From IMG/VR virus record IMGVR_UViG_651703040_000001: a DNA stretch of 64,000 bases; one strand, given 5' to 3'. Every line of letters begins with the position of its first letter. The first letter of the stretch is position 1. The notes under the pieces were generated by a model, which made no database searches, had not been told where the DNA came from, and saw only the letters and a program-made list of their open reading frames with translations. Positions 1 through 64,000 of this stretch are shown here, in pieces. Source of the stretch: a virus (taxonomy: Duplodnaviria > Heunggongvirae > Uroviricota > Caudoviricetes > Demerecviridae). The position numbers and the translations under genes are program-made.

Positions 1-4
1 CACT

Positions 5-364
5 ATGACCAAGATTGCTAACATCGTTGCCGCCAATAAGTCTGCCGTTGTAAACGCTGCAAAACTGGAAGCGGGTAAAATTGCACTAACTCAAATCACG
101 AAAGTAGCGGCTAAAAAAGCACCGTTCATGATCAAAGGCTATATTGATACGCCGGTTGGTCGTGTAGTGATCGCTAACCTGCTGAGTGTAGCGGTTGACC
201 AGTACGCCCCGAGTAACCAGAAAGCGAAAGCGGTAGCGGGGGCGGCTATGGAAGCGGCAATGTTGGAAATGGTCCAAAGTTTTAACATCGCTGAGATGAT
301 CGATGAAATGGTAAAAGGTATCGATATTTCTACTTTTACCAATAACACCGAAAACGAGCAATAA
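5..364 (+). CDS. hypothetical Ala-rich protein (119 aa)
   Basis: Intact ORF from an ATG at position 5. A rho-independent hairpin follows at 385-415. Confidence 0.55.
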   Translation: MTKIANIVAANKSAVVNAAKLEAGKIALTQITKVAAKKAPFMIKGYIDTPVGRVVIANLLSVAVDQYAPSNQKAKAVAGAAMEAAMLEMVQSFNIAEMIDEMVKGIDISTFTNNTENEQ

Positions 365-384
365 CTAGCCTATTGTAAAGTTTT

Positions 385-415
385 GTAAAGGTCGCCTTTT
401 ATGGTGGCCTTTTTT
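385..415 (+). terminator. rho-independent terminator
   Basis: AAAGGTCGCC...GGTGGCCTTTTTTG. Confidence 0.7.
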
Positions 416-479
416 GTTATAATGCCTTTACACCGTTTGAGGACGGTCGAAAATTTTCCCAAAAATTTGGAGGCTTAAA

Positions 480-710
480 ATGGTTGCTTTTTCTTCTTCT
501 GACGCTCTTTTCACTGGTAAAGGCTGGGTATCAAATCGCTGGATTATTCAAGAAATGGTCCAAGAATACGGCATTGCTAAAACTTATAACACCATCCAGA
601 CGCTTTATGATAATGATCAAATCGATCAACAAACAGCGGGCTTTTTGCTGGATACCCTGAAGGCGGAACATTGCACCAAAAAACAAGCTGCAAAAATTAT
701 CTTAATGTAA
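480..710 (+). CDS. hypothetical protein (76 aa)
   Basis: An SD (GGAGG) lies 8 nt upstream of the ATG. A terminator hairpin follows at 712-745. Confidence 0.55.
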   Translation: MVAFSSSDALFTGKGWVSNRWIIQEMVQEYGIAKTYNTIQTLYDNDQIDQQTAGFLLDTLKAEHCTKKQAAKIILM

Positions 711-711
711 T

Positions 712-745
712 TAATAACGGGGCGTTACTTTCGCCCCACTAACTA
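712..745 (+). terminator. rho-independent terminator
   Basis: ACGGGGCGTTACTTTCGCCCCAC. Confidence 0.7.
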
Positions 746-760
746 GGGGAGTATTAAAAA

Positions 761-940
761 ATGGTTATTTTTCGAGCTATTCTGGCGGGTATCTTGGGCG
801 CTATTTTGACCCTTTTCGCCACCGCTTACGGCATTCAAGATTATTGCGGTTTAGTAGTCACAAAACCAATGGTTATTATTGGCGCGGGTATCGCTGCATT
901 TTCTTATCTGCTGGGCTGCATGAATAGTAAAGGAGAATAA
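761..940 (+). CDS. small membrane protein (59 aa)
   Basis: Not in the ORF track (below 60 aa). SD GGGGAG upstream; two hydrophobic helices. Confidence 0.4.
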   Translation: MVIFRAILAGILGAILTLFATAYGIQDYCGLVVTKPMVIIGAGIAAFSYLLGCMNSKGE

Positions 941-942
941 AA

Positions 943-1155
943 ATGATTCGTAACGTTTCTCTTGCACGTTCGAAAGGTTTTAAGCTGGTGGATGCTAACA
1001 CATTCGAGCGTCCAGATTGTAAAATCGAATATGTAGCACGTAACAAAAACGCTTTTCGTGTTACTGAAAAGAAATTCGACAAGCGCGGCAACGTGATCCT
1101 TGAAACGGTTAGGCACTTTGCCACCTTTTACGCTGCGTTTCGTGGGGTACTATGA
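943..1155 (+). CDS. hypothetical protein (70 aa)
   Basis: SD AAAGGAG 7 nt upstream of the ATG. Confidence 0.5.
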   Translation: MIRNVSLARSKGFKLVDANTFERPDCKIEYVARNKNAFRVTEKKFDKRGNVILETVRHFATFYAAFRGVL

Positions 1156-1278
1156 AAAGCGTTATTGTTATTGCCCTTGCAATGGCTGGCGGTTTTATCG
1201 CCACCTTATTTAAGAATGATCCTCTTTCGCTGGGGATCTTTATGTTATTATCGGGCTATCTGATCGGGAGGTTATAAA

Positions 1279-1623
1279 ATGGTTATTTATGAGGGAAATC
1301 GTTTTGTTGCTAACTGCCGCCCGGCATTATTAGCAAGCTATTTAAACCAGCTTTCGCCAGCATATAAGGGCGTTATTAATATTTATGAGGGTAAGGCGCA
1401 TTATAAAATCAATGCGGTCGTTGCCCGTGAACTAGCGTTTCAATTTTTAACCTTTGCAGCTTGCGACGTTCAGGTTATGGGTGAAGCATTAATTGCAGAA
1501 AATGAGGATGATTTTATTAATATTTTCCGTAAGGTGTGCACCGAGCGCCTGATAATGAAAGGAGCATATATTCAATCCACGGCTGATAGTATTGAAACAG
1601 CGTTTCGAAAAATGGGTAAATAA
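1279..1623 (+). CDS. hypothetical protein (114 aa)
   Basis: SD GGGAGG upstream; the ORF fills the gap between its neighbours. Confidence 0.55.
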   Translation: MVIYEGNRFVANCRPALLASYLNQLSPAYKGVINIYEGKAHYKINAVVARELAFQFLTFAACDVQVMGEALIAENEDDFINIFRKVCTERLIMKGAYIQSTADSIETAFRKMGK

Positions 1624-1625
1624 TA

Positions 1626-1786
1626 TGGCTGTTTATATTGCTTTGCTAGGATATGCGTTATCCCTTATTGTTGGTATGGTTATTTATAACACAATCGGCA
1701 ATATTGTGTTATCCCTTGTTGTCTGCACTATATTAGGGCAGTTTTGCGGAATGTTCGTTATATATAAATTAATGCAAGGAAAATAA
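1626..1786 (+). CDS. small membrane protein (about 53 aa)
   Basis: Hydrophobic ORF. Start chosen at the ATG just after the stop of the previous gene. Confidence 0.4.
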
Positions 1787-1896
1787 TACTAATGAGATTA
1801 TATACTTTCGTTGGTAATAGTAAGGCCGCTAATGATTCCGCTGGGGGCGATAACGTTCGCCACTATTGGCAAAAATATATTTACTAGGGAGTTATT

Positions 1897-2091
1897 ATGA
1901 GCAATAAAATTGTTGTAACCAAAACTAGTACAATGGTTGATGTTTTTTACGTGCCCGATACGCCGGAAAACCGACAAGCGGTTGAGCGTGGCGAATATGA
2001 TAAAGTGATTTATGATCACGATGGTTATTATAAGTATTTGGTGGACTCATATGGGGAGGAGGAAAAGATCACGCATCGACTACCAGACTAA
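1897..2091 (+). CDS. hypothetical protein (64 aa)
   Basis: SD GGGAG upstream. A GC hairpin terminator follows at 2097-2125. Confidence 0.5.
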   Translation: MSNKIVVTKTSTMVDVFYVPDTPENRQAVERGEYDKVIYDHDGYYKYLVDSYGEEEKITHRLPD

Positions 2092-2096
2092 TAATC

Positions 2097-2128
2097 ACGG
2101 GGCGCAACTATCTGGAAGTGCCCCAATT
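2097..2128 (+). terminator. rho-independent terminator
   Basis: CGGGGCGCAACTATCTGGAAGTGCCCCAATTTT. Confidence 0.65.
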
Positions 2129-2347
2129 TTCAAATGATAATCATTCTCATTTGACCGCGCCCGCGATGGTTAGCCTGCTAATGATTCGGGTGTTACGTGT
2201 CGCCTTGTGTGATCGTTAGCGCGCTAACTAATTTTCAAGCCTCCTTCAATTTTGCCCTTGATTTAGTATCCCCACCAAAATTAAACGCGTTAGAATGCGT
2301 TTGAGAGCGTTTTAACGCTATATTAGAATTATTCACTGCGTAGGAAT

Positions 2348-2365
2348 ACTGTATATTTATACAGT
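2348..2365. repeat. perfect palindrome ACTGTATA-TT-TATACAGT
   Basis: Inverted repeat with 8-bp arms, read directly in the sequence. Confidence 0.8.
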
Positions 2366-2375
2366 AGGATAAGCT

Positions 2376-2455
2376 GTGGATAAGTCTGTTAATAACGCTT
2401 CAAAATGGCTAGGGTTTTGTCAAGTCAAATCGTGCTGTTGATAAGTCTGTGGATA
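2376..2455. promoter_or_regulatory. cluster of DnaA boxes
   Basis: TGTGGATAA (the reverse of TTATCCACA) at 2376-2384 and 2447-2455. A one-mismatch copy, TGTTGATAA, at 2436-2444. Confidence 0.7.
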
Positions 2456-2485
2456 ACTTAAATAACAGTGTTTCTCACTTCCGTT

Positions 2486-2640
2486 CTTAAATGCGAATCA
2501 TTATCATTTGCATTCCACTATCTAAATGAGAGTCATTCCACTTTTTAAATGAGATTGATTCTCATTTCACTTTCTAAATGCGAATTATTATCATTCTCAT
2601 TCCGCTTTTTAAATGAGAATGATTCTTATTATCATTCGTA
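2486..2640 (+). repeat. five imperfect direct repeats, core TAAATGMGA
   Basis: Core copies at 2488, 2524, 2546, 2575 and 2610. Flanking sequence (ATTATCATT, CATTCCACT) is also repeated. Confidence 0.75.
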
Positions 2641-2643
2641 TTT

Positions 2644-2667
2644 AGCGCAGGGCAATTGCCCTGCGCT
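2644..2667. repeat. 24-bp perfect palindrome AGCGCAGGGCAA/TTGCCCTGCGCT
   Basis: Reverse complement identical over 24 bp. Confidence 0.85.
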
Positions 2668-2713
2668 TTTGTGCAAAACCGACATTGCTCCACGGGTGTT
2701 ACGTGCGGGCGTG

Positions 2714-3408
2714 TATGTGCGAATCCGACAATTTTTGGTAGTGTGCAAATCCGACCCGAAAAATTTTTATAGTGTGCAAATCCGACAATGAATTTTCCCA
2801 AAAACTCCAGCAATCTCGAACTGCGTTCGAATCCTGTGGGGTATGTGCAAATCCGACACGAGTTTACTAGGAGACAGATTTATGGTTTCAGGAATATTTT
2901 TGTGACTTCGATGAGAGGGTGTGTGATTGTGTGGGTTTGGGGAGAAGTTGAGAGAGCGAGAGAAAATTAGGGGGGGAAGCTAGAGGGGCGCATGTTTGGT
3001 GCGGAGCACCTGATTTGTGGGGATTTTGGGGAAGAGTTGAGAAGATTTGGGTTAATTTGAGATTAGTGGAGATAAAGTAAAATTTTATTTGCTAAATGGG
3101 GCAAAATAGCTTGACAAGTGAAAATTTCTGTGGCTCTAAAAACTCAGGCAATCATGGGCCTTCGGCCCGAAATAATGCTGCCATTTTCAGGAGATTATAT
3201 GTTCATGAAAACTTAGGCAATTGTGCAAATCCGACCAGTTTTTAAACTTATGTCAGTGTGCAAATCCGACAATAATTTCTGAAAATGTGTTTTCAAAAAA
3301 TGTTGTCTAGAAATAACCGCCCTCCCCATAACCGCCCTGTATAGGAAAACCGGCCTAGGATATTTATGGTAGGTGAAAACTGCCCTAGAACATGTGCAAA
3401 TCCGATTT
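2714..3408 (+). repeat. seven copies of a 14-bp box GTGCAAATCCGACA
   Basis: Copies at 2717, 2743, 2775, 2846, 3223, 3258 and 3394, all in the same orientation. The 2717 and 3394 copies are variants. Confidence 0.8.
2890..3080 (+). repeat. polypurine (GA-rich) strand-asymmetric tract
   Basis: About 190 nt that are almost exclusively G/A/T on the plus strand. Internal GAGAAGTTGAGAGA and GAAGAGTTGAGAAG repeats. Confidence 0.6.
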
Positions 3409-3802
3409 AAAGTTTAGTGTAAACCCTAGAGTTAGTGTTCAACTATTCCTAGAAACTTAGGAGTCTAGAAGAAAGTGTTGTGCCATCCTAGCAGAAGAGC
3501 GGCAACAGGTGTATCATCTTGAACACAGATATTGCCTTTAAATATTTTTAGTTATTTAAAAGTAAATATACCCCCATTTCATAAGAGTTAGCCCCTCTAG
3601 GCGCGTGCGATTTGATACATCCTCCTAAGTCTCGGTGTGGAAGAACAATTGACGAGAACCTGTACCAGAACCGTCATCAAGTGTTTTCCTACGAGGAATG
3701 ATGTAAATCTACGGCCTAGAGGTAAAAACAAGTTGATGTTTTTAATCTATGAGATTATTATAACATACAGCTCAAATAATGTCAAGAATTTTTCGTTAAC
3801 GT

Positions 3803-4528
3803 TTATACATCGTGATTGACTTTGAGTATGACTCCTTTCGATGCCATGAAAAGGAATGTTGCTAAGTAAGATGACTCGGAATTTAGCGCAGAATAATCTA
3901 CACTTCCTCTAGGTCTAGTTTCTTGTTTAGTGTCAAGAATTGTTGATATATCAAACTTAACAGACTTAGCAACTTTTCTAGCTTGTTCAGGATCACGTAA
4001 AATTTCAAAGTGAGCAGCATCTAGAGTAGGGTTAGATGTTGTTGAGTCGTCAACTATACTTAGATGAACCTGCGCAAGTGTAGATACAATTCCTAGCTTT
4101 AACTCAGATAGAGAAGAATAAGGTGGTTCTACTTTCTTTGTAAGTCTAGGAAGATGATCATATTTACATTGCTTTTGCGGAATCATCAAAATGTTAGGAT
4201 AACATTCTAAACATGACTTTGCATTTCCTTCTTTAAAATGCGGGAGTTCTTTATCTGCAAAGACATGGAATGAATCTGCTGAGAATCCTTTAATAGTAGG
4301 ATCAACGGTTTGAATCAGACGACGTAAACTAATATAAGAAGGTGCTAGAGTAACTTCTCCTGCATCTTTATTATATTTAGGTTGTCCACTAGCATTAATG
4401 TACGCAGGATAGAACTCTGCACAAAATGCTACTGCATGTGCTTCTAGTTCATTAAGCTGAGAAACACATTTTCCATTACAAGCTCTAGCTAATTTAATAA
4501 TCTCTGCTAAATTCTTTTTAATACTCAT
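3803..4528 (-). CDS. hypothetical protein (241 aa)
   Basis: Long ORF, first gene of the minus-strand block. Overlaps the next gene by 4 bp. Confidence 0.6.
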   Translation of the reverse strand: MSIKKNLAEIIKLARACNGKCVSQLNELEAHAVAFCAEFYPAYINASGQPKYNKDAGEVTLAPSYISLRRLIQTVDPTIKGFSADSFHVFADKELPHFKEGNAKSCLECYPNILMIPQKQCKYDHLPRLTKKVEPPYSSLSELKLGIVSTLAQVHLSIVDDSTTSNPTLDAAHFEILRDPEQARKVAKSVKFDISTILDTKQETRPRGSVDYSALNSESSYLATFLFMASKGVILKVNHDV

Positions 4529-5013
4529 ATATCATCCGCCTGTCCACTAGCTGTTGCTGCTAATCTTCTTTCACGTTTCAAGATACCATTAATAATATCT
4601 TTTGCATCAGATTTATTCTTGGCTGTTCTCTTTATTAGGTCAAATAAGACTCTAGGATTAGGAACCTCAAACTCTTCCTCTCCCAGACATATAGTATACT
4701 CTTTCAAATGTAATTGAGTATACTTAGTAAGTGGGAAAGATTCTAGTATTCCAGTACTATCAACAGGAATATGTTCTTTCATAGGAATCACCGCACATTT
4801 CTGTTCCTTCAAGAAATTCAGGAATCCAATAGTTTGTACATCTTCTGAGTCATAAGAGACTTTTCTAATAGCTTCAATAAGCGTAATAGCTTCAAAAGTT
4901 AATACAGTTAAATAACGTCGTACATTTGCACCATCAGTTATTTGTAGAAAGTAAACCGACGAGTCCTCCGTCGGTTCAAACAGTATATTAGCGAATTTAA
5001 ATGCTTCTTTCAT
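4525..5013 (-). CDS. hypothetical protein (162 aa)
   Basis: Translationally coupled ORF. Confidence 0.6.
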   Translation of the reverse strand: MKEAFKFANILFEPTEDSSVYFLQITDGANVRRYLTVLTFEAITLIEAIRKVSYDSEDVQTIGFLNFLKEQKCAVIPMKEHIPVDSTGILESFPLTKYTQLHLKEYTICLGEEEFEVPNPRVLFDLIKRTAKNKSDAKDIINGILKRERRLAATASGQADDI

Positions 5014-5627
5014 TAATTACCTCTCTTATCTTCATTAAGAGCAGCTCCCAACGCCTCCATAATAGCATCTTCTAAACTTCCATGTTTACTAGGATTATTA
5101 AAATGAATAGTACAAACAGAACTCCTAGAAACTCCAGCATCCGCAGGTGCTACGCTTCGCATATCAGATTCAAAAGCTTCTTGAGTATGTTTCAACTGTA
5201 CAGAAGGGCCGTAATCTTCCGCAAACTTATATGACTGCGTACTACTTACCACACCCCCACAAGGAACATTGTGCAAATCCGACATTAATTTTTTATCGGA
5301 GTTATTCAGCATTGAGATTGTCCCTGACTGCCACGGATCTCTAATAGTCACTGGAGTACTGGGGCGGTTCACCTCAGTCTTCACAAGTTTGTACCCTGCA
5401 TCGATTAGTACATTAATCAAGTTATCAGCCGGGATGCGGGCCGTGCCAAAAATCTTACGAGCATCTTCGAGCTTACCTTCAAGATCTTTACAGGCTCTAA
5501 GGTCAGTGTGTGCAAATGTTAGCTTCATAGATTTGAATTGTACAGTAGCAGTTAAATCTTTAAAGCTATAATCCCATGTGTTCAGTTCATGATCCGGTAC
5601 TACTTGAATAGGTTGTTGTGTAAACAT
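5013..5627 (-). CDS. hypothetical protein (204 aa)
   Basis: ORF in an operon with the two genes downstream. Contains one copy of the 14-bp GTGCAAATCCGACA box at 5272-5285. Confidence 0.6.
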   Translation of the reverse strand: MFTQQPIQVVPDHELNTWDYSFKDLTATVQFKSMKLTFAHTDLRACKDLEGKLEDARKIFGTARIPADNLINVLIDAGYKLVKTEVNRPSTPVTIRDPWQSGTISMLNNSDKKLMSDLHNVPCGGVVSSTQSYKFAEDYGPSVQLKHTQEAFESDMRSVAPADAGVSRSSVCTIHFNNPSKHGSLEDAIMEALGAALNEDKRGN

Positions 5628-5812
5628 TATTTATTCTCCAGTTTGTCTAACAGTTTATGGGCTGCTAGATTATATTGTTTAAGTTCACGATTAAGGATTT
5701 GGTTTTCACACTTTAACTCTAAATTCTTATTATTAAGAACGTTGCAGATTAGTAGAAGTGCTAGTATTAGTAACAGAGAACCTACGAGCATTAAAAGAAA
5801 AAGAGTTTCCAT
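5627..5812 (-). CDS. small membrane protein (61 aa)
   Basis: N-terminal TM segment followed by a coiled-coil tail. Confidence 0.45.
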   Translation of the reverse strand: METLFLLMLVGSLLLILALLLICNVLNNKNLELKCENQILNRELKQYNLAAHKLLDKLENK

Positions 5813-6045
5813 TATTTAACTCCCGTGTAACGTTTGAGATATATGATGAAGTCTTCTGCTGTATGCGCTGCGCTACCTTGAGCTACGAATAGCTTGAGAG
5901 CTTCACGTTGTAGTTTGAGACCCGCTACCTCACCACGTAATTTTACTAGATCTTCTGCTAGTTCTCTAGCTCTACGCATAATAGCAAAAGATACAAGTAC
6001 TACGATGAATAACATAACTACTAAAATAATTGCTATGATTTCCAT
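5812..6045 (-). CDS. small membrane protein (77 aa)
   Basis: Hydrophobic N-terminus. Confidence 0.5.
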   Translation of the reverse strand: MEIIAIILVVMLFIVVLVSFAIMRRARELAEDLVKLRGEVAGLKLQREALKLFVAQGSAAHTAEDFIIYLKRYTGVK

Positions 6046-6323
6046 ATTAACATCCAGCTTTTATCACACATTTTGGCATGATCTATTAGTTCATTCATTG
6101 ATGTATTGTTATCATAAATGCACTCTAGTATATACCTTCTGTCAAATTCGTCAACCAAATATTCTACGCTATTTATTACTACTTTATACAGATCCGGGAC
6201 TAGAGAGCATGTATTTGGTATGGGGCGACTGCTTAAGTCTATTTCATTATAGCCCCACGTTGTTTTAAATAGTTTGTTACTAAGTGCTGCTAATGGATTT
6301 GACCATATAATATAGCTACTCAC
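6033..6323 (-). CDS. hypothetical protein (96 aa)
   Basis: ORF on the coherent strand. Confidence 0.5.
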   Translation of the reverse strand: MSSYIIWSNPLAALSNKLFKTTWGYNEIDLSSRPIPNTCSLVPDLYKVVINSVEYLVDEFDRRYILECIYDNNTSMNELIDHAKMCDKSWMLIWKS

Positions 6324-6864
6324 TACTTATCTCCATTCTTAACTTTGAAAACTTATTATACCAAACTATATGATTATCGTCAATTACAAATTTATGATAA
6401 CATGCTGGTACGGTATAAGTTCCATAATCCGTGACACGCTGCACAACCTTGTGTGCGCACAGTCGACAACCATGCCCTTCTAAATGAGATCTAGCAGTTT
6501 GCCAGTAATAACCTTCATGATCTGGACAATAGATCTCGACTTGCTGTTGCATTGTCTTATAATTTACCCGTTCATACCCAAAGAAAGCTCCATGAACTGC
6601 AACAGCTTTCTTGATAAATATAAGGTTTAGTGCTTCTTGTTGAAAGTCGGGGTGTAGCTGCTTAATCTTAGTTCTATTAATAGATCCATCTGATTTGATA
6701 AACCTATTTATTGGGAAGTTGTTAGCTTCCTCGATTAATAATTCATTTACTTTTTCTCTCATATTAGATATTCTCACAGCTAAGGTAGAAACATTCGTAA
6801 GCATCACCAGTAAACTCTTTATCTTGTAGTATACACTTAGCCTGGTCTTCTGGTACTCCAGCAT
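6316..6864 (-). CDS. hypothetical protein (182 aa), possible Cys/His metal site
   Basis: ORF. The start may be the internal ATG at 6762, which would avoid a 100-bp overlap with the upstream gene. Confidence 0.5.
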   Translation of the reverse strand: MLEYQKTRLSVYYKIKSLLVMLTNVSTLAVRISNMREKVNELLIEEANNFPINRFIKSDGSINRTKIKQLHPDFQQEALNLIFIKKAVAVHGAFFGYERVNYKTMQQQVEIYCPDHEGYYWQTARSHLEGHGCRLCAHKVVQRVTDYGTYTVPACYHKFVIDDNHIVWYNKFSKLRMEISSE

Positions 6865-6988
6865 CTAATAATTGTTGTTTACTTGGCTTTTCAGCGAATA
6901 CTTTTACAAAATACTCACCATCCTGATTATACTCATTTATATCTCTAGTAAGGACGTATACTTGCATTTGAAGTTCCTTGAAACACAA
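6764..6988 (-). CDS. hypothetical protein (74 aa)
   Basis: ORF. A bidirectional hairpin terminator at 6985-7018 lies just upstream of its start. Confidence 0.4.
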   Translation of the reverse strand: MCFKELQMQVYVLTRDINEYNQDGEYFVKVFAEKPSKQQLLDAGVPEDQAKCILQDKEFTGDAYECFYLSCENI

Positions 6989-7021
6989 AAGGCCAGAACA
7001 ATTAAGTCCTGGCCCCTAGAA

Positions 7022-7459
7022 TTAATGAAGTTGTTTACCACTTCTTAAAATAGTGGTCGTTTTCATAAGACTTAACGTTGTATCACGCTTTTTGATTTGT
7101 TTGTCGAGTTCATTGGTACGTTTGTCAATGTAAGCGTTAATAGCCATATTCATAGCGGAGGCGAGATCTTCTTTGGTTATCTCTTCATTATCTAAAGCTA
7201 ATTTAGCTAAAGAATCGAAAGTACTAGAAAGTCCTATAAGATCAGAAGCTTCCCCAGCCAAAATAGGGTTAACATTATCTATTGTTGCTTCTAACATGGA
7301 GTTAACAATATCTTTTCCGTCTACTAGACCAGATTCAATATCACTCTCCCATTCCTTCATCTGCTCCAGCAATGGATTTTTCTTTTCTGTCATGGTAAAG
7401 GTTTCCTGTGTCAGTTGGTAAGAAGGACGATTGAGCTTTAGGTGGATGTTGTTTAGCAA
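7022..7459 (-). CDS. hypothetical acidic protein (up to 145 aa)
   Basis: ORF. Probably starts at the internal ATG at about 7393 (SD AGGAAACC). Confidence 0.5.
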   Translation of the reverse strand: MLNNIHLKLNRPSYQLTQETFTMTEKKNPLLEQMKEWESDIESGLVDGKDIVNSMLEATIDNVNPILAGEASDLIGLSSTFDSLAKLALDNEEITKEDLASAMNMAINAYIDKRTNELDKQIKKRDTTLSLMKTTTILRSGKQLH

Positions 7460-7802
7460 TCCAGTTAAGAATCAGCACACGACTAGGGACAATATCGGTA
7501 TTATACCAGAAATCATGAACCCATTGACGAGCATCCTCAAACTTACCAAATTTATATGCTTTCTTAAACAATTCAAACCCAAAACAATCTGGTGTGAAGT
7601 CTACTTCACGATATTGAACTACTTTAGAACCAGTTAGGTCTTGGATCGCTGCATTAATTTCTGTATGCGAGAATTTTGTTTCGTGAAACTTATTAAAGAA
7701 TCGGTAGTTGAAGCGTCCGTTCGTTTCGACAAACAACTGGATGAAGAGATCGTTAAATTGGTTATCAAACCAGTAATTCTGTAGTTGTTGTAGTGCTGTC
7801 AT
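7341..7802 (-). CDS. hypothetical protein (153 aa)
   Basis: ORF. Confidence 0.55.
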   Translation of the reverse strand: MTALQQLQNYWFDNQFNDLFIQLFVETNGRFNYRFFNKFHETKFSHTEINAAIQDLTGSKVVQYREVDFTPDCFGFELFKKAYKFGKFEDARQWVHDFWYNTDIVPSRVLILNWIAKQHPPKAQSSFLPTDTGNLYHDRKEKSIAGADEGMGE

Positions 7803-7999
7803 TTACGAACTCCGTTAATTGCCACGATAATGCCTTCGTACATAAAAGGAAGTAGTTCAGAAGTGTAGAAGATATTTTCCGTTATTCCTAGATGTCGAAA
7901 AAGTATATTAAATAATGCTGTTAGAAATACAATCTGAGGCAGTAATACAAAATACTCAGTTACAATCTTTGGTGCCTGATAAACAAGACGTTTTATCAT
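7799..7999 (-). CDS. small membrane protein (66 aa)
   Basis: Hydrophobic ORF. Confidence 0.4.
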   Translation of the reverse strand: MIKRLVYQAPKIVTEYFVLLPQIVFLTALFNILFRHLGITENIFYTSELLPFMYEGIIVAINGVRK

Positions 8000-8098
8000 T
8001 GTTTTTAAGTCTCCTTATTACTTTGGCCTGCTCCACAATAATAAAAACTGCGAGCACTAATAGTGCTAGTAGCCCCGCAGTAATTGGTACTAAATCAA

Positions 8099-8425
8099 TC
8101 ATGGGAGACGCCATACGTAACTAGCTGTCTGTAGAGTCTTAGCAGTATCATCATGGTACATTACTACAGACTTTGGTGAATAGCTATCAGCTAGTTCTTT
8201 ACGAATCATTTCACACTCTTCACCAGTATCAATATTTTTAACTATCACTTTCATATTAAGTGGTGTTAATACAGAAAGTGGTTTCCAAGAGTCCTCAATT
8301 TCAATTCCTACCTTTTTCTCGATTAACATGAGAACTTCTAGTGTATCATCTGGAATACTAATATTATTATTCACAAACTGTAATATCTCATGTAAGGTAT
8401 TTAATTCATTAAAATTAAGCTTCAT
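8099..8425 (-). CDS. hypothetical protein (108 aa)
   Basis: ORF. Confidence 0.5.
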   Translation of the reverse strand: MKLNFNELNTLHEILQFVNNNISIPDDTLEVLMLIEKKVGIEIEDSWKPLSVLTPLNMKVIVKNIDTGEECEMIRKELADSYSPKSVVMYHDDTAKTLQTASYVWRLP

Positions 8426-8660
8426 CTTTAAGAATATCCTCTACCATATCACAAGACTGTTGCAATTCATCAGCAATACGTTTAATATCAGTTTTTGTTA
8501 TTTTACCAACTAACATCACCAGTAACATAGAAAAGATAATAAGTGGAACTGGAATAACAAATAAGGCTACCTTAACAACATTCTTTGGCGTCCATGTGTG
8601 GTATTTAGTAACCAGTACACTAACCACAATTAGATAAAACGCTAGAATAAACATCATCAT
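8415..8660 (-). CDS. membrane protein (81 aa)
   Basis: Two TM helices. Confidence 0.5.
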   Translation of the reverse strand: MMMFILAFYLIVVSVLVTKYHTWTPKNVVKVALFVIPVPLIIFSMLLVMLVGKITKTDIKRIADELQQSCDMVEDILKDEA

Positions 8661-8938
8661 TTTTTAATCTCCGTAATTATCTGTGCACGCATTACTTTAT
8701 TAGGTAGTTTTGTATTCCCAGCAATTGCTTCGATATTGTTTAGTTTTTCTTTTAGAATATCTGAGCGTCTCTGAGCTAGTTCAATATCTTGTTCTTGTCC
8801 TATTAAGCGGCAGTGGAGTCCACTATTAGTAATAAGCATACTCTCCATATTTTTTCGTAGGCTTACAATACCAATAACCCCACCAATCGCTGCTAGTGTC
8901 ATAAGCACTAGCAATCCGATGAGAATTTCAATTAACAT
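8657..8938 (-). CDS. membrane protein (93 aa)
   Basis: N-terminal TM helix plus a coiled coil. Confidence 0.5.
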   Translation of the reverse strand: MLIEILIGLLVLMTLAAIGGVIGIVSLRKNMESMLITNSGLHCRLIGQEQDIELAQRRSDILKEKLNNIEAIAGNTKLPNKVMRAQIITEIKK

Positions 8939-9098
8939 TAAATACCCCTACATTTTTCGTTATCCGGGACTAATTTACACATTTCTACTTTCAGTTCTTT
9001 TGCTGAGTTTTCTAGTTTAGAAACTTTATTGTGGATAAGTCCCAAAAATATCGCTTGGAAAACTACCATTATTGCTACTAATGCTAGTTTATTCTCCA

Positions 9099-9350
9099 TT
9101 ATTTCTTACCTTTCAGTTGCTTAACTTCACGCTCAAAGGATGCTGCACGGCGTTCGGCAGTTGCCTGATGCTCTTTCGCAAAACGTGCTTCCTGTTTTGC
9201 AAGGTTGAACGCCATAGCATTCTTATTCAGGGAATCATACATCTTTTTCATTGCCGGAATAGACATTTTCATCAGTTGCCCCTCAAATCCTTGCATATCG
9301 AGGAGAATTGCCAGAACGTTAGCCATTTCATTTTTAGTCATGTTTTCCAT
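9099..9350 (-). CDS. hypothetical protein (about 83 aa)
   Basis: The track ORF starts at 9368 inside the conserved promoter leader. The real start is probably the ATG 6 nt after the GAGAGGAAA SD. Confidence 0.5.
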   Translation of the reverse strand: MENMTKNEMANVLAILLDMQGFEGQLMKMSIPAMKKMYDSLNKNAMAFNLAKQEARFAKEHQATAERRAASFEREVKQLKGKK

Positions 9351-9367
9351 TAGAATTTCCTCTCTCA

Positions 9368-9425
9368 TTAATTTATGAACTTATTATACAGAATTTTAAG
9401 GCTTAAAGCAACTGAATTTTTTAAG
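9368..9425 (-). promoter_or_regulatory. early promoter-leader module
   Basis: Minus sense: TTGCTT, 17 nt, TATAAT, then CATAAATTAATGAGAGAGGAAATTCTA-ATG. Confidence 0.65.
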
Positions 9426-9428
9426 TAC

Positions 9429-9860
9429 TTACCAATCGTTAACAACGCCGGAGAACTCAGAAGCAAAAACTTTTTCAAATTTCTCTGCAATTTCAGGATG
9501 ATCTTTGCAGATCAGCTCAATACAGGCTTCTGGAGTCATTCCCTCATCTTCAGGATCACCGTAGTATTTATCCCAAAGATCATCAGGAATGATATGCTCC
9601 GCCAAATCTTGGAAAGAGATTAACTGATAACGTTCTGCCTCCTCAGGGATAAGAATTTCGCACAGATTTTTATCTATATCGCTACGATAATCCGCAATTA
9701 ATAGGGCATTGCAAGCATGACATTCCCAGACCATCAAACGTTCAGAGATAGGATTAGACTTATCCTGAACGTAAGACTGGAACAAGGTTCGGAAAGTTGC
9801 CTTAACTTGTTCAAACTTATCTGCTGCTGCGAAAACTAGAGCTTTATCAACTTTGTTCAT
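9429..9860 (-). CDS. hypothetical protein (143 aa)
   Basis: ORF with a promoter module at 9872-9925. Confidence 0.55.
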   Translation of the reverse strand: MNKVDKALVFAAADKFEQVKATFRTLFQSYVQDKSNPISERLMVWECHACNALLIADYRSDIDKNLCEILIPEEAERYQLISFQDLAEHIIPDDLWDKYYGDPEDEGMTPEACIELICKDHPEIAEKFEKVFASEFSGVVNDW

Positions 9861-10027
9861 TTTGATTCCTTCTCATCAATTTATAAAGTAATTATACAGA
9901 AACTTAAGCATTTTAGCAAATAAAACTTTTAATTAAAATGCCTAATCCCGTACCAATAGCAATACAAATGATTATAAGTATCGCTATCGCTTGTATGATT
10001 CGTTTAATAATAGCCTCAGCTATATAC

Positions 10028-10549
10028 TTAGACATCTAACATCCAACTAGTTTTATCATGCGAAGTGTACTTACCACCCATGATGTCTTCCAGGCGTACT
10101 GGTGATTTTGCATACTCGACACAAACGTTAATATAACGAGGATCTCCCATTAACTCAAAGTGAGTATGCCCATGTAAGTTCTTTTTACCTCTCAGCTCCC
10201 CAGGGTGTATTGGAGCATGGGAAAGCCAGAAGTTTTTATATTTAACTAGTGATTGTACGTTATCTACAACTCCTATTAAGTCTTTGAAAGATAATCCTTC
10301 TCGTTCTAAGTCGTGGTTTCCCAGAACTAACGTAGTTCTAACATTGCCAAAGAGTTTTTCGAACTTCTCCAAACCATTTCTAGATACAAATGCGTCTCCT
10401 AAAATATAGAATACTGTACGCTTATCTTTCATGGATGTAATAGTATCCATAATAAATTCATCATGCTCTTCCATAGTAGAGAAGATTGGTCTGAATTTAG
10501 TAATATTTGCATGCCCCAAGTGGAGATCACTCCAAAAGCGAACTTTCAT
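10028..10549 (-). CDS. calcineurin-like metallophosphoesterase (YfcE-like, 173 aa)
   Basis: Motifs DLHLGH, GDAF, GNHD and GHTH. The start overlaps the stop of the upstream gene (ATGA). Confidence 0.7.
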   Translation of the reverse strand: MKVRFWSDLHLGHANITKFRPIFSTMEEHDEFIMDTITSMKDKRTVFYILGDAFVSRNGLEKFEKLFGNVRTTLVLGNHDLEREGLSFKDLIGVVDNVQSLVKYKNFWLSHAPIHPGELRGKKNLHGHTHFELMGDPRYINVCVEYAKSPVRLEDIMGGKYTSHDKTSWMLDV

Positions 10550-11412
10550 TAAAGAATCCTCTGTACACCGCAGCTATCATTTTTGTCTGTGGTAAATGTG
10601 GTGATTTTGCCAGTTTCATCGTTAACTTGCGCAACCGTCAACTGCCCGTTGAAAACACCGCCAGTATCAAGATAAACACGGTTCTTATAAAGAAGTGGGT
10701 AAGGAACTCCAGTATGTCCGTGAAACACGAAATCTACCCCTTTAACTTCTGGCACTACGTTTATTAGTTCTTCCGGCATCCCTGCATACTTTTTAAAGTA
10801 TGGGTGATTTGCATCCTCAGACATATGGGAAAATACATCTTGAATAACATCACGATCCCATAGGTAGGCATCCATAAGATCCCCTAACTCATGACCTGTG
10901 GCATGTTCTAGTTGTACTACTAGATTGTCCCAATTAGGGATTTTTACTTCATTGCCACATTCTTTGTATTCAATTGGTACTGCGGCATGTGCTACACCAT
11001 ATTTTTTCCCTCTATGTAGCACAGTCATAAGTAGAGGCATTTTTTCAGCCATATCTTCGGCAATATTTTTAATGGTGTCTGCATCTAGTTCATTCATGGC
11101 CCACATACCACCATTATACATCCAATTAGCCCAATCTCCCACAATCATAAATTGATCATGATTACCACGTACACTGATAAAACGTGGATTATATAGGAAT
11201 TTGGCTAAGACTTGTAGGTTTTGTGTGCCTCGGTCAATTAAGTCACCAACACAGACAACATAGTCACGCTTTTCTTTATATCCTGCTAGTTTAAGAGCAT
11301 CTTCCAGCATATCATTACAGCCGTGAATATCTCCTACGAAGAACAGATTAGCATCGTCTGGTACTACTAACATTTCATGCAGGTTAAATTCTTTTTTCAT
11401 AATTATTCCCAA
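10549..11412 (-). CDS. Ser/Thr protein phosphatase (PPP family, 287 aa)
   Basis: Motifs GDIHGC, GDLIDRG and GNHD. Confidence 0.8.
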   Translation of the reverse strand: MGIIMKKEFNLHEMLVVPDDANLFFVGDIHGCNDMLEDALKLAGYKEKRDYVVCVGDLIDRGTQNLQVLAKFLYNPRFISVRGNHDQFMIVGDWANWMYNGGMWAMNELDADTIKNIAEDMAEKMPLLMTVLHRGKKYGVAHAAVPIEYKECGNEVKIPNWDNLVVQLEHATGHELGDLMDAYLWDRDVIQDVFSHMSEDANHPYFKKYAGMPEELINVVPEVKGVDFVFHGHTGVPYPLLYKNRVYLDTGGVFNGQLTVAQVNDETGKITTFTTDKNDSCGVQRIL

Positions 11413-11648
11413 ATAACAGTTAAAATAGTTGTGCCATAATCATTAGATAGTTGGAGAGTATAGCCCTCTTTATAGAGGGCTTTTATAGCTTCATAACTAA
11501 TTTCATCACGATTAAACTGTACAAAAGAACCTCCAATACCTACGGAAGAAACTATTCTCTTTTTAATATACTTATACGTTTTCTTCTTGCTCTTAAGGAG
11601 TGCAGCTCTATTTATCCTGGCTAAACGTTTTGCTTGTTCCGCTAACAT
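11403..11648 (-). CDS. hypothetical basic protein (81 aa)
   Basis: ORF. Confidence 0.5.
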   Translation of the reverse strand: MLAEQAKRLARINRAALLKSKKKTYKYIKKRIVSSVGIGGSFVQFNRDEISYEAIKALYKEGYTLQLSNDYGTTILTVIWE

Positions 11649-11652
11649 TTAA

Positions 11653-12030
11653 TTATCCCCATTGGTTAGTATGCTTCTCAGCTTCCTCATCGTTAGGCTC
11701 GAAGACAACATGGCAGTCAACTGCTTCCCAAAAAGCCTCACGGATTAAAGAGTTTTTAGCTGAAATGTCTAATTCTTCCCACTCTTCTAAAGTCTCTAGG
11801 TCTGTATCAACTTCGGTATCACAGCCAACCAGCCCCAAAGAAACAACAATAGTAACGCGATCTTCACGTTGTTCGGGATAAACATCAGCATATTCCCAAG
11901 CAGCTTCTTCAACATAATATTGTTGTTCCTTTTCTGGAAGTGACTTATACTTTTCTTCTGTAATACCCATCTCAACGGCGCGAGTACCACAAACTACATT
12001 GTTATTAATAATTAGATATGCATAGTTCAT
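11653..12030 (-). CDS. highly acidic protein (125 aa)
   Basis: D/E-rich ORF. Promoter module at 12036-12095. Confidence 0.5.
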   Translation of the reverse strand: MNYAYLIINNNVVCGTRAVEMGITEEKYKSLPEKEQQYYVEEAAWEYADVYPEQREDRVTIVVSLGLVGCDTEVDTDLETLEEWEELDISAKNSLIREAFWEAVDCHVVFEPNDEEAEKHTNQWG

Positions 12031-12128
12031 CGTAATACTCCTATCAATTTATATAAGTATTATACCAAAATTTTTAGCAAAAAGCAAGTAAAATAAAAGC
12101 CTGATCAGCTAAGATCAGGCTTTGTTTA

Positions 12129-12419
12129 TTAGTCCTCTGGATTATCATCCAGGAAATTTTTAATAGCTTCGTGCATAGTTTCTTTACGAAGCTGACGTCC
12201 AATCAAAATATGATTAGCTTCTACTCGACCATTAGGTAAGCGATCTGCCAGAACTACTACAGGAACTTGGCGCACACCAAATTTCTGCATTAATTCTGTA
12301 TTATCAGTCTCTTTGTGGACTTCCAAATTATAGTCACTGACTACTTTATCAAATACTGGCTCGAAAAGAGCACAAGGACGACACGTGGAACCTTTCAATA
12401 GATATACTAATTTACTCAT
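12129..12419 (-). CDS. thioredoxin/glutaredoxin-like protein (96 aa)
   Basis: CRPC redox motif near the N-terminus. A terminator hairpin lies downstream at 12097-12124. Confidence 0.6.
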   Translation of the reverse strand: MSKLVYLLKGSTCRPCALFEPVFDKVVSDYNLEVHKETDNTELMQKFGVRQVPVVVLADRLPNGRVEANHILIGRQLRKETMHEAIKNFLDDNPED

Positions 12420-12843
12420 AGTTATTAATGGCCTCTAAGAAGTTTTTCATGGTTTTTACTGTTGCGGTGCTCAGATCAAGATTTACACCCAAACACTCGG
12501 TTAATGCTTCCTGATAAGGAGCCTTTAATCTGCCTTCTGGGACTTCTACCTTCTTATATTCTTTATTTTTGACCTTTTTAATCATAGTCTCTAGTACAAG
12601 AAGCGGTAATTTAGCACCTTCAATATCAGTACCCAAAAGTTCAGTTAAAATTTTATTAAGATCAAGACGAGTTAACTTTTTGCCCTTAGACATAGATGCA
12701 CCTACCTTTGTATCAATAGATTTTTCCGCTTTCTTTTCGAGCTTTTTGTACTCAGGAGAGTCATGGTCACGGAGTGCAATGTTTAGCTCGTAATGTGGTA
12801 TACGAAAATGTTCCGCCATTTGAGTATAGAAACGATCAGACAT
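12412..12843 (-). CDS. hypothetical protein (143 aa)
   Basis: ORF. Confidence 0.5.
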   Translation of the reverse strand: MSDRFYTQMAEHFRIPHYELNIALRDHDSPEYKKLEKKAEKSIDTKVGASMSKGKKLTRLDLNKILTELLGTDIEGAKLPLLVLETMIKKVKNKEYKKVEVPEGRLKAPYQEALTECLGVNLDLSTATVKTMKNFLEAINNYE

Positions 12844-12918
12844 AATATATACCTCTCTTAACTAATTTATGTATATATTATACAATAACTAGGGCTAAAA
12901 GTCAACTACTTTTTTATC

Positions 12919-13335
12919 TTAATCTACTGCATGTATAAATCTTCTCCTAACTAGATACATAGTTATTGGGTAAATTGAGTACATAAGTATCGGGGAGAAA
13001 AGGGTGAAATACGCTGTAACTCCCCCAGCTAACATCAAAGGTATTAATGCTAGAATAAGGGCCATAAGAATCATGCCGAATGAAACAGCCAAAGCTATGG
13101 ATATAGGATTCTCTAGTTCCATCCATAACCAACAATATTTCGTATCTCTATGGCAATTGCATTTACAAACGCCGAATGAACCCATAATTATATACTCTAG
13201 TCCGTGAATAACCTTTATTAATAAGCTATTTCGGGTAGTTAATGCAAGGATAGTAAAGACTATCATTAAAACGAATACTACTAGACTTATTTTCCAGATA
13301 CCCAGCAGCATCATAAGGAATAGTTCTGCAAACAT
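12919..13335 (-). CDS. integral membrane protein (138 aa)
   Basis: Four predicted TM helices. Confidence 0.5.
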   Translation of the reverse strand: MFAELFLMMLLGIWKISLVVFVLMIVFTILALTTRNSLLIKVIHGLEYIIMGSFGVCKCNCHRDTKYCWLWMELENPISIALAVSFGMILMALILALIPLMLAGGVTAYFTLFSPILMYSIYPITMYLVRRRFIHAVD

Positions 13336-13412
13336 GGCTTTCTCCTATCTTCAAAAATTATTAAAGCCCCCTTTGCCTAAAAAGGCGGGAATATTCCCGC
13401 CTCAGTTATTAA

Positions 13413-13826
13413 TTAAACTAGTTCTATGTGTGGTCCGTCAAAAGTACCTCGTTGGATTTCATCCTTATAACTTCCATTTTGGTTCCAATCACCACCCCAT
13501 CTAATCTTTACTCCTAGCTCTTCGGCTGCTTTGAAGAAGGCATCTGCCACTAACTTGAAGGATTCTAGGTCATTCCAGTCAATCTTTCCATCCTTAAGTG
13601 GAGCAAAATCTACCGCCCTACCTTGAACATGCTTGGATTTGCTTGGGTCTTTTAAAAACGAGGTTCCATTAGCAATATTCTTAGCACTTTGCTCTAGAGA
13701 ACGAAGTCCTTCTGTAATCGTAAAATCATACGGGCTTAATTCTAAAGCCCTATGAGTTACTCTTACTAAGTCTGGATGAACACCTTTTAATCTATCTAAA
13801 CTTCTTTGACTAAATTTAAAACTCAT
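13413..13826 (-). CDS. endolysin, L-alanyl-D-glutamate peptidase (137 aa)
   Basis: Same length and close sequence similarity to the T5 endolysin as I remember it (LELSPYDFTI...NGTSFLKDPSKSKH...DGPHIELV). A terminator lies downstream at 13376-13393. Confidence 0.85.
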   Translation of the reverse strand: MSFKFSQRSLDRLKGVHPDLVRVTHRALELSPYDFTITEGLRSLEQSAKNIANGTSFLKDPSKSKHVQGRAVDFAPLKDGKIDWNDLESFKLVADAFFKAAEELGVKIRWGGDWNQNGSYKDEIQRGTFDGPHIELV

Positions 13827-14479
13827 ATTGATCTACCTAAAGATCTCTGTTGTGGGGAACAGAGCTTTGTTAAGTACTCGTTAAATTTCTCAGAATCGGC
13901 TGCATCTACAGGATTATCTTTCCAAGCAATACCAATATATCCAGCATAGATATTGTTTAGATTGAAATACGGACAAGTGTATATGTAATTAAAAGTAACA
14001 TTCTTAAACGCAGGTATATTTAACCCCATGTATTTATTTACTTTTACACTTAAGTCCGATGCGTAGTTAAAGCCGTCTAAGTGTCGTCTATATAGCTCAG
14101 ACGTTTTATTTACCGCTTTATCGGCCAAGTCAGTCCTATCTAATTGCGCATTGCTTTCCCATGCAATAATGTTAGAATAATCATTAACGGCATCGGGTTT
14201 ATACTTTACGACAAAAACAGCATCCGCACCCGTTTGGGAAAAAAGCACCATGCTCTTTTCTCTAGCTACGTTAGGAAAATTACTTATCCTTTGAGTTTGA
14301 ACATCCTGTAGAACCGCAGACGTGGAGAAAGTCTTTAAGAATGACATCACCTCACTAGTATTACTAACAAATAAGAAAATAATGACAGCAACTAAGATAG
14401 TTAGCAGACGTTTAAGAAGCGATGCTGGATCTTTCGCTTCTTGGAGCAGTACCGTTAATAATTGTAAGAACTTTTCCAA
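13823..14479 (-). CDS. holin (T5-type, 218 aa)
   Basis: N-terminal TM segment, 4-bp overlap with the endolysin start, same size as the T5 holin. Confidence 0.7.
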   Translation of the reverse strand: MEKFLQLLTVLLQEAKDPASLLKRLLTILVAVIIFLFVSNTSEVMSFLKTFSTSAVLQDVQTQRISNFPNVAREKSMVLFSQTGADAVFVVKYKPDAVNDYSNIIAWESNAQLDRTDLADKAVNKTSELYRRHLDGFNYASDLSVKVNKYMGLNIPAFKNVTFNYIYTCPYFNLNNIYAGYIGIAWKDNPVDAADSEKFNEYLTKLCSPQQRSLGRSI

Positions 14480-14597
14480 TTGTAACCTCCTCTAACCAGT
14501 ACCATTATACTAATTTTGGAGGAAAATTACAATGTGTTTTTAAAGATCTTATTTGGAGCATAAAATTTTGTCGTTGTCAAGAAGAATTTTAGATAAA

Positions 14598-14625
14598 AGA
14601 AAAGCCAGGGTCGTTAAACCCTGGC
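14598..14625 (-). terminator. hairpin terminator
   Basis: AAAAGCCAGGGTCGTTAAACCCTGGCTT. Confidence 0.65.
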
Positions 14626-14650
14626 TTAAAACTACTTACTCTTCATTATG

Positions 14651-15232
14651 CTACTCTGATCGAGATAACTGGGCTTTATTATATTGCTCAGATCGATATT
14701 TTGCCAAGATTTCAATACGCTTATGGATTTCTTTGCTATCTAGATAGATATTTTTATTGTCTTTTACCATCTCGTCGATTTCGTCTATTGAGAAGAACGG
14801 ATAGTAGACATCTAGCATCATATCTTCTACGAACTTGTTGTAAGATTCATAGGCTTTCTTGATTTCTTGACCCTTCTCACAGAATCCGCCAGAGAACGTG
14901 TGTCCCATTAGCGTAGCATGTGGGTGTACTACCCACCCATGACAGGATAGGAAAATTGTGCAGTAAGCAGAAGCACTAGGACCAACCAGATGTCCTATAA
15001 CTGTTCCACGGCAATTAGCAATTAAGTTAGATAACTGTGCAGCAGTATCAACATAACCACCCGGGCCATTAATCATCAGATTAATTTCGTCGTCCTCATT
15101 TGCTTGCATAAGTACCATTGATAAATCACGGTATTCATCCGGCGGGCCTAATTCTTCATCAAAGAAAAAGGTATACTCATTAGATTGGCGAATGGAGTGA
15201 AACAGGTTAGTCTTTTCTTTTTTATTAGTCAT
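14651..15232 (-). CDS. ClpP-like serine protease (193 aa)
   Basis: Motifs INGPGG, GHLVGPSASAY and a His in a ClpP-like arrangement. Confidence 0.6.
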   Translation of the reverse strand: MTNKKEKTNLFHSIRQSNEYTFFFDEELGPPDEYRDLSMVLMQANEDDEINLMINGPGGYVDTAAQLSNLIANCRGTVIGHLVGPSASAYCTIFLSCHGWVVHPHATLMGHTFSGGFCEKGQEIKKAYESYNKFVEDMMLDVYYPFFSIDEIDEMVKDNKNIYLDSKEIHKRIEILAKYRSEQYNKAQLSRSE

Positions 15233-15244
15233 AGCGATCCTTGA

Positions 15245-15997
15245 TTATCCAACTAGTGGTTCTAGCTCTAAGTCACAGAAGTTATAAACTTCTAGTTTAA
15301 GGTTATTGATACCATCGAATTTATTAACTAATTCGTGAGTAATATATTTTGCAGGAATACCACTTTCAGATGGATGATCTGATTTAATAGTGAACTTCTG
15401 CTCAGCTGGTACTACATTTACTATCAAAGAATCCATATCTAAATGGTTTGTTTCTCTGAGTAACTCTCCTTCATTGGGGAATCTAACATCTGTTATTACG
15501 GCGACGTCTGGGTCGTCTTTAGCGATGGATTGCTCCAGAATTATGAGCCAAATGCGTTCATGCACCAGCTGCCTTCCTAGCTCTGTTCCTACGAGCTGTA
15601 ACATTTTTCTCGGAGAAATAAATAAACTATAAAGTCCGTCCTCTTTATTCTCTGAGATAAGTTGTTGAGGATTAAGATATTTTTCCTCAAAAATAGGCCA
15701 AACGTACGAGAAGTCTTCAAACTTATCTATACCGTACTTAAACCACACATCTCTGGCTCGCTCCAATTGAGACTGTGTGACCGTAAACCATTGGTCAATC
15801 TCTTTTCCCCTGCGCTCTCCTAGAAACTCTGGAGTTACACCGAGGATTACGGATGCAAGTTCATAAACGGGCTTAGCAAAACTATAACGACGAGAAAAAC
15901 ACGTTGGATACGTGTCATTACACCAATCGATAATTAATTTTGCAACGGTATCTTTTCCCGAACCAGCTTCACCATGTAAACCGACTAATACTGACAT
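15245..15997 (-). CDS. dnk: deoxynucleoside monophosphate kinase (250 aa)
   Basis: P-loop GEAGSGKDT. Resembles the T5 dNMP kinase in size and sequence. Confidence 0.8.
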   Translation of the reverse strand: MSVLVGLHGEAGSGKDTVAKLIIDWCNDTYPTCFSRRYSFAKPVYELASVILGVTPEFLGERRGKEIDQWFTVTQSQLERARDVWFKYGIDKFEDFSYVWPIFEEKYLNPQQLISENKEDGLYSLFISPRKMLQLVGTELGRQLVHERIWLIILEQSIAKDDPDVAVITDVRFPNEGELLRETNHLDMDSLIVNVVPAEQKFTIKSDHPSESGIPAKYITHELVNKFDGINNLKLEVYNFCDLELEPLVG

Positions 15998-16350
15998 TAA
16001 TCTTTCCTATTGTTAATTGGTGGATAATATACTAAACAACGTTTTTCTTGCAAATCTTGGCGATAGAAGCAAACCATACTTGTCAGTCGTGAAATATATG
16101 AATATTCTGCCTCACGGCATTTTGCCAACATATTCCAATCTTTATATGGTACAACAACTACTACGCCATCTTCCCCATTTGTAGCTAATTTCTTTTCAAA
16201 CTTAAAGTCAAAGCTACAAGGTTGAAGTCCTTTAGGCCAGTCTACATGAGCTGTTGGTAGCTCATGTGTGGGTTCTGACTCTATTTCTTGTGCACAGCCT
16301 GTGATTGTGATTGCGGCTGCGAGCAGTATTCCAAGTTTCCAGTTAAACAT
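15997..16350 (-). CDS. lipoprotein (117 aa), possible o-spanin
   Basis: Signal peptide with an ITGC lipobox. Overlaps the upstream TM/coiled-coil gene. Confidence 0.5.
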   Translation of the reverse strand: MFNWKLGILLAAAITITGCAQEIESEPTHELPTAHVDWPKGLQPCSFDFKFEKKLATNGEDGVVVVVPYKDWNMLAKCREAEYSYISRLTSMVCFYRQDLQEKRCLVYYPPINNRKD

Positions 16351-16724
16351 GCTAATCTTTCCTCGAACTCCTTACTCTGCTTTTTAGCAATTAATGTTAC
16401 CAATCCAGGCTTTGCGGCTATAATATCTTGGCGGTTAAGTGCTTTATCAAGCTGACCAATTTTCTTATCTAAGTCTGCTTGAGAAATATTATTCATCGTG
16501 AAATACTGATTCATTCTAGTCTCACGAAGTTCGCTTTCAGCTTTCACCTTATTAAGGGAAATCTCTAGAGAAGAAATCTTTTTAGTAGCTACCGCAAGAT
16601 CTCCCGCTAAAGTCTCCACTTTATCTACTAAGTGATAAGTGCCGAACCCGATGCCTATCGCTAGACCTGCTCCCAGGATATACATCTTGTTATTCCAAAC
16701 TAAGTCTACAAACCCTTTCCGCAT
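16281..16724 (-). CDS. TM plus coiled-coil protein (147 aa), possible i-spanin
   Basis: N-terminal TM helix followed by a long coiled coil. Confidence 0.5.
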   Translation of the reverse strand: MRKGFVDLVWNNKMYILGAGLAIGIGFGTYHLVDKVETLAGDLAVATKKISSLEISLNKVKAESELRETRMNQYFTMNNISQADLDKKIGQLDKALNRQDIIAAKPGLVTLIAKKQSKEFEERLACLTGNLEYCSQPQSQSQAVHKK

Positions 16725-17221
16725 TAGCCTGTACTCGCAAACTCACCGTGGAGTTCTTTGAGTTTGGTATCCCGCCATTTTATAGCCTCTTCCAAACTCT
16801 TAAGTGTTTTCGAAACTTGCTTACCATGTTTGGTAATTCTTACTTGGTAAGTCCCATTTGTTTTTCTATGGATATTTTTAACGCCTAAATGGTTATCGCT
16901 TCTTACTTTTTGGTTACAAGCATTATCAGATCTTGTAGCAGGTCTTAGATTCTCAAATCTATCATTAGTTGGGTCTTTGTCCTTGTGATCAACTATTTCA
17001 GGCCATTCTCCAGTATGCCATGCATAGATTAATCTGTGCGCCCCGATAGCTAGGGAACCATTATATAGTTCAACTACTCTATGCCCTGTACTTTGTCTAG
17101 ATCCTGCTACTGTTCCGGCGAATATCTTATTAAAATGTTCGTCCCCTTCCCTGGGTTTCCAGATAAGATTACCATCTTCTTGGTAATCGAACATTCTTCT
17201 TAGCTCTTCCTTACTGATCAT
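16724..17221 (-). CDS. HNH homing endonuclease (165 aa)
   Basis: HNH motifs HRxxY...HxD...N. The C-terminal 60 aa are nearly identical to ORF 41869-42366. Confidence 0.75.
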   Translation of the reverse strand: MISKEELRRMFDYQEDGNLIWKPREGDEHFNKIFAGTVAGSRQSTGHRVVELYNGSLAIGAHRLIYAWHTGEWPEIVDHKDKDPTNDRFENLRPATRSDNACNQKVRSDNHLGVKNIHRKTNGTYQVRITKHGKQVSKTLKSLEEAIKWRDTKLKELHGEFASTG

Positions 17222-17898
17222 CTTTTCATATTCCTAAAAGAAGTAACAGTATCAAATCCATGTGCAGCTAAGCGATCCTTATCGGAAATCGTAATAGTAT
17301 TTGGTTCACCGGTTCCTAACACGCCCCAGATATATTGCTCGATCATCTGGTGTAAACGGTATAAGTTACTTTCAATTTCCTGCCACGGAATACCTGATAG
17401 GTGTAGACGCGGATTAGTTATAATCTTGAAGTATTTATTGTTATCTTTATCATTTGGAACTAATGAATCTAGAACTGCTAGCGGTACTCTTAGCTCAGAT
17501 AAGGCTTCTTTAGCTTTCGGGGTAACTTCTTCTTGCCACGATAAGATCGACTCTTTTGGCTTCCCTCTGTTTATGTCTAGCAAAGAAAACCCTGTTGACC
17601 ATCCCTTCTCATCTAAAATTTCTAACGCCTTGTCCAGACTGAAGGTTTTTACTTGGGTATCCAGTACATCAATGTGGTATAACCAGTAAATCTCCCCAGC
17701 TAGGAAGAAAGGCAAAATTTTAAAGTAGCCAATCTTCCCCTCAATACGAGCAATCCTACGTTCTTGCATGATCATATAGTTGCCATCATCTGGGGCTTTT
17801 ATTGTTAGCTCTTCAGTTTTACGTTCCCAAACACGATCTGCGTCAAATAAACTGTTCTGCAAATCATACACATCTACGAATTTAGAGATGATTTTCAT
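17218..17898 (-). CDS. hypothetical protein (226 aa)
   Basis: ORF. Promoter module at 17900-17960 and a terminator at 17976-18005. Confidence 0.6.
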   Translation of the reverse strand: MKIISKFVDVYDLQNSLFDADRVWERKTEELTIKAPDDGNYMIMQERRIARIEGKIGYFKILPFFLAGEIYWLYHIDVLDTQVKTFSLDKALEILDEKGWSTGFSLLDINRGKPKESILSWQEEVTPKAKEALSELRVPLAVLDSLVPNDKDNNKYFKIITNPRLHLSGIPWQEIESNLYRLHQMIEQYIWGVLGTGEPNTITISDKDRLAAHGFDTVTSFRNMKR

Positions 17899-17975
17899 AT
17901 TTAATCCTCTTGCCTCAATCTATAAACATATTATACAAAAGTTTGGGCATCTAAGCAACTAAAATTTTATTATAA

Positions 17976-18005
17976 AAATAGCCCAGTCGCAAAAGTGCAG
18001 GCTGG
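17976..18005 (-). terminator. hairpin terminator
   Basis: AGCCCAGTCGCAAAAGTGCAGGCTGGGCTTTG. Confidence 0.65.
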
Positions 18006-18052
18006 GCTTTGTCATTATTTGCTTTTGCTAGTAAGTTGATTTAGCATCAATC

Positions 18053-18433
18053 TTATATAATATTAGTTTCTCTAGCTTTGCGTAGTACCCCTGCATTTCT
18101 CCACAATTTGATGTCAGCAACTGTTTCTTTATATGGAGCAATGGTAGAACCAATTGGGCCAGCAACTAATAGTCCAAAGAACCCTACAATACGCATGTAG
18201 AACAAGCATTCTTTGGCTGTCATATTATTTACTGCTTTTTTCTGCTTTTCATCTTTAAACTCATGTTCTTGATTATCAATACGTAGATACTTAACAAACC
18301 ATTCAGCAGAGTATTCGTCCAAATGTCTAATAATAGCTATAGCATATCCAGCACCGATTAAAAACCAAGTTGTAATAAGAATTAGTAATATAGTCATATT
18401 ATCTCCAGTTAGGGCTAGCAGCCACCTCACCAC
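18053..18433 (-). CDS. membrane protein (126 aa)
   Basis: Three TM helices. Confidence 0.5.
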   Translation of the reverse strand: MVRWLLALTGDNMTILLILITTWFLIGAGYAIAIIRHLDEYSAEWFVKYLRIDNQEHEFKDEKQKKAVNNMTAKECLFYMRIVGFFGLLVAGPIGSTIAPYKETVADIKLWRNAGVLRKARETNII

Positions 18434-18507
18434 TTACCGCACTAAGGGGCACGACTCCCTTATCCGTAACAGTTGCAGGTGACGCAACTCGGTCCTACGC
18501 GAGTTCT

Positions 18508-18792
18508 TTAAATATTCCGCATTTCAGCTTTAAACTTTTTCATATTACGAGTTTTTCTATAAAAGAAAAACACAGATGTTGGGCCTAGAAGAATATCCAC
18601 AATAAATATCATAGATCTAGCACATCTGAGTAATGTTTTATCATCAAGAGGTGGTATGTCTAACGGTCGAGTTTTATGTATAACGTATAATATTACATCT
18701 TTATTCTTAGAAATATACAGATCATCAACCAAGCTATAAATAGCAACCACAGATCCGATGACGAACCAAAGAGCAAATGGAGAGATAATCAT
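18508..18792 (-). CDS. membrane protein (94 aa)
   Basis: Hydrophobic N-terminus. Confidence 0.45.
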   Translation of the reverse strand: MIISPFALWFVIGSVVAIYSLVDDLYISKNKDVILYVIHKTRPLDIPPLDDKTLLRCARSMIFIVDILLGPTSVFFFYRKTRNMKKFKAEMRNI

Positions 18793-19085
18793 TTCAGATC
18801 CTTTTCATTAATTAGAATATTAGTAAACAGTGGAGTAACTCCTAGACTCATAGTAGGTCCAAACGTATTCATGGCTACCCACAATTGCATAGTGATCATC
18901 CCATCTTTAATCTCTGGATCTTTATATTCTTCGATACGTTTTTTAGCAAAGGCAACTACATCTGGAGTACTACCGTTCTTTACAACATGATCATGCCAAA
19001 ACTGAGCGTTTTCACTCCGTAGGAATGTTAAAACATCCTTAGTTGCTGGAATCTGCACTGTGCTATTGATGTTTAGTCTTTTCAC
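18789..19085 (-). CDS. hypothetical protein (98 aa)
   Basis: ORF. Confidence 0.5.
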   Translation of the reverse strand: MKRLNINSTVQIPATKDVLTFLRSENAQFWHDHVVKNGSTPDVVAFAKKRIEEYKDPEIKDGMITMQLWVAMNTFGPTMSLGVTPLFTNILINEKDLK

Positions 19086-19482
19086 GTTCTTCTCTCCGAC
19101 GTTTGCGTTCTTTCATCATATGAGCTGCTACAACTTCATGGTAGTAGTCATTAATGTTACCTTCTGGCAAGAAATGCTTAATAGTCTCTAACTGACAAAT
19201 AACTCGATGAAGATGGTTATTTGGTAGACACAATTTTATACCTGCAACAAATCCAGAGAAGCCTGGAACACTGAACATGGGTTGGGCTTCTACCCTACCT
19301 TCAGAGTTGATATTAAGCTCAATTGAGATACCCATTTTCATACTATAAAGCTGGCAATATTCTCCATTACCAGACCTTGACCAAACAGTGAAATCCTCAT
19401 CAATTTGATCTTGGATTTCTGTAATTGCAAATTTAATTCTAGGGTCTAAATTATTCATCTTCACCTTCAAAGTCGCAATCAT
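19063..19482 (-). CDS. hypothetical protein (139 aa)
   Basis: ORF. Confidence 0.5.
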   Translation of the reverse strand: MIATLKVKMNNLDPRIKFAITEIQDQIDEDFTVWSRSGNGEYCQLYSMKMGISIELNINSEGRVEAQPMFSVPGFSGFVAGIKLCLPNNHLHRVICQLETIKHFLPEGNINDYYHEVVAAHMMKERKRRREEREKTKHQ

Positions 19483-19816
19483 AACGACAAGTAAAAGAAC
19501 TGGAGCTATTAGTACGTTGAGTGGTTATTTCACCGCGTTTGCTAATAGTAACGGCTGGAGTAGAGAAGTTTTTATTAGTATAGATTTCTACTTTACCATT
19601 ACGTTCCTTAACATCACGAACTTTACCATATTCGGTAATAATGCCGTTCTGTTGAACTTTAACATTACCATTTTTCATAGAAACTTTGGTAGATGCCATA
19701 GAACTGAAACTAACTGCGGAGATCATCAGTGCAATAATAAACTTATTCATCTTCATCCTCCCCACTACAATCACGACATACATCATAATCGTTGAAAGAA
19801 CGTTCGTGAGCTTCAC
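19451..19816 (-). CDS. secreted/periplasmic protein (121 aa)
   Basis: N-terminal signal-peptide-like segment. Confidence 0.5.
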   Translation of the reverse strand: MKLTNVLSTIMMYVVIVVGRMKMNKFIIALMISAVSFSSMASTKVSMKNGNVKVQQNGIITEYGKVRDVKERNGKVEIYTNKNFSTPAVTISKRGEITTQRTNSSSSFTCRYDCDFEGEDE

Positions 19817-20024
19817 ACCACCAAGAACAAGAATCGCAGAGAAACATTTCGGTTTTCTCCAGTGCTTGACCTAAAAGATCGTCAGCTTCCTCAGCAGTAA
19901 TCTTCAATCCGCACACATCTGCCACACGTTCTTTAATTAAACGACCTGCTTCGTGGTAAGACATGCAGGTTCCCGCAACATCATGTTCAAGAACATGAAC
20001 AGCACAGTCTAGACGAGTTTTCAT
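19743..20024 (-). CDS. Cys-rich zinc-binding protein (93 aa)
   Basis: Several CxxC pairs and an acidic tail. Promoter module at 20040-20100. Confidence 0.5.
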   Translation of the reverse strand: MKTRLDCAVHVLEHDVAGTCMSYHEAGRLIKERVADVCGLKITAEEADDLLGQALEKTEMFLCDSCSWWCEAHERSFNDYDVCRDCSGEDEDE

Positions 20025-20100
20025 TTCAAACCTCTCTCATCAATTTATAAACATATTATAGCAAGAAAAGAGAGGTTTAGCAAATGAATTATTTCAGAAT

Positions 20101-20448
20101 TTAGTCATAGCACCACCATAACCCACGTTTACGCATGTCATGATCGCGATTATAATCATAATTTTCTGGGTCTTTCATCACGCGGTGGAGTTCTTGACGA
20201 TTCCCTTGACGAACCATTTTATTAGAATGCCACTTAACATTCTTACTAATAGAATTCCAGTTATAACCATCCTTTTTCTCATTACGAATAGTTGCTTCCT
20301 TCATGTCTTTTTTGATATCGTCCCAGGATTTGGCACAAATAACACGAATCCAGTAGCCATTTTCTTTGAGGAAAGAATATTCTTGAGAGAAGTATTCTTT
20401 AGACTTCCACCACTGATCACCAGATTGTCTACGATAAGTACGGCTCAT
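20101..20448 (-). CDS. hypothetical Trp/Tyr-rich protein (115 aa)
   Basis: ORF. Terminator at 20528-20560. Confidence 0.5.
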   Translation of the reverse strand: MSRTYRRQSGDQWWKSKEYFSQEYSFLKENGYWIRVICAKSWDDIKKDMKEATIRNEKKDGYNWNSISKNVKWHSNKMVRQGNRQELHRVMKDPENYDYNRDHDMRKRGLWWCYD

Positions 20449-20569
20449 ATTACCTCCATTAAGTCTTTTAAATTAACCTAATGTGGATGAATTTTATTAT
20501 ACATATATTATGTACCTTTATACAGAAAAACCCCAGACTACTTATTCAATAGCTGGGGTTTGTTATTAA

Positions 20570-20857
20570 TTACAGATCGGAGCGTTCATCTTCGAACGCT
20601 ACAAAGCCATCAAATTCATCATTTGAGATGTCCGCAATCATTGCTTCCATTTTCCTGATCTCCGAGGTTTTCATACCTGCTTTACTATTCTTATAATATT
20701 TGCGAGGGTTCCCACACATCCAACAAGAACAGATGCAAGGAGTAGTAGTGATAATACCTAACCGCTTAGGGCTTTCCTCATGTGGAAAGACTGTCCAATA
20801 CTTCTTGCGGTTGTTCTTCACACGTTGCCGGTGATGGCGTCTTAATGCTCGATCCAC
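20570..20857 (-). CDS. basic Cys-cluster protein (95 aa)
   Basis: Contains a CICSCWMC motif. Confidence 0.5.
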   Translation of the reverse strand: MDRALRRHHRQRVKNNRKKYWTVFPHEESPKRLGIITTTPCICSCWMCGNPRKYYKNSKAGMKTSEIRKMEAMIADISNDEFDGFVAFEDERSDL

Positions 20858-20938
20858 ACATTTCTCCTAAAACTTGGGAGATAAATGGAGTTTGCTCGAC
20901 TACCTTGCGTAGCTGGGAGAAATCGTATCCAAACCCCA

Positions 20939-21307
20939 TTACATCGCCTGAGTAAATGTACGACTAATAACGTCGTTCTGTTGTTCACGAGTCAGTGCGT
21001 TAAATCGAACAGCATAGCCAGAGACACGGATAGTCAATTGAGGATATTTTTCAGGATGTTTCTGTGCATCCAAAAGCTGATCACGGCTTAACACATTGAC
21101 ATTTAGGTGCTGACCACCTTCGATTTGAGGGGCGACTTCCACCTTAACTTCACGGAAGGCTTCAGGATCGAATTGTGGTGTAATACCTTCTAGATTTTCA
21201 ACTAGAACTTTCTGTTTAAGTTCACCATTGTCGGAGTATAGCTGAATAATCTGATTTTCATGAACAAGGTTAATTACGCCAGATTTAAGATTTTGATATG
21301 CTTTCAT
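20939..21307 (-). CDS. grcA: autonomous glycyl radical cofactor GrcA/YfiD-like (122 aa)
   Basis: C-terminal [17 protein letters not shown] glycyl-radical motif, as in the PFL C-terminus and GrcA. Confidence 0.75.
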
Positions 21308-21326
21308 TAGATCTCCCCGATGTTAG

Positions 21327-21402
21327 AATTTGGTAGTTAGTAGTGGATTTGAACCACTGTAGTCGCTCCGTATGAAGGAGGTGCATAACCACTCTGCCAA
21401 CT
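21327..21402 (-). tRNA. tRNA-Met (CAT)
   Basis: Hand-folded: acceptor GTTAGTT/AACTAAC, T-loop GGTTCAAATCC, anticodon loop TTCATAC, 3' CCA encoded. Confidence 0.7.
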
Positions 21403-21502
21403 AACTGTTATGTTTTACTAGACTAAGTAAGTATTCTTTATACTCTTTAGACCAATTAGCTTTTTTAAACTTTCCTGGACGCATAGTCTTAGTTCCTAAA
21501 TT

Positions 21503-21579
21503 TGGTACTCCGGGAGGGATTTAAACCCCCGATCTCTCGGTTATCAGCCGAGTGCTTTAGATCGCTAAGCTACCGAAGC
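21503..21579 (-). tRNA. tRNA-Ile (GAT)
   Basis: Anticodon arm CTCGG-CTGATAA-CCGAG. Acceptor has two GU pairs. CCA encoded. Confidence 0.7.
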
Positions 21580-21580
21580 A

Positions 21581-21808
21581 TTAACATTTTACAGCAGAAC
21601 GTTTGCCATTTCTAGGCGCACCCGGAAGTCGTGCACGTTCTGCCATTCTTCGCTTAATCTTTGATATATTTTCTAGTGTTTGTTCTTCGGGCTTAATACC
21701 TGAAACACTACACCACTGATTACCATCCCATGCGGTAATGATCATAACACCATTACTCATGATCTTTTCTGTGAAAGTAATCCTCATTATAGCAACTCGT
21801 CTAAGCAA
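21581..21808 (-). CDS. hypothetical protein (75 aa)
   Basis: ORF between tRNAs. Confidence 0.4.
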   Translation of the reverse strand: MLRRVAIMRITFTEKIMSNGVMIITAWDGNQWCSVSGIKPEEQTLENISKIKRRMAERARLPGAPRNGKRSAVKC

Positions 21809-22080
21809 GAGGTATATTTAAATTTACCATCTTTATCTACTTTGATTTCAACCTCCGCTCGTGGTACTTGACGAACTACACCATGAATCATCTTATAGCG
21901 AATGCCTTTAGCTGGTTCACGATCTTTTGGAAAGACTTGCTTAACCGTTACTACCTTGTACCCATCACGCGGTGTTAGTACAACTACTTGATCACCTTCT
22001 TTGATTTTCCAAGAGCCAGGAAATTCGTAAGTATAACGTTGACCGCCAGTTTGGAACACAACAGAAAGATAACGTTTCAT
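21787..22080 (-). CDS. hypothetical protein (97 aa)
   Basis: ORF. Promoter module at 22080-22140. Confidence 0.5.
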   Translation of the reverse strand: MKRYLSVVFQTGGQRYTYEFPGSWKIKEGDQVVVLTPRDGYKVVTVKQVFPKDREPAKGIRYKMIHGVVRQVPRAEVEIKVDKDGKFKYTSCLDELL

Positions 22081-22154
22081 TTGGTTTCCCTCTCATTAAT
22101 TTATATAAATATTATAGCAATAAATAAGAGAGAAGGCAAATGAATTTTTAAATT

Positions 22155-22230
22155 TGGTGCTCCCACCAGGAGTCGAACCCGGTTCAGATGCTTACAAGGC
22201 AACTGCATCGCCAACAATGCTTTAGGAGCA
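22155..22230 (-). tRNA. tRNA-Thr (TGT), tentative
   Basis: T-arm CCGGG-TTCGACT-CCTGG. Anticodon loop CTTGTAA, with one mismatch in the anticodon stem. Confidence 0.55.
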
Positions 22231-22395
22231 AAAACCCGTTATTTCAACGGGATTTCTTTTTCAATAACAGGAGACTTATCAGTCATAACTGCCATTGCCA
22301 TTTGTTGTAGAAATTCAAAGGTGAAGGCTACACGTTCTTCACCAATCTCTACTTCTACACGTTTCTTTTGTTTATCGATCTTGACTTTTAGGTTA

Positions 22396-22647
22396 TCAGC
22401 CATTAGAGAGTACAGTACTGGTAGTTGGCAATACTACAGATGAAGCAACAGTGTTTAAATGCTTTCTCCAGTCTAGGTTAAATTGTTTTCGAAACTCTTC
22501 ATAAGGTTCTTCTGGATAAAAGCTAAAACCTCCTTTCTCGTCATTCAGGATAACAGAGCCGTCAGTTTGTTCGTATGCTCGGTATGTTTCTCCAATAACA
22601 ATAACGCGTTTATCGGTACTTTTATTACGAAATTCAAAAACGTGCAT
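22396..22647 (-). CDS. hypothetical protein (83 aa)
   Basis: ORF. Confidence 0.45.
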   Translation of the reverse strand: MHVFEFRNKSTDKRVIVIGETYRAYEQTDGSVILNDEKGGFSFYPEEPYEEFRKQFNLDWRKHLNTVASSVVLPTTSTVLSNG

Positions 22648-22663
22648 AATGATTCCTTAAAAT

Positions 22664-22740
22664 TGGTGCGGGATACGAGAGTCGAACTCGTGTCTACTGG
22701 TTGGAAGCCAGTTATTCTAGCCACTGAACTAATCACGCGT
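22664..22740 (-). tRNA. tRNA-Gly (TCC)
   Basis: Anticodon arm ACTGG-CTTCCAA-CCAGT. T-arm ACGAG-TTCGACT-CTCGT. Confidence 0.65.
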
Positions 22741-22745
22741 AAATT

Positions 22746-22819
22746 GGCAGGAAAGTAGGGATTCGAACCCTAACTAAGAGATTCAAAATCTCCAGTGCTA
22801 ACCGTTACACTACTCTCCA
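22746..22819 (-). tRNA. tRNA-Gln (TTG)
   Basis: Anticodon arm GGAGA-TTTTGAA-TCTCT. The acceptor has a U1-U72 mismatch, as expected for a GlnRS substrate. Confidence 0.6.
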
Positions 22820-22825
22820 ATTGTT

Positions 22826-22901
22826 TGGCTGGGATGCCACGGATTGAACGTGGAACCTTCGGAGTCAGAGGCCGACGATCTGCCAATTGATCTACATCCC
22901 A
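22826..22901 (-). tRNA. tRNA-Gln (CTG)
   Basis: Acceptor TGGGATG/CATCCCA. Anticodon loop CTCTGAC. Confidence 0.6.
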
Positions 22902-22913
22902 ATAATTTTTATT

Positions 22914-23108
22914 CTACGGAAAAATTGTTGTTGGCTCAGATTCTTCCAAACGTTTGCCTTCATGATCTACTCGAATAACTCCGCATCCCTCGCAAATCAC
23001 AACAGCACCGTAGCCTTCTTTAACTTCAGCTTCTGTAATCAAACCAGAAAGATCACCAGTATCCCTTCCCCACATATCAATGGAGCATTGTTTGCAGAAA
23101 TCAGCCAT
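22914..23108 (-). CDS. zinc-ribbon protein (64 aa)
   Basis: CxxC...CxxC motif. Confidence 0.45.
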   Translation of the reverse strand: MADFCKQCSIDMWGRDTGDLSGLITEAEVKEGYGAVVICEGCGVIRVDHEGKRLEESEPTTIFP

Positions 23109-23132
23109 ATTTTATTTCCTATTTAAGTTAAT

Positions 23133-23209
23133 TTGGGGTGGCTAGTGGAATTCGAATCCACATAGGCCTGATTCACAATCAGGATCATTAACCAATTATG
23201 ATATAGCCA
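23133..23209 (-). tRNA. tRNA-His (GTG)
   Basis: Acceptor GTGGCTA/TAGCCAC. Anticodon loop TTGTGAA. Confidence 0.7.
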
Positions 23210-23439
23210 CAATTGAAAACTCGCAGGGTTAGCGAAACCTTCCTCAATTAGCATGTTCTAGAATACTAATCAAGTTATCTCCTATTGCACGCAGCTCAAG
23301 ACGAGTACGAATTTTCAATTGTGGCGGCTCTCAGAAACTCTTCTACTCTAGTCTTAGCAGCTTACTCCCGAACGCATGTCGGGGAAGTCTTACCAAGAGC
23401 ATCAAATAGCACCGTTACACTTTGAGCCATAGATGTATC

Positions 23440-23565
23440 AAGAAGCAGGAGGACTTGAACCTTCACGAGATAGACCATTTATCTCAGCCGCTTTATGAGG
23501 TATGTTGCAAGGAGTGGATGTTCCCTGTAAACCTTTTAGGCAGCCCCGTCTACCGATTCCGGCAT
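23440..23565 (-). ncRNA. aberrant tRNA-Leu-like element (about 125 nt)
   Basis: Leu-type D-loop GGAATCGGTAGAC and T-arm GAAGG-TTCAAGT-CCTCC, with acceptor pairing in 6 of 7 positions. There are about 100 nt between the D and T arms. Confidence 0.35.
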
Positions 23566-23578
23566 ACTTCAAGAATTT

Positions 23579-23761
23579 TTATAACCCAGCAGAAGCCTCA
23601 TTCAAAGCATCAACGATAGCCTGCTGTTGAGTCCATCCTCTACCAGTAGAATTAACATGTGGAAGATATACTTCCCAATAACCGTCTTCTAGTAAGGTTA
23701 TTTGTGCACTAAACTCTGTGCCATCAGTTAGTGTAACCTTCACAGTTTTCGTTAAAGACAT
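23579..23761 (-). CDS. hypothetical protein (60 aa)
   Basis: ORF on the coherent strand. Confidence 0.45.
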   Translation of the reverse strand: MSLTKTVKVTLTDGTEFSAQITLLEDGYWEVYLPHVNSTGRGWTQQQAIVDALNEASAGL

Positions 23762-23777
23762 ATATTACCCTATAAGT

Positions 23778-23867
23778 TGGCAGAAGATAATGGAGTCGAA
23801 CCATCACCGTATCGCTACGGCGGGCTGGTTTTCAAGACCAGTTACGTACCACTACGTCCTATCTTCT
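23778..23867 (-). tRNA. tRNA-Ser (TGA)
   Basis: Class II tRNA. Acceptor AGAAGAT/ATCTTCT, anticodon loop CTTGAAA, long variable arm. Confidence 0.7.
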
Positions 23868-23873
23868 ATTGTT

Positions 23874-23953
23874 TGGCGGAAGAGGAGAGATTTGAACTCT
23901 CAAGCCGTTTTACCAGTCAGCCACTTTCCAAGCGGTTTTCGTCGCCAATTCGA
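23874..23953 (-). tRNA. tRNA-Ser (GGA), tentative
   Basis: Acceptor GGAAGAG/CTCTTCC, T-loop GAGAGTTCAAATCTCTC, long variable arm. Confidence 0.55.
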
Positions 23954-23994
23954 TTTGCTCTTCCAATAATAAGATGATGCCTCTATCACACCAG

Positions 23995-24080
23995 GCAGTT
24001 ACGCCTCGCTGGGATTCGAACCCATTAAAACAGCTCAACCGAGATAGTAGGTTTAATTTACTCTGACCATCAAATTTGGT
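23995..24080 (-). ncRNA. tRNA-like remnant
   Basis: GGGTTCGAATCCC T-arm, but I could not find a complementary acceptor stem. Confidence 0.25.
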
Positions 24081-24086
24081 GCGTGA

Positions 24087-24163
24087 CAAGGGATTCGAAC
24101 CCTCAAAACCCGACTTCTAAGGACGGTATGTATGCCCATTCCATCAATCACGCGTATTTGGTG
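24087..24163 (-). tRNA. tRNA, anticodon TAG (Leu-reading?), tentative
   Basis: Acceptor GCGTGAT/GTCACGC. T-arm GAGGG-TTCGAAT-CCCTT. Anticodon loop CTTAGAA, with one T-T mismatch in the stem. Confidence 0.45.
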
Positions 24164-24165
24164 GA

Positions 24166-24244
24166 GAATAACGGAATCGAACCGTTCTGATGTCCTCGGT
24201 GCAAGCGAGGTGTCCACTCCATGCAGACCCATTCCCCAAATTCT
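24166..24244 (-). tRNA. tRNA-Ala (TGC)
   Basis: Anticodon arm CCTCG-CTTGCAC-CGAGG. The Ala identity element G3-U70 is present in the acceptor. Confidence 0.65.
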
Positions 24245-24253
24245 TTAGTTTAC

Positions 24254-24440
24254 TAAGGCTATTAGCTCGGCGTAACTACAGCACCTTCGCTTCGAGCGGA
24301 AGGAACCGCGTCATCTCGCAAACCCGATACACTATTCAGTTGCCGCTGAATCTAGTGGACTAATCTAGAACTTCTCCCAAGTAGAAGGGATCGTGCTTTT
24401 TGGCAGCCAGTCCTAGGTCGAGCTAATACCTTAGTGAACT
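24254..24440 (-). ncRNA. structured non-tRNA RNA element
   Basis: A 23-bp long-range inverted repeat (24254-24276 against 24419-24440, 2 mismatches) encloses about 140 nt, including a CCTTCGC/GCGGAAGG hairpin. Confidence 0.35.
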
Positions 24441-24616
24441 AAATTGATGGATACCAGACTAATTTTGCTACGACGTTTATCCTGAGGATCTCTTTTTCGG
24501 TAGCTCTGCTAGTGTAGACGTCATACACCTGATATCTAGGCAGCTATTTTCGCATCAATTTATATAAATATTATAACAAGAAATTAAGCATCAAGCAACT
24601 GCGTTTTTCTTGAAAT

Positions 24617-24695
24617 TGGTAGATCGCCTGGGACTCGAACCCAGAACCTTCCGATTAAAAGTCGGATGCTACTAAACCTATTGAGCTAGCGATCT
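24617..24695 (-). tRNA. tRNA-Lys (TTT)
   Basis: Acceptor AGATCGC/GCGATCT. Anticodon arm TCCGA-CTTTTAA-TCGGA. Confidence 0.7.
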
Positions 24696-24884
24696 ATTAG
24701 TAACCATTGTATACTTCTTTAATAGAGTGAACTTTCAAGTAAGGGTGATTAGTATTAAATTCTACCATTACTTCATCCCAATTTTTACCATAATGAGCGA
24801 GTAAGGATTTTGATGTATTCTTACCTAACCGTTTGTCACTTACTACTAATCGAAATACTTTCATTTCGAAATCCCCTATTAAAA

Positions 24885-24962
24885 TGGAAGCGGGTGCAGG
24901 AATCGAACCTACCTCTTTCTAGCTTATGAGACTAGCGATCTCTACCAGAGATCTAACCCGCA
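24885..24962 (-). tRNA. tRNA with CAT anticodon (initiator-like or Ile2)
   Basis: Anticodon arm CTAGT-CTCATAA-GCTAG. Positions 1 and 72 are unpaired. Confidence 0.55.
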
Positions 24963-24968
24963 ATTATT

Positions 24969-25044
24969 TGGTCAGTGCGGCAGGACTCGAACCTGCGACC
25001 CGAAGCATCCAAGGCTCCCACGCTACCAACTGCGCTACGCACTG
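24969..25044 (-). tRNA. tRNA-Pro (TGG)
   Basis: Acceptor CAGTGCG/CGCACTG. Anticodon loop CTTGGAT. Confidence 0.7.
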
Positions 25045-25053
25045 TTAATTCTT

Positions 25054-25251
25054 TCATTGTGGGGGAATATTAATAATTCGTCCATCTACACAATAAACGG
25101 TACTAGGGATTGTACTGTATATGTAGAAATTCTTTATATTACTCTCTCCGCCACAGAAATTTTTAGCAAATTCATACTCTTTATTAATGGTTGAGTCAAG
25201 TTTAAAACAACCAGTAAGTAGGAATACAGATAGCAATAAAACTTTCTTCAT
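25054..25251 (-). CDS. small lipoprotein (65 aa)
   Basis: MKKVLLLSVFLLTGC signal peptide with lipobox. Promoter module at 25255-25320. Confidence 0.5.
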   Translation of the reverse strand: MKKVLLLSVFLLTGCFKLDSTINKEYEFAKNFCGGESNIKNFYIYSTIPSTVYCVDGRIINIPPQ

Positions 25252-25465
25252 TTTGCTTTCCTTCTCTTCACTTTATAAAATATATTATACAGATAATTAA
25301 GCAGAATAGCAAATGAATTTTTAATAAATTTACTTATTGTGTAGGCCACCTGGAGGCTACCAACCCCACGGCTGACAAAGAAGTTTGCGAGACCTCTCTT
25401 AAATGCCAGAATAGACCCGCCGATCTATCGGAACCTACATAATAAGTAAACTTTATAATGTCATT

Positions 25466-25700
25466 CTAGACAGGACTCGAACCTGCTATCACTTGTGCGG
25501 ACTTACGAGAACCATTCTTTCACTCGAATCGAACGAGCTTCTGCCCTAGCCAAGCTGGTTTCCCCATCAACCACGCTAGAATGTTTGATTGTTTTCAGTG
25601 CAAGAGTCCGAGTCTTGGACACGACCACTTTGCAAGTACATAGGCAGCTTATCATGAGTCAGCACTTCCGAATTGCTAGCTCCGTGTTCTGCACTGAAAT
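25466..25700 (-). ncRNA. tRNA-like / structured RNA region
   Basis: Two T-arm-like hairpins (CTCG-TTCGATT-CGAG and CAGG-TTCGAGT-CCTG) that cannot be folded into a cloverleaf. A 10-bp inverted repeat TTTCAGTGCA/TGCACTGAAA encloses about 100 nt. Confidence 0.3.
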
Positions 25701-25704
25701 TTTG

Positions 25705-26052
25705 TTAATTTAATAGTAAAGTACGATCTACTTCACCATTAATTGTTCGGCATTCTTCTGGGATTGCTGGTGTAGCCTTATATTCCCACCATTCAGAACC
25801 GTCGTATTCACCACGTTCTAACCAAGTTCCATCAGTAAACCACACGTTACCATAAAGCAATTGCCCACCGAAACCAGAGTCATATTTAAAGTCTAGATTA
25901 TTTAGAAAATCTTCAATATCTTTTTCTGTATAACCTACGGGTAATACCAAAACTTCTTTGTCCCCATAATAACCGAATTCTATCTTAATACACTTAACTT
26001 CAGAATCAGTATTCTTTAGGGCAAGTAACAACTCTTCTTTAGCATTAATCAT
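25705..26052 (-). CDS. hypothetical protein (115 aa)
   Basis: ORF. Confidence 0.55.
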   Translation of the reverse strand: MINAKEELLLALKNTDSEVKCIKIEFGYYGDKEVLVLPVGYTEKDIEDFLNNLDFKYDSGFGGQLLYGNVWFTDGTWLERGEYDGSEWWEYKATPAIPEECRTINGEVDRTLLLN

Positions 26053-26078
26053 AGCATATTTCTCGTGCTAGTTTAATT

Positions 26079-26154
26079 TGGTACACCCACTAGGACTTGA
26101 ACCTAGAACCCTCCGCTTAAGAGGCGGTAGCTCTAACCATTGAGCTATGGGTGT
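26079..26154 (-). tRNA. tRNA-Lys (CTT), tentative
   Basis: Acceptor ACACCCA/TGGGTGT. Anticodon arm CCGC-CTCTTAA-GCGG. Confidence 0.5.
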
Positions 26155-26331
26155 ATTAAATTACTTTTTCCAGTTCATCAGCTATGGCTTTGATTTTTTC
26201 AAAGTTTACATCACTTATACTGATACCTTCCAGTGACAGAGATATTCTAGCATTTTTCATAGTAGATTCTTTTATCTGCTCTATCTCTTCTGGAGTAAAC
26301 TCTCTACGTTCCATAGCTAACCTACCTTATT

Positions 26332-26408
26332 TGGCGCGACCGATGGGATTTGAACCCACATTCCCTCCCGTGACAGGGGAGTACCATTACCAAGCCAGCC
26401 CCGGTCGC
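26332..26408 (-). tRNA. tRNA-Asp (GTC)
   Basis: Acceptor GCGACCG/CGGTCGC. Anticodon arm CTCCC-CTGTCAC-GGGAG. Confidence 0.7.
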
Positions 26409-26417
26409 ATAATTCAG

Positions 26418-26603
26418 TTACTCAGCTTTGAGTTTTTCAATAGCTGCATTAAGTTCTTTAAGAAACTCTTTTCGTACATTAAGACGGTTGAGACTTACCA
26501 GTATATCATGTTTAAGTTCTTCGATGTATTTCTTCTCAACTTCAATATTGTTGATAGTGCTATCACGATGAACTTCTAACTGCGCAATTACATTCTTGGA
26601 CAT
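26418..26603 (-). CDS. hypothetical coiled-coil protein (61 aa)
   Basis: ORF. Confidence 0.4.
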   Translation of the reverse strand: MSKNVIAQLEVHRDSTINNIEVEKKYIEELKHDILVSLNRLNVRKEFLKELNAAIEKLKAE

Positions 26604-26705
26604 GCTTGTTTCCTCAGTTATTAATGAAAATGGTATCTGTGGCTGAATTCGATGTCAGCAATGATAGCTGGTTGGCTACCGGTTTACTTAACTCTACACA
26701 GAATT

Positions 26706-26788
26706 TGGCGGGCCGTGTAGGATTCGAACCTACGTTGTCTTTCGACATGGATTAACAGTCCACCGCCAAACCGCTTGGCTAACGACCC
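26706..26788 (-). tRNA. tRNA-Asn (GTT)
   Basis: Acceptor GGGTCGT/ACGGCCC. Anticodon loop CTGTTAA. Extended variable loop. Confidence 0.6.
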
Positions 26789-26797
26789 TAAAAAATT

Positions 26798-26873
26798 TGG
26801 ACGACCGCATGAGATTTGAACTCACATAAAAAGGATTTGCAATCCTTCGCCTAAGCCATTCAGCCAACGGTCG
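26798..26873 (-). tRNA. tRNA-Cys (GCA)
   Basis: Anticodon arm AAGGA-TTGCAAA-TCCTT. Confidence 0.65.
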
Positions 26874-26940
26874 ATTTATTATCTTTCATAATGTGTAGAT
26901 ACATGGTCGGAACCACAACACTTAAATCTAACTAATCGTT

Positions 26941-27183
26941 TCATTTAACGCGCTCCGGTAGATCTTCTAGTTTATATTCAGTAGCCACATTAGCAGCATC
27001 TAAAAGTAATCCCATGTGTTTAAGGATTTTAGTGATAGATTCGCCTTCGGCTTCTTCTACGAAAGAACGTAGATGAACAAAGTCAATTCCACCGTCCATA
27101 CCAGAGAAAATATTTAGTAAGCGAAGCATTACCAGCTTACGTTCATTCAATTCTTGTTCTGTCATGTTGCTTCTCCAGTTCAA
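26941..27183 (-). CDS. hypothetical protein (80 aa)
   Basis: ORF. Promoter module at 27184-27245. Confidence 0.45.
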   Translation of the reverse strand: MNWRSNMTEQELNERKLVMLRLLNIFSGMDGGIDFVHLRSFVEEAEGESITKILKHMGLLLDAANVATEYKLEDLPERVK

Positions 27184-27215
27184 TTTATGTAATTATTATA
27201 CAGAACTTTTGGAAA

Positions 27216-27503
27216 CTAAGCAACTACATTTTTTAAGAATTTGATGCCTTTCTTTTTCTTCTTATATTTCCACGTTAAGGGATTCTGTCGATTATGAACG
27301 CTTGAGATCTTTGTCTCGTCAAAGTTCTTCAATATCATATAATCACAAGATAATTGTTCTAATGGAATGTGATCACCGTCAAAAGCATATACATAAGGCT
27401 GTTGACTAGCACGATAATGATAGACTTTGTTAATTCTACGTTTCAGCGACTTATGCGCGCAGTAAATAAAGAAGTTTTCAGGATGCATTAGCAGCTCCTT
27501 CAA
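27216..27503 (-). CDS. hypothetical basic protein (95 aa)
   Basis: ORF. Confidence 0.45.
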   Translation of the reverse strand: MKELLMHPENFFIYCAHKSLKRRINKVYHYRASQQPYVYAFDGDHIPLEQLSCDYMILKNFDETKISSVHNRQNPLTWKYKKKKKGIKFLKNVVA

Positions 27504-27505
27504 AT

Positions 27506-27580
27506 TGGTGCACCCTGTTCGAATCGAACGAACCTCTCAAGCTCTTCAGGCAAGCGCTAATCCATCTCAGCTAAAGGTGC
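27506..27580 (-). tRNA. tRNA-Phe (GAA), possibly defective
   Basis: Acceptor GCACCTT/AGGGTGC and T-arm GTTCG-TTCGATT-CGAAC are good. The anticodon loop CTGAAGA is flanked by a stem with two T-T mismatches. Confidence 0.45.
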
Positions 27581-27586
27581 AGATTT

Positions 27587-27657
27587 TGGCAGGGGTAAAG
27601 GTATTCGAAACCTTTTCATGGGTTTTGGAGGCCCATTTGCAACCTATGCGTACCCCA
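27587..27657 (-). tRNA. tRNA-Trp (CCA), short (71 nt)
   Basis: Acceptor and 3' end closely resemble E. coli tRNA-Trp. Anticodon loop CTCCAAA. Positions 1 and 72 are unpaired. Confidence 0.55.
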
Positions 27658-27666
27658 ATTATTAAT

Positions 27667-27741
27667 TGGCACACCCAACGAGGATCGAACTCGTGTTCCC
27701 ACTGTGAAAGAGTGGTGTCCTAACCACTAGACGATAGGTGC
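27667..27741 (-). tRNA. tRNA-Glu (TTC)
   Basis: D-loop GTCTAGTGGTTAGGAC and anticodon loop CTTTCAC, both as in E. coli tRNA-Glu. Confidence 0.65.
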
Positions 27742-27748
27742 ATTAAAT

Positions 27749-27836
27749 TGGTGGGCGTTAATGGAGTCGAACCACTCGAGTCGCAATGACTAGGGATTTA
27801 CAATCCCCTCCGCTACCACTTACGGAATAAACGCCC
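27749..27836 (-). tRNA. tRNA-Tyr (GTA)
   Basis: Class II tRNA. Acceptor GGGCGTT/AACGCCC, anticodon loop TTGTAAA. Confidence 0.7.
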
Positions 27837-28034
27837 AAATTCTCTTTAAGGTAGCCAGTGTTACCGCACTGACTAGGAGTTATTGGTAAAATGGTGGGGG
27901 CCATCTGCCAAAAATTTACTCTGCTAAAGTAAGAACTACCTTAAAAAGAACTTTTCAAATTAGGAAACTATTATATCAAGTTTTAAGGCACTGAGCAAGT
28001 CAGATTTTAAAGAACTTGCTCAGTGCTGTATTAG

Positions 28035-28310
28035 TTAGTCGAACTTAGGAGTGACATTTAAGGAGAACGGAAGTTCGAAAACTTCTTCACCCTCATCACT
28101 AACAGTAATTACACGACCTTTAAGTTCAGACATTGAAATATCAATATCAGCTCTTGCATCTGGAGCCATGCCAGCTTCAACACATTTAGCTTTAATTTCC
28201 GGCAAAAGTTCTACATCATAGAAATAAAGCCATTCAATCTCACCTTCCCAGCCTTTCCAGGATTTACAGATTGCACTTTCAATACCAGTTGCTATAGCAC
28301 TATTTTGCAT
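28035..28310 (-). CDS. hypothetical protein (91 aa)
   Basis: ORF. Promoter module at 28311-28380. Confidence 0.5.
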   Translation of the reverse strand: MQNSAIATGIESAICKSWKGWEGEIEWLYFYDVELLPEIKAKCVEAGMAPDARADIDISMSELKGRVITVSDEGEEVFELPFSLNVTPKFD

Positions 28311-28400
28311 TCGTTAACTCCTTCATCAATTTATATAACTATTATACCAGAAATTTAAAGCAAAAGGCAAGTACATTTTTAAAAATTCTGTTTGGAGGAG

Positions 28401-28607
28401 CTAAACTCCAGATTCTTCAGCCAAGTCTAGACTAATAAGAGATATAGCCATAATTGCCGCTCCATGCTCTTTTTCTCCAGTCTCTTTAGCTAGAGTTATA
28501 ATGTCAAGAAATTGCTTATGAAAATCTGCAACCTCTTGAGTTATACCTGCCTCAGCAATCATGCCTTTAAGCATGAAACGTTGTGCTGTAATTTCAGGAT
28601 TAGCCAT
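28401..28607 (-). CDS. hypothetical protein (68 aa)
   Basis: ORF. Confidence 0.4.
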   Translation of the reverse strand: MANPEITAQRFMLKGMIAEAGITQEVADFHKQFLDIITLAKETGEKEHGAAIMAISLISLDLAEESGV

Positions 28608-28781
28608 GTTGTTTCTCCAGTTTCATCTTTAATAGTCTACAAATAAAATCAATATCTTCATCCGTGCCTAGATCTCTGTCTTCAAGAGTTGCCTTGAAGT
28701 TTTTAGTCAATTCCATAAGGATGACTTCCCTAGAACGACGTGTTGGCGGAGGTGGATGTCTATACATCTTATTTCCTTAGT

Positions 28782-28859
28782 TTGGTGGCTCCCCGAGGAT
28801 TCGAACCTACGTACCTTCCGGTTATGAGCCGGGTGCTCATACCATATGAGCTTGAGAAC
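28782..28859 (-). tRNA. tRNA with CAT anticodon (third copy), imperfect T-stem
   Basis: Anticodon arm CCGG-CTCATAA-CCGG. The acceptor has two GU pairs. The T-stem has only 3 clean base pairs. Confidence 0.5.
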
Positions 28860-28865
28860 CAAAAT

Positions 28866-28954
28866 CTGGCGGAAGAAGTGGGAATCGAACCCACAAGGCT
28901 ATATTTCAAACCGACAGATTAGCAATCTGCTGCAATACCGTTATGCTATTCTTC
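28866..28954 (-). tRNA. tRNA-Ser (GCT)
   Basis: Class II tRNA. Acceptor GGAAGAA/TTCTTCC, anticodon loop TTGCTAA. Confidence 0.7.
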
Positions 28955-28960
28955 CGAATT

Positions 28961-29015
28961 TATAAGATATATTATATTAGAAATTTAGCTTCATAGCAAG
29001 AAAATTTTTCAAGTT
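28961..29015 (-). promoter_or_regulatory. early promoter module driving the distal tRNA pair
   Basis: Minus sense: TTGCTATGAAGC...TATAAT...CTTATAAAT. Confidence 0.55.
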
Positions 29016-29546
29016 TTCGGTAGACATCTCATCCACATCTACGGGAGAAACAAAGCCGTTCAATTTTCTAGCAAATTTTTCACCTGCAGGATCATTATCC
29101 CCGACAGCTACCAATTTAAAAGGTAATAATTTCAGTTGCTTTAATAACGCTTTTCCTGGAGAAGAACCCAACATTGCTAGGGCTGGATAACCAGCGTTAT
29201 GTAACGCAACTGCCTTAAATACAGATTCAGCAATCAATACTACTTTTTCATCTCCATTGAGAGTTTCTAGTCCCCATACACACTGGGTAGTAGAATACGT
29301 AAAATACTTAGCTTCAAAGGGGCACTTACCATGACCTTTTGGAGCAGAAGGATTATACGTTTGATAGCCTCTCAACATTCCAGAGAAGTCATACAATGGG
29401 ACTGTTAGCCACCCTTCTGGGCTTAACCAGCAATGATATTTATCTGTATCAAATCCTCTAGATAAGAGGTGCTGTGTTAGTTCATCAACATTCATATTTG
29501 GTTCCTCTCTCAAATTTATAGATATATTATACAGAGAATTTAGCAT
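28977..29546 (-). CDS. Toprim-domain protein (189 aa as the track ORF; probably starts at 29495)
   Basis: IAESVFKAVALHNAG (conserved E) and VAVGDNDPAGEKFARKL (DxD), which together make a Toprim fold. Promoter module at 29515-29580. Confidence 0.55.
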   Translation of the reverse strand: MLNSLYNISINLREEPNMNVDELTQHLLSRGFDTDKYHCWLSPEGWLTVPLYDFSGMLRGYQTYNPSAPKGHGKCPFEAKYFTYSTTQCVWGLETLNGDEKVVLIAESVFKAVALHNAGYPALAMLGSSPGKALLKQLKLLPFKLVAVGDNDPAGEKFARKLNGFVSPVDVDEMSTENLKNFLAMKLNF

Positions 29547-29669
29547 TCAAGCAATCAAATTTTTTAACTTTTTATAGGAAAATCATAGGGCACTTAAGGG
29601 TAGCAGATAAGTGGTGAGGACCAAAATTTGTGACCCCACTAAAAATCCGGGGGCAATTTTTAAAGACCC

Positions 29670-29752
29670 CTTGACATTTTCGCTGGGGTAGTGTAAAGTG
29701 TATGTTATGGATGAGTGATCAAAGAGACACACATTTTTCTATATACTAGGAG
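29670..29752 (+). promoter_or_regulatory. sigma70-consensus-like promoter (TTGACA -35) for the plus-strand island
   Basis: TTGACA at 29683-29688. 17-nt spacer. TAAAGT/TAGTGT as -10 candidates. Unlike the TTGCTa early module. Confidence 0.5.
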
Positions 29753-29761
29753 GTGTCAAAA

Positions 29762-30751
29762 ATGACAGAAGAAGTAGCTAAGAGTCCTGAGACCGTCGCT
29801 AGCGTTGCAGCAGAACTGCACCGTCACGAGGAATCAGATAAGAAAAAGTGGGAGAAGGTCAGAGCCTACGAAGAGAAACATCGTGAACACGATGAAGATG
29901 ATGAAGAAGATGATGATGAACATTGTCATAAAAATGGAAAACATAAAATGCAAGAACCAGTAAACGTATTCACTAGTGGCTTCCCTGGCCTACTGGGTGG
30001 TTACCCAGCAAACGCAAGTGCTTTCGGTGGTGAAGGTATGGGACTATTCGGAGCTATCCTAATCGGTGCTCTATTAACGGGCGGATTCGGTGGTTTCGGT
30101 GGATTCGGCGGACGTGGTGTAGTTGGTGATGGTACTGCAGTTGATGCAGTACTTCAGAACCAAGATACCGCTAGTATTCTAGCAGCTATTAACACTACTC
30201 GTACAGAAGCTAATCAGGGTACTGGAGCTGTTTTAAGCGCAGTTAACAATGGTTTTAGCCAGACATCCCAAAACCAGAGCCGTGATACTCAGTCTGTACT
30301 AACTACGATCTATGGTACAGGTGCTAATCTGTCTAATCAGATCTGCCAGGAAACTCGCAACGTTATTCAGGGTCAGTTCGATCTTTCTCGCCAGATTGAT
30401 CAATCTTTCGCAGCTAACCAGATAGCTCGTGCACAAGATAAGTTTGATTCTGCACAGATCGCTTTCCAGCAGACTTTACAAACTAATAACCAGTTTGCCG
30501 CTGTTCAGGCTCAGATGTGTGCTAACCAGAACTCTCTGGAACGTCAGATCGCTGAATGTTGCTGTGAACTTCAGACTGCGATCGCGGGTGTAACTACTGC
30601 GCGTATCCAGGATGAGTTAGACGCGTGTCGCCTACGTGAAGCAATCGCTGCGGGTAGCGGTGCTAACGGTCAGGTAATTAATCAAATCGCTTTAAGTCTT
30701 GGTACTATCACTCAGACTCTGGCTGGTCTGCAGGCTAAACTGCCGGCTTAA
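29762..30751 (+). CDS. low-complexity membrane protein (about 330 aa)
   Basis: Strong SD TAGGAGGTG. N-terminal His-rich acidic segment, a glycine-zipper hydrophobic stretch (GFGGFGGFGG), and a Q/N/S/T-rich tail with a CCC cluster. Codons are high-expression-like. Confidence 0.7.
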   Translation: MTEEVAKSPETVASVAAELHRHEESDKKKWEKVRAYEEKHREHDEDDEEDDDEHCHKNGKHKMQEPVNVFTSGFPGLLGGYPANASAFGGEGMGLFGAILIGALLTGGFGGFGGFGGRGVVGDGTAVDAVLQNQDTASILAAINTTRTEANQGTGAVLSAVNNGFSQTSQNQSRDTQSVLTTIYGTGANLSNQICQETRNVIQGQFDLSRQIDQSFAANQIARAQDKFDSAQIAFQQTLQTNNQFAAVQAQMCANQNSLERQIAECCCELQTAIAGVTTARIQDELDACRLREAIAAGSGANGQVINQIALSLGTITQTLAGLQAKLPA

Positions 30752-30772
30752 TATTAAGGGGAGGAGCCCATT

Positions 30773-31192
30773 ATGAGTAAATATGGTTTTGTAAATAACG
30801 GACTTAATCAAAGTATGGGCTCCCAGCAGCCCGTTCCGGGTCTGGATAACCCCTACTTACAACAGTTGCAACAGCGTTTAGCAGAAGCGCAACAGATGCA
30901 GCAACAACTCCAGCAAAACCCTGGAAGTGTGAGTCCTATGCAAATGATGCAGCAAATGAGCGGGCAGTCGCAAATGCCTCAACAAACGCAGCAACAGATG
31001 CCGCAGCAGCAGCAAGTTCAGCAACAAACCCAACAACCGCAGGTTTCTGCGGAAGGACAGGCAGTACTAGCCCTTTTCGAAGACTTCGCAAAGACAGAGG
31101 ATGGGAAGCAGCTTGTATCACTTATGGGTAAGTTTAATAGCTTCTGCCAAAGCCAAATTGCAAAAGCTCAAAATAGTGGTAATAACTCCTAA
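30773..31192 (+). CDS. Gln-rich (prion-like) protein (139 aa)
   Basis: SD GGGGAGGAG. The Q-rich region spans about 60 residues. The C-terminal part looks folded. Confidence 0.65.
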   Translation: MSKYGFVNNGLNQSMGSQQPVPGLDNPYLQQLQQRLAEAQQMQQQLQQNPGSVSPMQMMQQMSGQSQMPQQTQQQMPQQQQVQQQTQQPQVSAEGQAVLALFEDFAKTEDGKQLVSLMGKFNSFCQSQIAKAQNSGNNS

Positions 31193-31201
31193 GGAGGAAT
31201 T

Positions 31202-31396
31202 ATGTGTTGCAGAAAATCTGTTTCGTGCTGCCCAATGCCTGTAGCACGTTGTTGCTCTCCAGCAATGTTTACGCAAATACCGGCGTTCAATCCGTTTGCC
31301 TTTAAGCCTACTCTTATCCTGCCCCCTAGAGTAGATTTTCAGTCAAGATTGGCCTCCCGTATGGGTGGTTGCTGTAACAAGAGTATATGGTTCTAA
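31202..31396 (+). CDS. Cys-pair-rich small protein (64 aa)
   Basis: SD AAGGAGGA. Four CC doublets (MCC..SCC..RCC..GCC). Terminators follow at 31412-31445 and 31456-31492. Confidence 0.55.
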   Translation: MCCRKSVSCCPMPVARCCSPAMFTQIPAFNPFAFKPTLILPPRVDFQSRLASRMGGCCNKSIWF

Positions 31397-31411
31397 AGAA
31401 CCAAACAATAA

Positions 31412-31492
31412 AGCCCCTAGTCGAAAGACTTAGGGGCTTTTTCTTTTGCCTTAAATACAGAAAAGCCCGCGCTCTCGGAGAAAACGCGGGCT
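31412..31492. terminator. pair of GC hairpins between convergent genes (bidirectional terminator)
   Basis: AAGCCCCTAG...CTTAGGGGCTTTTTC and AAAAGCCCGCGCTCTCGGAGAAAACGCGGGCTT. Confidence 0.7.
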
Positions 31493-31516
31493 TGGTTCGA
31501 AGATTACGTGTAACTA

Positions 31517-32464
31517 TTACTTGTTACGCATATCCATAATCATTTGGCCATCGTAGCCAGTGCCAACCACAGTCTGCGGAACACCACCTTGATACTTCTG
31601 AGCACGAATCATTTCAACTTCCAGTTGCTTCCAGCGAATCATCTCAGGAGTAATGGTACGTTGTAATGCGGCGTTAGCTTCAGCTTCTTTCTTAGCTGCA
31701 TACAGTTTAGCATCAGCGTCACGTTCATTGGCAATAGCTTGGTTGTTGCGAGCTTCACGATCTGCTTCTGCTTGTTTAACTTTCTGCTGAGCTTCTTGTT
31801 CAACACGAGCCAGTTCAGCTTTAGCAGCATTAACCTGTTCTTCACGAACTTTTGTATTCTGTACCTGTTCCATGATTACCGGTGGCAAAGTAATATCCTG
31901 AAGGAACACCTGCTTAACTGTGTAACCATATGGGCGTGCATACTCTTCAACTTCCTGTTGAATTGCAGTTTGCAATTGAGCCTGAATTTTAGCATCAAAC
32001 AAATCTTGTGCTTTAGGTACAGACTTACCAAACTCACGAATAGTAGACAGTAATTTTTCAGTTACATATTTGTCTAACGCTTGATCCTGAGTACCTGCGT
32101 TAATACGGTTAATCGGTGCCTTAGAACCATCAAACTGCAACATAACAGTCAGGTCAACAGTGGATTTAAACTTATCCTGACTAGGAACCTGAAGTTTATC
32201 TAATTTTAGAGCAATATCTTTAGTACTAAAAGTATCGAAAGAAGCGAAAGGATTTACAATATGAAAGCCGGGTAATACTGGGCTAGGGTCAACTTTACCC
32301 AGGAAAGTCTGGGTTTTAACAGTACCGTCTTGAACAACAGTATAAGAGTTAAGGGCCAGAACTAAACCTACCAAACCAACTGCAGCACCAATCCCCCAAC
32401 GTTTAATAGTACGAATTACTTTCTGCTCAGAAGTCAGTTCTTTCATATTTTTAGTATTAAACAT
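31517..32464 (-). CDS. SPFH/band-7 (HflC/HflK-like) membrane protein (315 aa)
   Basis: N-terminal TM helix, an SPFH core, and a long A/E/Q-rich coiled-coil C-terminus, matching the HflK/C architecture. Confidence 0.7.
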   Translation of the reverse strand: MFNTKNMKELTSEQKVIRTIKRWGIGAAVGLVGLVLALNSYTVVQDGTVKTQTFLGKVDPSPVLPGFHIVNPFASFDTFSTKDIALKLDKLQVPSQDKFKSTVDLTVMLQFDGSKAPINRINAGTQDQALDKYVTEKLLSTIREFGKSVPKAQDLFDAKIQAQLQTAIQQEVEEYARPYGYTVKQVFLQDITLPPVIMEQVQNTKVREEQVNAAKAELARVEQEAQQKVKQAEADREARNNQAIANERDADAKLYAAKKEAEANAALQRTITPEMIRWKQLEVEMIRAQKYQGGVPQTVVGTGYDGQMIMDMRNK

Positions 32465-32498
32465 ATATTTCCTTTGTTTTAGTTACAGTTAATAAAAT

Positions 32499-32573
32499 TG
32501 GCCGAGGTGACAGGATTCGAACCTGCATAAAGGAATTTAGAAGACTCCTGCCTCTCCCTTAGACTACACCCCG
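32499..32573 (-). tRNA. tRNA-Arg (TCT)
   Basis: Acceptor CGGGGTG/CACCTCG. T-arm GCAGG-TTCGAAT-CCTGT. Anticodon arm GGAGT-CTTCTAA-ATTCC. Confidence 0.65.
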
Positions 32574-33074
32574 TTTAAGTATTTTTAAGAACTCTCGTAA
32601 AAACTCTTAAAAATACAGACGATACCGGGAGAGTCATAAGTCTCACTCATTAAGTATTTCAAGACAAAATACGGTAACGTCTATTATTTTCCAGTTTAAG
32701 TCAGGGTGACTTAGTGGTTATGTCCTGCGGTATATTGAGGACTCGGTTAGGCTTGGGGTCATGACTTCCCGCCTTTTGCTGCTACTCAACAGGAATTATC
32801 GCGAATTACCTGTGCTATTGTGCACCATTAGTGACATCTCTCATGTCAGCATTTCCCACTTTGTGGATAGCTTGAAAAACTACTCCGATATGGAGAAAGA
32901 ACTTCACTATCCTAGAATACCTTCTAAAGTTCTTCTTTAGCCTGGACATAGTTAAATCGTAATAAAACTATTCAGCAGACTGGTTGGTTAGTCTGGAACC
33001 AACTACCGCGTGGTTTAGGCAGTGCGCAACTAACCTCGGAAGCTTTTACGTTAAAAGCATCAGTTATCCAGTTC

Positions 33075-33150
33075 TTACCGACCGTAGGATTCGAACCTAC
33101 ATCTTCCACCAGTTACGGCTTGATAATACCAATTATACTAGGACGGCAGT
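33075..33150 (-). ncRNA. tRNA-like element
   Basis: T-arm GTAGG-TTCGAAT-CCTAC and a plausible acceptor GCCGTCC/GGTCGGT, but no clean anticodon stem and no CCA. Confidence 0.3.
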
Positions 33151-33356
33151 GTTACTACATAAGTGATTTCCACACCCCACTATTTATAAATTAGAGAAGA
33201 GTTTAGGGGAGAGGTTTCAGACGCCTCATTTTACACGTTCTAGCCACTAACCGGGATTGCCGCCCCCTGTGTGCTAGTTTTACAACTAACCCACCGACTC
33301 TATTCAATGCGCTCCGGTTGGGATTCTGCATTCAGCGTAATCGGCCCGCTGTTCCC

Positions 33357-33415
33357 TAATTTATGAATATATTATACAGAATTTAAAGGCATTTAGCAAA
33401 TAAATTTTTAATTAA
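33357..33415 (-). promoter_or_regulatory. early promoter module in front of an ~800-bp non-coding stretch
   Basis: Minus sense: TTTGCTAAATGCC...TGTATAATATATTCATAAATTAGG. No ORF follows before tRNA-Arg. Confidence 0.55.
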
Positions 33416-33851
33416 ATTCGCCAGCAATCTGAGCAGCAGTACCACCATCATAACGCCCAGGAAATTCTTCCTTAATCGCTTTCATCAGCATACCTTTTGT
33501 AATTCCAGGGTTTAGCTTAACTAATTCTGCAAAGTATTTACGAATCTCAGTATCAGATAACTGAGGTGGCAGATACTCCTGCAACCACTTATTTAGAATG
33601 TATTCATATTGAGCAGACTGCAAACTATAACTATCAAGATCTTGACCATGAAGTTTAGCTTTCATCTGGTTAATGCTTTTTAGTTGAGCTTTGAGATAAG
33701 ACACAAATTGTTCAGAAGTGATGAAATCTTTATCAATACGCTGAAGATCCCCAATTATGGTCTGATAGCTTTTAGCGACTTCTTTATCAGAACCATTAAA
33801 CTTAGAATCCTGCAAAGCTCTGCGCAAAACATCTAAAATATTCTCTTCCAT
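33408..33851 (-). CDS. GatB/YqeY-domain protein (147 aa)
   Basis: The C-terminal half (YLPPQLSDTEIRKYF...GMLMKAIKEEFPGRYDGGTAAQIAGE) aligns, from memory, with E. coli YqeY. Confidence 0.65.
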   Translation of the reverse strand: MEENILDVLRRALQDSKFNGSDKEVAKSYQTIIGDLQRIDKDFITSEQFVSYLKAQLKSINQMKAKLHGQDLDSYSLQSAQYEYILNKWLQEYLPPQLSDTEIRKYFAELVKLNPGITKGMLMKAIKEEFPGRYDGGTAAQIAGEFN

Positions 33852-34025
33852 TATTTCATTCCTAACGCCTGGTTAAAAGATTGTTCTGTCATAACTGCTG
33901 AGACTTTGGCGAAATCAAACTTTTTAGGGTTCGTAGTGATTTCAGCAACGTTAGAAGTTTTAACAGTTTTCGTAGTACGAATACCGCGGGTGTTAACACC
34001 AATAATTACAACTGATTTCATATTT
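33852..34025 (-). CDS. small hypothetical protein (57 aa)
   Basis: Not in the track. ATG preceded by a GAGAGGAAGCG SD. Promoter module at 34026-34090. Confidence 0.4.
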
Positions 34026-34089
34026 CGCTTCCTCTCATTAATTTATGGAAGTATTATACGGAAATTTAAGTATTTAAGCAAGTAAATTT

Positions 34090-34557
34090 TTAAGTTTTAG
34101 TGACAACAGGTTTATAGAATGTATGTCCCTTAATCTTAGTTGTTTTCTTAAATTTCTTTGTCCAGTAAGGTTTATCTTTACCACTATGGAAGTATAGTGC
34201 TCCATATGTAGGATCTTGTGGTAAATCAACGTAGTATATCACTCTAGCTAAATTCTTAGCGGTTTGCCAAGCCTCATCAGTTTTATCAACTTTTGGTCTC
34301 TTAGATACCCAAGAGAACTGGTTAGACTGATATACTACTTTACAGTAGGAATCTGGGAATTTACCGGAGTTTACACGGTTTTTAGTAACATGTGCAATCG
34401 CCGTCATTCCCTTTATGCCCTCACCACGACTCTCGAAATAGATATTTTTAGCAATGCAATCTATTTCTTTTGCATCGTGCGATGCCTGACTACTAAAGCT
34501 GAAGGTAAGGGCAGCTACTAAAAGCAAAGCTGCCTTCATTCTTTTTACTCCTGCCAA
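34090..34557 (-). CDS. secreted SleB-like cell-wall hydrolase (155 aa)
   Basis: Signal peptide plus an SleB/Hydrolase_2-like domain. Confidence 0.6.
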   Translation of the reverse strand: MAGVKRMKAALLLVAALTFSFSSQASHDAKEIDCIAKNIYFESRGEGIKGMTAIAHVTKNRVNSGKFPDSYCKVVYQSNQFSWVSKRPKVDKTDEAWQTAKNLARVIYYVDLPQDPTYGALYFHSGKDKPYWTKKFKKTTKIKGHTFYKPVVTKT

Positions 34558-34862
34558 TCATATTCAACACGATTGGGATTTTCTTTATACCCTAAGTCAA
34601 GCAAATCATTACGCATATTTTGCTTAGCTACTGGGTTCGAGGTTACTAGTACCACTTTCTTTGGTCTCTGCCCAAATTCTAAGAGTAAACGAAGAATTTG
34701 ATAACCTTCCATACCATCTACAGCCAAGTCATTATCCATATAAACGAAGTGGCCGGTGGTATCAGTTTTATTCAGAAACTCTACAGCGGCTTCTGGGGTT
34801 CGAATGATAATGTCCATTCCGTGAAGATTACGCACATCATCAATCAAAATATGAAAAGTCAT
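34545..34862 (-). CDS. receiver(REC)-like small protein (105 aa)
   Basis: ILIDDV...DNDLAVDGMEGYQIL...VVLVTSN layout, resembling a CheY-like fold. Confidence 0.4.
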   Translation of the reverse strand: MTFHILIDDVRNLHGMDIIIRTPEAAVEFLNKTDTTGHFVYMDNDLAVDGMEGYQILRLLLEFGQRPKKVVLVTSNPVAKQNMRNDLLDLGYKENPNRVEYDWQE

Positions 34863-35304
34863 AATAGCCTCGTTTCATCAATTTAAAAATATATTATACA
34901 TATAATTTAGTAGATTAGCAAATACATTTTTAAATTGTGAAACTAGTAAACCGATAAACAGCCTAGAGGCGCCACAGGCCATATCTTATGAGCCATGTAC
35001 CTTTGATCTAGGGTTTGAATCATCAACGAATACTTTGCATCTTTTAGCTTTAGAAGTTTAGAAGTTTGAGTCCTTTAAACTTTTCAGCTTTCATACTTAA
35101 ATGTTGATCTTTGAAGTTGTGTCGGTAATATCAACGACGCTTTGTTCTTACGTGTCAGCTTAAAAGGCTGGTGTAATAAACATAATCTCCAATAGATTAT
35201 ACTTTATAGTATGGTCAGCGGTCCTATTTAACCTCGTATTTCAACCGCTGCTGCGAGGTAAGATGCTTGGGCTTTCGTCTACCGATTTACTAGCTTTTAA
35301 ATTA

Positions 35305-35943
35305 TTACTCTACTTCAATGAAGGTAGAGGCGTTAGACTCGGACAGAACAAAGTCAACATTTGTTGCAAAGTCCTGATATTCCTCGTCATGCTGCTTAAT
35401 CAGCTTTTCCAGTTCCAACGGATCAATCAAGAATGGAGTATTCTTGAGTTCCAGCAGGTTGAGCTGCATTTTAACTTCATCTTCGGAAGTTTTCTTATCG
35501 CGGGTAGCCATGCTATCCTGCAAACGCTCATATTTAGCATCAAACTGTGCTTTCTGCGTATTAAACTTAACCGTAGCGGCATGGAACTGCTTACGCATGT
35601 TAGCCAGCAGTTGAGCTTTAAGTTCCATAGAACGCTTAGCTTCAATTGCTTCCGCAACAGTCATCTTACGAGAGCCAATCTCAACGATTGTTTCCGCATT
35701 GCTTTTAATCAGAGCAGCTTTGATACGATCACGCTGAGACATCATATCCAGGAGAGATTGGAAATCTGCCTTAATACGAGCAGACAGATCGTCTACTTCG
35801 ATTGCAGCGCCAACTACAACCTTATTTTTATCCTTACCCTCACCAACAGCGATCAGAAGCTGCTGTTCAGTAGCTTTACGGATTTTAGCTTCCAGAGATT
35901 TGATGGTTGCCAGAGCACGAGTTTTAGAAATACGAGTAGTCAT
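35305..35943 (-). CDS. hypothetical coiled-coil protein (212 aa)
   Basis: ORF on the coherent strand. An antisense plus-strand ORF was rejected. Confidence 0.55.
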   Translation of the reverse strand: MTTRISKTRALATIKSLEAKIRKATEQQLLIAVGEGKDKNKVVVGAAIEVDDLSARIKADFQSLLDMMSQRDRIKAALIKSNAETIVEIGSRKMTVAEAIEAKRSMELKAQLLANMRKQFHAATVKFNTQKAQFDAKYERLQDSMATRDKKTSEDEVKMQLNLLELKNTPFLIDPLELEKLIKQHDEEYQDFATNVDFVLSESNASTFIEVE

Positions 35944-35995
35944 TGTTTCTTCCTTATATGAAGTTTAAGATTTGAATTTGTTTAAATTCGGTCTA

Positions 35996-36178
35996 TTACA
36001 GACCAATTGCCAGCAGAGTGCGCAGAACAGTATCGTTACTGTTATCAATTTTAGGATTAGCGCGATTTAGCAGATCAAAGATTTTCTGGATACCTGATTG
36101 ACGTTCAGCCATACGACGGATACCCAGATTACGAGTAGCTTTCTTACCATTTTTACGAACATTTTTAGATACTGGCAT
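35996..36178 (-). CDS. small basic protein (60 aa)
   Basis: K/R-rich ORF. Promoter module at 36180-36250. Confidence 0.45.
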   Translation of the reverse strand: MPVSKNVRKNGKKATRNLGIRRMAERQSGIQKIFDLLNRANPKIDNSNDTVLRTLLAIGL

Positions 36179-36248
36179 ATTTGTTTTCCTTTTATTGTTT
36201 TCTCAAATTTATGAATATATTATACAGAATTTTGGAGCCGGAAGCAAA

Positions 36249-36950
36249 TCAAATTTTCATTTTTTCGATCATAGCTGCAACACAATAGCTTTCAACTAAG
36301 GCATCAAATGCAGGATCATGCTTAACCGGATAGATCCCATAACGAATAGTGTCCATCTTCTCCATTTTAGCTATTGCCCAGCTAATACCTTCGGTCTCTA
36401 GAGCCTTATAACTGTATCCAGCTTGCATCCAGAGATTACGAAGAGATCGAACATTACCCAAATTCCAGAATTTCCACGGAACTACCTCTTCATTGGTTCC
36501 AGCATGGAACGTGTTTGCAGAGTAGATAGTCATATCAAACTCTGGGCCATTGCCATAATACAAAGCATTTTCGCCTAGAGCCAACTCCATAATATTTTGA
36601 GCCATAGAGAAGGCAGCATAGTTAGAGCCGAGTTTATTAGTACAATGATGTTTACCGTTTTGGAAGGCAATCAGTTTTGGATTACGTTCCTTCATAGCTT
36701 CCATAATGTGGATAGCAGACGGGCTATTTTTAGCTTGATCCATCCAGAATGCTAGAGTAGATGCTGTAACTTTGGCACCAGAATTAAGCTGATCCTGCAC
36801 ATCCAAAGTAACAAATACTAGATCAGGGTCTTTATCAATCCCATGCATAGCCACAAAAGCGAAAGAAGGCATTGCGATATGAGTAGTACCACAATCTCCT
36901 GGGGTTCCTAGAGATTCAATATCTAGCATACCAAATGGTTTTACTTTCAT
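36249..36950 (-). CDS. DEDDh 3'-5' exonuclease (DnaQ-like, 233 aa)
   Basis: Exo I motif LDIESLG and Exo III motif HDPAFDA. Confidence 0.7.
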   Translation of the reverse strand: MKVKPFGMLDIESLGTPGDCGTTHIAMPSFAFVAMHGIDKDPDLVFVTLDVQDQLNSGAKVTASTLAFWMDQAKNSPSAIHIMEAMKERNPKLIAFQNGKHHCTNKLGSNYAAFSMAQNIMELALGENALYYGNGPEFDMTIYSANTFHAGTNEEVVPWKFWNLGNVRSLRNLWMQAGYSYKALETEGISWAIAKMEKMDTIRYGIYPVKHDPAFDALVESYCVAAMIEKMKI

Positions 36951-36978
36951 AACTTATCCTTTATTGTGTAGAAAACTA

Positions 36979-37215
36979 TTAAAGAGCTGTCTCTTTAATA
37001 GACTCCCACTTCTTGGGGTCTTTAAAACCAGGAAGCATATCCTCACTGACATCCCAGTTTTCTTCCATATAGAAGTCCGGCCATTCATTCCAGCTACCTT
37101 CCAGCTCTTCATAGCAGGTGTCCATTACCTCATGACTAGAAAGTCGTGTATAATCTCTAGCTGACTTATGAGTGCTAGCACGGTTAAAATCGTTCTTTGC
37201 TACAAAATTACGCAT
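36979..37215 (-). CDS. acidic small protein (78 aa)
   Basis: ORF. Terminator at 37231-37248. Confidence 0.45.
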   Translation of the reverse strand: MRNFVAKNDFNRASTHKSARDYTRLSSHEVMDTCYEELEGSWNEWPDFYMEENWDVSEDMLPGFKDPKKWESIKETAL

Positions 37216-37256
37216 AGTTTCTCCAAATAAGAGGGGCTTTCGCCCCCTGATTTAAA

Positions 37257-37473
37257 TCACTTGCCCAGCAGTTTAAGGATATTTTCCATAATAGTTTGGG
37301 CAGATTTTTCACTCTTGTTAGTTTCAGCCAACTTTAAAGCGAGTTCTTCCTGCTGTTTCTGAATATCCGCAGCAATTTTTTTGATCAGCCTCAATACGAG
37401 CTTGAAGCTCATCAGTGATAGTGGTAAAGGAAGCAACAATTTCAGTAACAGAACGTGGTTTCTTAGAGAACAT
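37257..37473 (-). pseudogene. small ORF split by a +1 frameshift at an A7 tract
   Basis: Frame A (MFSKKPRSVTEIV...EADQKN) and frame B (IAADIQKQQEELALK...LLGK) meet at AAAAAAA near 37376-37385. Confidence 0.4.
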
Positions 37474-37537
37474 AAAAAATATCCTTGATTAGTTAGAGAA
37501 TTAGTCGATTGTAGGGGCTTTCGCCCCTATTTATCTA

Positions 37538-38053
37538 TTACTTCGCTTTACGCTTGCGAGCTGGTTTAGCAGATTTACGAGCAGAATCACCCGTGAACTT
37601 AATGCCTACACCGTAACACAGAGCACGAACATTATCTTTACTATACTCTACGCCAAAGATATTTGGCTTAACAGAACCAAACTGTCCACGAGTATCACGC
37701 AATACATCTGCTGTTGGTTTACGCTTCTGGTTAACTGCCTTCTCATAGTCTTTCATAGACATACCATTACGAGAGAACAATTCAGCCCCAGCGTTAAAGC
37801 TCAGGGAAACTGGGACAGATTTGTGGCCGTAATTTTCTACATACATAACCATTTTGTAGGATTTACGGGTGGCATTTTTAGCTTTAGGCTTCTGACGAAT
37901 CGGAGCCGGACTATTCAGTGCTTGCGCAGCCTGAGCATCGGTAGGATGCTTACGCAGGTGGCGTTCCAGACGAGCTTTGCGATTAGCCTCGGTCTGTGGG
38001 AAAGTTTTAACTGCCGGAGCTGCTTGAGTTTTTGCGTTTTTCTGCTTAGCCAT
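37538..38053 (-). CDS. basic nucleic-acid-binding-like protein (171 aa)
   Basis: K/R-rich termini. Promoter module at 38054-38125. Confidence 0.55.
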   Translation of the reverse strand: MAKQKNAKTQAAPAVKTFPQTEANRKARLERHLRKHPTDAQAAQALNSPAPIRQKPKAKNATRKSYKMVMYVENYGHKSVPVSLSFNAGAELFSRNGMSMKDYEKAVNQKRKPTADVLRDTRGQFGSVKPNIFGVEYSKDNVRALCYGVGIKFTGDSARKSAKPARKRKAK

Positions 38054-38136
38054 TATTTATTTTCCTTTTTGTTTATCAATTTATGAAGTATATTATACGA
38101 GAATTTGAAGCGTTTAGCAAATGAATTTTTTAAAAA

Positions 38137-38415
38137 TTATCTACCAACCATCTTAGCTTGTTCGGCATCTGAGACATATTGATACGCTCCTTTATTATAC
38201 GCCGGGGCAGTACACATTTTCTTACGCTCAATCTCTTCTTGAGCTTTTCTTTCGCGTTCAGCTAATTCTTCGTCCAGGTAAACTAAACGTTGCTCTGGAG
38301 GAGGTGGAAGACGTGTTTCTGGCTCACCAATATTAGCCTTTCTTATTTGACGAGGTGATTGTGCACGTTTTCTCAATGGTTTAAATCCTAATGAATTTGA
38401 GTTATAAATCCGCAT
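38137..38415 (-). CDS. hypothetical protein (92 aa)
   Basis: ORF. Promoter module at 38415-38480. Confidence 0.5.
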   Translation of the reverse strand: MRIYNSNSLGFKPLRKRAQSPRQIRKANIGEPETRLPPPPEQRLVYLDEELAERERKAQEEIERKKMCTAPAYNKGAYQYVSDAEQAKMVGR

Positions 38416-38491
38416 AAAGCCCTCCTCACTTTCAATACTAATATTATACTAAATTAGAGAGCTTTAAGCAAGAGAATTTTTAATTTATTTA

Positions 38492-38980
38492 TTACATCTC
38501 AGCCATTTCAGCTTCAGTAATAACTGTGTTACATAAGGCATCTACAGCTTCATTACCACTAATACCAGAATGTCCTTTAACCTTAATAAAGGTAGGGTTA
38601 GTGTTATGAAAGTTGATATACTGCTGTGTTAATTTAAATGCTTCCTGCCAAAGTTCTAGATTAAGAGGAACTTCACCATCTGCTTTCTTCCAGCCTTTCC
38701 TTTGCCAAGAAAACATCCAACTTTCCATGCCATTTTTGCAATAAGCAGAGTCAGTATAGATAGCAATTGGTCTATTATCTTTTTTAACAGACCAACGTAG
38801 AGCTTCTACAATAGCTGTGAGTTCCATCTCATTATTTGTAGTTTTAGGATTATAACCAGATTTAGAACCTAAACGATCGTCGTTATCATCATAGACAATA
38901 AAACCCCAAGCACCTGGACCTGGGTTAGACTTACAAGCACCATCTGTGTAAATGTGGAAAACCGACATTATACCTCCCAA
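38492..38980 (-). CDS. rnhA: ribonuclease H (162 aa)
   Basis: IYTDGACKSNPGPGAWG...TNNEMELTA...DSAY...H motifs of RNase HI. Confidence 0.8.
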   Translation of the reverse strand: MGGIMSVFHIYTDGACKSNPGPGAWGFIVYDDNDDRLGSKSGYNPKTTNNEMELTAIVEALRWSVKKDNRPIAIYTDSAYCKNGMESWMFSWQRKGWKKADGEVPLNLELWQEAFKLTQQYINFHNTNPTFIKVKGHSGISGNEAVDALCNTVITEAEMAEM

Positions 38981-39249
38981 CTAATTTTAAGACCCATGTC
39001 TACAAAGGCGGCTTCTCGGTAGTATTGAGAGATATGATACCCCTTATCCGATAAGGTTTTTAGTACTGATTTAGCTGCTCCTGACATTTCTCTAGGATTA
39101 TATAGCCACCTAGCGTAAGGATTATCTCGAATAATTACTTCTGTATTTCCAGACTTAGCAGCTTCTACAATCTTTTCTTCTATAAACTTTAGAAATGCGG
39201 GTACTTCTGTTAATCCTGCAAGTTCTTGAGCTTCTTTGGCTGAAATCAT
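38968..39249 (-). CDS. hypothetical protein (93 aa)
   Basis: ORF. Promoter module at 39250-39310 and a terminator at 39321-39340. Confidence 0.5.
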   Translation of the reverse strand: MISAKEAQELAGLTEVPAFLKFIEEKIVEAAKSGNTEVIIRDNPYARWLYNPREMSGAAKSVLKTLSDKGYHISQYYREAAFVDMGLKISWEV

Positions 39250-39342
39250 TATATACCTCCAATTTATAAAATATATTATATTTAAATTTCACTAAATAAG
39301 CAAATGAAATTTAAATATAATAGCCCCGAAGGGCTATTTAAA

Positions 39343-40197
39343 TTACACAGTGAATGGATATGCAATAGCAGGATGGTGTTCGTAGCCACGAACAGTAAAA
39401 TCATCCTTGCTTACCCAGGTCAATACATCCTCCAGAGTTCTGATATTTGGATTGATTTCTAGAGTAGGAGGTGCAAAAGGTTTACGATCGAATTGCTTAT
39501 GCTCCATCAAAACATTATACTGATCCTCATAGATATGAAGATTGATAATCTTCTGGCGTGCAATTCCTGGTTTAAGGCCTGTAATCTGAGCCATTAATGC
39601 TAGAAGCGTATAGCACTGAACCATGTTAAATACTTGGCCTAACAGGAAGTCATTAGATCTCTGGAAAGAGTTCAGGTATAATGTATCTCCCAAAATAGAG
39701 AACTGATGAGTGTGCATACATGGACGTAAGCAACCCTTTGAGAACTCTCCCGGATTCCAGAAGGTTAGAATTTCCCCACGATCATCAATGCCCTTTTTCA
39801 GATTATGATAAATCTTGGCTAGTTGGTCAAACATAAGACCATCGGAATTAGTCCACTGACGTCCTTGAACACCATAGACTCGTCCCATATCATCCTCACC
39901 TTTACGGTATGGATTGTCTAGCCAAGCTGAGTTTTCATTTGCATTAGCATTCCATGTGTTAACACCAATAGCGCGGAATTGTGCTGCTGAGTCATACCCA
40001 CGTAGATACCCAATCATTTCCATTATTGCTTGTTTTGCAAACGCCTTACGAGTAGTAATAAGGGGGAATTCCCCTGCACCTACGTTAAAAGTAAAGTCTG
40101 CATCAACAATAGTGAGGCAACGAACCCCTGTTCTAGGATTCGTTACCCACTGACCATCTGATAGAATACGTTTTCCAACTTCGATATACTGATCCAT
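39343..40197 (-). CDS. thyA: thymidylate synthase (284 aa)
   Basis: Active-site [10 protein letters not shown] and other conserved ThyA blocks. Confidence 0.85.
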
Positions 40198-40730
40198 TAA
40201 TAAGTAACCAATTCCTGTACAAATCGCAGGCTGTTATCACTGTTTGCGCCAGTTGCGTAAACTAAACGAGTAGATTCATAGTTGTAATCTAGAATCGTAT
40301 TATCCAGATGTACATCTGCCTCTAGTTTTTGAGTACTAAAGATCGTGGATACAAAAGCACTTTCAATATGTCCATGAATATACATTTCGTACAGTAATGT
40401 TGCACCACCTAAAACCACTGTCTGTTGATCTTTTAAGAATGTAGGTAATGTATCCCCAATCTTTGAAATTGGGGTATAGATACCCTGTTTAACATCATCA
40501 GGCAGAGGACGATCCGCACGAATAAAGAGGTCGGATTCTCCAATCATACGTTGCCGAACAACTTCTGGAAGTGCTAAATAAGTACCCGCACCAATGATGA
40601 TGTTATCTGGATTCAACACGTCCAGTTGAGAATAGAAAGCATCTAGTTCTTCTTTGAAGGAACCCCATGGAAGTTTACCGCGGAGGCCGAACTCCCCATT
40701 CGGCCCAACTGCATACATTGCTGTAATCAT
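40197..40730 (-). CDS. folA: dihydrofolate reductase (177 aa)
   Basis: N-terminal [22 protein letters not shown]. Sits in a Td-DHFR-nrdB arrangement. Confidence 0.75.
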
Positions 40731-41872
40731 AAGAAATCTCCAAATTCATTACCCAGATCTTTCAGAGTATCAGTAGAGGTCTCAGTTACCTGACCTACAC
40801 GGTAGGCTGCACCAATCTGGATTTCTTGTGGAGCAGGCTGTAGAGAAGTAGTATCCAACCAGTTCATGATCCACGGAATAGGGTTTTTGGTGATTACTGG
40901 TAAGTGACTAGGCCATTTTACACCGATGTGCATAAATGCATTACGCCCCACAAAATATAGGTACTCTTCTAGAAGTTCTGCGTTCAAACCAATCAGACTA
41001 CGACCTTTGAAAATGAAATGACCCCATTCAATTTCAGTTTTCAGAGTTTTCAGGAGCTGTGCTGGTGCTTTAGCCACTGCTTCATTTACCAGATCTTTGT
41101 CAAATTGCTGAAACATAATCTGGATGATTGCTTTGGACATCTGAGTGTGCAGAGCTTCATCTTTAGCGATTAATTGCAGATTTTTAGCAATACCTTGCAG
41201 AATATCGTTCTCTGCTAATGCAAAGGTACATGCAAAGGATGCGTAAAACTGCATTGCTTCCAGACCATAGATCGCAAAGTAAGCGTCTAATAGTTTAGCC
41301 TGAGTTTCACGTTTAACTTCAGGGAACTCAGTTTCTGGATATGTATTGTCGCCACGATGATCGCGTACTGCGATGAAATACTGACCTAACTGGTACAGTT
41401 CATCGAATAGTTCAACAGAATCAGCGATGCGCGCGAATGCTTCTTGGTTTTTGGTTACAGAATCAATAAATTCTGCTGGATCAGTCAGCACATTACGAAT
41501 AATATTGCTATAAGCACGACTATGCAGGTCTTCAAAATAGCTCCACTGTTTGAGCATACCTTCCAATTCTGGACGACTTACAAGCGGCATAATAGCTGCT
41601 TCAGGGGCACGACTGATAAAGGAATCAGTTTGAGTTTGCCATGCTAAGTTCAGGAGTGTAATTTCCTGAATTTCTCGTGGGAGATTACCCCACTGCTTTT
41701 TATCAGCTTCAAGACTAATTTCAGTTTCAGTCCAGAACTGGGAACGCTGCAACAGAGCTAATCGCTCTAGTTCGGGGTGTGCCACACGCACATAATCTGC
41801 GATACCCAAAGAATCACCGAGGAAAAGATCAGCGTTAGTATGATCCCATTCTAAGTTAAGTAAAGTAGTCAT
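40727..41872 (-). CDS. nrdB: ribonucleotide reductase class Ia beta subunit (381 aa)
   Basis: Ferritin-like di-iron ligand pattern (E...EALH...E...H) and an acidic C-terminal tail. Confidence 0.85.
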   Translation of the reverse strand: MTTLLNLEWDHTNADLFLGDSLGIADYVRVAHPELERLALLQRSQFWTETEISLEADKKQWGNLPREIQEITLLNLAWQTQTDSFISRAPEAAIMPLVSRPELEGMLKQWSYFEDLHSRAYSNIIRNVLTDPAEFIDSVTKNQEAFARIADSVELFDELYQLGQYFIAVRDHRGDNTYPETEFPEVKRETQAKLLDAYFAIYGLEAMQFYASFACTFALAENDILQGIAKNLQLIAKDEALHTQMSKAIIQIMFQQFDKDLVNEAVAKAPAQLLKTLKTEIEWGHFIFKGRSLIGLNAELLEEYLYFVGRNAFMHIGVKWPSHLPVITKNPIPWIMNWLDTTSLQPAPQEIQIGAAYRVGQVTETSTDTLKDLGNEFGDFL

Positions 41873-42366
41873 TTAGCTTCTCCGTTGTTTGCAAAGTCCC
41901 CATGAAGTTCTAGTAGTTTGATGTCTCTCCATTCTATAGCTTCTTCTAGGGTTTTAAAAGTTTTTGTATAAGATTTGCCGTCTTTGCCTATCCTAACCTG
42001 AAATGAAGTGCCTTTTACACGAATATTTTTCATTCCAAGCTGGTTATCCGCTCTTGCACACGAGTTCATAGAATTTTGAGAACTCGTGGCTTCACGGAGA
42101 TTATCCCAGGCACAATTGGACGGATTAGTATCTTTATGGTCGATTTTTCCTTCTGGTATTTCTCCAGTCATATACAAGAAGGCTAGGCGATGAGCTAAAT
42201 ATTGAACTCCTTCAACTTTTATACGAAGATACCCTAATTTATCGTAGGTTCCTGCTTTAGCGTTCCATAAATGCTTTGCTAAAGTTTTTCTTGGGAGCCA
42301 GGTAAATTCGCCAGTTTCAGGGTCATAGGAGATTAGCTCTTTTAATCTACTCTGTGTTAATTTCAT
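41869..42366 (-). CDS. HNH homing endonuclease (165 aa), free-standing between nrdA and nrdB
   Basis: HNH motifs. Paralog of ORF 16724-17221. Overlaps the nrdB start by 4 bp. Promoter module at 42367-42420 and a terminator at 42418-42443. Confidence 0.75.
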   Translation of the reverse strand: MKLTQSRLKELISYDPETGEFTWLPRKTLAKHLWNAKAGTYDKLGYLRIKVEGVQYLAHRLAFLYMTGEIPEGKIDHKDTNPSNCAWDNLREATSSQNSMNSCARADNQLGMKNIRVKGTSFQVRIGKDGKSYTKTFKTLEEAIEWRDIKLLELHGDFANNGEAK

Positions 42367-42447
42367 ATAGATATTATAGCAAATCTGGTAGCGATTAGCA
42401 AGTAAAATTTCAAAGAAAAAGGAGACCCGAAGATCTCCTTGTTTTTA

Positions 42448-44778
42448 TTAAATAGTACAACCACCGGATGCACAACCGGCTGCTTCTTCTCCAGCACCTC
42501 CACCATTTGCGGTATTGAAGTTAGCATAATACCAAGTTTTCCACCCATACTTAACAGCAGTCATGAAATCACGAACTACTACTGGGCCAGGAATGATTTC
42601 ATTCTCAAACTTGGTGTAGTCATAGTACATATTCGTACTGATAGACTGACTGAAGAATTTCTGCATAGTTGCTACCCATTTGATCCACTCGATACGATCT
42701 ACATCATAAGCCAGTTTATAGCTCATTAACGTTTCCCAATCGGTTGCACCTGGAGCAATTGCAATTACTTTATTCACTGCACTACCCTTGATAGATACAA
42801 TCTTACGAGGTGGTTCGATAGAGTTAGTAACACCTAACAGAACAGAAGAACTTTCTCCCGGCATCTGAGCAGTCAGAACAGAGTTACGCATACCATATTT
42901 CAGAATATCTGCACGCAGAGACTCCCAATCCATTTCTAGACCTACGGATACCAGTTCATCAACAGTTTTCTTATACGTGTCGATTACTAGAATTCCTTTA
43001 GATGGTTTAGTACGATCAAACCACTCACATGCACCCTGTTCTTTAGCTAGGCGTACAGAGGCTTTGTGCAGGAAGTAAGATAGTTTTTCAGCTTCACGGT
43101 GGATCCAGTTACGGGCCTCAATGCCTTCGTAAGCCAGACCTTCTGCTGCCATTGCACCTGCTGCGTTCATCAGGCCAATACCAACATTACGACGTTTCTT
43201 AGCCGTATACTCCATAGTTGGGAACGGATAATCCTGAATTTCAATAATTGTATCAACGAATTTCAGAAGAATGTAGCAAGTTTTTTCCCACTCAGCCAGA
43301 GATTCCATGCGTCCAAGTACAACACCACCTAAGTTACACAGAGATACTTCACCAATATCCTCCGGCTTCATTTGATCAAGCTGCTCTTTTGTCTTGTACA
43401 GCTCTGTAATGTGATGGAACGGGCGTGTAGGCTGAGTAATTTCAACACAAAGGTTTGTCATACGGATCGGATCAAGGAAGTTACCGTGACGATTAGATTC
43501 CCCGATGTGATGAGCATACATACGTCCTGTTTCCATTCGGATACGTAGCCAAGTATCTAGGATTTCTTTTGCAGAGACTTTAGGAGCTGCTGGAACTGTT
43601 TTTCCTTCGTGGTCGATCTTTGTAAGAGATGCCACACGTTTCTCCGCTGCCACGTAGATTTCTTCAAATTTAGCCTCGTCATCACTATAAAACGCTTCAT
43701 GAACTTCTGGAGCATAGAAGTATGACATTAGCGTAATATCTTCGTTTTTCAGATAACGTTTTAACAAAAGATTGTTGAAGCTCAGAGAGTAATCCATCTT
43801 ATCGATTTTATTCTCATCTGTAGCACGTTGTTGCTTAACCTGCATCAATTGAATGATTTCAGGGTCGAAGTATGGATAAGACACTGTAGCAGAACCACCA
43901 CGAGTTTGCTGAGTATTGGCCTTTACTGAGCGGTCAATGTGTCGATAATATGGCAGTTTTCCGGAATGCGGGAATGCCCCATTTCGCACCGGATCAGCAA
44001 TTGATCGGCTTTCAAGATGATACCCGATTCCCGCTCTGGCTGCGACCATTTTGAAGACGATGTGCTCGGCGGTGTCGATTGAATCCAATGTGTCAGTGGA
44101 ATCCACGAGGCAGCAACTAGCAAATCCACGGTCACTAGAGCGCAGACCAACCAGTGGCGGCGTAGGAACGTTGATTTTGTGGAGTGACATTGCGTTGTAG
44201 AGGTCGATTGCATCTAGAATTGTCCAGTTAGGTTGAGATAGCATCGCCATTGCCATACCCATGTAGGCAAACTGCGGAGTTTCATAAATTTCACCAGTAG
44301 CTATGTTACGACGGGAATACTTATCAAAGAACTGCTTCAGCCCACCACTAGTAAAAAGACGGTCACGATCATGGTCGATAACCTGATTCAGAGCTTCAAA
44401 TTGCTCATCGGTAATCCATGCACTCATATCTTCCCATGCACCTACACTAACCATATGATCATGGAAGAAGCGTAGAGAAGGTGGTTCGAAAGAATCATAA
44501 AGGCGTTTACGCATTTGCGCAAGACGTAATTCCTTTGCTGGCACATCATATGCTGGATTATCTTTAATAAGACTTTCAGCAGCTTTAATTAATGCATCCA
44601 TCAGAGTGTCGGAATCTACAACCCCTTTAGGCAGAGTTTTTTGAGCAGCCATAGTAATGGCTGACCAACTTACATCAACTGTTTTGCAACCATACTCTGC
44701 CCAACCATTGAGTTTTTCAGGAGCAAAGTCTTCTACAGTACCGTCACGTTTAATTACTTTTTCAATGCGATGGCTCAT
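42448..44778 (-). CDS. nrdA: ribonucleotide reductase class Ia alpha subunit (about 777 aa)
   Basis: ATP-cone N-terminus, catalytic blocks, and a C-terminal CxxGGC...C tail. Start set at the internal ATG 44778 (SD AAAGGAAAG) rather than the track start 44883. Confidence 0.9.
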   Translation of the reverse strand: MSHRIEKVIKRDGTVEDFAPEKLNGWAEYGCKTVDVSWSAITMAAQKTLPKGVVDSDTLMDALIKAAESLIKDNPAYDVPAKELRLAQMRKRLYDSFEPPSLRFFHDHMVSVGAWEDMSAWITDEQFEALNQVIDHDRDRLFTSGGLKQFFDKYSRRNIATGEIYETPQFAYMGMAMAMLSQPNWTILDAIDLYNAMSLHKINVPTPPLVGLRSSDRGFASCCLVDSTDTLDSIDTAEHIVFKMVAARAGIGYHLESRSIADPVRNGAFPHSGKLPYYRHIDRSVKANTQQTRGGSATVSYPYFDPEIIQLMQVKQQRATDENKIDKMDYSLSFNNLLLKRYLKNEDITLMSYFYAPEVHEAFYSDDEAKFEEIYVAAEKRVASLTKIDHEGKTVPAAPKVSAKEILDTWLRIRMETGRMYAHHIGESNRHGNFLDPIRMTNLCVEITQPTRPFHHITELYKTKEQLDQMKPEDIGEVSLCNLGGVVLGRMESLAEWEKTCYILLKFVDTIIEIQDYPFPTMEYTAKKRRNVGIGLMNAAGAMAAEGLAYEGIEARNWIHREAEKLSYFLHKASVRLAKEQGACEWFDRTKPSKGILVIDTYKKTVDELVSVGLEMDWESLRADILKYGMRNSVLTAQMPGESSSVLLGVTNSIEPPRKIVSIKGSAVNKVIAIAPGATDWETLMSYKLAYDVDRIEWIKWVATMQKFFSQSISTNMYYDYTKFENEIIPGPVVVRDFMTAVKYGWKTWYYANFNTANGGGAGEEAAGCASGGCTI

Positions 44779-44920
44779 TTGGCTTTCCTTTTTATAGTTA
44801 TCAGGATTTAAGGAATATTCTACATTATTATTGGTCATTAGGCAAATAAAATTTTCTGATAGAAAAGGCCCGAGTATTTTCATACCCAGGCCCTGTATAT
44901 TACCAGTCTAGCTTTTTAGC

Positions 44921-45142
44921 TTATTCAATTACTTTAGCTCTAGCTACTTCTTTTAATAGAATATCTATGGAGGTGCTCAGCTCGTTATAATTGAATGGTT
45001 TATTTGGATTTGAGGTTACAATTTTCCACGCTAGGGTTGTCTTAGGACTTTCTTCCCCTTCCTTACGTGTAATCATATTAGCAGCACTCAGTGAAGTACG
45101 ATGTATTTTAGTTTTACGGCTCAGATGAACGACGTTTCCCAT
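44921..45142 (-). CDS. hypothetical protein (about 73 aa)
   Basis: Start set at the ATG with SD GGGGAAGG just after the phoH stop. Confidence 0.45.
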   Translation of the reverse strand: MGNVVHLSRKTKIHRTSLSAANMITRKEGEESPKTTLAWKIVTSNPNKPFNYNELSTSIDILLKEVARAKVIE

Positions 45143-45143
45143 A

Positions 45144-45908
45144 TTACACCTTCCCCATGTCTTTAAAAATATCATAGAATGCTTTAGACTCAACAGAACG
45201 AACGTTATCAATCAATTCGATCATTGAGAATGGGGCATTTTCGTATTTCTCATAGACTTCCATAAGGAGCGCTAGACCTGAGTCACCTTTAATGTCTTTC
45301 TGAGCTATATCTCCACAGATAATTAAACGGCAGTCTTGTCCTACACGAGTTAGGAGACAAATCATTGCCTCAACGGAAATATTCTGAGCTTCATCGACAA
45401 TTACATAGGAGTTGTTGAAAGTTCTGCCACGAGCATGTTCGATAGCCAAAAATTTAATTTTCTGACGTTCTACATATCCCTTATATGCATGATCGCCGAT
45501 GGCCCATTTCATACCATCAGCTATTGGCTCCAACCAAGGCTCTAGCTTTTCCGCTAGGTCACCAGGAAGCATACCAAGAGACTTACCTAGAGGTTCATTA
45601 GGACGTACGAGGATCACTTGCTCAATATTTGAGTGAATGTCTACGAGTTCCTGAGCTGCAAGAACGGACGGAATAAAGGTTTTACCAGTACCTGGCTCAC
45701 CGATACCCACAGTCACTGTATTGTTCTTGATCATATTGATATATGATTTTTGCTCGCGGTTTTTACCTACTAGGGATTTAGCAACTGGATTAGCGTAATC
45801 ATTAGAAAAATCAGCCTGAATTACGTTATTCTCATATTTGTTGCCACGCTTTCTTGAACCATTACGGTTCTCTCTTTTTTGACGTGCTTTTCCCATAAAT
45901 AATAACAC
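45144..45908 (-). CDS. phoH: PhoH-like ATPase (254 aa)
   Basis: Walker A GEPGTGKT and the DEAQN box of the PhoH family. Confidence 0.8.
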   Translation of the reverse strand: MLLFMGKARQKRENRNGSRKRGNKYENNVIQADFSNDYANPVAKSLVGKNREQKSYINMIKNNTVTVGIGEPGTGKTFIPSVLAAQELVDIHSNIEQVILVRPNEPLGKSLGMLPGDLAEKLEPWLEPIADGMKWAIGDHAYKGYVERQKIKFLAIEHARGRTFNNSYVIVDEAQNISVEAMICLLTRVGQDCRLIICGDIAQKDIKGDSGLALLMEVYEKYENAPFSMIELIDNVRSVESKAFYDIFKDMGKV

Positions 45909-46179
45909 TCCTATAGTGTACTTCGCTTCTAACAGAGGATCAATAAAAAGATCTTGTTTATCAACTTACAAATATATTATACCAATATATACAGTAAAAA
46001 GCAACTACAATTTTAAATAAGCCTATGATATTGCATTTAAATAAAAAATTTGCTTGCTTTTAGCATGAGATGTGTGATACTAGATAATCATTTTATATCG
46101 CGTGCACGAGTGCGTGATTATACAATTTTTAATAGAGGTTGGCAAATAAAATTTTTTGACTCAGATCATGTTACAGAAC

Positions 46180-46254
46180 TTTATAGTAAAATATTGTTGA
46201 CATCCGCCCTCGAATGAGTTATAATAGTAGTCTTAGTTAGAGAAGGAGAGTGTA
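46180..46254 (+). promoter_or_regulatory. early promoter for nrdD
   Basis: TTGACATCC...TATAAT...GAGAAGGAGAGTGTA-ATG. Confidence 0.6.
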
Positions 46255-48129
46255 ATGAATCGTAATGAAGAACTAAAATATAAAGAAATGCAGGCGTTAA
46301 TTAGAAACTGCAAAGAGATTATCGAAGGGTCAGCAGATGAAGAGCTACTGTTTAATAATGCCAATAAACCCTCAGAACGTTTCCCTACACAAAGGGATAT
46401 GCTTGCAGGTGAATTGAGTAAGTATCTGATTCTAGAAGAAATGCCAATTCAGATTCGAAATGCTCATATGATTGGGGATATTCATTTCCATGATGCTGAT
46501 TATGCTGCATTAGGCATGACTAACTGTTGCCTGGTAGCTCTGGAAGATATGTTAAAGAATGGTATGAAGGTTGGTAATGCTGAAATTAGCACTCCAAACT
46601 CTATCACTACTGCGGCGGCTATTACTGCTCAGATTATCACTCAAGTTAGCTCCCATCAGTATGGTGGTACTTCTGTAGATCGCCTTGATGAAGTATTAGC
46701 CCCTTATGTTCGTAAATCCTATGACAAAAATCATGCGTTTGCAAAGCGTTGGACTAAGGATGAAGCCAAAGCATCAGTAATGGCTACGGAGATGACTGAG
46801 AAAGAAGTCTATGACGCTTGTCAGGGTTTAGAATATGAAATCAATACCATGTTCAACTCTAATGGACAGAGTCCATTTATTACCTTTGGTTTTGGTCTAG
46901 GAACTTCTTGGGAAGCACGTCTAGTACAGAAAGCAATACTGAAAGTACGCATGGATGGTTTAGGTATCAATAAACGTACAGCTATCTTCCCGAAACTGGT
47001 ATTTGTACTTCGTGATGGCGTAAATATGAAACCAGGAGATGTTAATTATGACATCAAGAAGTTAGCTATGAAATGTACTGCTGAACGTATGTATCCAGAT
47101 TATATCAGCTATGATAAGGTTGTGGAAGTTACTGGTGACTATAAAGTTTCTATGGGCTGCCGTTCATTCCTAGCTGCTACAGAAGATGGTGAAACTGCCG
47201 GTCGTAATAACTTAGGTGTTGTTTCTGTAAACTTGCCTAGAATTGCTATCGAAGCTGAAGGAAATATTGATCTATTCTTTGATTTGCTTGAGCTACGTGT
47301 GGATACAGCGTTAAAAGCATTGGAGTGGAGAGTTGATCGCTTAAAATACATTCAAGCTAAAGCTGCACCCATCCTCTATATGTCAGGAGCCTTTGGGTTA
47401 CGCTTGGAGCCGGATGAGTATGTATTCGATCATTTCTATAACCGTGCTTCTGTATCTCTAGGGTATATTGGTTGCCATGAAATGCTACAGTTTATGTTTG
47501 GCAAAGATGTAGACACAATGTCCGAGACCTGCATCAAGTTTGTTCAGCGTGTATTGCAGTACATGCGGGATAGAGTCGATCAGAAGAAGGAAGAAACTAA
47601 ATTAGGTTATAGCCTGTATGCTACACCATCAGAATCCCTATGTGACCGTTTTTGTCGTCTAGACCGCGAATATTTCCCGGAGCATGAAGATATTCTGTCC
47701 AAAGGATACTACACTAACTCTCACCACCTTGATGTAGAACGTAAAGTTGCTCCTAACGTGAAATTTGATTATGAATCTAATTTCACTCCGATTGCTTCTG
47801 GTGGGTGCATTTCCTATGTAGAACTACCAGATATGAAACGATTCCCAGATGCACTGGAATGGGTTATTAATTATGCTGCTAGTAAAGTTCATTACTTCGG
47901 TATTAATACTCCAGTGGATTCTTGCGGTAAATGTGGATTCTTAGGTGAAACAATAGCATCCGAAGATGGATTTAAGTGCCCTATCTGTGGTAATCATGAC
48001 CCCGAAACTCTTGAGGTAACTCGTCGAGTTTGTGGGTATCTTGGAAATCCGGGTGCTCGTCCATTTAACCCCGGCAAACAGCACGAGGTTATGGGCAGAG
48101 TGAAACATCAGGATATTCGAGCTAAATAA
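46255..48129 (+). CDS. nrdD: anaerobic ribonucleotide reductase, class III (624 aa)
   Basis: C-terminal glycyl-radical motif RVCGYLG and the zinc cysteines CGKCG...CPICG. Terminator at 48137-48165. Confidence 0.9.
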   Translation: MNRNEELKYKEMQALIRNCKEIIEGSADEELLFNNANKPSERFPTQRDMLAGELSKYLILEEMPIQIRNAHMIGDIHFHDADYAALGMTNCCLVALEDMLKNGMKVGNAEISTPNSITTAAAITAQIITQVSSHQYGGTSVDRLDEVLAPYVRKSYDKNHAFAKRWTKDEAKASVMATEMTEKEVYDACQGLEYEINTMFNSNGQSPFITFGFGLGTSWEARLVQKAILKVRMDGLGINKRTAIFPKLVFVLRDGVNMKPGDVNYDIKKLAMKCTAERMYPDYISYDKVVEVTGDYKVSMGCRSFLAATEDGETAGRNNLGVVSVNLPRIAIEAEGNIDLFFDLLELRVDTALKALEWRVDRLKYIQAKAAPILYMSGAFGLRLEPDEYVFDHFYNRASVSLGYIGCHEMLQFMFGKDVDTMSETCIKFVQRVLQYMRDRVDQKKEETKLGYSLYATPSESLCDRFCRLDREYFPEHEDILSKGYYTNSHHLDVERKVAPNVKFDYESNFTPIASGGCISYVELPDMKRFPDALEWVINYAASKVHYFGINTPVDSCGKCGFLGETIASEDGFKCPICGNHDPETLEVTRRVCGYLGNPGARPFNPGKQHEVMGRVKHQDIRAK

Positions 48130-48228
48130 GCTAATCAGCCGGGTTGCTAGTCGACCTGGCTTTTATTTTATTTGCTTTCAGCCAAAAATTTATGTATAAT
48201 TGATTTATAAATTTGAGAGGAGAAAGCT

Positions 48229-48510
48229 ATGAGCGAGTTGCTTCCTAAAGTAGATGTCTCCCATCTTGGAGAGCCTAGTGAAGAACGTAAGGCTCTAGAT
48301 TGGTTGGGTGGATTTGATTATCGTCGTGTTGTTGCAACATGGAATGATAAGAAAGTTAAGAAGTTTCGGGTACATTATGTAGGTAAAGACAAGTGGCTCT
48401 GGATTGATTATGAAGAATCGAAGGGGTCTACTAAGGCTGTGAAAATTTATCGTATGTATGGGTATTATTATGCTCACTGTGATAAGAATGAGTTTACAGT
48501 ACAGAACTAA
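48229..48510 (+). CDS. hypothetical protein (93 aa)
   Basis: ORF behind the early promoter at 48170-48228. Confidence 0.5.
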   Translation: MSELLPKVDVSHLGEPSEERKALDWLGGFDYRRVVATWNDKKVKKFRVHYVGKDKWLWIDYEESKGSTKAVKIYRMYGYYYAHCDKNEFTVQN

Positions 48511-48519
48511 GGAACAAGA

Positions 48520-48723
48520 ATGAAAAACGTAAAACATCTTAAATATCGCTTAATTTACAACGGACGTATGGAAACAGAAGACCTGGCCCAGTTAGCTATT
48601 AATTCTAATGAGGTTACAGTGCGTGCGCTGGCAATTGAAAAGTTGCGTGCTTCTTATGAAAATCGTGTTATGGAACTAGAGGAGAAACTTTATGGACTTC
48701 TTGAATCAGAGTCTAAAAAGTAA
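48520..48723 (+). CDS. hypothetical protein (67 aa)
   Basis: ORF. Confidence 0.45.
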   Translation: MKNVKHLKYRLIYNGRMETEDLAQLAINSNEVTVRALAIEKLRASYENRVMELEEKLYGLLESESKK

Positions 48724-48886
48724 TCTAGAAAACATGCTTATTGAGCAATGGAACTCTGGTTATAATGCTGGTGTAGCTAGTTGTATTGCTGGATTGGATA
48801 TGCTTATTAAGCAAGAAAAGGTACGCCCGGAGGAAGCAATTTTACTCCGAAATATTATCGAAGGATTTAAGCGAGGAATCGTATAG
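48692..48886 (+). CDS. hypothetical protein (64 aa)
   Basis: ORF. Confidence 0.4.
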   Translation: MDFLNQSLKSNLENMLIEQWNSGYNAGVASCIAGLDMLIKQEKVRPEEAILLRNIIEGFKRGIV

Positions 48887-49701
48887 TGCGTAGGTTAATT
48901 ATTATTAGCGGTGCAGGTTTGAGTGTTGAAAGTGGTGTACGAGCTTTTCGTACTGATACTGCTAGTGGTAAAGCATTGTGGGATGATTATGATCTAGAAG
49001 AAGTGTGTAATATTCATGCCTTTCGTGGTAATTTTTACCATAAAACCCATATGTTTTACAACAAGCGTCGTGAAGAGCTAAAAACTGTTGAACCCAATCT
49101 TGCGCATTTGCGTATTGGTGAATGGTATAAACAATACCCAGGTCAAGTAGTAAACTTGACTACCAACGTTGATGACCTTATTGAGCGTGCTGGCGTTCCA
49201 CATAGTGACATTCTGCACATTCACGGATATTTAAAAGAGGTTGTTGTAGCTGATAGCTACAATAGTAGCAATAAACGGATTATTGATGTAGGATACAATT
49301 CTATTGACCCAGATGATTATAAATGGGTTAAACCTAATGTAGTCTTCTTTGGGGAGCATGCTCCAGCGTATGCAGAAATGTATAATGTTTTTGATGGTAT
49401 TACTAGTCAAGATATGATCATTGTGGTTGGTTGCTCTAACCAAGTAATTAACTTCTATTGGGAATTATTTCCTGTTCTTAATTTGACTGCTGCGAAACTT
49501 ATGGTTGTTAACTACTATGATAGGGTACTAGCGGCGGAACCGGGCTATCAAGGTATGACTCGTAGTGAGATGTACCAGCTAGAAGAACGTGGTATCCCTT
49601 ACTGGAGTAAAGGTGCAGTAGATGCTTTCAGTGATCCTGATTTTATTGCTCGTGTAGAAGCTCATTTAGAGGGTAGACCTTATGTGTCAGGAAATAAGTA
49701 A
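48886..49701 (+). CDS. Sir2-family protein without a zinc ribbon (271 aa)
   Basis: Motifs GAGLSVESGVRAFR, TTNVDDLIERAG, HIHG, VVFFGE and IVVGCS. No CxxC pairs. Probably a GTG start. Confidence 0.7.
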   Translation: MRRLIIISGAGLSVESGVRAFRTDTASGKALWDDYDLEEVCNIHAFRGNFYHKTHMFYNKRREELKTVEPNLAHLRIGEWYKQYPGQVVNLTTNVDDLIERAGVPHSDILHIHGYLKEVVVADSYNSSNKRIIDVGYNSIDPDDYKWVKPNVVFFGEHAPAYAEMYNVFDGITSQDMIIVVGCSNQVINFYWELFPVLNLTAAKLMVVNYYDRVLAAEPGYQGMTRSEMYQLEERGIPYWSKGAVDAFSDPDFIARVEAHLEGRPYVSGNK

Positions 49702-50194
49702 TACTCCAATTATTTTTCTAGACATTGATGGGGTGCTCAATTCGAGCATCTCCCACCATCATGCACCTGACGATGAAAAGATTTTCTTTGGAAGTGACTG
49801 GGTTTTCAAACCGCTTCTCAAGGCTTTTCAGGACTTTATTCGTCCTTCTCCGATAATGATTGTTGGAGTATCATCTTGGTTCTCTGTCAGAAATGAGATG
49901 GAGAACGTTCGGATTATGACCGGATTAGGTCTTATCGATCGTTTTCTTGGTACAACGGATTTTACTGGTGGTGGATTATCTAGGGGTAATTCTGTTCTTC
50001 GCTTCGTTGAAAAGCATAAGCTCAAACATTGGTGTGTGCTTGATGATGCGGGTGCTATGATGTATCAGTATCCAACGGTTATAGTCAACGGTAGGACTGG
50101 GATAAATCTTCAAGATTTAAAAGCTGTTAGCTATATGCTAGAATTTAGTCCAGATCTTGAAATGTGTAAAGCCCTACAGCAATTTAAGGTGTAA
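49682..50194 (+). CDS. HAD-superfamily phosphatase-like protein (170 aa)
   Basis: N-terminal IIFLDIDGVLNSS (the DxDGT/V motif I). Overlaps the Sir2 stop. Confidence 0.55.
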   Translation: MCQEISNTPIIFLDIDGVLNSSISHHHAPDDEKIFFGSDWVFKPLLKAFQDFIRPSPIMIVGVSSWFSVRNEMENVRIMTGLGLIDRFLGTTDFTGGGLSRGNSVLRFVEKHKLKHWCVLDDAGAMMYQYPTVIVNGRTGINLQDLKAVSYMLEFSPDLEMCKALQQFKV

Positions 50195-50196
50195 AT

Positions 50197-50625
50197 ATGT
50201 TCAATAATGTATTCTCTAAAGAAGCTAACCCAATTTTGGTTAACTTTTGGCGTACTCTCCCAGCTAGCCTGTATAATGAGGCTATTAACTCTTTGAAAAT
50301 ATGGTGTGAGAATAACGAAATCTCCTTTGCTTTTAAAGATGATATTGATGAGGCCCCCTGTATTGGTTTAATTGTTCAGGTAGAGGAGGGTCTTGAAGAG
50401 ATTGTGGGCTGGAAAGAGTTAGATGAAATGGGCTTAGTTTTTGCTTTAAATTATAAACTGTTTATGCCTGCTAAGCATCGCCTCGTTGTTAACTATAAAA
50501 CTAGTGAATCTCCGGGTTTTCAGGTTAATGAACGTTATGGTTGGTCTTACTCACCGGAAGAAGTAAATGAGGGGATTCAGAAACTTCGACGTTTCGGGTA
50601 TATGATCCCAGGTTTAACTGCTTAA
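50197..50625 (+). CDS. hypothetical protein, paralog A (142 aa)
   Basis: Shares the D(D/E)PCIG...W.ELDEMGL..ALN...IPGL blocks with the next ORF. Confidence 0.55.
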   Translation: MFNNVFSKEANPILVNFWRTLPASLYNEAINSLKIWCENNEISFAFKDDIDEAPCIGLIVQVEEGLEEIVGWKELDEMGLVFALNYKLFMPAKHRLVVNYKTSESPGFQVNERYGWSYSPEEVNEGIQKLRRFGYMIPGLTA

Positions 50626-50634
50626 GGAGGCAGA

Positions 50635-51027
50635 ATGGAACAAGTATATTGGCGTCAGATTGACCCTAGCTTGGTGAAGCGTGCGGAAAAGCTGCTACAA
50701 CGTTGGTTGGGGGTAAGGCAAGCCTCCTTCACTTTTCCAGAGCAGCAAATAGATGACCCCTGCATTGGTGTTTTCCTGTCTGGATATGCTAGGGAATGGG
50801 AGATGGACTGGAATGAATTGTCAGCTATGGGTTTAATTATTGCCCTAAACTTCTCTATATTCCATCCACGTGGTTTGGCCATATGTCGTGTGCTAGATGA
50901 CGGTTGTTCGCCCCATCTTTTACAGGTGGAAGATGATATTTGGGAGTACACTCCAGATATTCTCGCAGAAGCTAAAGAACAATTAAATCGTGTTGGGATT
51001 TATATTCCGGGATTAAGTGATGAATAA
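50635..51027 (+). CDS. hypothetical protein, paralog B (130 aa)
   Basis: Tandem paralog. SD GGAGG. Confidence 0.55.
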   Translation: MEQVYWRQIDPSLVKRAEKLLQRWLGVRQASFTFPEQQIDDPCIGVFLSGYAREWEMDWNELSAMGLIIALNFSIFHPRGLAICRVLDDGCSPHLLQVEDDIWEYTPDILAEAKEQLNRVGIYIPGLSDE

Positions 51028-51214
51028 GGAATTTTGGAAAATAAAAGGTAAGATTTCTAAGTGGAATACTACCGGGAAAATTAGTAAGTCTCTAGAGATA
51101 GAGATAGCTAGAATGTTTACTGATCCTGATTTTGATATAGGAAAACTAAGTAAAGTAGATGCTAAAAAAGTAGATAAGTATATAGAAGAGATTAGAAGTA
51201 TTTTAAGTGTCTAA
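51017..51214 (+). CDS. hypothetical protein (65 aa)
   Basis: ORF. Terminator at 51232-51256. Confidence 0.45.
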   Translation: MMNKEFWKIKGKISKWNTTGKISKSLEIEIARMFTDPDFDIGKLSKVDAKKVDKYIEEIRSILSV

Positions 51215-51289
51215 TCCACATAACCGAGTCATTTTGGCTCGGTTTTATCCGTACTCAAGACCAATGATAGCACCATCCGGAAAATTTTA

Positions 51290-51350
51290 CTTGCAGGATG
51301 CCCAAAATCTTGATATAATATTTATATTGAATTGAGAGACATTAGTAAAA
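51290..51350 (+). promoter_or_regulatory. early promoter module
   Basis: TTACTTGCAGG...TGATATAATATTTATATTGAATTGAGAGACATT. Confidence 0.55.
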
Positions 51351-51619
51351 ATTGATTTTGCTAATTTTTCTTGTTTACAATCCGCGATACGGAACAGTTA
51401 GGCTGCCCCATTAAGGGTTGTTTTAACTGTTACGTGTTAGTTTTTAAACAAATAGTTAATAGAATACTTAGCGATCTACATCCCGTAGGAACCCTGGTAA
51501 GGCCTCGAAGCAACCTAGTGTGAGGTGGTTGTGAAGTGAGACGGGAAGAGTGAAAAACTCTGAGAAGTGATGACGTAAGGTATACTGCATCTAGTATGAG
51601 CTAGTACATGAAGCATTAG

Positions 51620-54607
51620 GTGAGCAAATCTGGCTTAGCGGCCATCCTCAAGGATTTGTGCGGTATAGTGAAGCGGCAGTGTAGCGTGAAAGGGGAAGTT
51701 GCCACCCCCCTTCAGTATTTGCGATTAATTGTTGAGAAATTGACAGTAACAGTTGTTCTATTCTTTCTGAATAGTCCTAAAGAAAACTTATTTCATTTCC
51801 AACACAGGAGTATTGTTGTGTTCTCAATCCTACAAGGTCATGCAGGATTTCATCGCGATTTAGCCACAGGCAATTGGCGAGAAGTTAAAGCAGAAGATTA
51901 CCTTTTTGCTAAAAGATTTTCCTCAAAGCATCCTGAAGGTAAACCAGCTTCAATGCCCTTCAAATTTGATGTAATTGATGAAGTTGATCCTCAAACCCTA
52001 GTAGAAATGCTCCCTCTTATGAGACGTTTAACGTCTGACCCTCATATCGTTGCGGTACGAGGTCGATGTCTTGCACCTAAAAATAATGTGCGACGTAAGA
52101 AGGGCAACTTTAATGTATCTAATCCAAGTCATATAATTGCAATGGACGTGGATGGTATTGTAGATACAGGTGGTTGTAACAAGTTTGATCTTGTTGGCAT
52201 GGCTCGACATATTATTAGAATGTTAAATAGTATTAGTGAGGATATGTTTCCTCTTGATGCAGGGTTTATCGCTCATGCATCGTCTTCGGCTGGGCTAAAA
52301 CCAGGTATCCGAATGCACTTAATACTAGAATCTAATGTTAAAGTAACTCAGGGTCAAATCAAATTCTTATTTACATCTATCAACGAAAGTAGTAGACAAA
52401 AGTATGGCTTTGATATTGCCGACTTAGCTTATTACTCTTCCGTACAGCTCCATTATTTTGCAGATCCGTTATTTACTGATGGTATAGTAGATCCGTTTAA
52501 AGCGGAGGGTGCCTCACGTCTGGTATTTGTTAAGGGTTCTAAGGTAAACTTACCCAATAATCTGGTTGATTATGAAACAACTAGAGGTGAGTTTAAAGAG
52601 GAGTTTTACTCTTTACTCGATCAAATTAAAGGTAAAAAAGCCGCCTCCGATAAAGTAGAGGAAACTATCAGCGAACTAGAAGAAGCTGAGGATGGAGTGT
52701 ATCTACGTATCATACCTAAACTCTATCATAGAGCTTTAGAGGATGGTGTTGATTTTGCATGGCTAGAAAAAGAAATCCGTCCAGCCTTATCAGAATATAT
52801 TGCAACTAAAGATAATAGTCGTAATATTCAAGATTATTTTAATAACGGTCGTAAACAGGCTCTGAAAGCGTTTGTTAATAATTCTAAACGCGATATACCG
52901 GATGTTTTAAAAGGTATTCCACTTAAAAAGCTAGAAACTAATTCTCTAGAAACTGATAACTTCTTGAAATTAAATACTGTGCCACCAGAAGGTTATATGA
53001 CTTTTGTAAAAGCAAGTCTAGGTACAGGTAAAACTACGGCGGTTGTGCGTTGGTTAGATTCAGGAGTTATTAAAGGTAATTTCTTAGCAATTACCAACAC
53101 TCGAGCACTGGTATCTTCAAATGCTAAGAAATTTAGTGCAGGACAGTATGATAAGTCTGTAGATATGCTTAATTTTAAGCGTGGCGCTATTGACCGTATG
53201 TCCACAACTATTCACTCTTTGCATAAGTTCAAGAGTTTTATTGGTCAAATCGATGCAATCTTTATCGATGAATGTGACGCTGTAATGAATGACCTATTAT
53301 TCGCCCCGGTTGTTAAACAACGTCGTGAATGTATTCAGGTTCTTCGAGATATTCTTGCAACTGCAAAAATCATTATATTATCTGATGGGGATATTAGTGC
53401 AGAAACAATTGAAGCATATGGTTCTTTGATTGAGTTTGATAAACCGGTTGCATTTTATAATCATCACCGAAAAATGCTGTCAAAAGCTCATGCTTATGAG
53501 TTCCCTGATGAATCCAGTATTTGGGTTGCACTTCAGACTTCTCTAGAGATGGGGGAGAAATCTATCCTAGTATCTGACTGTGGCCCTGATGAACTTAATG
53601 AGAAGGGCATGGCATTGCGTCGTAATACGGGTGCGTTAGTTAAGGAAATTCACTCAAATTCTACGTCTGATGTAGATATTCGACGTATCCTGGATTACAC
53701 AACTAATGAGCTAATTGACCAACAAATTGATTGCTTATTATGTAGTCCATCAGTAACGAGTGGTGTTGACTTTAACTACTTTGATAACGTATTTGTTATT
53801 ACTAGAACTAGCAACCAAGCGCCAAACATGCGTTTCCAAGCAATCAGGCGCGACCGTGGTGCTCAGAACATTTATTATTTTATTGATAAATCTACGAGTG
53901 GATTCTCCGCAGGTTCTGAACAATATAACATTGATGAAGGTTGGCTAGAGTTAGCACAGCAATTATACGCACGTCGTAGGGAGCTGGAATCTAGGAATTA
54001 TACTAGTACTTTACGTTATTACTTGCTTGATCAGGGTGCAACTATTGATATTTTCAGTGAAAGCTGGGGAACTATCGAAGGTGCAGGAAAAGAATATACG
54101 GAAGAACGAATCAAAGCTATTTTGTATTCAACTCCTGATTATTGTGCTCCACGCCATGCAGATGCGTATGAAGCTAAACTACTTCTTGTTCGCTATTACC
54201 ATCTTGAATCTATTAAAGATGTAACAGTTGAGCATGTTGAACAATATATCGAGGATAAACCGAATGACCGAGCGGCATTCTTCCATAAAATGCACGAGAT
54301 GTTCTGGGAAGATATTAAGAAGTGTTCAAATGTCACTATCAAACCATTTATAGAAGCTCTGAAAGGTAAGAAGAAAGATTTCTTCCTTAAAACAGGTCAG
54401 AGTGCTAACCCAAAATATGCCAGAATGTATCTTGGTATGATGGGTATTGGTAAGGATATGAACACGGAGAATATTGTAGACTGGTACAGAACTTATTGTA
54501 AAATCGAGTGTATGCCAATCCCGTATAAGTTTATGACTGATGAGGAGAAACATATGCATGATGAAGCAATGGCAGAGCTAGGTGCTAGAAATGACAGTGA
54601 AGAATAA
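51620..54607 (+). CDS. large SF-helicase-like ATPase, putative replication-origin-binding protein (995 aa; the start may lie downstream)
   Basis: Walker A KASLGTGKTT and the DExx box IFIDECD. The first ~100 codons have odd composition, and a GTG start is assumed. Confidence 0.65.
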   Translation: MSKSGLAAILKDLCGIVKRQCSVKGEVATPLQYLRLIVEKLTVTVVLFFLNSPKENLFHFQHRSIVVFSILQGHAGFHRDLATGNWREVKAEDYLFAKRFSSKHPEGKPASMPFKFDVIDEVDPQTLVEMLPLMRRLTSDPHIVAVRGRCLAPKNNVRRKKGNFNVSNPSHIIAMDVDGIVDTGGCNKFDLVGMARHIIRMLNSISEDMFPLDAGFIAHASSSAGLKPGIRMHLILESNVKVTQGQIKFLFTSINESSRQKYGFDIADLAYYSSVQLHYFADPLFTDGIVDPFKAEGASRLVFVKGSKVNLPNNLVDYETTRGEFKEEFYSLLDQIKGKKAASDKVEETISELEEAEDGVYLRIIPKLYHRALEDGVDFAWLEKEIRPALSEYIATKDNSRNIQDYFNNGRKQALKAFVNNSKRDIPDVLKGIPLKKLETNSLETDNFLKLNTVPPEGYMTFVKASLGTGKTTAVVRWLDSGVIKGNFLAITNTRALVSSNAKKFSAGQYDKSVDMLNFKRGAIDRMSTTIHSLHKFKSFIGQIDAIFIDECDAVMNDLLFAPVVKQRRECIQVLRDILATAKIIILSDGDISAETIEAYGSLIEFDKPVAFYNHHRKMLSKAHAYEFPDESSIWVALQTSLEMGEKSILVSDCGPDELNEKGMALRRNTGALVKEIHSNSTSDVDIRRILDYTTNELIDQQIDCLLCSPSVTSGVDFNYFDNVFVITRTSNQAPNMRFQAIRRDRGAQNIYYFIDKSTSGFSAGSEQYNIDEGWLELAQQLYARRRELESRNYTSTLRYYLLDQGATIDIFSESWGTIEGAGKEYTEERIKAILYSTPDYCAPRHADAYEAKLLLVRYYHLESIKDVTVEHVEQYIEDKPNDRAAFFHKMHEMFWEDIKKCSNVTIKPFIEALKGKKKDFFLKTGQSANPKYARMYLGMMGIGKDMNTENIVDWYRTYCKIECMPIPYKFMTDEEKHMHDEAMAELGARNDSEE

Positions 54608-54824
54608 AAAATGGGAAACAAGGAAGTTCCCAGTAAAAGAACGTAAAGTTCCTGTTTACGACACTTCGGAAAAGCTATGTAGGGTGGTACCACACAGACT
54701 AGCTGGCATCCCTAACATATCCGAGTGGTTACTCAAACAACGGAAAACAAACGTGTCTCTTCGCATAGGCTTTGAGTTAGATAAAGTCTATGCTGAACTT
54801 GCTTCTTTGCTCAAGGAATCGTAA
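54582..54824 (+). CDS. hypothetical protein (80 aa)
   Basis: ORF overlapping the end of the large gene. Confidence 0.4.
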   Translation: MLEMTVKNKKWETRKFPVKERKVPVYDTSEKLCRVVPHRLAGIPNISEWLLKQRKTNVSLRIGFELDKVYAELASLLKES

Positions 54825-54825
54825 A

Positions 54826-54894
54826 AATTTATTTGCATAGTGCAAAAAATTTCTGTATAATAGATTCATAAATTTGAGAGAGAGGAGTTTAAAT
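54826..54894 (+). promoter_or_regulatory. early promoter-leader module
   Basis: TTTGCATAG...TGTATAATAGATTCATAAATTTGAGAGAGAGGAGTTTAAAT-ATG. Confidence 0.6.
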
Positions 54895-55599
54895 ATGGCT
54901 GGTTCTCGTAGAAAGAAACATATCCATGAAATCCCTGATGAAGTCTTTAAAAAGGTTATAGAGCATCTGGAGAACGGTGGTACTAAGAAAGCAGCATGTG
55001 AAATGCTCGGCGTATCATCTAATCCAACTATGGAAAGGATGATTGAAGAATGGCAAGACCGCCAGATTCAAGTTGCCGAAATGAAGAAAAAGAAACGTGG
55101 CACACTCATTGAAGGCATCGAGTTAGCTAACGTTATTGAGCAGTATTTGTCTGGTGATTCTTTTGAAGAAATTGCCGATCGTAATTACCGCTCTGTAGCA
55201 ATGGTTAAATCTGTTCTGGAACGCTATGGTGCTCTACTTCGTTTGAACGATATTGTAGATCCATTGAATCCTCCGATTATTCCTGATGATGCTGTAGCAG
55301 AAGAATTTGCAGTTGGTGAGCTTGTTTGGGTTCCTGGATATCAGTGTATAGGTGAAATCAAAAAAGCAATGGATAATCCTGTTGGTTGTTACCGCGTATG
55401 GCTTCTATCGGAAGGCAAACAACAGAACGTCCATTATATGAATTACGAGTTGGCCTCTGTTAAACATCTGGAAAAGCTAGGGGTTGACGTAAAATCTCTG
55501 GGATACAAGTGGACTCGTGAAGAAATTATTACGTTGATTAACGAAGCTGTTAAGGCTGCTCTAAAACTTGATAAAGAAAAAGGAAAACGCCGCGAGTAA
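54895..55599 (+). CDS. HTH-containing regulator-like protein (about 234 aa)
   Basis: AACEMLGVS helix-turn-helix. Start placed after the leader SD. Confidence 0.55.
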   Translation: MAGSRRKKHIHEIPDEVFKKVIEHLENGGTKKAACEMLGVSSNPTMERMIEEWQDRQIQVAEMKKKKRGTLIEGIELANVIEQYLSGDSFEEIADRNYRSVAMVKSVLERYGALLRLNDIVDPLNPPIIPDDAVAEEFAVGELVWVPGYQCIGEIKKAMDNPVGCYRVWLLSEGKQQNVHYMNYELASVKHLEKLGVDVKSLGYKWTREEIITLINEAVKAALKLDKEKGKRRE

Positions 55600-55843
55600 A
55601 CTAACAGATTTGCTGAAAGATGGTGAAACAAAAACCGTATATCGTAAAAGCTGGGATAACGATAATAACGGTTTAGTATTATTAACTTTGGATACTGATT
55701 TGGATGTAGTTACTCAACATACCTGGGTAGCTGGTAATTATCCCTATAGTGAGGTTGTTACGTTAACAGTATGCGAAGCTATTGCCGACGATTGGGAGAT
55801 TGCCAGCATTGATGATATGCTCACTGTTGGCCTGGTGGAGTAA
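55568..55843 (+). CDS. hypothetical protein (91 aa)
   Basis: ORF. Confidence 0.4.
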   Translation: MIKKKENAASKLTDLLKDGETKTVYRKSWDNDNNGLVLLTLDTDLDVVTQHTWVAGNYPYSEVVTLTVCEAIADDWEIASIDDMLTVGLVE

Positions 55844-55946
55844 CTACAGAAAAATTTCAGTTGCTTAATCCTATAATTCTTGATATAATATTCTCATAGT
55901 TTGAAAGAACTATTCTGTTTAATTCTTAATTAAGGAAATATAAAAT

Positions 55947-56357
55947 ATGACTACTCCAACTCAGTGGACTGATGAACTGTTCGAAAAAATGTCTTCCGAA
56001 TACGTTGCTCGTATGGAGCAATTCCCAGAGGATGAACGTCCGGGTGTTAGCATGGAAATTGTTAGCGAAATTGCCCAGGAAAATGGTGTAACTCCGAACG
56101 GTTTTCGTATGAAGCTAACTAAAGCAGGTGTGTATATCAAGAAAGCTGCTGGCTCTGCTTCTAAATCTAGCGCATCTACTGGAGAAAAAGCTTCTGGTGG
56201 TTCTCGCACTTCTAAAGCTCAAGCTCATGCCGACCTTCGTTCAGCATTCTCTGATGCTGGTCTAGCACCAGATTTTCTGGATGATGCAATTATCGACAAA
56301 CTGACCGGTAAAGCGGCTGCTCATCTGGCAGAAGCAATCCGAGCTATCACTAAGTAA
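55947..56357 (+). CDS. hypothetical protein (136 aa)
   Basis: ORF. Promoter TTGCTT (55860) / TATAAT (55884). Confidence 0.55.
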   Translation: MTTPTQWTDELFEKMSSEYVARMEQFPEDERPGVSMEIVSEIAQENGVTPNGFRMKLTKAGVYIKKAAGSASKSSASTGEKASGGSRTSKAQAHADLRSAFSDAGLAPDFLDDAIIDKLTGKAAAHLAEAIRAITK

Positions 56358-56394
56358 TTTTTAGATAAATCCACCAACAAAAGGAACTACAGTT

Positions 56395-56691
56395 ATGACC
56401 AAAGCTGAAATTATCGCACAATGTGAAAAATTTGGTGAGTTTTATCTTCATTACGAGAAACTTCGTCAGAAAGGAACCACGTACCTTCAGGGTACGATGG
56501 AATTTGATCCAGCCCAAGATAAATATCTGGCTGAGCGTATTAAACGTGAACGTATTCGTAAAGCGAAAGATGATGAGATCCTTGTCTTCTCTCGTACTAA
56601 TGATAGCTTCCGTTTTATTCCTGTCGAGAAAGTCCGTCGTGTGACTAGCCTCCAATCAGAGTTAGATCGTGCTTCTCCAGTAGGCCGATAA
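56395..56691 (+). CDS. hypothetical protein (98 aa)
   Basis: ORF. Terminator at 56700-56722. Confidence 0.55.
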   Translation: MTKAEIIAQCEKFGEFYLHYEKLRQKGTTYLQGTMEFDPAQDKYLAERIKRERIRKAKDDEILVFSRTNDSFRFIPVEKVRRVTSLQSELDRASPVGR

Positions 56692-56741
56692 GAAACCAAT
56701 TAGCCCCATATAGGGGCTTTTTGTGTACTTGGGATATGTAA

Positions 56742-57050
56742 ATGAGCGAACAGGTAAATCAAAACTATGAAGGACACGTTGATGATCAGTCCATCATACT
56801 TTGGGAGAAGGAGGGAGAACAAGTAAGATTAACAGTATCTGAATTTCGTGGGAATCTATACATGGGTATTCGTTACTGGCTTCTTGATATTAATGATGAG
56901 TGGTTTCCAACGAAATCTGGCTTCTCTTTTCCTTACACCCTAGAAACAACATCACAGCTTTTCTATGCGTTTACGCAGATTCTTAGCGAATCTGAGGTTT
57001 TACATGAAGTACAGAAACGAGCTGAAGAACTAAAAGCCAAGAATGCCTAG
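56742..57050 (+). CDS. hypothetical protein (102 aa)
   Basis: ORF. Terminator hairpin at 57035-57060. Confidence 0.5.
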   Translation: MSEQVNQNYEGHVDDQSIILWEKEGEQVRLTVSEFRGNLYMGIRYWLLDINDEWFPTKSGFSFPYTLETTSQLFYAFTQILSESEVLHEVQKRAEELKAKNA

Positions 57051-57135
57051 TTCTTGGCTTTTTCTTTATAAATGTATTTGCTTTCAGCTCAGTTTTGTTA
57101 TATAATATTTATATAAATTGATGAGAGGATCAATT

Positions 57136-57324
57136 ATGAACATAACACTTCCAAAAATTCAAGCAAAGTTAAACCTAGTATCAGCTGCTAGAAATAACTA
57201 TCTAGATAACTTTGGTGGAATCAACGATAAAGCGTACAAAGATGCGTGGTTGAAAGAAGCACAAGAGTTAGCCGATCTCGTTGCTCAGTATAATAAAGAA
57301 CTACAGGTAGAAATGAATGACTAA
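57136..57324 (+). CDS. hypothetical protein (about 62 aa)
   Basis: Start moved to the ATG after the leader SD GAGAGGA. Confidence 0.45.
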   Translation: MNITLPKIQAKLNLVSAARNNYLDNFGGINDKAYKDAWLKEAQELADLVAQYNKELQVEMND

Positions 57325-58288
57325 TGTAAAAAACTTTATTAAACGTTGTCAAGAAGCGTATTACCAGGGAATGTCTTTAATCTCTGACGAAGAATATGAT
57401 CGTCTGATTAAAAGATTTCCGTTAGAAGAAGAGATCGGGCCTAAGGGTGATATTCCACATCTGTATCGTATGTATTCTTTACAGAAAGTTTATTATAATC
57501 GTGGAGATAAACCCCCATTTAACCCATTAGGTCAGGTAGAAACCGATAAGTTAGATGGTTGTGCGATTTCTCTGTTATATATTAATGGAGAATTTGTTCA
57601 AGCACTAACTCGTGGTAATGGTATTCTAGGGAATGATGTCACAAGCAACGTAAGATTGCTGAACATCCCCAAAAAGATTTCCCAAAAAGTACCTACTCAA
57701 ATCACTGGTGAAGTTCTAATTACAAAAGAAGTAGAAAATAAACGTAACTTTGCCTCTGGTGCTATTAACCTCAAAGATAGCGATGATTTCGTACAACGTA
57801 TCGGGGAAGGTGGTTTAATCTTCGTTGCATATGGTATCCAGTGTTCTGCTGAATCTGTAGGTATTACAGAAGCGTATTTAAAAGATATGCTTTGGCTAGA
57901 GAATGAGAACTTCTTAACAGTTGTTAATGTGCGTTCTTTCTTTAAATGGATTCCGACGGATGGTAAAGTTGTTCGTATTAATGACAACAACAAATTCTTC
58001 CGAGAAGGCTGGACTAATAAATCCCCTCGTGGAGCATTCGCTATTAAAGAGGATGAAGAAGGCGAGATTACAACTCTTACTAAAGTTGAATGGGCGACAG
58101 GGGCATCCGGTAAAATAACTCCAGTTGGTTATTTTGAACCGGTAATTATTGATGATGCAGTTATTACAAAAGCTACCCTTAATAACGTTGATTATATTAA
58201 CTCTCTCGATCTAGAGATCGGTTGCCAGATTCGAGTGATTCGTGCTGGTGGTGTGATACCAAAGATTGTGGAAAGAGTTTATGATTAA
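57317..58288 (+). CDS. ligA: NAD-dependent DNA ligase, adenylation subunit (323 aa)
   Basis: LigA N-terminal Ia motif (YYQGMSLISDEEYDRL) and the KxDG adenylation motif (KLDG). Confidence 0.8.
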   Translation: MTNVKNFIKRCQEAYYQGMSLISDEEYDRLIKRFPLEEEIGPKGDIPHLYRMYSLQKVYYNRGDKPPFNPLGQVETDKLDGCAISLLYINGEFVQALTRGNGILGNDVTSNVRLLNIPKKISQKVPTQITGEVLITKEVENKRNFASGAINLKDSDDFVQRIGEGGLIFVAYGIQCSAESVGITEAYLKDMLWLENENFLTVVNVRSFFKWIPTDGKVVRINDNNKFFREGWTNKSPRGAFAIKEDEEGEITTLTKVEWATGASGKITPVGYFEPVIIDDAVITKATLNNVDYINSLDLEIGCQIRVIRAGGVIPKIVERVYD

Positions 58289-58487
58289 TACATAACCCTT
58301 TGCTACCCATCTACCATATCGGAATTATAAAGTGGTTATTGACATTTTCGCCGCTTAGGTATATACTATTATCATTCAGTTGAGGGATAGAAAGTTATGG
58401 CGAGGGTAAGCAAAGTTAGTTAAAATTGTAGTTGCTAAATGCTTAAATACTTGCTATAATATTTATATAAATTGATAAGGAAGAAAT

Positions 58488-59270
58488 TTGATGAAAATCG
58501 AAATTCCAACACAATGTCCCTCTTGTGGTTCTAAGCTAGATCTTGTCAACGGACAATTATTCTGTCGGAATAAGTCCAACTGTCCAGCGCAATCAAGTAA
58601 GTTAATTGAGAACTTCTGTACAAAAATGAAGTTAAAGGGCTTTGGCCCAAAAACTATTGAGAAGCTGGAACTGACGAAGATTTCAGAACTATTTTACCTA
58701 ACCGAAGAAGATTTGGTTAGAGCCGTGGGTAGCAAGGTTGCCGCTAAGTTAATTAGCGAATTAAATACTAAAGTTCGCGGAGACATTGACTTTGGTTCAG
58801 TTCTCGGTTCTTTAGGAATCCCTCTAATTGGAGAGGTTGCAGCAAAGAAATTATCCCAAAATTGCACTAGCTTCCACGATGTGAAGGTTGATGGCAAGGC
58901 TGGAGAAAACTATAAAGCCTGGCTAAATTCCCCACAAGGCAAGGATGTTATCGAACTACCGTGGAAATTCTCAACTGGTATTAAGGGTGCGAAAGCTGAC
59001 ATCATCATTACAGATGAATTAGTTGCCCAGCCAAATGGAATCGCGGTATGTATTACCGGATCTTTGCAAGATTTTGCAAATAGAACGGATGCAACAAACT
59101 ATTTAGAAAGTCTAGGGTATACGGTTAAGAAATCCGTTACTAAAGACGTCAAATACCTGATCTGTGAGGATGAATCAAAACGTTCTTCCTCATCTTATAA
59201 GAAAGCCGAAACGAATGGGATAGAAATCCTGTCGATTAAAGAACTATTGGAGAAAAATAATAATGTCTAA
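58488..59270 (+). CDS. ligB: NAD-dependent DNA ligase, second subunit with Zn finger, HhH and BRCT (260 aa)
   Basis: CPSCGS...C..C zinc finger, an HhH-like region, and a BRCT-like C-terminus. Promoter at 58420-58487. Confidence 0.75.
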   Translation: MMKIEIPTQCPSCGSKLDLVNGQLFCRNKSNCPAQSSKLIENFCTKMKLKGFGPKTIEKLELTKISELFYLTEEDLVRAVGSKVAAKLISELNTKVRGDIDFGSVLGSLGIPLIGEVAAKKLSQNCTSFHDVKVDGKAGENYKAWLNSPQGKDVIELPWKFSTGIKGAKADIIITDELVAQPNGIAVCITGSLQDFANRTDATNYLESLGYTVKKSVTKDVKYLICEDESKRSSSSYKKAETNGIEILSIKELLEKNNNV

Positions 59271-60030
59271 ACTGAACTGGAACGTAGAAGGTGTAACCGA
59301 GTCTCTGAAAGCAAAAGCCACTGCTCTGGGTGTTTCTGTAATCTCTCAAGAACAAGTAGCTGCTATCGCTGCTGAACTGGCTGCTGAAACTGGCAAAGAT
59401 GTTACTGCTCGCTCTGTTGGCTCTAAACTGCGTAAAGAAGGTTTTGAAGTACAGAAAGCTAATGAAGTACAGAAATCCCCGTGGGCTCCTGAGCAGGAAG
59501 CTGAACTGGTTGATTTCCTGAACGCTCATGCTGGTCAGTATACCTATGCTGAAATCGCTGCTGCTGTAGCTGGTGGTCAGTTCGGTGCTAAACAGGTACA
59601 GGGTAAGATCCTGAGTCTGGAAATGACCGCTTCTGTTAAACCAACTGAAAAGGCTGCTGCTGTTCGTTCCTTCACTCCGGATGAAGAAACTGATTTTGTT
59701 AATCAGGTTGTTGCTGGTGCTACTATTGAAGCTATCGCTGCTCACTTCGGTCGTAATATCAAGCAGATCCGTGGTAAAGCTCTGAGCCTGCTTCGTGAAG
59801 GTCGTATCGCTGCTATGCCGGTACAGGAAACCTCAAGTGCTAAAACTCGTGAAGATCTGTTAGAAGGTCTGGATCTGGTTAACATGACTGTTGCTGAGAT
59901 CGCTGAGAAAACTGGTAAGTCTGAGCGCGGTGTTAAATCTATGCTGTCTCGTCGTGGTCTGGTTGCTAAGGACTATGATGGTGCCGCTAAGCGTGCTAAA
60001 CTGGATGCAAAAGCTGCGGCTGCTGAATAA
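59263..60030 (+). CDS. DNA-binding protein with four tandem HTH-like repeats (255 aa)
   Basis: Four modules of the form xxAEIAxxxGxxxxxVxxxLxR. Strongly optimised codon usage. Confidence 0.55.
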   Translation: MSKLNWNVEGVTESLKAKATALGVSVISQEQVAAIAAELAAETGKDVTARSVGSKLRKEGFEVQKANEVQKSPWAPEQEAELVDFLNAHAGQYTYAEIAAAVAGGQFGAKQVQGKILSLEMTASVKPTEKAAAVRSFTPDEETDFVNQVVAGATIEAIAAHFGRNIKQIRGKALSLLREGRIAAMPVQETSSAKTREDLLEGLDLVNMTVAEIAEKTGKSERGVKSMLSRRGLVAKDYDGAAKRAKLDAKAAAAE

Positions 60031-60112
60031 TCTGGTAAATTAAACCTAAGGGGAGGGGGCTATGCTCCTTCCCCTTTTTGCATTTAGAAGGCACGAAAGC
60101 GTGCAAAGGAGA

Positions 60113-61585
60113 ATGACCTTGTTTAACGTGCAAGCTGTAGTGTTGAAGATGCTTCTAGCTTCCGAACAGAAGCAAATAGCATTGGAAACATTCTCAAAAC
60201 TGCATAAAGATCATTTTAATGACGCTTTCTCCTCAATTTACCAAGCCGTCCAGAATTATTATAAAAAACATAACACAATGCCGTCCATTGACGCACTTAT
60301 GCTTGAAGCTAATAGGAACGCCCGCCTTTCTCAAGCTCTAGTCGTCTTAGCTAACACTCAAATTCCAGAAGTGAGCATGGAACAGGCACTTGAAGTCCTA
60401 GAGGCCGAATATACACAGGATTTATTCCTGAAGCTTCTAGAAACAGACGTGCTTCAAGATTTAACAATGCTGGATCAGGGAGAAATTCTCAACCGAGTTG
60501 CCTCCCTTCACTTAAAATTAGAAGAGAAAGTAACGAATACTGGAAAAGTATTCAACGCAGATAACATGCGTATTTTCCAGAGAGAAGAAGATACCAAACT
60601 GAACTTAATCGCTCTTGGTATTTGTAATGAGTTCGACGCTCAAATTGGTTTAGCTCGCACAGAAACGTTACTGCTTGGTGGTTGGCGTGGTACTGGTAAA
60701 TCCATTATCTGTTCAAACATACAGGTTCAGCAATATTTGAATGGAGATATTGCTCCATACTTCTCAATTGAGATGAAAGAACATGAAGTATTTAGACGTA
60801 ATCTAGCCATGTTAGCTGGTGTATCCGCACTAGCAATGCGTAATAATACTCTAGAAGGTGCAGCTCTGTTGAGATTAGCCAGAACTAGAGCTAGAATGTT
60901 TAATGGTGGTGAAGAGCTTTTCGATAACTTCGTTAAACAGTACACAATGGCTAAGATGAGTGATTTCTACGATATGGAGAGTAAACTAATAGAAGGGTAT
61001 GAACTACATACTCCTATGATTATTGTTTATGATCCTGAACTGTCCATTACAACAGTTGACGTAGAATTAAATAAATTAGTTGCTAGATATGGAGATAAAG
61101 TTACAGTAGCTTTACTGGACTATATCAACCAAACCCGACTTCCAGACTCTAAAACCATTGATATGTATGACTGGAAAGAACAGATGGTTGTTAGCTCGTC
61201 TTTCAAATCTATCTGCCAGAAACATAACGTGGCTGGTGTAGCTCCTTACCAGATCGATCAAGATGGTAGAACACGTATGTCAAAGGGGATTCTTGATTCC
61301 GCAGACATGGCTGCTAATCTTAACGCTGCAAAAGCTGATAATGGTCAAGGTGCTATTATGTTTGACTTCGTTAAGACTCGTTCTTCTGATAGCGTGAAGT
61401 TTATGCCTAAAATGAACTGGGAAACCCTGCGGATGGATAACACTACCAACCTAGCAATGGAAGATATATCTCAAATGGAAGCTGAGTTCGTTATCCCTAT
61501 TGAGAAGGATAAGCCGGCTCAACCTAAACGTGCTAAGAAAGACAAAACTGAAAATTCAACAGGTGAACAGGCCAGTGATATATGA
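60113..61585 (+). CDS. DnaB-like replicative helicase (about 490 aa)
   Basis: Walker A GGWRGTGKS and RecA-like C-terminal blocks. Start set after the terminator-like hairpin at 60044-60080 and the SD AAGGAGA. Confidence 0.75.
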   Translation: MTLFNVQAVVLKMLLASEQKQIALETFSKLHKDHFNDAFSSIYQAVQNYYKKHNTMPSIDALMLEANRNARLSQALVVLANTQIPEVSMEQALEVLEAEYTQDLFLKLLETDVLQDLTMLDQGEILNRVASLHLKLEEKVTNTGKVFNADNMRIFQREEDTKLNLIALGICNEFDAQIGLARTETLLLGGWRGTGKSIICSNIQVQQYLNGDIAPYFSIEMKEHEVFRRNLAMLAGVSALAMRNNTLEGAALLRLARTRARMFNGGEELFDNFVKQYTMAKMSDFYDMESKLIEGYELHTPMIIVYDPELSITTVDVELNKLVARYGDKVTVALLDYINQTRLPDSKTIDMYDWKEQMVVSSSFKSICQKHNVAGVAPYQIDQDGRTRMSKGILDSADMAANLNAAKADNGQGAIMFDFVKTRSSDSVKFMPKMNWETLRMDNTTNLAMEDISQMEAEFVIPIEKDKPAQPKRAKKDKTENSTGEQASDI

Positions 61586-62472
61586 GTAGAATAACAGAAC
61601 TACTTGATCTGAAAGGCATTGAATATAAAGACACAGGTGGGGACATCCTCATCTGTTGTCTCAATCCAGATCATGACGATAAACACCCAAGTTTGCGTAT
61701 TGATCCTGAAACAGGTATTATGCACTGCTTGAGTTGTGGCTTCGGTAAAGGTATACCGAGCATTTACCATTATTTTAATGAGACTCAGTACCGACAGTCC
61801 CCAAGACTATCGCAGGTACGTAAAAAGATTTCAGAGATTAGGAATGGATCTACGAATCTTGCAATTCCTGAATCTGCTTACCTTTTCGAAGGTGATTTCC
61901 GAGGTATAAGTTCTAAGACCTTGAAGAAATATTTTGCTTTCCAACACCAAGCAGACTGGGAAGGCAGAATTGTATTCCCAATCACAGATGCTGTTGGACG
62001 CAATATCCTATTTTTGGGTCGTTCTATAAACAGTTCTGCCCCTCCTAAATACTTAGTAAAACCAAAACAAGTTTCACCACCGATTTTCCCTGTACGATAT
62101 AATACTCCAGTTCTTATTCTAGTTGAAGGTATCTTTGATATGCTGAACCTAGAGGATAATGGTATAGACTATGCTTCTTGCTGCTTTGGTACACATCAGT
62201 TTACCTCGGATAACATTGCAGATAAGTTCAGTCCTTATATTATTGCTGGTGTAAAAGTTGTTGTTATCTTACTAGATAATGATGCTTCTGGTAATAAGGC
62301 TGCACAAGCATTGGCCAAGTTAATTCGTACAAAAACGCGTTTAACACCTGTAGTTGCTAACTTTCTTCTACCCGAAGGCAAGGATCCGGGTGATTTAAAC
62401 AAAGATGAAATTGATATGTTAGCAAAACGTATTGAAATTTTAGTTGCTGAATCGCTTAAAGATTTGGTATAA
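61582..62472 (+). CDS. DNA primase (296 aa)
   Basis: N-terminal zinc finger CCLNPDHDD...HCLSCG and a Toprim domain (EGxFD...DNDASG). Confidence 0.75.
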   Translation: MSRITELLDLKGIEYKDTGGDILICCLNPDHDDKHPSLRIDPETGIMHCLSCGFGKGIPSIYHYFNETQYRQSPRLSQVRKKISEIRNGSTNLAIPESAYLFEGDFRGISSKTLKKYFAFQHQADWEGRIVFPITDAVGRNILFLGRSINSSAPPKYLVKPKQVSPPIFPVRYNTPVLILVEGIFDMLNLEDNGIDYASCCFGTHQFTSDNIADKFSPYIIAGVKVVVILLDNDASGNKAAQALAKLIRTKTRLTPVVANFLLPEGKDPGDLNKDEIDMLAKRIEILVAESLKDLV

Positions 62473-62535
62473 TATATTGGTAAGTTAGAGAAGAAACACT
62501 GAAGTTATACTTACTTACCAAGAGGAGATTAAATT

Positions 62536-64000
62536 TGAAAATCGCAGTAGTTGATAAAGCTCTAAATAACACTCGTTACGATAAACATTTCCAGCTATAC
62601 GGCGAGGAAGTTGATGTATTCCATATGTGTAACGAGAAGTTATCTGGTCGTTTGCTTAAAAAGCATATTACTATTGGAACACCAGAAAACCCATTTAATC
62701 CGAATGACTATGATTTTGTTATACTAGTAGGTGCTGAGCCTTTCCTGTATTTCGCAGGAAAGAAAGGTATTGGTGACTATACTGGTAAACGTGTAGAGTA
62801 TAATGGATATGCTAACTGGATTGCTAGTATCAGCCCAGCCCAGTTACACTTTAAGCCTGAAATGAAACCAGTTTTTGATGCAACAGTAGAGAATATCCAC
62901 GATATCATCAATGGTCGTGAGAAGATTGCAAAAGCTGGTGATTACCGTCCTATTACTGACCCTGACGAGGCGGAAGAATATATCAAGATGGTGTATAATA
63001 TGGTTATCGGACCTGTCGCATTCGACTCCGAAACCTCAGCACTATACTGTCGAGATGGTTATCTGCTTGGTGTTTCTATGTCTCACCAAGAGTATCAGGG
63101 TGTATATATCGATTCTGATTGTCTCACAGAGGTTGCAGTATATTATCTCCAGAAAATTCTGGATAGTGAAAACCACACTATTGTTTTTCACAACTTGAAG
63201 TTTGATATGCACTTTTATAAGTACCATCTGGGACTTACTTTTGATAAAGCACATAAAGAACGCAGGCTCCATGATACTATGTTGCAGCATTATGTTCTAG
63301 ATGAGCGTCGTGGTACTCATGGCTTGAAATCTCTAGCAATGAAGTATACCGATATGGGTGACTATGACTTTGAACTAGATAAGTTCAAGGATGATTACTG
63401 CAAAGCACATAAAATCAAGAAAGAAGATTTCACCTATGATTTAATTCCGTTTGATATTATGTGGCCTTACGCTGCAAAAGATACCGATGCCACCCTACGT
63501 TTGCACAATTTCTTCTTACCAAAAATTGAGAAGAATGAAAAACTTTGCAGTCTGTATTATGATGTTCTAATGCCTGGTTGTGTATTTCTCCAGCGTGTTG
63601 AGGATCGTGGTGTACCTATTTCTATTGATCGTTTAAAAGAAGCTCAGTACCAGTTAACTCATAATCTGAATAAAGCTCGTGAGAAGCTGTATACTTATCC
63701 AGAAGTCGTTCAGCTAGAGAAAGATCAGAACGAAGCGTTTAACCCAAACTCTGTTAAGCAGCTACGTGTTCTTCTGTTTGATTATGTTGGGTTAACTCCA
63801 ACAGGTAAATTGACAGATACTGGAGCGGACTCTACAGATGCAGAAGCTCTGAACGAACTGTCTACGCAGCATCCAATTGCTAAAACTCTGCTAGAGATTC
63901 GTAAGCTGACTAAGCTGATCTCTACTTACGTTGAGAAGATTCTTCTGAGCATTGATGCTGATGGTTGCATTCGTACTGGCTTCCACGAACACATGACTAC
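62536..64000 (+). CDS. family A DNA polymerase, N-terminal part (runs past the window end)
   Basis: TTG start after the SD AAGAGGAG. 3'-5' exonuclease motif Exo I VAFDSETS. No stop codon before position 64000. Confidence 0.85.

What the first reader, a model, noticed from the sequence alone, without database searches (positions are those of the whole stretch)
32574..33415. Promoter-driven ~800-bp non-coding unit ending in tRNA-Arg and holding a tRNA-like fragment
A full early promoter module at 33357-33415 points into about 790 bp that has no credible ORF. The longest minus-strand ORF is about 44 aa with rare codons. The stretch holds a degenerate tRNA-like structure (33075-33150) and ends at tRNA-Arg (TCT). 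It therefore looks like a long tRNA precursor whose 5' part could yield stable small RNAs of unknown role, much like T4 species 1 and 2.
Basis: partly seen in the sequence, partly recalled or inferred. Interest (0 to 1): 0.6.

Follow-up and report, generated by a model that had tools for sequence, protein, structure and literature searches.

The report
T5 "RNAX": large structured phage RNA
The 790-base gap is the Salmonella phage Spc35 copy of phage T5's "RNAX", an annotated but never explained non-coding RNA, and comparison across the T5-like phage family shows it is one large folded RNA with an anticodon-less tRNA look-alike built into it.

Summary
A strong sigma-70 promoter (33399-33371, minus strand) points into about 790 nt with no credible ORF. 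That stretch holds a tRNA-like element (33147-33076) and runs up to tRNA-Arg(UCU) (32573-32499).

The window is Salmonella phage Spc35. The stretch is the ortholog of a feature already annotated in phage T5 (AY543070) as "rnaX: RNAX, stable RNA with unknown functions". A second T5 record calls the tRNA-like a tRNA pseudogene. The existence of the unit is therefore already known.

What the tools add:
- Homologous units of 0.65-1.6 kb occur across Demerecviridae.
- They show no coding signal and match no Rfam family except tRNA.
- Base-pair covariation is strong (19 and 24 pairs with compensatory changes, against 0-8 in slid controls).
- The tRNA-like keeps acceptor, D and T arms and the elbow nucleotides but has no anticodon loop. 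It sits on a covarying 12-bp leader-trailer helix.
- The 3' domain is a multi-helix junction with an invariant AGUCAUGA loop, followed by a hairpin and then a near-invariant 17-bp terminal hairpin.
- BF23 has naturally lost most of the unit, so it is dispensable in the laboratory.

It looks more like a single modular "ornate" RNA, analogous to GOLLD/ROOL beside tRNA islands, than a precursor of small RNAs. Function is unknown.

The parts
33371..33415 (-). Early sigma-70 promoter module: -35 TTGCTA at 33399-33394, -10 TATAAT at 33376-33371, A/T-rich upstream tract. The inferred start is near 33364.
   Evidence: 10 of 12 consensus matches. (0 expected by chance). Ortholog of T5 'promoter P 16-17'. 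The start site is inferred, not measured.
32574..33364 (-). RNAX-type non-coding RNA, about 791 nt from the inferred start to the base before tRNA-Arg.
   Evidence: 100% identical to Spc35 HQ406778. Ortholog of T5 misc_RNA rnaX 40848-41566. No coding signal. Rfam finds only tRNA.
33186..33364 (-). 5' domain D1, closed by helix P1 (33364-33353 pairs with 33197-33186). It contains hairpin D1a (CAGCG/CGCUG, 33351-33333) and variable hairpins. The interior (about 33352-33204) is absent from T5 and DT571/2, where P1 remains as a simple hairpin.
   Evidence: P1 and D1a keep pairing through different sequences in the Pectobacterium phages (UAGUAAAGA/UCUUUACUA; CAGCA/UGCUG).
33148..33182 (-). Conserved leader. 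Nearly invariant GUGGGGUGU(G/C)GAA is followed by the 5' strand of the leader-trailer helix (33167-33154) and AACACU.
33076..33147 (-). Anticodon-less tRNA-like element. It has a 7-bp acceptor stem with a U5:U68 mismatch and an unpaired 1:72, a D arm and a T arm (UUCGAAU loop). The 'anticodon arm' is a 3-4 bp stem with the 6-nt loop GUAACU. No CCA is encoded.
   Evidence: Rfam tRNA 35.5 bits. Covariation in acceptor, D and T stems. U8, A14, G18G19 and 15:48 are kept. The anticodon arm is replaced by unrelated hairpins in other lineages.
33059..33072 (-). 3' strand of the leader-trailer helix (ACUG-G-AUAA-C-UGAU), which pairs with 33167-33154.
   Evidence: 12 pairs, 7 with changes on both sides, 98.9% of cells paired. 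Per-sequence pairs are listed.
33042..33058 (-). Hairpin H3 (GCUUUU AACGU AAAAGC), directly after the leader-trailer helix.
   Evidence: Pair types include CG, UA and AU at one position and CG and GC at another.
32714..32859 (-). 3' multi-helix junction. It is closed by GUGG (32859-32856) pairing with CCAC (32717-32714) and contains four hairpins (Ha, Hb, Hc, Hd).
   Evidence: RNAalifold and pair counts. Hd has 5 of 5 pairs compensatory and is 100% paired. The closing helix is invariant, so it has no covariation support.
32759..32766 (-). Invariant apical loop AGUCAUGA of hairpin Hc. It contains the palindromes UCAUGA and GUCAUGAC.
   Evidence: the loop is identical in Tequinta-, Epseptima- and Sugarlandviruses, Enterobacter, Yersinia and Pectobacterium phages, while the stem sequences differ. 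It is unique in the window.
32687..32711 (-). Hairpin He (AGUCA CCC UGACU, 32711-32699) followed by the conserved AACUGGAAAA.
   Evidence: In T5 this element is duplicated on both sides of an 87-nt insertion.
32579..32616 (-). Near-invariant 17-bp AU-rich terminal hairpin, ending 5 nt before tRNA-Arg.
   Evidence: 12 pairs never vary, 5 vary on one side only. (unique in the window). It is also present in Klebsiella and Pectobacterium phages.
32499..32573 (-). tRNA-Arg (anticodon UCU) with encoded CCA, directly downstream.
   Evidence: ARAGORN. (Rfam, 49.3 bits).

Best explanation
The region encodes the Spc35 ortholog of T5 RNAX, a large, modular, highly structured non-coding RNA made from a strong early host-RNA-polymerase promoter.

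Proposed biogenesis (inferred):
- The RNA is transcribed in one piece with the downstream tRNA-Arg. No terminator-like site separates them from the SPFH gene either, so that gene may be on the same transcript.
- RNase P cleavage at the 5' end of tRNA-Arg would leave RNAX ending 5 nt after its 17-bp terminal hairpin. That hairpin would protect the 3' end and make the RNA stable.

Architecture (shown by comparison):
1. A 5' domain closed by helix P1.
2. A conserved leader, then a 12-bp leader-trailer helix that carries an L-shaped tRNA look-alike without an anticodon, flanked by hairpin H3.
3. A lineage-variable middle part.
4. A multi-helix junction with an invariant AGUCAUGA loop.
5. A conserved hairpin plus the AACUGGAAAA motif, then the terminal hairpin.

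Proposed mode of action (inferred): it acts in trans as an RNA. It would be an accessory scaffold of the phage's tRNA and anti-defence island. It would present a tRNA-shaped handle and invariant loops to tRNA-binding host or phage factors, working as a decoy or sponge.

Status of each step:
- Shown here: the identity with RNAX, the non-coding nature and the fold.
- Inferred: co-transcription, the RNase P-defined 3' end, and the decoy/scaffold role. I put the decoy/scaffold role at about 0.25.
For: - Identity and synteny with T5 rnaX, 'stable RNA with unknown functions'.
- The promoter.
- No coding signal.
- Homologous units in 526 phage records spanning Markadamsvirinae, Sugarlandvirus, Mccorquodalevirinae and Priunavirus.
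- Covariation in alignment A2: 19 of 38 pairs have changes on both sides, against 9.8 +/- 1.7 in shuffles (0 of 500 reach it) and 2-7 when slid. 88.9% of cells are paired, against 34-43% when slid.
- Covariation in alignment A3: 24 of 69 pairs, against 16 +/- 2.2 in shuffles (0 of 500) and 0-8 when slid. 90.6% paired, against 38-50%.
- P1 and D1a are compensated in the Pectobacterium phages.
- The sense strand pairs better than the antisense: 88.9% against 80.3%, and 90.6% against 83.5%, with 81 and 100 G:U cells.
- tRNA elbow nucleotides are kept, and the 15:48 pair covaries.
- The anticodon arm is replaced by unrelated hairpins in other lineages.
- The unit is separated from tRNA-Arg by ORFs in Klebsiella phages.
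- The terminator-like site lies only after the SPFH gene (T5 annotation).
- The unit lies in the tRNA-rich region that has been called an anti-defence island.
Against: - No expression, end-mapping or stability data were available. 'Stable RNA' rests only on the T5 record's annotation, and its 719-nt extent simply fills the space between promoter and tRNA.
- BF23 has lost the 3' two-thirds of the unit and grows normally on E. coli K-12, so any function is conditional.
- Eps7-type and Providencia phages replace the tRNA-like with a plain hairpin, so tRNA mimicry cannot be the universal core activity.
- The A3 structure was derived from the same alignment it was counted on, which inflates its pair counts.
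- The whole-RNA folding energy is only modestly better than shuffles (z = -1.76).
- Many sequences are close relatives, so compensatory cells are not independent events.
Confidence: 0.72

Rival explanations
1. Processed precursor. The transcript is a long tRNA-Arg precursor that is cut at the tRNA-like element (RNase P at its 5' side, other RNases at its 3' side, or RNase III in the leader-trailer helix). This would yield several smaller stable RNAs, and these pieces are the functional species.
For: - The tRNA-like has a 7-bp acceptor stem and an intact elbow, which are the features RNase P reads.
- M. smegmatis YrlA, an embedded tRNA mimic with a 7-bp acceptor, is cleaved by RNase P and receives CCA (PMC4201824).
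- The T5 record lists many small stable and tRNA-like RNAs in the same region.
- The leader-trailer helix stacked on the acceptor stem would make about 19-20 bp. By my own knowledge that is the size of an RNase III substrate.
Against: - The leader is base-paired to the trailer, not single-stranded.
- The 1:72 position is unpaired in all lineages.
- Long-range helices (P1, GUGG/CCAC) tie distant segments together.
- Lineages without the tRNA-like keep the leader, trailer and H3.
- T5's annotators recorded a single RNAX feature.
Confidence: 0.25
2. Evolutionary debris. The stretch is a spacer made of a decayed tRNA gene and remnants of homing-endonuclease traffic. It is transcribed only because it lies between a promoter and tRNA-Arg and has no function of its own.
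For: - The region is a hotspot of insertions and deletions. HNH ORFs are inserted. T5 carries an 87-nt insertion flanked by a duplication. Deletions exist in T5/DT571-2 and in BF23.
- Annotators call the tRNA-like a pseudogene or tRNA-OTHER.
- The unit is dispensable in BF23.
Against: - Compensatory changes are found in more than 40 base pairs across subfamilies.
- Loops and leader are invariant while the stems around them change.
- The architecture is retained from Tequintavirus to Pectobacterium and Providencia phages.
- The insertions respect helix boundaries: T5 keeps P1 as a hairpin.
Confidence: 0.07
3. Self-assembling ornate RNA. RNAX is a functional analogue of GOLLD and ROOL and forms RNA-only homo-oligomers. 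The palindromic AGUCAUGA loop would act as an intermolecular kissing contact.
For: - It shares their context: a phage genome, beside a tRNA island, with a tRNA-like element inside the RNA.
- It shares their size and layout: 0.65-1.6 kb, a conserved 3' part and a variable 5' part. GOLLD and ROOL are described this way in PMC12286853.
- The invariant apical loop contains a 6-8 nt palindrome.
Against: - There is no match to the GOLLD or ROOL models even at E <= 10.
- The palindrome is shortened in phage My1, to AGUCAUGC.
- The same loop could instead pair with the 3' strand of hairpin He. This is read from the sequence and has not been tested.
- No structural data exist.
Confidence: 0.1
4. Y-RNA-like tether. 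The leader-trailer helix plus tRNA-like module would mimic a bacterial Y RNA and bind Ro60/Rsr or its partners.
For: - The layout is a long stem formed by flanking sequences that carries a tRNA-like domain, with a 6-nt 'anticodon' loop as described for D. radiodurans Yrn1.
- A GUCGAA or GCCGAA sequence lies just 5' of the helix in most lineages. It resembles the YrlA GNCGAAN0-1G motif (PMC4201824; sequences).
Against: - Spc35 and T5 have GUGGAA, and no lineage has the trailing G of the motif.
- YrlA joins its stem at the anticodon position (a permuted topology), whereas here the stem joins the acceptor.
- No Rfam Y RNA or YrlA match was found.
- No rsr gene appears among the annotated neighbours.
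- By my own knowledge, E. coli K-12, a normal T5 host, lacks Rsr.
Confidence: 0.04
5. Cis-acting element. The stretch is either a long structured 5' leader that regulates the downstream SPFH/band-7 gene, or a DNA-level site such as an origin or a protein-binding region.
For: - No terminator-like site lies between the unit and the SPFH gene.
- A palindromic motif is conserved.
Against: - tRNA-Arg lies in between and would be excised.
- In Klebsiella, Epseptimavirus and Pectobacterium phages the downstream genes differ, yet the RNA is kept.
- G:U pairs favour the transcribed strand, which argues against a duplex-DNA site.
Confidence: 0.05

Closest known systems
Phage T5 RNAX (misc_RNA rnaX, AY543070 40848-41566; also annotated in DT571/2)
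   Same: It is the ortholog. It has the same promoter (P 16-17) and the same neighbours: the YqeY-like gene upstream, tRNA-Arg and the SPFH gene downstream. Identity is 92.8% over the shared 79%.
   Different: Spc35 carries a 147-nt 5' domain interior that T5 has lost. T5 carries an 87-nt insertion flanked by a duplicated hairpin. The T5 record gives no structure or function, and I found no paper on RNAX in the library.
GOLLD and ROOL large ornate RNAs
   Same: They are phage or prophage encoded, lie next to tRNA islands, are hundreds of nucleotides long with many covarying helices, and have no known function. tRNAs are sometimes embedded in the GOLLD linker. GOLLD has a conserved 3' region and a variable 5' region (PMC12286853).
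   Different: There is no similarity to either covariance model. The hosts are enterobacterial T5-like phages. Oligomerisation has not been tested.
Transfer RNA (Rfam RF00005)
   Same: The internal element has acceptor, D and T arms, the T-loop UUCGAAU, U8, A14, G18G19 and the 15:48 pair. It scores above the Rfam gathering threshold.
   Different: It has no 7-nt anticodon loop and no stable anticodon. ARAGORN calls it SeC(tca) or Ser(act) in some phages and nothing in others. No CCA is encoded, position 1:72 is unpaired, and its ends are locked in a leader-trailer helix.
Bacterial Y RNAs (YrlA, D. radiodurans Yrn1)
   Same: An RNA with a long stem made by flanking sequences plus a tRNA-mimicking domain. 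Yrn1 also has a 6-nt 'anticodon' loop (PMC4201824).
   Different: The topology differs from YrlA, the motif matches only partly, and there is no rsr neighbour and no model match. Here the module is one part of an RNA about ten times larger.
Phage T4 species 1 and 2 (stable RNAs of the T4 tRNA cluster)
   Same: These are stable phage RNAs of unknown function encoded among tRNA genes and released from tRNA precursors. This rests on my own knowledge and was not tested here.
   Different: Those RNAs are about 120-140 nt. RNAX is 650-1600 nt with domain architecture. No sequence comparison was made.

Membership tests
T5 RNAX (annotated stable RNA) | Sequence homology to T5 40848-41566 | tested here: met
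   blastn: 92.8% identity over query positions 168-797. Alignment.
T5 RNAX (annotated stable RNA) | Same genomic position: promoter P 16-17 upstream, tRNA-Arg directly downstream | tested here: met
   compared.
T5 RNAX (annotated stable RNA) | Accumulates as a stable RNA in infected cells | not testable with these tools
   Only the annotation note in AY543070 supports this. No paper was found.
tRNA (RF00005), for the internal element | Cloverleaf that scores above the Rfam gathering threshold | tested here: met
   35.5 bits against a threshold of 29. Stems covary.
tRNA (RF00005), for the internal element | 5-bp anticodon stem with a 7-nt loop that carries a conserved anticodon | tested here: not met
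   The arm is a 3-4 bp stem with a 6-nt loop in a shifted register. Other lineages have unrelated hairpins with 3-5 nt loops. ARAGORN's calls are inconsistent.
tRNA (RF00005), for the internal element | Free, processable ends with a 3' CCA (encoded or added) | tested here: inconclusive
   No CCA is encoded, and the flanks form a 12-bp helix. Processing in vivo is unknown.
GOLLD / ROOL | Match to the family covariance model | tested here: not met
   No hit at E <= 10 on the 821-nt slice or on the 1.15-kb STWB21 version.
GOLLD / ROOL | Phage-encoded, near a tRNA island, more than 500 nt, many covarying helices | tested here: met
   Family description from PMC12286853.
GOLLD / ROOL | RNA-only homo-oligomeric assembly | not testable with these tools
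   The only hint is a palindromic invariant loop.
YrlA / bacterial Y RNA | GNCGAAN0-1G motif in the 5' strand of the terminal stem | tested here: not met
   Most lineages have GUCGAA or GCCGAA, but Spc35 and T5 have GUGGAA. None has the trailing G, and the motif lies 5' of the helix rather than in it.
YrlA / bacterial Y RNA | Encoded next to a Ro60/Rsr gene | tested here: not met
   The annotated neighbours are a cell-wall hydrolase, a YqeY-like protein, an SPFH protein and HNH endonucleases. The whole genome was not scanned for Ro60.
YrlA / bacterial Y RNA | tRNA-like domain with T and D arms | tested here: met
   The stem joins at the acceptor, not at the anticodon position as in YrlA.
Protein-coding gene | A conserved open reading frame with codon-position substitution bias | tested here: not met
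   At least 12 stops per frame. Mismatches are equal across the three codon positions. Indels are mostly not multiples of 3. T5 has a 1-nt deletion inside the 44-aa ORF.

The most novel reading that the evidence does not exclude
RNAX is the founding member of a third class of large 'ornate' phage RNAs, alongside GOLLD and ROOL, and is specific to the T5-like family Demerecviridae. It would work as an autonomous RNA machine. It either self-assembles through its invariant palindromic loop, or uses its embedded anticodon-less tRNA mimic to trap host tRNA-directed defence nucleases or tRNA-processing factors. This would explain why it sits in the phage's tRNA and anti-defence island and why it is lost without cost on defence-poor laboratory hosts.
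Probability: 0.15. Interest if true: 0.85.

Novelty: already known. Interest (0 to 1): 0.5.

Why it matters
T5 is a classic model phage. Its record has carried "RNAX, stable RNA with unknown functions" since the genome was deposited, without structure, family or mechanism. I found no paper on it in the library, and Rfam has no model for it.

This analysis shows that the unit is a covariation-supported multi-domain RNA kept across a whole phage family. It contains an anticodon-less tRNA mimic mounted on a helix, and loops that never change.

That turns an annotation footnote into a defined target for experiments. The helices and loops to mutate are now specified. BF23 provides a natural deletion, and the Eps7 and Providencia phages provide natural variants in which a hairpin replaces the tRNA-like.

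The finding also adds a Gram-negative, genetically tractable example to the unsolved problem of why phages place very large structured RNAs next to their tRNA genes.

Tried and rejected
- A first model paired window 33182-33178 with 33159-33155 (helix L1). It showed only one-sided changes and overlaps the far better supported leader-trailer helix, so I dropped it.
- A short helix between the leader (N)CGAA and the UUCG(N) after H3 shows one compensated pair: C-G in most lineages, G-C in Tequintavirus. That is probably a single evolutionary event, so I left it as a lead.
- Small hairpins inside the leader (GUG...CAC in two registers) were not consistent between lineages (reading).
- The IMG/VR scans returned only close relatives.
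- The metagenome pattern GGGTGTSGAA...AACACTG was too loose. Of 120 loci, only one (L127, human gut) was a true homolog by nhmmer. The genome-contig scan was therefore not used.
- Literature searches for RNAX or T5 stable RNAs found nothing relevant.
- Rad, the anti-retron factor of the same island, is a protein and not this RNA.
- The upstream YqeY-like (tRNA-binding-domain) protein was considered as an obligate partner. It has a homolog next to the unit in the Pectobacterium phage (39% identity). However, it is found in only 3 Klebsiella phage records, while about 80 Klebsiella records carry the RNA. It is therefore not obligate.
- Paralogs of the modules were looked for in the window and in the T5 tRNA region. 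Only T-arm similarity to tRNAs was found.
- Whole-RNA folding energy was only weakly informative: z = -1.76 for the sense strand and -1.48 for the antisense.
Full report
**What is there.** The window is Salmonella phage Spc35, a T5-like phage. The 1,031 bases around the finding are 100% identical to HQ406778/NC_015269.

On the minus strand the order of features is:
- a YqeY-like ORF (33851-33408; Pfam YqeY, E = 1.7e-5);
- a promoter, TTGCTA-17-TATAAT, at 33399-33371 (none expected by chance for the extended module);
- about 790 nt without a credible ORF;
- tRNA-Arg(UCU) at 32573-32499;
- an SPFH/band-7 gene (32464-31517);
- a terminator-like hairpin at 31493-31463.

Minus-strand ORFs inside the gap are at most 45 aa. 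Rfam finds a second tRNA-type match at 33147-33076. It scores 35.5 bits against a gathering score of 29, with the anticodon arm unaligned. ARAGORN does not report it.

**It is an already annotated feature.** In the T5 record AY543070 the homologous stretch (40848-41566) is annotated as misc_RNA "rnaX: RNAX, stable RNA with unknown functions". It is preceded by "promoter P 16-17" and followed directly by tRNA-Arg. The DT571/2 record copies this annotation.
- The same T5 record lists seven other stable or tRNA-like RNAs of unknown function in the tRNA region: RNAI, RNAIII, RNAIV, RNA1, RNA2, RNA2H and RNA3.
- The other T5 record, AY587007, marks the internal tRNA-like as a tRNA pseudogene.
- Other records call it tRNA-OTHER, tRNA-Sec or tRNA-Ser.
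- I found no paper on RNAX in the searchable library.

**It is not coding.**
- Every frame on both strands has at least 12 stops.
- Substitutions between Spc35 and relatives at 75-90% identity fall equally on the three codon positions (for example 77, 80 and 78).
- Most indels are not multiples of three.
- T5 has a 1-nt deletion inside the 44-aa ORF.

**Distribution.** 526 phage records carry a recognisable homolog. I read representatives from:
- Tequintavirus;
- several Epseptimavirus groups;
- Sugarlandvirus (Klebsiella phages);
- Enterobacter phage KKP_3711, phage Eos and Yersinia phiR2-01;
- Mccorquodalevirinae (Pectobacterium phages DU_PP_V and My1);
- partly, Priunavirus (Providencia phage PSTCR5).

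Unit length runs from 650 nt to about 1,600 nt. The differences are modular:
- T5 and DT571/2 lack a 147-nt interior of the 5' domain.
- T5 has its own 87-nt insertion flanked by a duplicated hairpin.
- Some Epseptimaviruses carry 200-300 nt of extra GC-rich hairpins.
- Some phages have an HNH endonuclease ORF or a 169-aa ORF inserted at module borders.

Nothing similar occurs elsewhere in the window or in the T5 tRNA region. A loose motif scan of metagenomes gave a single true homolog.

**Secondary structure and covariation: 5' domain.** The first 12 nt of the inferred transcript (33364-33353) pair with 33197-33186 to form helix P1.
- In T5 the interior is gone and P1 remains as a plain hairpin.
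- In the Pectobacterium phages both strands have changed and still pair.
- The same holds for the first internal hairpin, where CAGCG/CGCUG becomes CAGCA/UGCUG.

**Secondary structure and covariation: tRNA-like module.** In an alignment of 23 distinct sequences I counted the leader-trailer helix, the cloverleaf and hairpin H3.
- 19 of 38 pairs have changes on both sides. Shuffles give 9.8 +/- 1.7 (0 of 500 reach 19). Sliding the 3' partner by 1-3 columns gives 2-7.
- 88.9% of cells are paired, against 34-43% when slid.
- The strongest element is a 12-bp helix between the leader (33167-33154) and the trailer (33072-33059). Seven of its pairs are compensated and 98.9% of its cells are paired. 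I derived it from single-sequence folds, not from the alignment.

The tRNA-like element therefore sits on top of a long helix.
- Its acceptor, D and T stems covary.
- U8, A14, G18G19 and the T-loop are kept.
- The 15:48 pair switches from A:U to G:C in the Pectobacterium phage.
- The "anticodon arm" is a 3-4 bp stem with a 6-nt loop in a shifted register. In Klebsiella, Yersinia and Pectobacterium phages it is an unrelated hairpin with a 3-5 nt loop.
- No CCA is encoded, and position 1:72 is G:U or G:A.
- In Eps7-type phages and in Providencia PSTCR5 a simple hairpin replaces the whole tRNA-like, while leader, trailer and H3 stay.

**Secondary structure and covariation: 3' domain.** RNAalifold on 14-17 sequences gives a junction closed by GUGG (32859-32856) and CCAC (32717-32714) with four hairpins. 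It is followed by the hairpin AGUCA-CCC-UGACU, the motif AACUGGAAAA, two more hairpins and a 17-bp AU-rich terminal hairpin (32616-32579).
- 24 of 69 pairs have changes on both sides. Shuffles give 16 +/- 2.2 (0 of 500). Sliding gives 0-8.
- 90.6% of cells are paired, against 38-50% when slid.
- This structure was predicted from the same alignment, which inflates the figures. Even so, individual hairpins are convincing, for example Hd with 5 of 5 pairs compensated.
- The apical loop AGUCAUGA of hairpin Hc is identical in every lineage, including the Pectobacterium phages, while its stem is rebuilt from different sequences.
- The terminal hairpin hardly varies. In Klebsiella phages ORFs separate it from tRNA-Arg. 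It therefore marks the end of the RNA unit, not a tRNA leader.

**Strand.** The proposed pairs fit the promoter-sense strand better than its complement: 88.9% against 80.3%, and 90.6% against 83.5%. There are 81 and 100 G:U cells that would be A:C on the other strand.

**Comparison with known families.**
- Rfam 15 gives nothing but tRNA at E <= 10. This holds for the 821-nt slice and for a 1.15-kb Epseptimavirus version. The RNA is therefore not GOLLD, ROOL, a Y RNA, tmRNA, RNase P RNA or any other curated family.
- In what it looks like, the nearest analogues are GOLLD and ROOL. Those are large ornate RNAs of unknown function in phages and prophages, often near tRNA islands. tRNAs sometimes sit in the GOLLD linker, and GOLLD has a conserved 3' region and a variable 5' region (PMC12286853).
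- The helix-plus-tRNA-mimic module recalls bacterial Y RNAs (PMC4201824). The YrlA motif GNCGAAN0-1G is matched only partly, since Spc35 and T5 have GUGGAA. The topology also differs, and no rsr gene is nearby.

**Dispensability.**
- The known laboratory deletions of T5 stop short of RNAX. T5Mos lacks 30661-38625 (PMC11464382).
- BF23, a close relative of T5, keeps the promoter, the 5' domain, the leader and the first two-thirds of the tRNA-like. At the T-loop sequence GGTTCGAATCC it is fused to the 3' end of another tRNA. It has lost the rest of RNAX, tRNA-Arg and the SPFH gene. This agrees with the report that BF23 has no tRNA-Arg (PMC10644984).
- RNAX is therefore not needed for growth on E. 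coli K-12. Much of the tRNA-rich region shares this property, and it has been described as an anti-defence island (bioRxiv 10.1101/2023.03.15.532788).

**How it most likely works.**

Shown here:
- a conserved, non-coding, strongly structured RNA gene behind an early promoter;
- an embedded tRNA mimic that cannot decode;
- invariant single-stranded motifs.

Inferred:
- The transcript continues through tRNA-Arg.
- RNase P cutting at the tRNA's 5' end leaves RNAX with the terminal hairpin 5 nt from its 3' end, which would explain its stability.
- The RNA acts in trans as a scaffold or decoy that offers a tRNA-shaped surface and fixed loops to tRNA-binding host or phage factors.

I hold the identity and the structured-RNA statement at about 0.9. 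I hold the specific decoy/scaffold mechanism at about 0.25. That remains possible and needs end-mapping.

**Verdict.** The unexplained part, a family-wide, modular, kilobase-scale RNA with a mounted tRNA mimic and no entry in Rfam, is of moderate interest and is now experimentally approachable.

Noticed in passing
window 28786-28860 (-): Rfam finds a tRNA here (40.3 bits) that ARAGORN did not list. By position, next to tRNA-Ser(GCU), it probably corresponds to T5 tRNA-Ile2(CAU).
   Followed up: partly
L190 (BF23 OR083247) 10240-10585, minus strand: BF23 carries a deletion whose junction lies in the shared T-loop sequence GGTTCGAATCC. It fuses the RNAX tRNA-like to the 3' end (…TCGGGGAGCCACCA) of another tRNA. 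The deletion removes the RNAX 3' domain, tRNA-Arg and the SPFH gene. This looks like recombination between tRNA T-loops.
   Followed up: partly
L001 (T5) about 2010-2097; corresponds to window ~32699: T5 has an 87-nt insertion inside RNAX, flanked by a direct duplication of the hairpin-plus-motif AGTCACCTTGAC(T/A)TAAACTGGAA.
   Followed up: no
L027 717-1199 (mar003J3); L023 and L017 likewise: In some phages an HNH homing-endonuclease ORF (Pfam HNH_3, E = 1.2e-11) sits between the promoter and the leader, in place of the 5' domain of the RNA.
   Followed up: partly
L024 2168-2677; also L058 2030-2539, L063 1626-2135, L064 1451-1960: Many Epseptimaviruses have a 169-aa ORF with no Pfam match inserted exactly between the terminal hairpin of the RNA and tRNA-Arg.
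   Followed up: no
window 33408-33851 (-): The upstream gene is a weak YqeY/GatB-tail-like protein (25.4 bits, below Pfam's cutoff of 27). Records name it variously 'tRNA amidotransferase' or 'recombination related exonuclease'. A 39%-identical homolog lies next to the RNA in Pectobacterium phage DU_PP_V, but the gene is almost absent from the Klebsiella phages that keep the RNA.
   Followed up: partly
window 32759-32766 and 32699-32711 (-): The invariant loop AGUCAUGA is complementary to the 3' strand (UGACU) of the nearby hairpin AGUCA-CCC-UGACU. In Pectobacterium phages the complementarity extends to 7 nt (AGUCAUG with CAUGACU). This could be a pseudoknot or a switch. Neither partner varies, so it cannot be tested by covariation.
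   Followed up: no
window 32856-32871 (-): The GUGG that closes the 3' junction could instead pair with a CCAC 3 nt upstream (CCAC-AAA-GUGG; CCGC…GUGG in Epseptimaviruses). This would be a possible alternative conformation.
   Followed up: no
L069 (Providencia phage PSTCR5) 3327-4073: This 746-nt non-coding gap holds a diverged 5' domain, an isolated T-arm-like hairpin (GAGGTTCGATTCCTC), the conserved leader, a hairpin in place of the tRNA-like, the trailer and H3. I did not see the 3' junction or the AGUCAUGA loop.
   Followed up: partly
L127 (human gut metagenome contig, 2141 nt, coverage about 251x) 242-396: This was the only true homolog among 120 metagenome pattern hits, probably from a T5-like phage in a gut sample.
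   Followed up: no
window 31463-31493 (-): A strong terminator-like hairpin (14 pairs) lies after the SPFH gene. It corresponds to T5's annotated 'efficient bidirectional rho-independent transcription terminator', so the promoter at 33399 may drive RNAX, tRNA-Arg and the SPFH gene as one unit.
   Followed up: partly

What the first reader, a model, noticed from the sequence alone, without database searches (positions are those of the whole stretch)
48886..50194. Zn-ribbon-less Sir2 protein translationally coupled to a HAD phosphatase
All core Sir2 NAD-binding and catalytic motifs are present (GAGxS, TxNxDxL, catalytic His in HIHG, VVFFGE), but the Cys4 zinc module is absent. This is the architecture seen in NAD-cleaving or ADP-ribosylating Sir2 variants rather than in classical deacetylases. 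The next gene overlaps its stop and encodes a DxDG(V) HAD phosphatase. Together they could form an NAD/ADP-ribose-processing pair, acting either in host takeover by ADP-ribosylation or in countering NAD-depletion immunity.
Basis: partly seen in the sequence, partly recalled or inferred. Interest (0 to 1): 0.7.

Follow-up and report, generated by a model that had tools for sequence, protein, structure and literature searches.

The report
T5-family phage sirtuin with HAD phosphatase
This is the already-annotated Sir2-like gene of the T5-like Salmonella phage SPC35 and its neighbouring HAD phosphatase; the missing zinc cysteines and the pairing with the phosphatase have both been published, but nobody has yet measured what the pair does.

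Summary
The window is Salmonella phage SPC35, a Tequintavirus (100% identity). ORF 48886-49701 is a real sirtuin (Pfam SIR2, E=2.5e-25) with an intact NAD and catalytic site and no Cys4. ORF 49682-50194 is a HAD_SAK_2 phosphatase whose start lies 20 nt inside the sirtuin's 3' end.

The ribbon module is kept at full length; only its cysteines are gone, and more distant relatives still carry CxxC...IGY...CxxC. The nearest sequences and folds are the deacylases CobB, Sir2Af and SIRT5. No defence-type Sir2 model matches. The class III Y-x-x-R motif is conserved. The direct overlap occurs in only 4 of 29 related loci.

Both points are already in print. Skliros 2016 reported the zinc loss and names SPC35. 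Iyer et al. 2022 described the sirtuin plus 'Swiss-army-knife' HAD neighbourhood in T5-like phages and predicted Tpt1/KptA-like RNA 2'-phosphate removal.

I confirmed their contexts: rV5 has Rnl1-cREC-Sir2, and a jumbo phage has Sir2 followed by Nudix-cREC. I add two things. SPC35 has an unlinked cREC gene. A HAD_SAK_2 homologue heads a NARP1-like NAD+ rebuilding operon in a phage that has no sirtuin.

The function remains untested. Verdict: already known, moderate interest.

The parts
48886..49701 (+). Sirtuin (Sir2-like) gene, SPC35_0094, 271 aa, GTG start that shares its G with the TAG stop of the upstream gene
   Evidence: Pfam SIR2 E=2.5e-25. phrog_2162 E=2e-121. Best PDB match is CobB 1s5p. 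AF2 model pLDDT 89.4.
48873..48877 (+). GAGGA Shine-Dalgarno, 8 nt upstream of the sirtuin GTG
   Evidence: Read directly from the sequence.
49057..49068 (+). Codons for Y58-N-K-R61, the class III sirtuin Y-x-x-R pair (equivalent to CobB Y92/R95)
   Evidence: Aligned to FYNARR of CobB. Invariant in alignment A1. Present in 118 of 120 clade members.
49222..49224 (+). Codon for the catalytic His113 (HIHG)
   Evidence: Aligned with the catalytic His of CobB (MHG). Invariant in A1.
49228..49329 (+). The 34-residue segment that replaces the Zn ribbon (residues 115-148). It has no Cys and carries the clade motif D-V-G-Y...I-D-P-D-D-Y-x-W-V-K.
   Evidence: Modelled as beta strands 114-122 and 131-134, leading into strand 147-152.
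49669..49673 (+). GAGGG Shine-Dalgarno for the HAD gene, lying inside the sirtuin's 3' end
   Evidence: Read directly from the sequence.
49682..49701 (+). The 20-nt overlap between the sirtuin's 3' end and the HAD 5' end
   Evidence: Found in only 4 of 29 related loci.
49682..50194 (+). HAD_SAK_2 phosphatase gene, SPC35_0095, 170 aa, a capless HAD
49721..49735 (+). HAD motif I, D14-I-D16-G-V
50197..50625 (+). First of two tandem DUF7415 paralogues. They are kept next to the sirtuin module in Demerecviridae, including those that lack the HAD gene.
   Evidence: Pfam DUF7415 E=5e-36. Co-occurrence shown.
50635..51027 (+). Second DUF7415 paralogue
   Evidence: Pfam DUF7415 E=9e-30. Co-occurrence shown.
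48229..48886 (+). Three small upstream ORFs (93, 67 and 64 aa) in the same tightly packed gene string. Function unknown.
   Evidence: PHROGs of unknown function. Conserved in T5-like loci.
34545..34862 (-). Unlinked cREC gene (cyclic-phosphate-processing receiver domain), SPC35_0074. The same domain sits next to the sirtuin in rV5-like and jumbo phages.
   Evidence: Pfam cREC_REC E=3.8e-15, 56.8 bits against a cut-off of 27. Local HMM hit.

Best explanation
The pair belongs to a phage-specific, CobB-like (class III-like) sirtuin clade whose members are linked to phosphoesterases.

The most likely mechanism is the one predicted by Iyer, Burroughs, Anantharaman and Aravind (2022). The sirtuin uses NAD+ to transfer ADP-ribose onto an anionic oxygen nucleophile and releases nicotinamide. 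The proposed nucleophile is a 2'-phosphate left at a healed or cleaved RNA (tRNA) end. The ADP-ribose 2''-OH, activated through His113, then resolves the adduct. This is chemically parallel both to Tpt1/KptA and to sirtuin deacylation. The capless HAD_SAK_2 phosphatase then removes a phosphate monoester, either from the RNA end or from the ADP-ribose-phosphate by-product (ADPR-1''P, or opened Appr>p).

Shown here: both enzymes have intact, strongly conserved active sites; the genes are linked; and the contexts recur. Inferred: the substrate, the direction of the chemistry and the biological role.
For: 1. The active site is under purifying selection across about 978 phage genomes. GAGxS..FR, TTNVDD, H113-G114, KPxVxFFxE, GxS and N209 are invariant.
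2. The anion-binding Y58/R61 pair is kept in 118 of 120 members.
3. The peptide-binding side departs from canonical sirtuins. The Zn ligands are lost, there is a clade-specific DVGY...DPDDYxW module, and the conserved V-x-P proline aligns with N189.
4. In rV5 the operon is RNA ligase 1 -> cREC -> Sir2 -> MazG, with a P-loop kinase and a metallophosphoesterase divergently adjacent and tRNA genes 4 kb away.
5. In jumbo phage fHe-Yen9-04 the sirtuin is followed directly by a Nudt16-like Nudix-cREC fusion.
6. In Demerecviridae the sirtuin is linked to HAD_SAK_2 in two different gene orders.
7. SPC35 also carries a cREC gene beside its tRNA cluster.
8. HAD_SAK_2 occurs elsewhere next to RlaP, Macro, cREC and R2K genes.
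9. The HAD is capless, like HADs that act on macromolecular or bulky substrates.
10. There is a published prediction for exactly this neighbourhood (PMC9503650).
Against: - No experiment exists for any member of this clade; none was found.
- SPC35 and T5 lack a detectable RNA ligase and polynucleotide kinase, so there is no complete phage-encoded healing-and-sealing pathway. The known bacterial RtcB route and the T4 Pnkp/Rnl1 route produce no 2'-phosphate (general knowledge).
- The function assigned to cREC is itself only a prediction.
- The closest characterised relatives are protein deacylases.
- In ChuuTotoro a HAD_SAK_2 homologue works without any sirtuin, next to NARP1-like genes.
- Most cREC loci and most HAD_SAK_2 loci have no sirtuin nearby.
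Confidence: 0.38

Rival explanations
1. The sirtuin is a conventional NAD+-dependent protein lysine deacylase (deacetylase, or desuccinylase/demalonylase). It acts on host or phage proteins, for example re-activating acetyl-CoA synthetase or resetting the acyl-lysine state during infection. The HAD is a functionally separate phosphatase that merely lies nearby.
For: The best sequence and structure matches are CobB, Sir2Af1/2 and SIRT5. The catalytic His, the FGE motif and the class III Y-x-x-R pair that recognises acidic acyl groups are conserved. Skliros et al. 2016 argued for this function in the KVP40-type homologue and list T5 and SPC35 as carriers.
Against: Scores fall far below the NCBIfam CobB cut-offs (100.7 vs 243 bits; 90.1 vs 320 bits). 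The Zn ligands and the V-x-P proline are lost, and a new conserved module replaces them. The hosts already encode CobB (general knowledge). The repeated linkage to phosphoesterases, cREC and RNA ligase, kept in two gene orders, is not expected for a protein deacylase. No acyltransferase partner is present: the gene labelled 'acetyltransferase-related' is in fact a glycyl-radical protein.
Confidence: 0.27
2. The pair is a small-molecule NAD+/ADP-ribose metabolite module for counter-defence. On this reading the HAD dephosphorylates a phosphorylated ADP-ribose or NAD derivative (ADPR-1''P made by RES-type defences, 2'-phospho-ADPR, or NADP). That would make it a non-homologous analogue of the macro-domain Adpp in NARP1-AP. 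The sirtuin would make or consume such a metabolite and would not act on RNA or protein.
For: HAD_SAK_2 homologues at 37-41% identity overlap the start of an Adps-like plus Namat-like (NARP1-type) operon in Serratia phage ChuuTotoro and Acinetobacter phage ABPH49. ChuuTotoro has no sirtuin, Rnl1 or cREC. More distant HADs lie near Nampt-like, NMNAT-like or Prs-like genes (L113, L126). NARP1 genes lie 2-4 kb from the cREC, Rnl1, kinase and Sir2 cluster in Vequintavirinae, and NARP2-type genes lie 2.5-5 kb from the jumbo-phage sirtuin. There is a precedent for a phosphatase extending NARP1 (bioRxiv 10.64898/2026.01.28.702374).
Against: SPC35 has no Adps or Namat. No NadR- or PnuC-type gene appeared in its annotation, and two unannotated candidate ORFs gave no Pfam hit. 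A net NAD+-consuming enzyme would be costly for a phage whose DNA ligase is NAD-dependent. The sirtuin does not resemble defence NADases. The published NARP1 phosphatase is a macro domain, and that paper does not mention a HAD. In L105 the HAD sits beside a weak Macro-domain match just below the Pfam cut-off, which argues against simple replacement. The HAD is capless.
Confidence: 0.2
3. The sirtuin is a macromolecular ADP-ribosyltransferase or an NADase used for host takeover.
For: Sirtuins can ADP-ribosylate (general knowledge; reviewed in PMC9503650). The gene string lies downstream of a consensus sigma-70 promoter at 46197-46225, alongside nucleotide-metabolism and replication genes.
Against: There is no macro-domain partner, unlike SirTM systems: no Macro hit in any neighbour scanned. 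No similarity to defence or toxin sirtuins was found. The catalytic His and the deacylase-type pocket are conserved. The phage depends on NAD+ for its own ligase.
Confidence: 0.07

Closest known systems
Phage 'RNA-repair' sirtuin clade of Iyer, Burroughs, Anantharaman and Aravind 2022 (Viruses 14:1977), neighbourhood type 3 (sirtuin plus Swiss-army-knife-like HAD, typified by Escherichia phage SP15)
   Same: Same gene pair in the same phage family. The SPC35 sirtuin is 55.7% identical to the rV5 sirtuin, which sits in an Rnl1-cREC-Sir2 operon. The HAD is Pfam HAD_SAK_2.
   Different: No real difference; this is a member of that clade. Additions made here: Cys4 was lost secondarily inside a wider CxxC...IGY...CxxC clade; T5-like phages also carry an unlinked cREC gene; the direct overlap is a minority, derived state.
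E. coli/Salmonella CobB and human SIRT5 (class III sirtuin deacylases)
   Same: Best sequence match (phmmer E=1.4e-17; clade profile E=5e-29) and best fold match (Foldseek E=1e-17, TM 0.71-0.84). They share GAGxS, the N and D of the Q/T-N-[IV]-D motif, the catalytic His, the FGE motif and the Y-x-x-R pair.
   Different: No Zn-binding cysteines. TTNVDD replaces TQNID. The V-x-P proline aligns with Asn. There is a clade-specific DVGY...DPDDYxW module. Scores are far below the NCBIfam equivalog cut-offs. The clade is confined to phages and linked to phosphoesterases.
Tpt1/KptA RNA 2'-phosphotransferase followed by Poa1p/Adpp ADPR-1''P phosphatase
   Same: This is the proposed way of working: NAD+-dependent removal of a phosphate through an ADP-ribosyl adduct, followed by clean-up of an ADP-ribose phosphate. 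The context of RNA ligase, kinase and cyclic-phosphate enzymes in rV5 parallels the yeast Trl1-Tpt1-Cpd1-Poa1 pathway.
   Different: The folds are unrelated: sirtuin Rossmann fold versus ART fold, and HAD versus macro domain. No activity has been shown. T5-like phages lack the ligase and the kinase.
Defence-associated Sir2 NADases (ThsA, DSR1/2, Sir2-HerA, SPARSA) and macro-linked SirTM ADP-ribosyltransferases
   Same: Sir2 superfamily and NAD+ as substrate.
   Different: No PADLOC model matches. None appears among the top 50 fold matches. There is no sensor, HerA, Argonaute or macro partner. The canonical small-domain ribbon and the deacylase pocket motifs are retained.
KVP40/phiSt2 vibriophage Sir2/CobB (Skliros et al. 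2016)
   Same: Same clade (35% identity, E=1e-38). Same reported loss of the zinc ligand. That paper names T5 and SPC35 as carriers.
   Different: The vibriophage gene has no adjacent HAD_SAK_2. Its authors favoured protein deacetylation of Acs.

Membership tests
Sir2/sirtuin superfamily (PF02146) | Profile match above the curated threshold | tested here: met
   89.9 bits against a cut-off of 24, E=2.5e-25, covering profile positions 1-178 of 180.
Sir2/sirtuin superfamily (PF02146) | NAD-binding GAGxS...FR loop, the N and D of the Q/T-N-x-D motif, and the catalytic His in HG | tested here: met
   G9AGLS13, F21R22, N94, D96 and H113G114 are invariant across 32 diverse clade members and align with CobB.
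Sir2/sirtuin superfamily (PF02146) | NAD+-dependent catalysis | not testable with these tools
   Needs an enzyme assay.
CobB-type / class III protein deacylase | Match to the curated equivalog or subfamily models at their cut-offs | tested here: not met
   NF001753: 100.7 bits against 243. NF040867 (CobB): 90.1 bits against 320.
CobB-type / class III protein deacylase | Y-x-x-R pair that binds acidic acyl groups | tested here: met
   Y58 and R61 align with FYNARR of CobB. Present in 118 of 120 members.
CobB-type / class III protein deacylase | Cys-ligated Zn ribbon in the small domain | tested here: not met
   No Cys among residues 115-148. Zero or one Cys in this segment in 83 of the 86 clade members where the segment could be delimited, and never four. 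The ribbon's length and strands are retained.
CobB-type / class III protein deacylase | Conserved V-x-P substrate-staple loop after GxS | tested here: not met
   The profile alignment places N189 opposite the Pro of CobB (HVYP) and of Sir2Af2 (VVYP).
Defence-type Sir2 NADases (ThsA, DSR, Sir2-HerA, SPARSA) | Match to defence-system Sir2 models, or a sensor/partner gene | tested here: not met
   No PADLOC family at E<=0.01. The neighbours are HAD, DUF7415 and small ORFs.
SirTM (macro-linked ADP-ribosylating sirtuins) | Adjacent macro-domain gene | tested here: not met
   No Macro hit in any of the eight neighbouring ORFs scanned.
Phage RNA-repair-associated sirtuin clade (Iyer et al. 2022) | Membership of the phage-specific clade that includes the rV5 and jumbo-phage sirtuins | tested here: met
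   50-66% identity to sirtuins of Vequintavirinae and Mydovirus phages. The shared clade motifs are TTNVDD and DVGY...DPDDY.
Phage RNA-repair-associated sirtuin clade (Iyer et al. 2022) | Conserved neighbourhood with a SAK-like HAD (type 3) | tested here: met
   HAD_SAK_2 lies immediately downstream. The pair is present in 29 of 32 Demerecviridae loci sampled, in two gene orders.
Phage RNA-repair-associated sirtuin clade (Iyer et al. 2022) | Removal of RNA 2'-phosphate | not testable with these tools
   A prediction only; no experimental paper was found.
HAD superfamily, HAD_SAK_2 (PF18143) | Profile match above threshold and the four HAD catalytic motifs | tested here: met
   73 bits against 27.5. 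D14, D16, S64, R101 and D121 are invariant and D122 is nearly invariant. HAD Rossmannoid fold with no cap.
NARP1-AP (Adps, Namat and the Adpp phosphatase) | Adps and Namat genes in the genome; a macro-domain phosphatase | tested here: not met
   No Adps or Namat hit in SPC35 by tblastn. The phosphatase here is a HAD, not a Macro domain. The association with NARP1 is seen only for homologues in ChuuTotoro and ABPH49.
Tpt1/KptA | ART-fold PTS_2-RNA domain | tested here: not met
   The protein is a Rossmann-fold sirtuin, and its only Pfam hit is SIR2. Any resemblance would be functional, not homology.

The most novel reading that the evidence does not exclude
HAD_SAK_2 may be an ADP-ribose-phosphate phosphatase, acting on ADPR-1''P, on opened ADPR-1'',2''-cyclic phosphate, or on 2'-phospho-ADPR. 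That would make it a non-homologous counterpart of the macro-domain enzymes Poa1p and Adpp. In T5-like phages it would clear the by-product of a Tpt1-like, phosphate-directed sirtuin. In ChuuTotoro-like phages it would feed ADPR into NARP1 and so extend NAD+ reconstitution to defences that leave phosphorylated ADPR. This reading would tie the 'RNA-repair' gene sets and the NAD+ rebuilding operons of large phages into one ADPR-recycling network.
Probability: 0.15. Interest if true: 0.7.

Novelty: already known. Interest (0 to 1): 0.33.

Why it matters
About 2% of sequenced phage genomes carry this sirtuin (978 of 50,697 records), among them the model phages T5, rV5 and KVP40. Its activity has never been measured.

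If it removes RNA 2'-phosphates, it would be a second, independently evolved solution to the Tpt1 reaction, and the first sirtuin known to act on a nucleic acid. If the HAD handles ADP-ribose phosphates, it would add a component to the NAD+-centred arms race between phages and bacteria. If it is simply a deacylase, it would show phages editing host protein acylation.

For this window specifically, though, nothing goes beyond what has already been published.

Tried and rejected
1. Defence-type Sir2. PADLOC gave no hit, so I rejected this.
2. Informative domain fusions among more distant sirtuin relatives. I found only WG-repeat, LRR or unannotated extensions, which say nothing about function.
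3. PDB sequence homologues. None for the HAD at E<=1, and none meaningful for DUF7415.
4. RNA ligase, kinase, Adps or Namat in SPC35. None found by phmmer or tblastn. A cREC gene was found only with a profile.
5. A test of whether KptA and the sirtuin are mutually exclusive around cREC genes. No KptA was detected near any of the 65 cREC loci. The test is inconclusive.
6. Whether SPC35 carries NARP3 (NadR-like plus PnuC-like). The two candidate ORFs at 29762-31192 have no Pfam hit and match only PHROGs of unknown function. No evidence for NARP3.
7. The 'acetyltransferase-related' gene as a possible partner for a deacetylase. It is a glycyl-radical (GrcA-like) protein.
8. The Phapecoctavirus-like sirtuin neighbourhood (type B). 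Its neighbours are DUFs or have no hit.
9. Literature searches for any experimental work on a phage sirtuin. None found.
Full report
**What the window is.** The 2.9 kb around the finding is 100% identical to Salmonella phage SPC35 (NC_015269 / HQ406778), a Tequintavirus (T5-like, Demerecviridae). A further 448 phage records match it. Window coordinate = record coordinate minus 6437. The two genes are SPC35_0094 and SPC35_0095. They lie in a tightly packed plus-strand string (48229-51214) between nrdD and the replication-origin-binding helicase. A perfect sigma-70 consensus (TTGACA-17-TATAAT) at 46197-46225 precedes nrdD. A terminator-like hairpin at 48137-48161 follows it.

**Checking the observation.**
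- ORF 48886-49701 (GTG start, 271 aa) matches Pfam SIR2 at E=2.5e-25.
- It has two cysteines, C41 and C183, and none in the zinc-module position.
- ORF 49682-50194 (170 aa) matches Pfam HAD_SAK_2, 'HAD domain in Swiss Army Knife RNA repair proteins', at E=4.2e-20.
- In an alignment of 27-29 homologues its four HAD motifs are conserved: D14 and D16, S64, R101 and D121 are invariant, and D122 is nearly so.
- Its ATG lies 20 nt inside the sirtuin's 3' end, behind a GAGGG Shine-Dalgarno.

**Two corrections to the observation.**

First, the zinc module is not absent. The segment between HG and KPNVVFFGE is 34 residues, the same length as in E. coli CobB. AlphaFold models it confidently as beta strands. 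Across the clade it carries a conserved motif, D-[VI]-G-Y...[IV]-D-P-D-D-[YF]-x-W-[VC]-K. A profile search of 1.84 billion representative proteins shows that more distant relatives keep CxxC...IGY...CxxC. The four ligands were thus lost secondarily inside a wider clade.

Second, the direct overlap is a minority state. Only 4 of 29 Demerecviridae loci have it. T5 itself and 24 others have one or two ORFs of about 60 aa between the two genes.

**What the sirtuin resembles.**
- Its best solved relatives by sequence are E. coli CobB (E=1.4e-17 for the single sequence; 5e-29 for the clade profile), then Sir2Af1/2 and SIRT5.
- By fold the order is the same: Foldseek E=1e-17, TM 0.71-0.84 to CobB. 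No defence sirtuin appears in the top 50.
- No PADLOC defence model matches.
- It is not a CobB equivalog. NCBIfam scores are 100.7 against a cut-off of 243 and 90.1 against 320.
- Y58 and R61 align with CobB Y92 and R95, the class III pair that binds acidic acyl groups. They are present in 118 of 120 clade members.
- The departures from the canonical pattern are TTNVDD in place of TQNID, an invariant C41 where CobB has A76, and N189 opposite the conserved proline of the V-x-P substrate loop.

The catalytic machinery is therefore intact and the NAD side is canonical, while the acceptor-binding side has been remodelled.

**Distribution and context.**

The clade is confined to phages in my searches. 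It gave 195 protein clusters at E<1e-5 and 978 of 50,697 phage records. It occurs in Demerecviridae, Vequintavirinae, Mydovirus, 7-11-like phages, KVP40-like phages and jumbo phages.

Within Demerecviridae:
- The order is sirtuin -> HAD_SAK_2 -> two DUF7415 paralogues in Tequintavirus and Epseptimavirus-like phages.
- The order is reversed (HAD -> 116-118 aa ORF -> sirtuin) in Erwinia phage KEY and in a metagenomic relative.
- Three Demerecviridae loci lack the HAD, among them the Klebsiella-phage-type loci L053 and L054.

Outside Demerecviridae:
- In rV5 the operon is RNA ligase 1 -> cREC -> sirtuin -> MazG. A P-loop kinase and a metallophosphoesterase are divergently adjacent, and tRNA genes lie 4 kb away.
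- In the jumbo Yersinia phage fHe-Yen9-04 the sirtuin is followed by a Nudt16-like Nudix-cREC fusion. NMNAT and Nampt genes lie 2.5-5 kb upstream.

These are the three neighbourhood types described by Iyer et al. 2022 (PMC9503650, section 3.7.3). [quoted passage not shown] They proposed that the sirtuin acts like KptA/Tpt1 to remove RNA 2'-phosphates, with the phosphoesterases opening cyclic phosphates or processing ADPR>P.

The loss of the zinc ligand was reported earlier by Skliros et al. 2016 (PMC5107563) for the KVP40-type protein. That paper names T5 and SPC35 as carriers and favoured protein deacetylation of Acs. I found no experimental study of any member.

**What I can add.**
1. SPC35 has a previously unlabelled cREC gene at 34545-34862 (minus strand, SPC35_0074; 56.8 bits, E=3.8e-15) beside its tRNA cluster. 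All three sirtuin-bearing lineages I examined therefore carry cREC.
2. SPC35 has no detectable RNA ligase, polynucleotide kinase, Adps or Namat. It cannot encode a complete healing-and-sealing pathway.
3. HAD_SAK_2 homologues (37-41% identical) in the Vequintavirinae phage ChuuTotoro and in Acinetobacter phage ABPH49 overlap the start of a Prs-like (Adps-type) plus NAPRTase-family (Namat-type) operon, the NARP1 arrangement. ChuuTotoro has no sirtuin, Rnl1 or cREC.
4. More distant HAD_SAK_2 genes sit near Nampt-like, NMNAT-like or Prs-like genes (L113, L126), or in a cluster with RlaP, a weak sub-threshold Macro match, HAD, cREC and R2K (L105).
5. In other Vequintavirinae the NARP1 genes lie 2-4 kb from the metallophosphoesterase, Rnl1, cREC, kinase (and sirtuin) cluster.
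7. A recent preprint shows that a macro-domain phosphatase (Adpp, a Poa1p homologue) extends NARP1 by converting ADPR-1''P to ADPR. It does not mention a HAD.

**Weighing the explanations.**

The repeated and varied linkage of this sirtuin clade to phosphoesterases, cREC, an RNA ligase and a kinase favours a phosphate-directed, Tpt1-like ADP-ribosyl transfer, with the HAD clearing a phosphate monoester. So do the remodelled acceptor side and the conserved anion-binding pair. My confidence is about 0.38.

A conventional deacylase remains a serious rival, at about 0.27, because every characterised relative is one and the pocket motifs are conserved.

A purely small-molecule NAD/ADPR counter-defence role, at about 0.20, gains from the HAD-NARP1 adjacency. 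It is weakened by the lack of NARP genes in SPC35 and by the phage's own NAD-dependent ligase.

Host-takeover ADP-ribosylation or NADase activity is the least supported, at about 0.07.

**Verdict.** The finding is already known as a computational prediction, and the gene has been annotated as Sir2-like since the T5 and SPC35 genomes were published. Interest is moderate, because the biochemical question is open and directly testable, but this window adds little that is new.

Noticed in passing
window 49682-50194 (SPC35_0095): RefSeq labels the HAD phosphatase gene 'Sir2 (NAD-dependent deacetylase)'. The label traces to phrog_18062, a 92-residue PHROG annotated as Sir2 that actually matches the C-terminal half of the HAD protein (E=4.5e-58). 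The mislabel is repeated in many T5-like RefSeq records, where 'Sir2 (x2)' appears.
   Followed up: yes
window 34545-34862 (-), SPC35_0074: This 'hypothetical protein' is a cREC (cyclic-phosphate-processing receiver) domain protein (Pfam 56.8 bits, E=3.8e-15). It lies beside the tRNA gene cluster. An Rv2179c-like 3'-5' exoribonuclease gene is nearby at 36249-36950 (-).
   Followed up: partly
L063/L074 (Serratia phage ChuuTotoro ON287369, 35888-39104) and L064 (Acinetobacter phage ABPH49): A HAD_SAK_2 gene overlaps the start of a Prs-like (Adps-type) plus NAPRTase-family (Namat-type) NARP1-like operon, in a phage that has no sirtuin. The papers I read do not mention this. It may be a HAD counterpart of the macro-domain NARP1-associated phosphatase.
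   Followed up: partly
window 50197-50625 and 50635-51027: Two tandem paralogous DUF7415 genes, each with two DUF7415 stretches, follow the HAD gene after 2 nt. They stay next to the sirtuin even in Demerecviridae that lack the HAD. There is no structural or functional lead. One GenBank record calls them 'exonuclease' and 'tail tube protein', which looks spurious.
   Followed up: partly
window 20939-21307 (-), SPC35_0054: Annotated as 'putative acetyltransferase-related protein', but it is a glycyl-radical domain protein (Pfam Gly_radical, E=3e-18). It is probably a GrcA/YfiD-like spare part for glycyl-radical enzymes such as the phage NrdD.
   Followed up: partly
window 29762-31192 (+): Two plus-strand ORFs (329 and 139 aa) lie in an otherwise minus-strand region rich in tRNA genes. 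They coincide with a local GC peak (0.46 against about 0.39). They have no Pfam hit and match only PHROGs of unknown function. This may be an acquired cassette.
   Followed up: partly
window 46117-46225: There are divergent, near-perfect sigma-70 promoters: 12/12 at 46197-46225 (+) upstream of nrdD, and 11/12 at 46145-46117 (-). They sit exactly where the cumulative GC skew reaches its minimum and the coding strand switches.
   Followed up: no
L145-L147, L150, L151, L153 (Vequintavirinae and related IMG/VR contigs): NARP1 genes (Adps, Namat) lie 2-4 kb from, and divergent to, the metallophosphoesterase-Rnl1-cREC-kinase cluster that has been read as RNA repair. This hints at a shared anti-defence or NAD-related island.
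   Followed up: no
L002-L024 (T5-like loci), between the sirtuin and HAD genes: One or two ORFs of about 60 aa fill a gap of 155-459 nt in most T5-like phages, T5 included. They are cleanly absent in the SPC35 subgroup, and their absence is what creates the direct overlap. Their function is unknown.
   Followed up: partly
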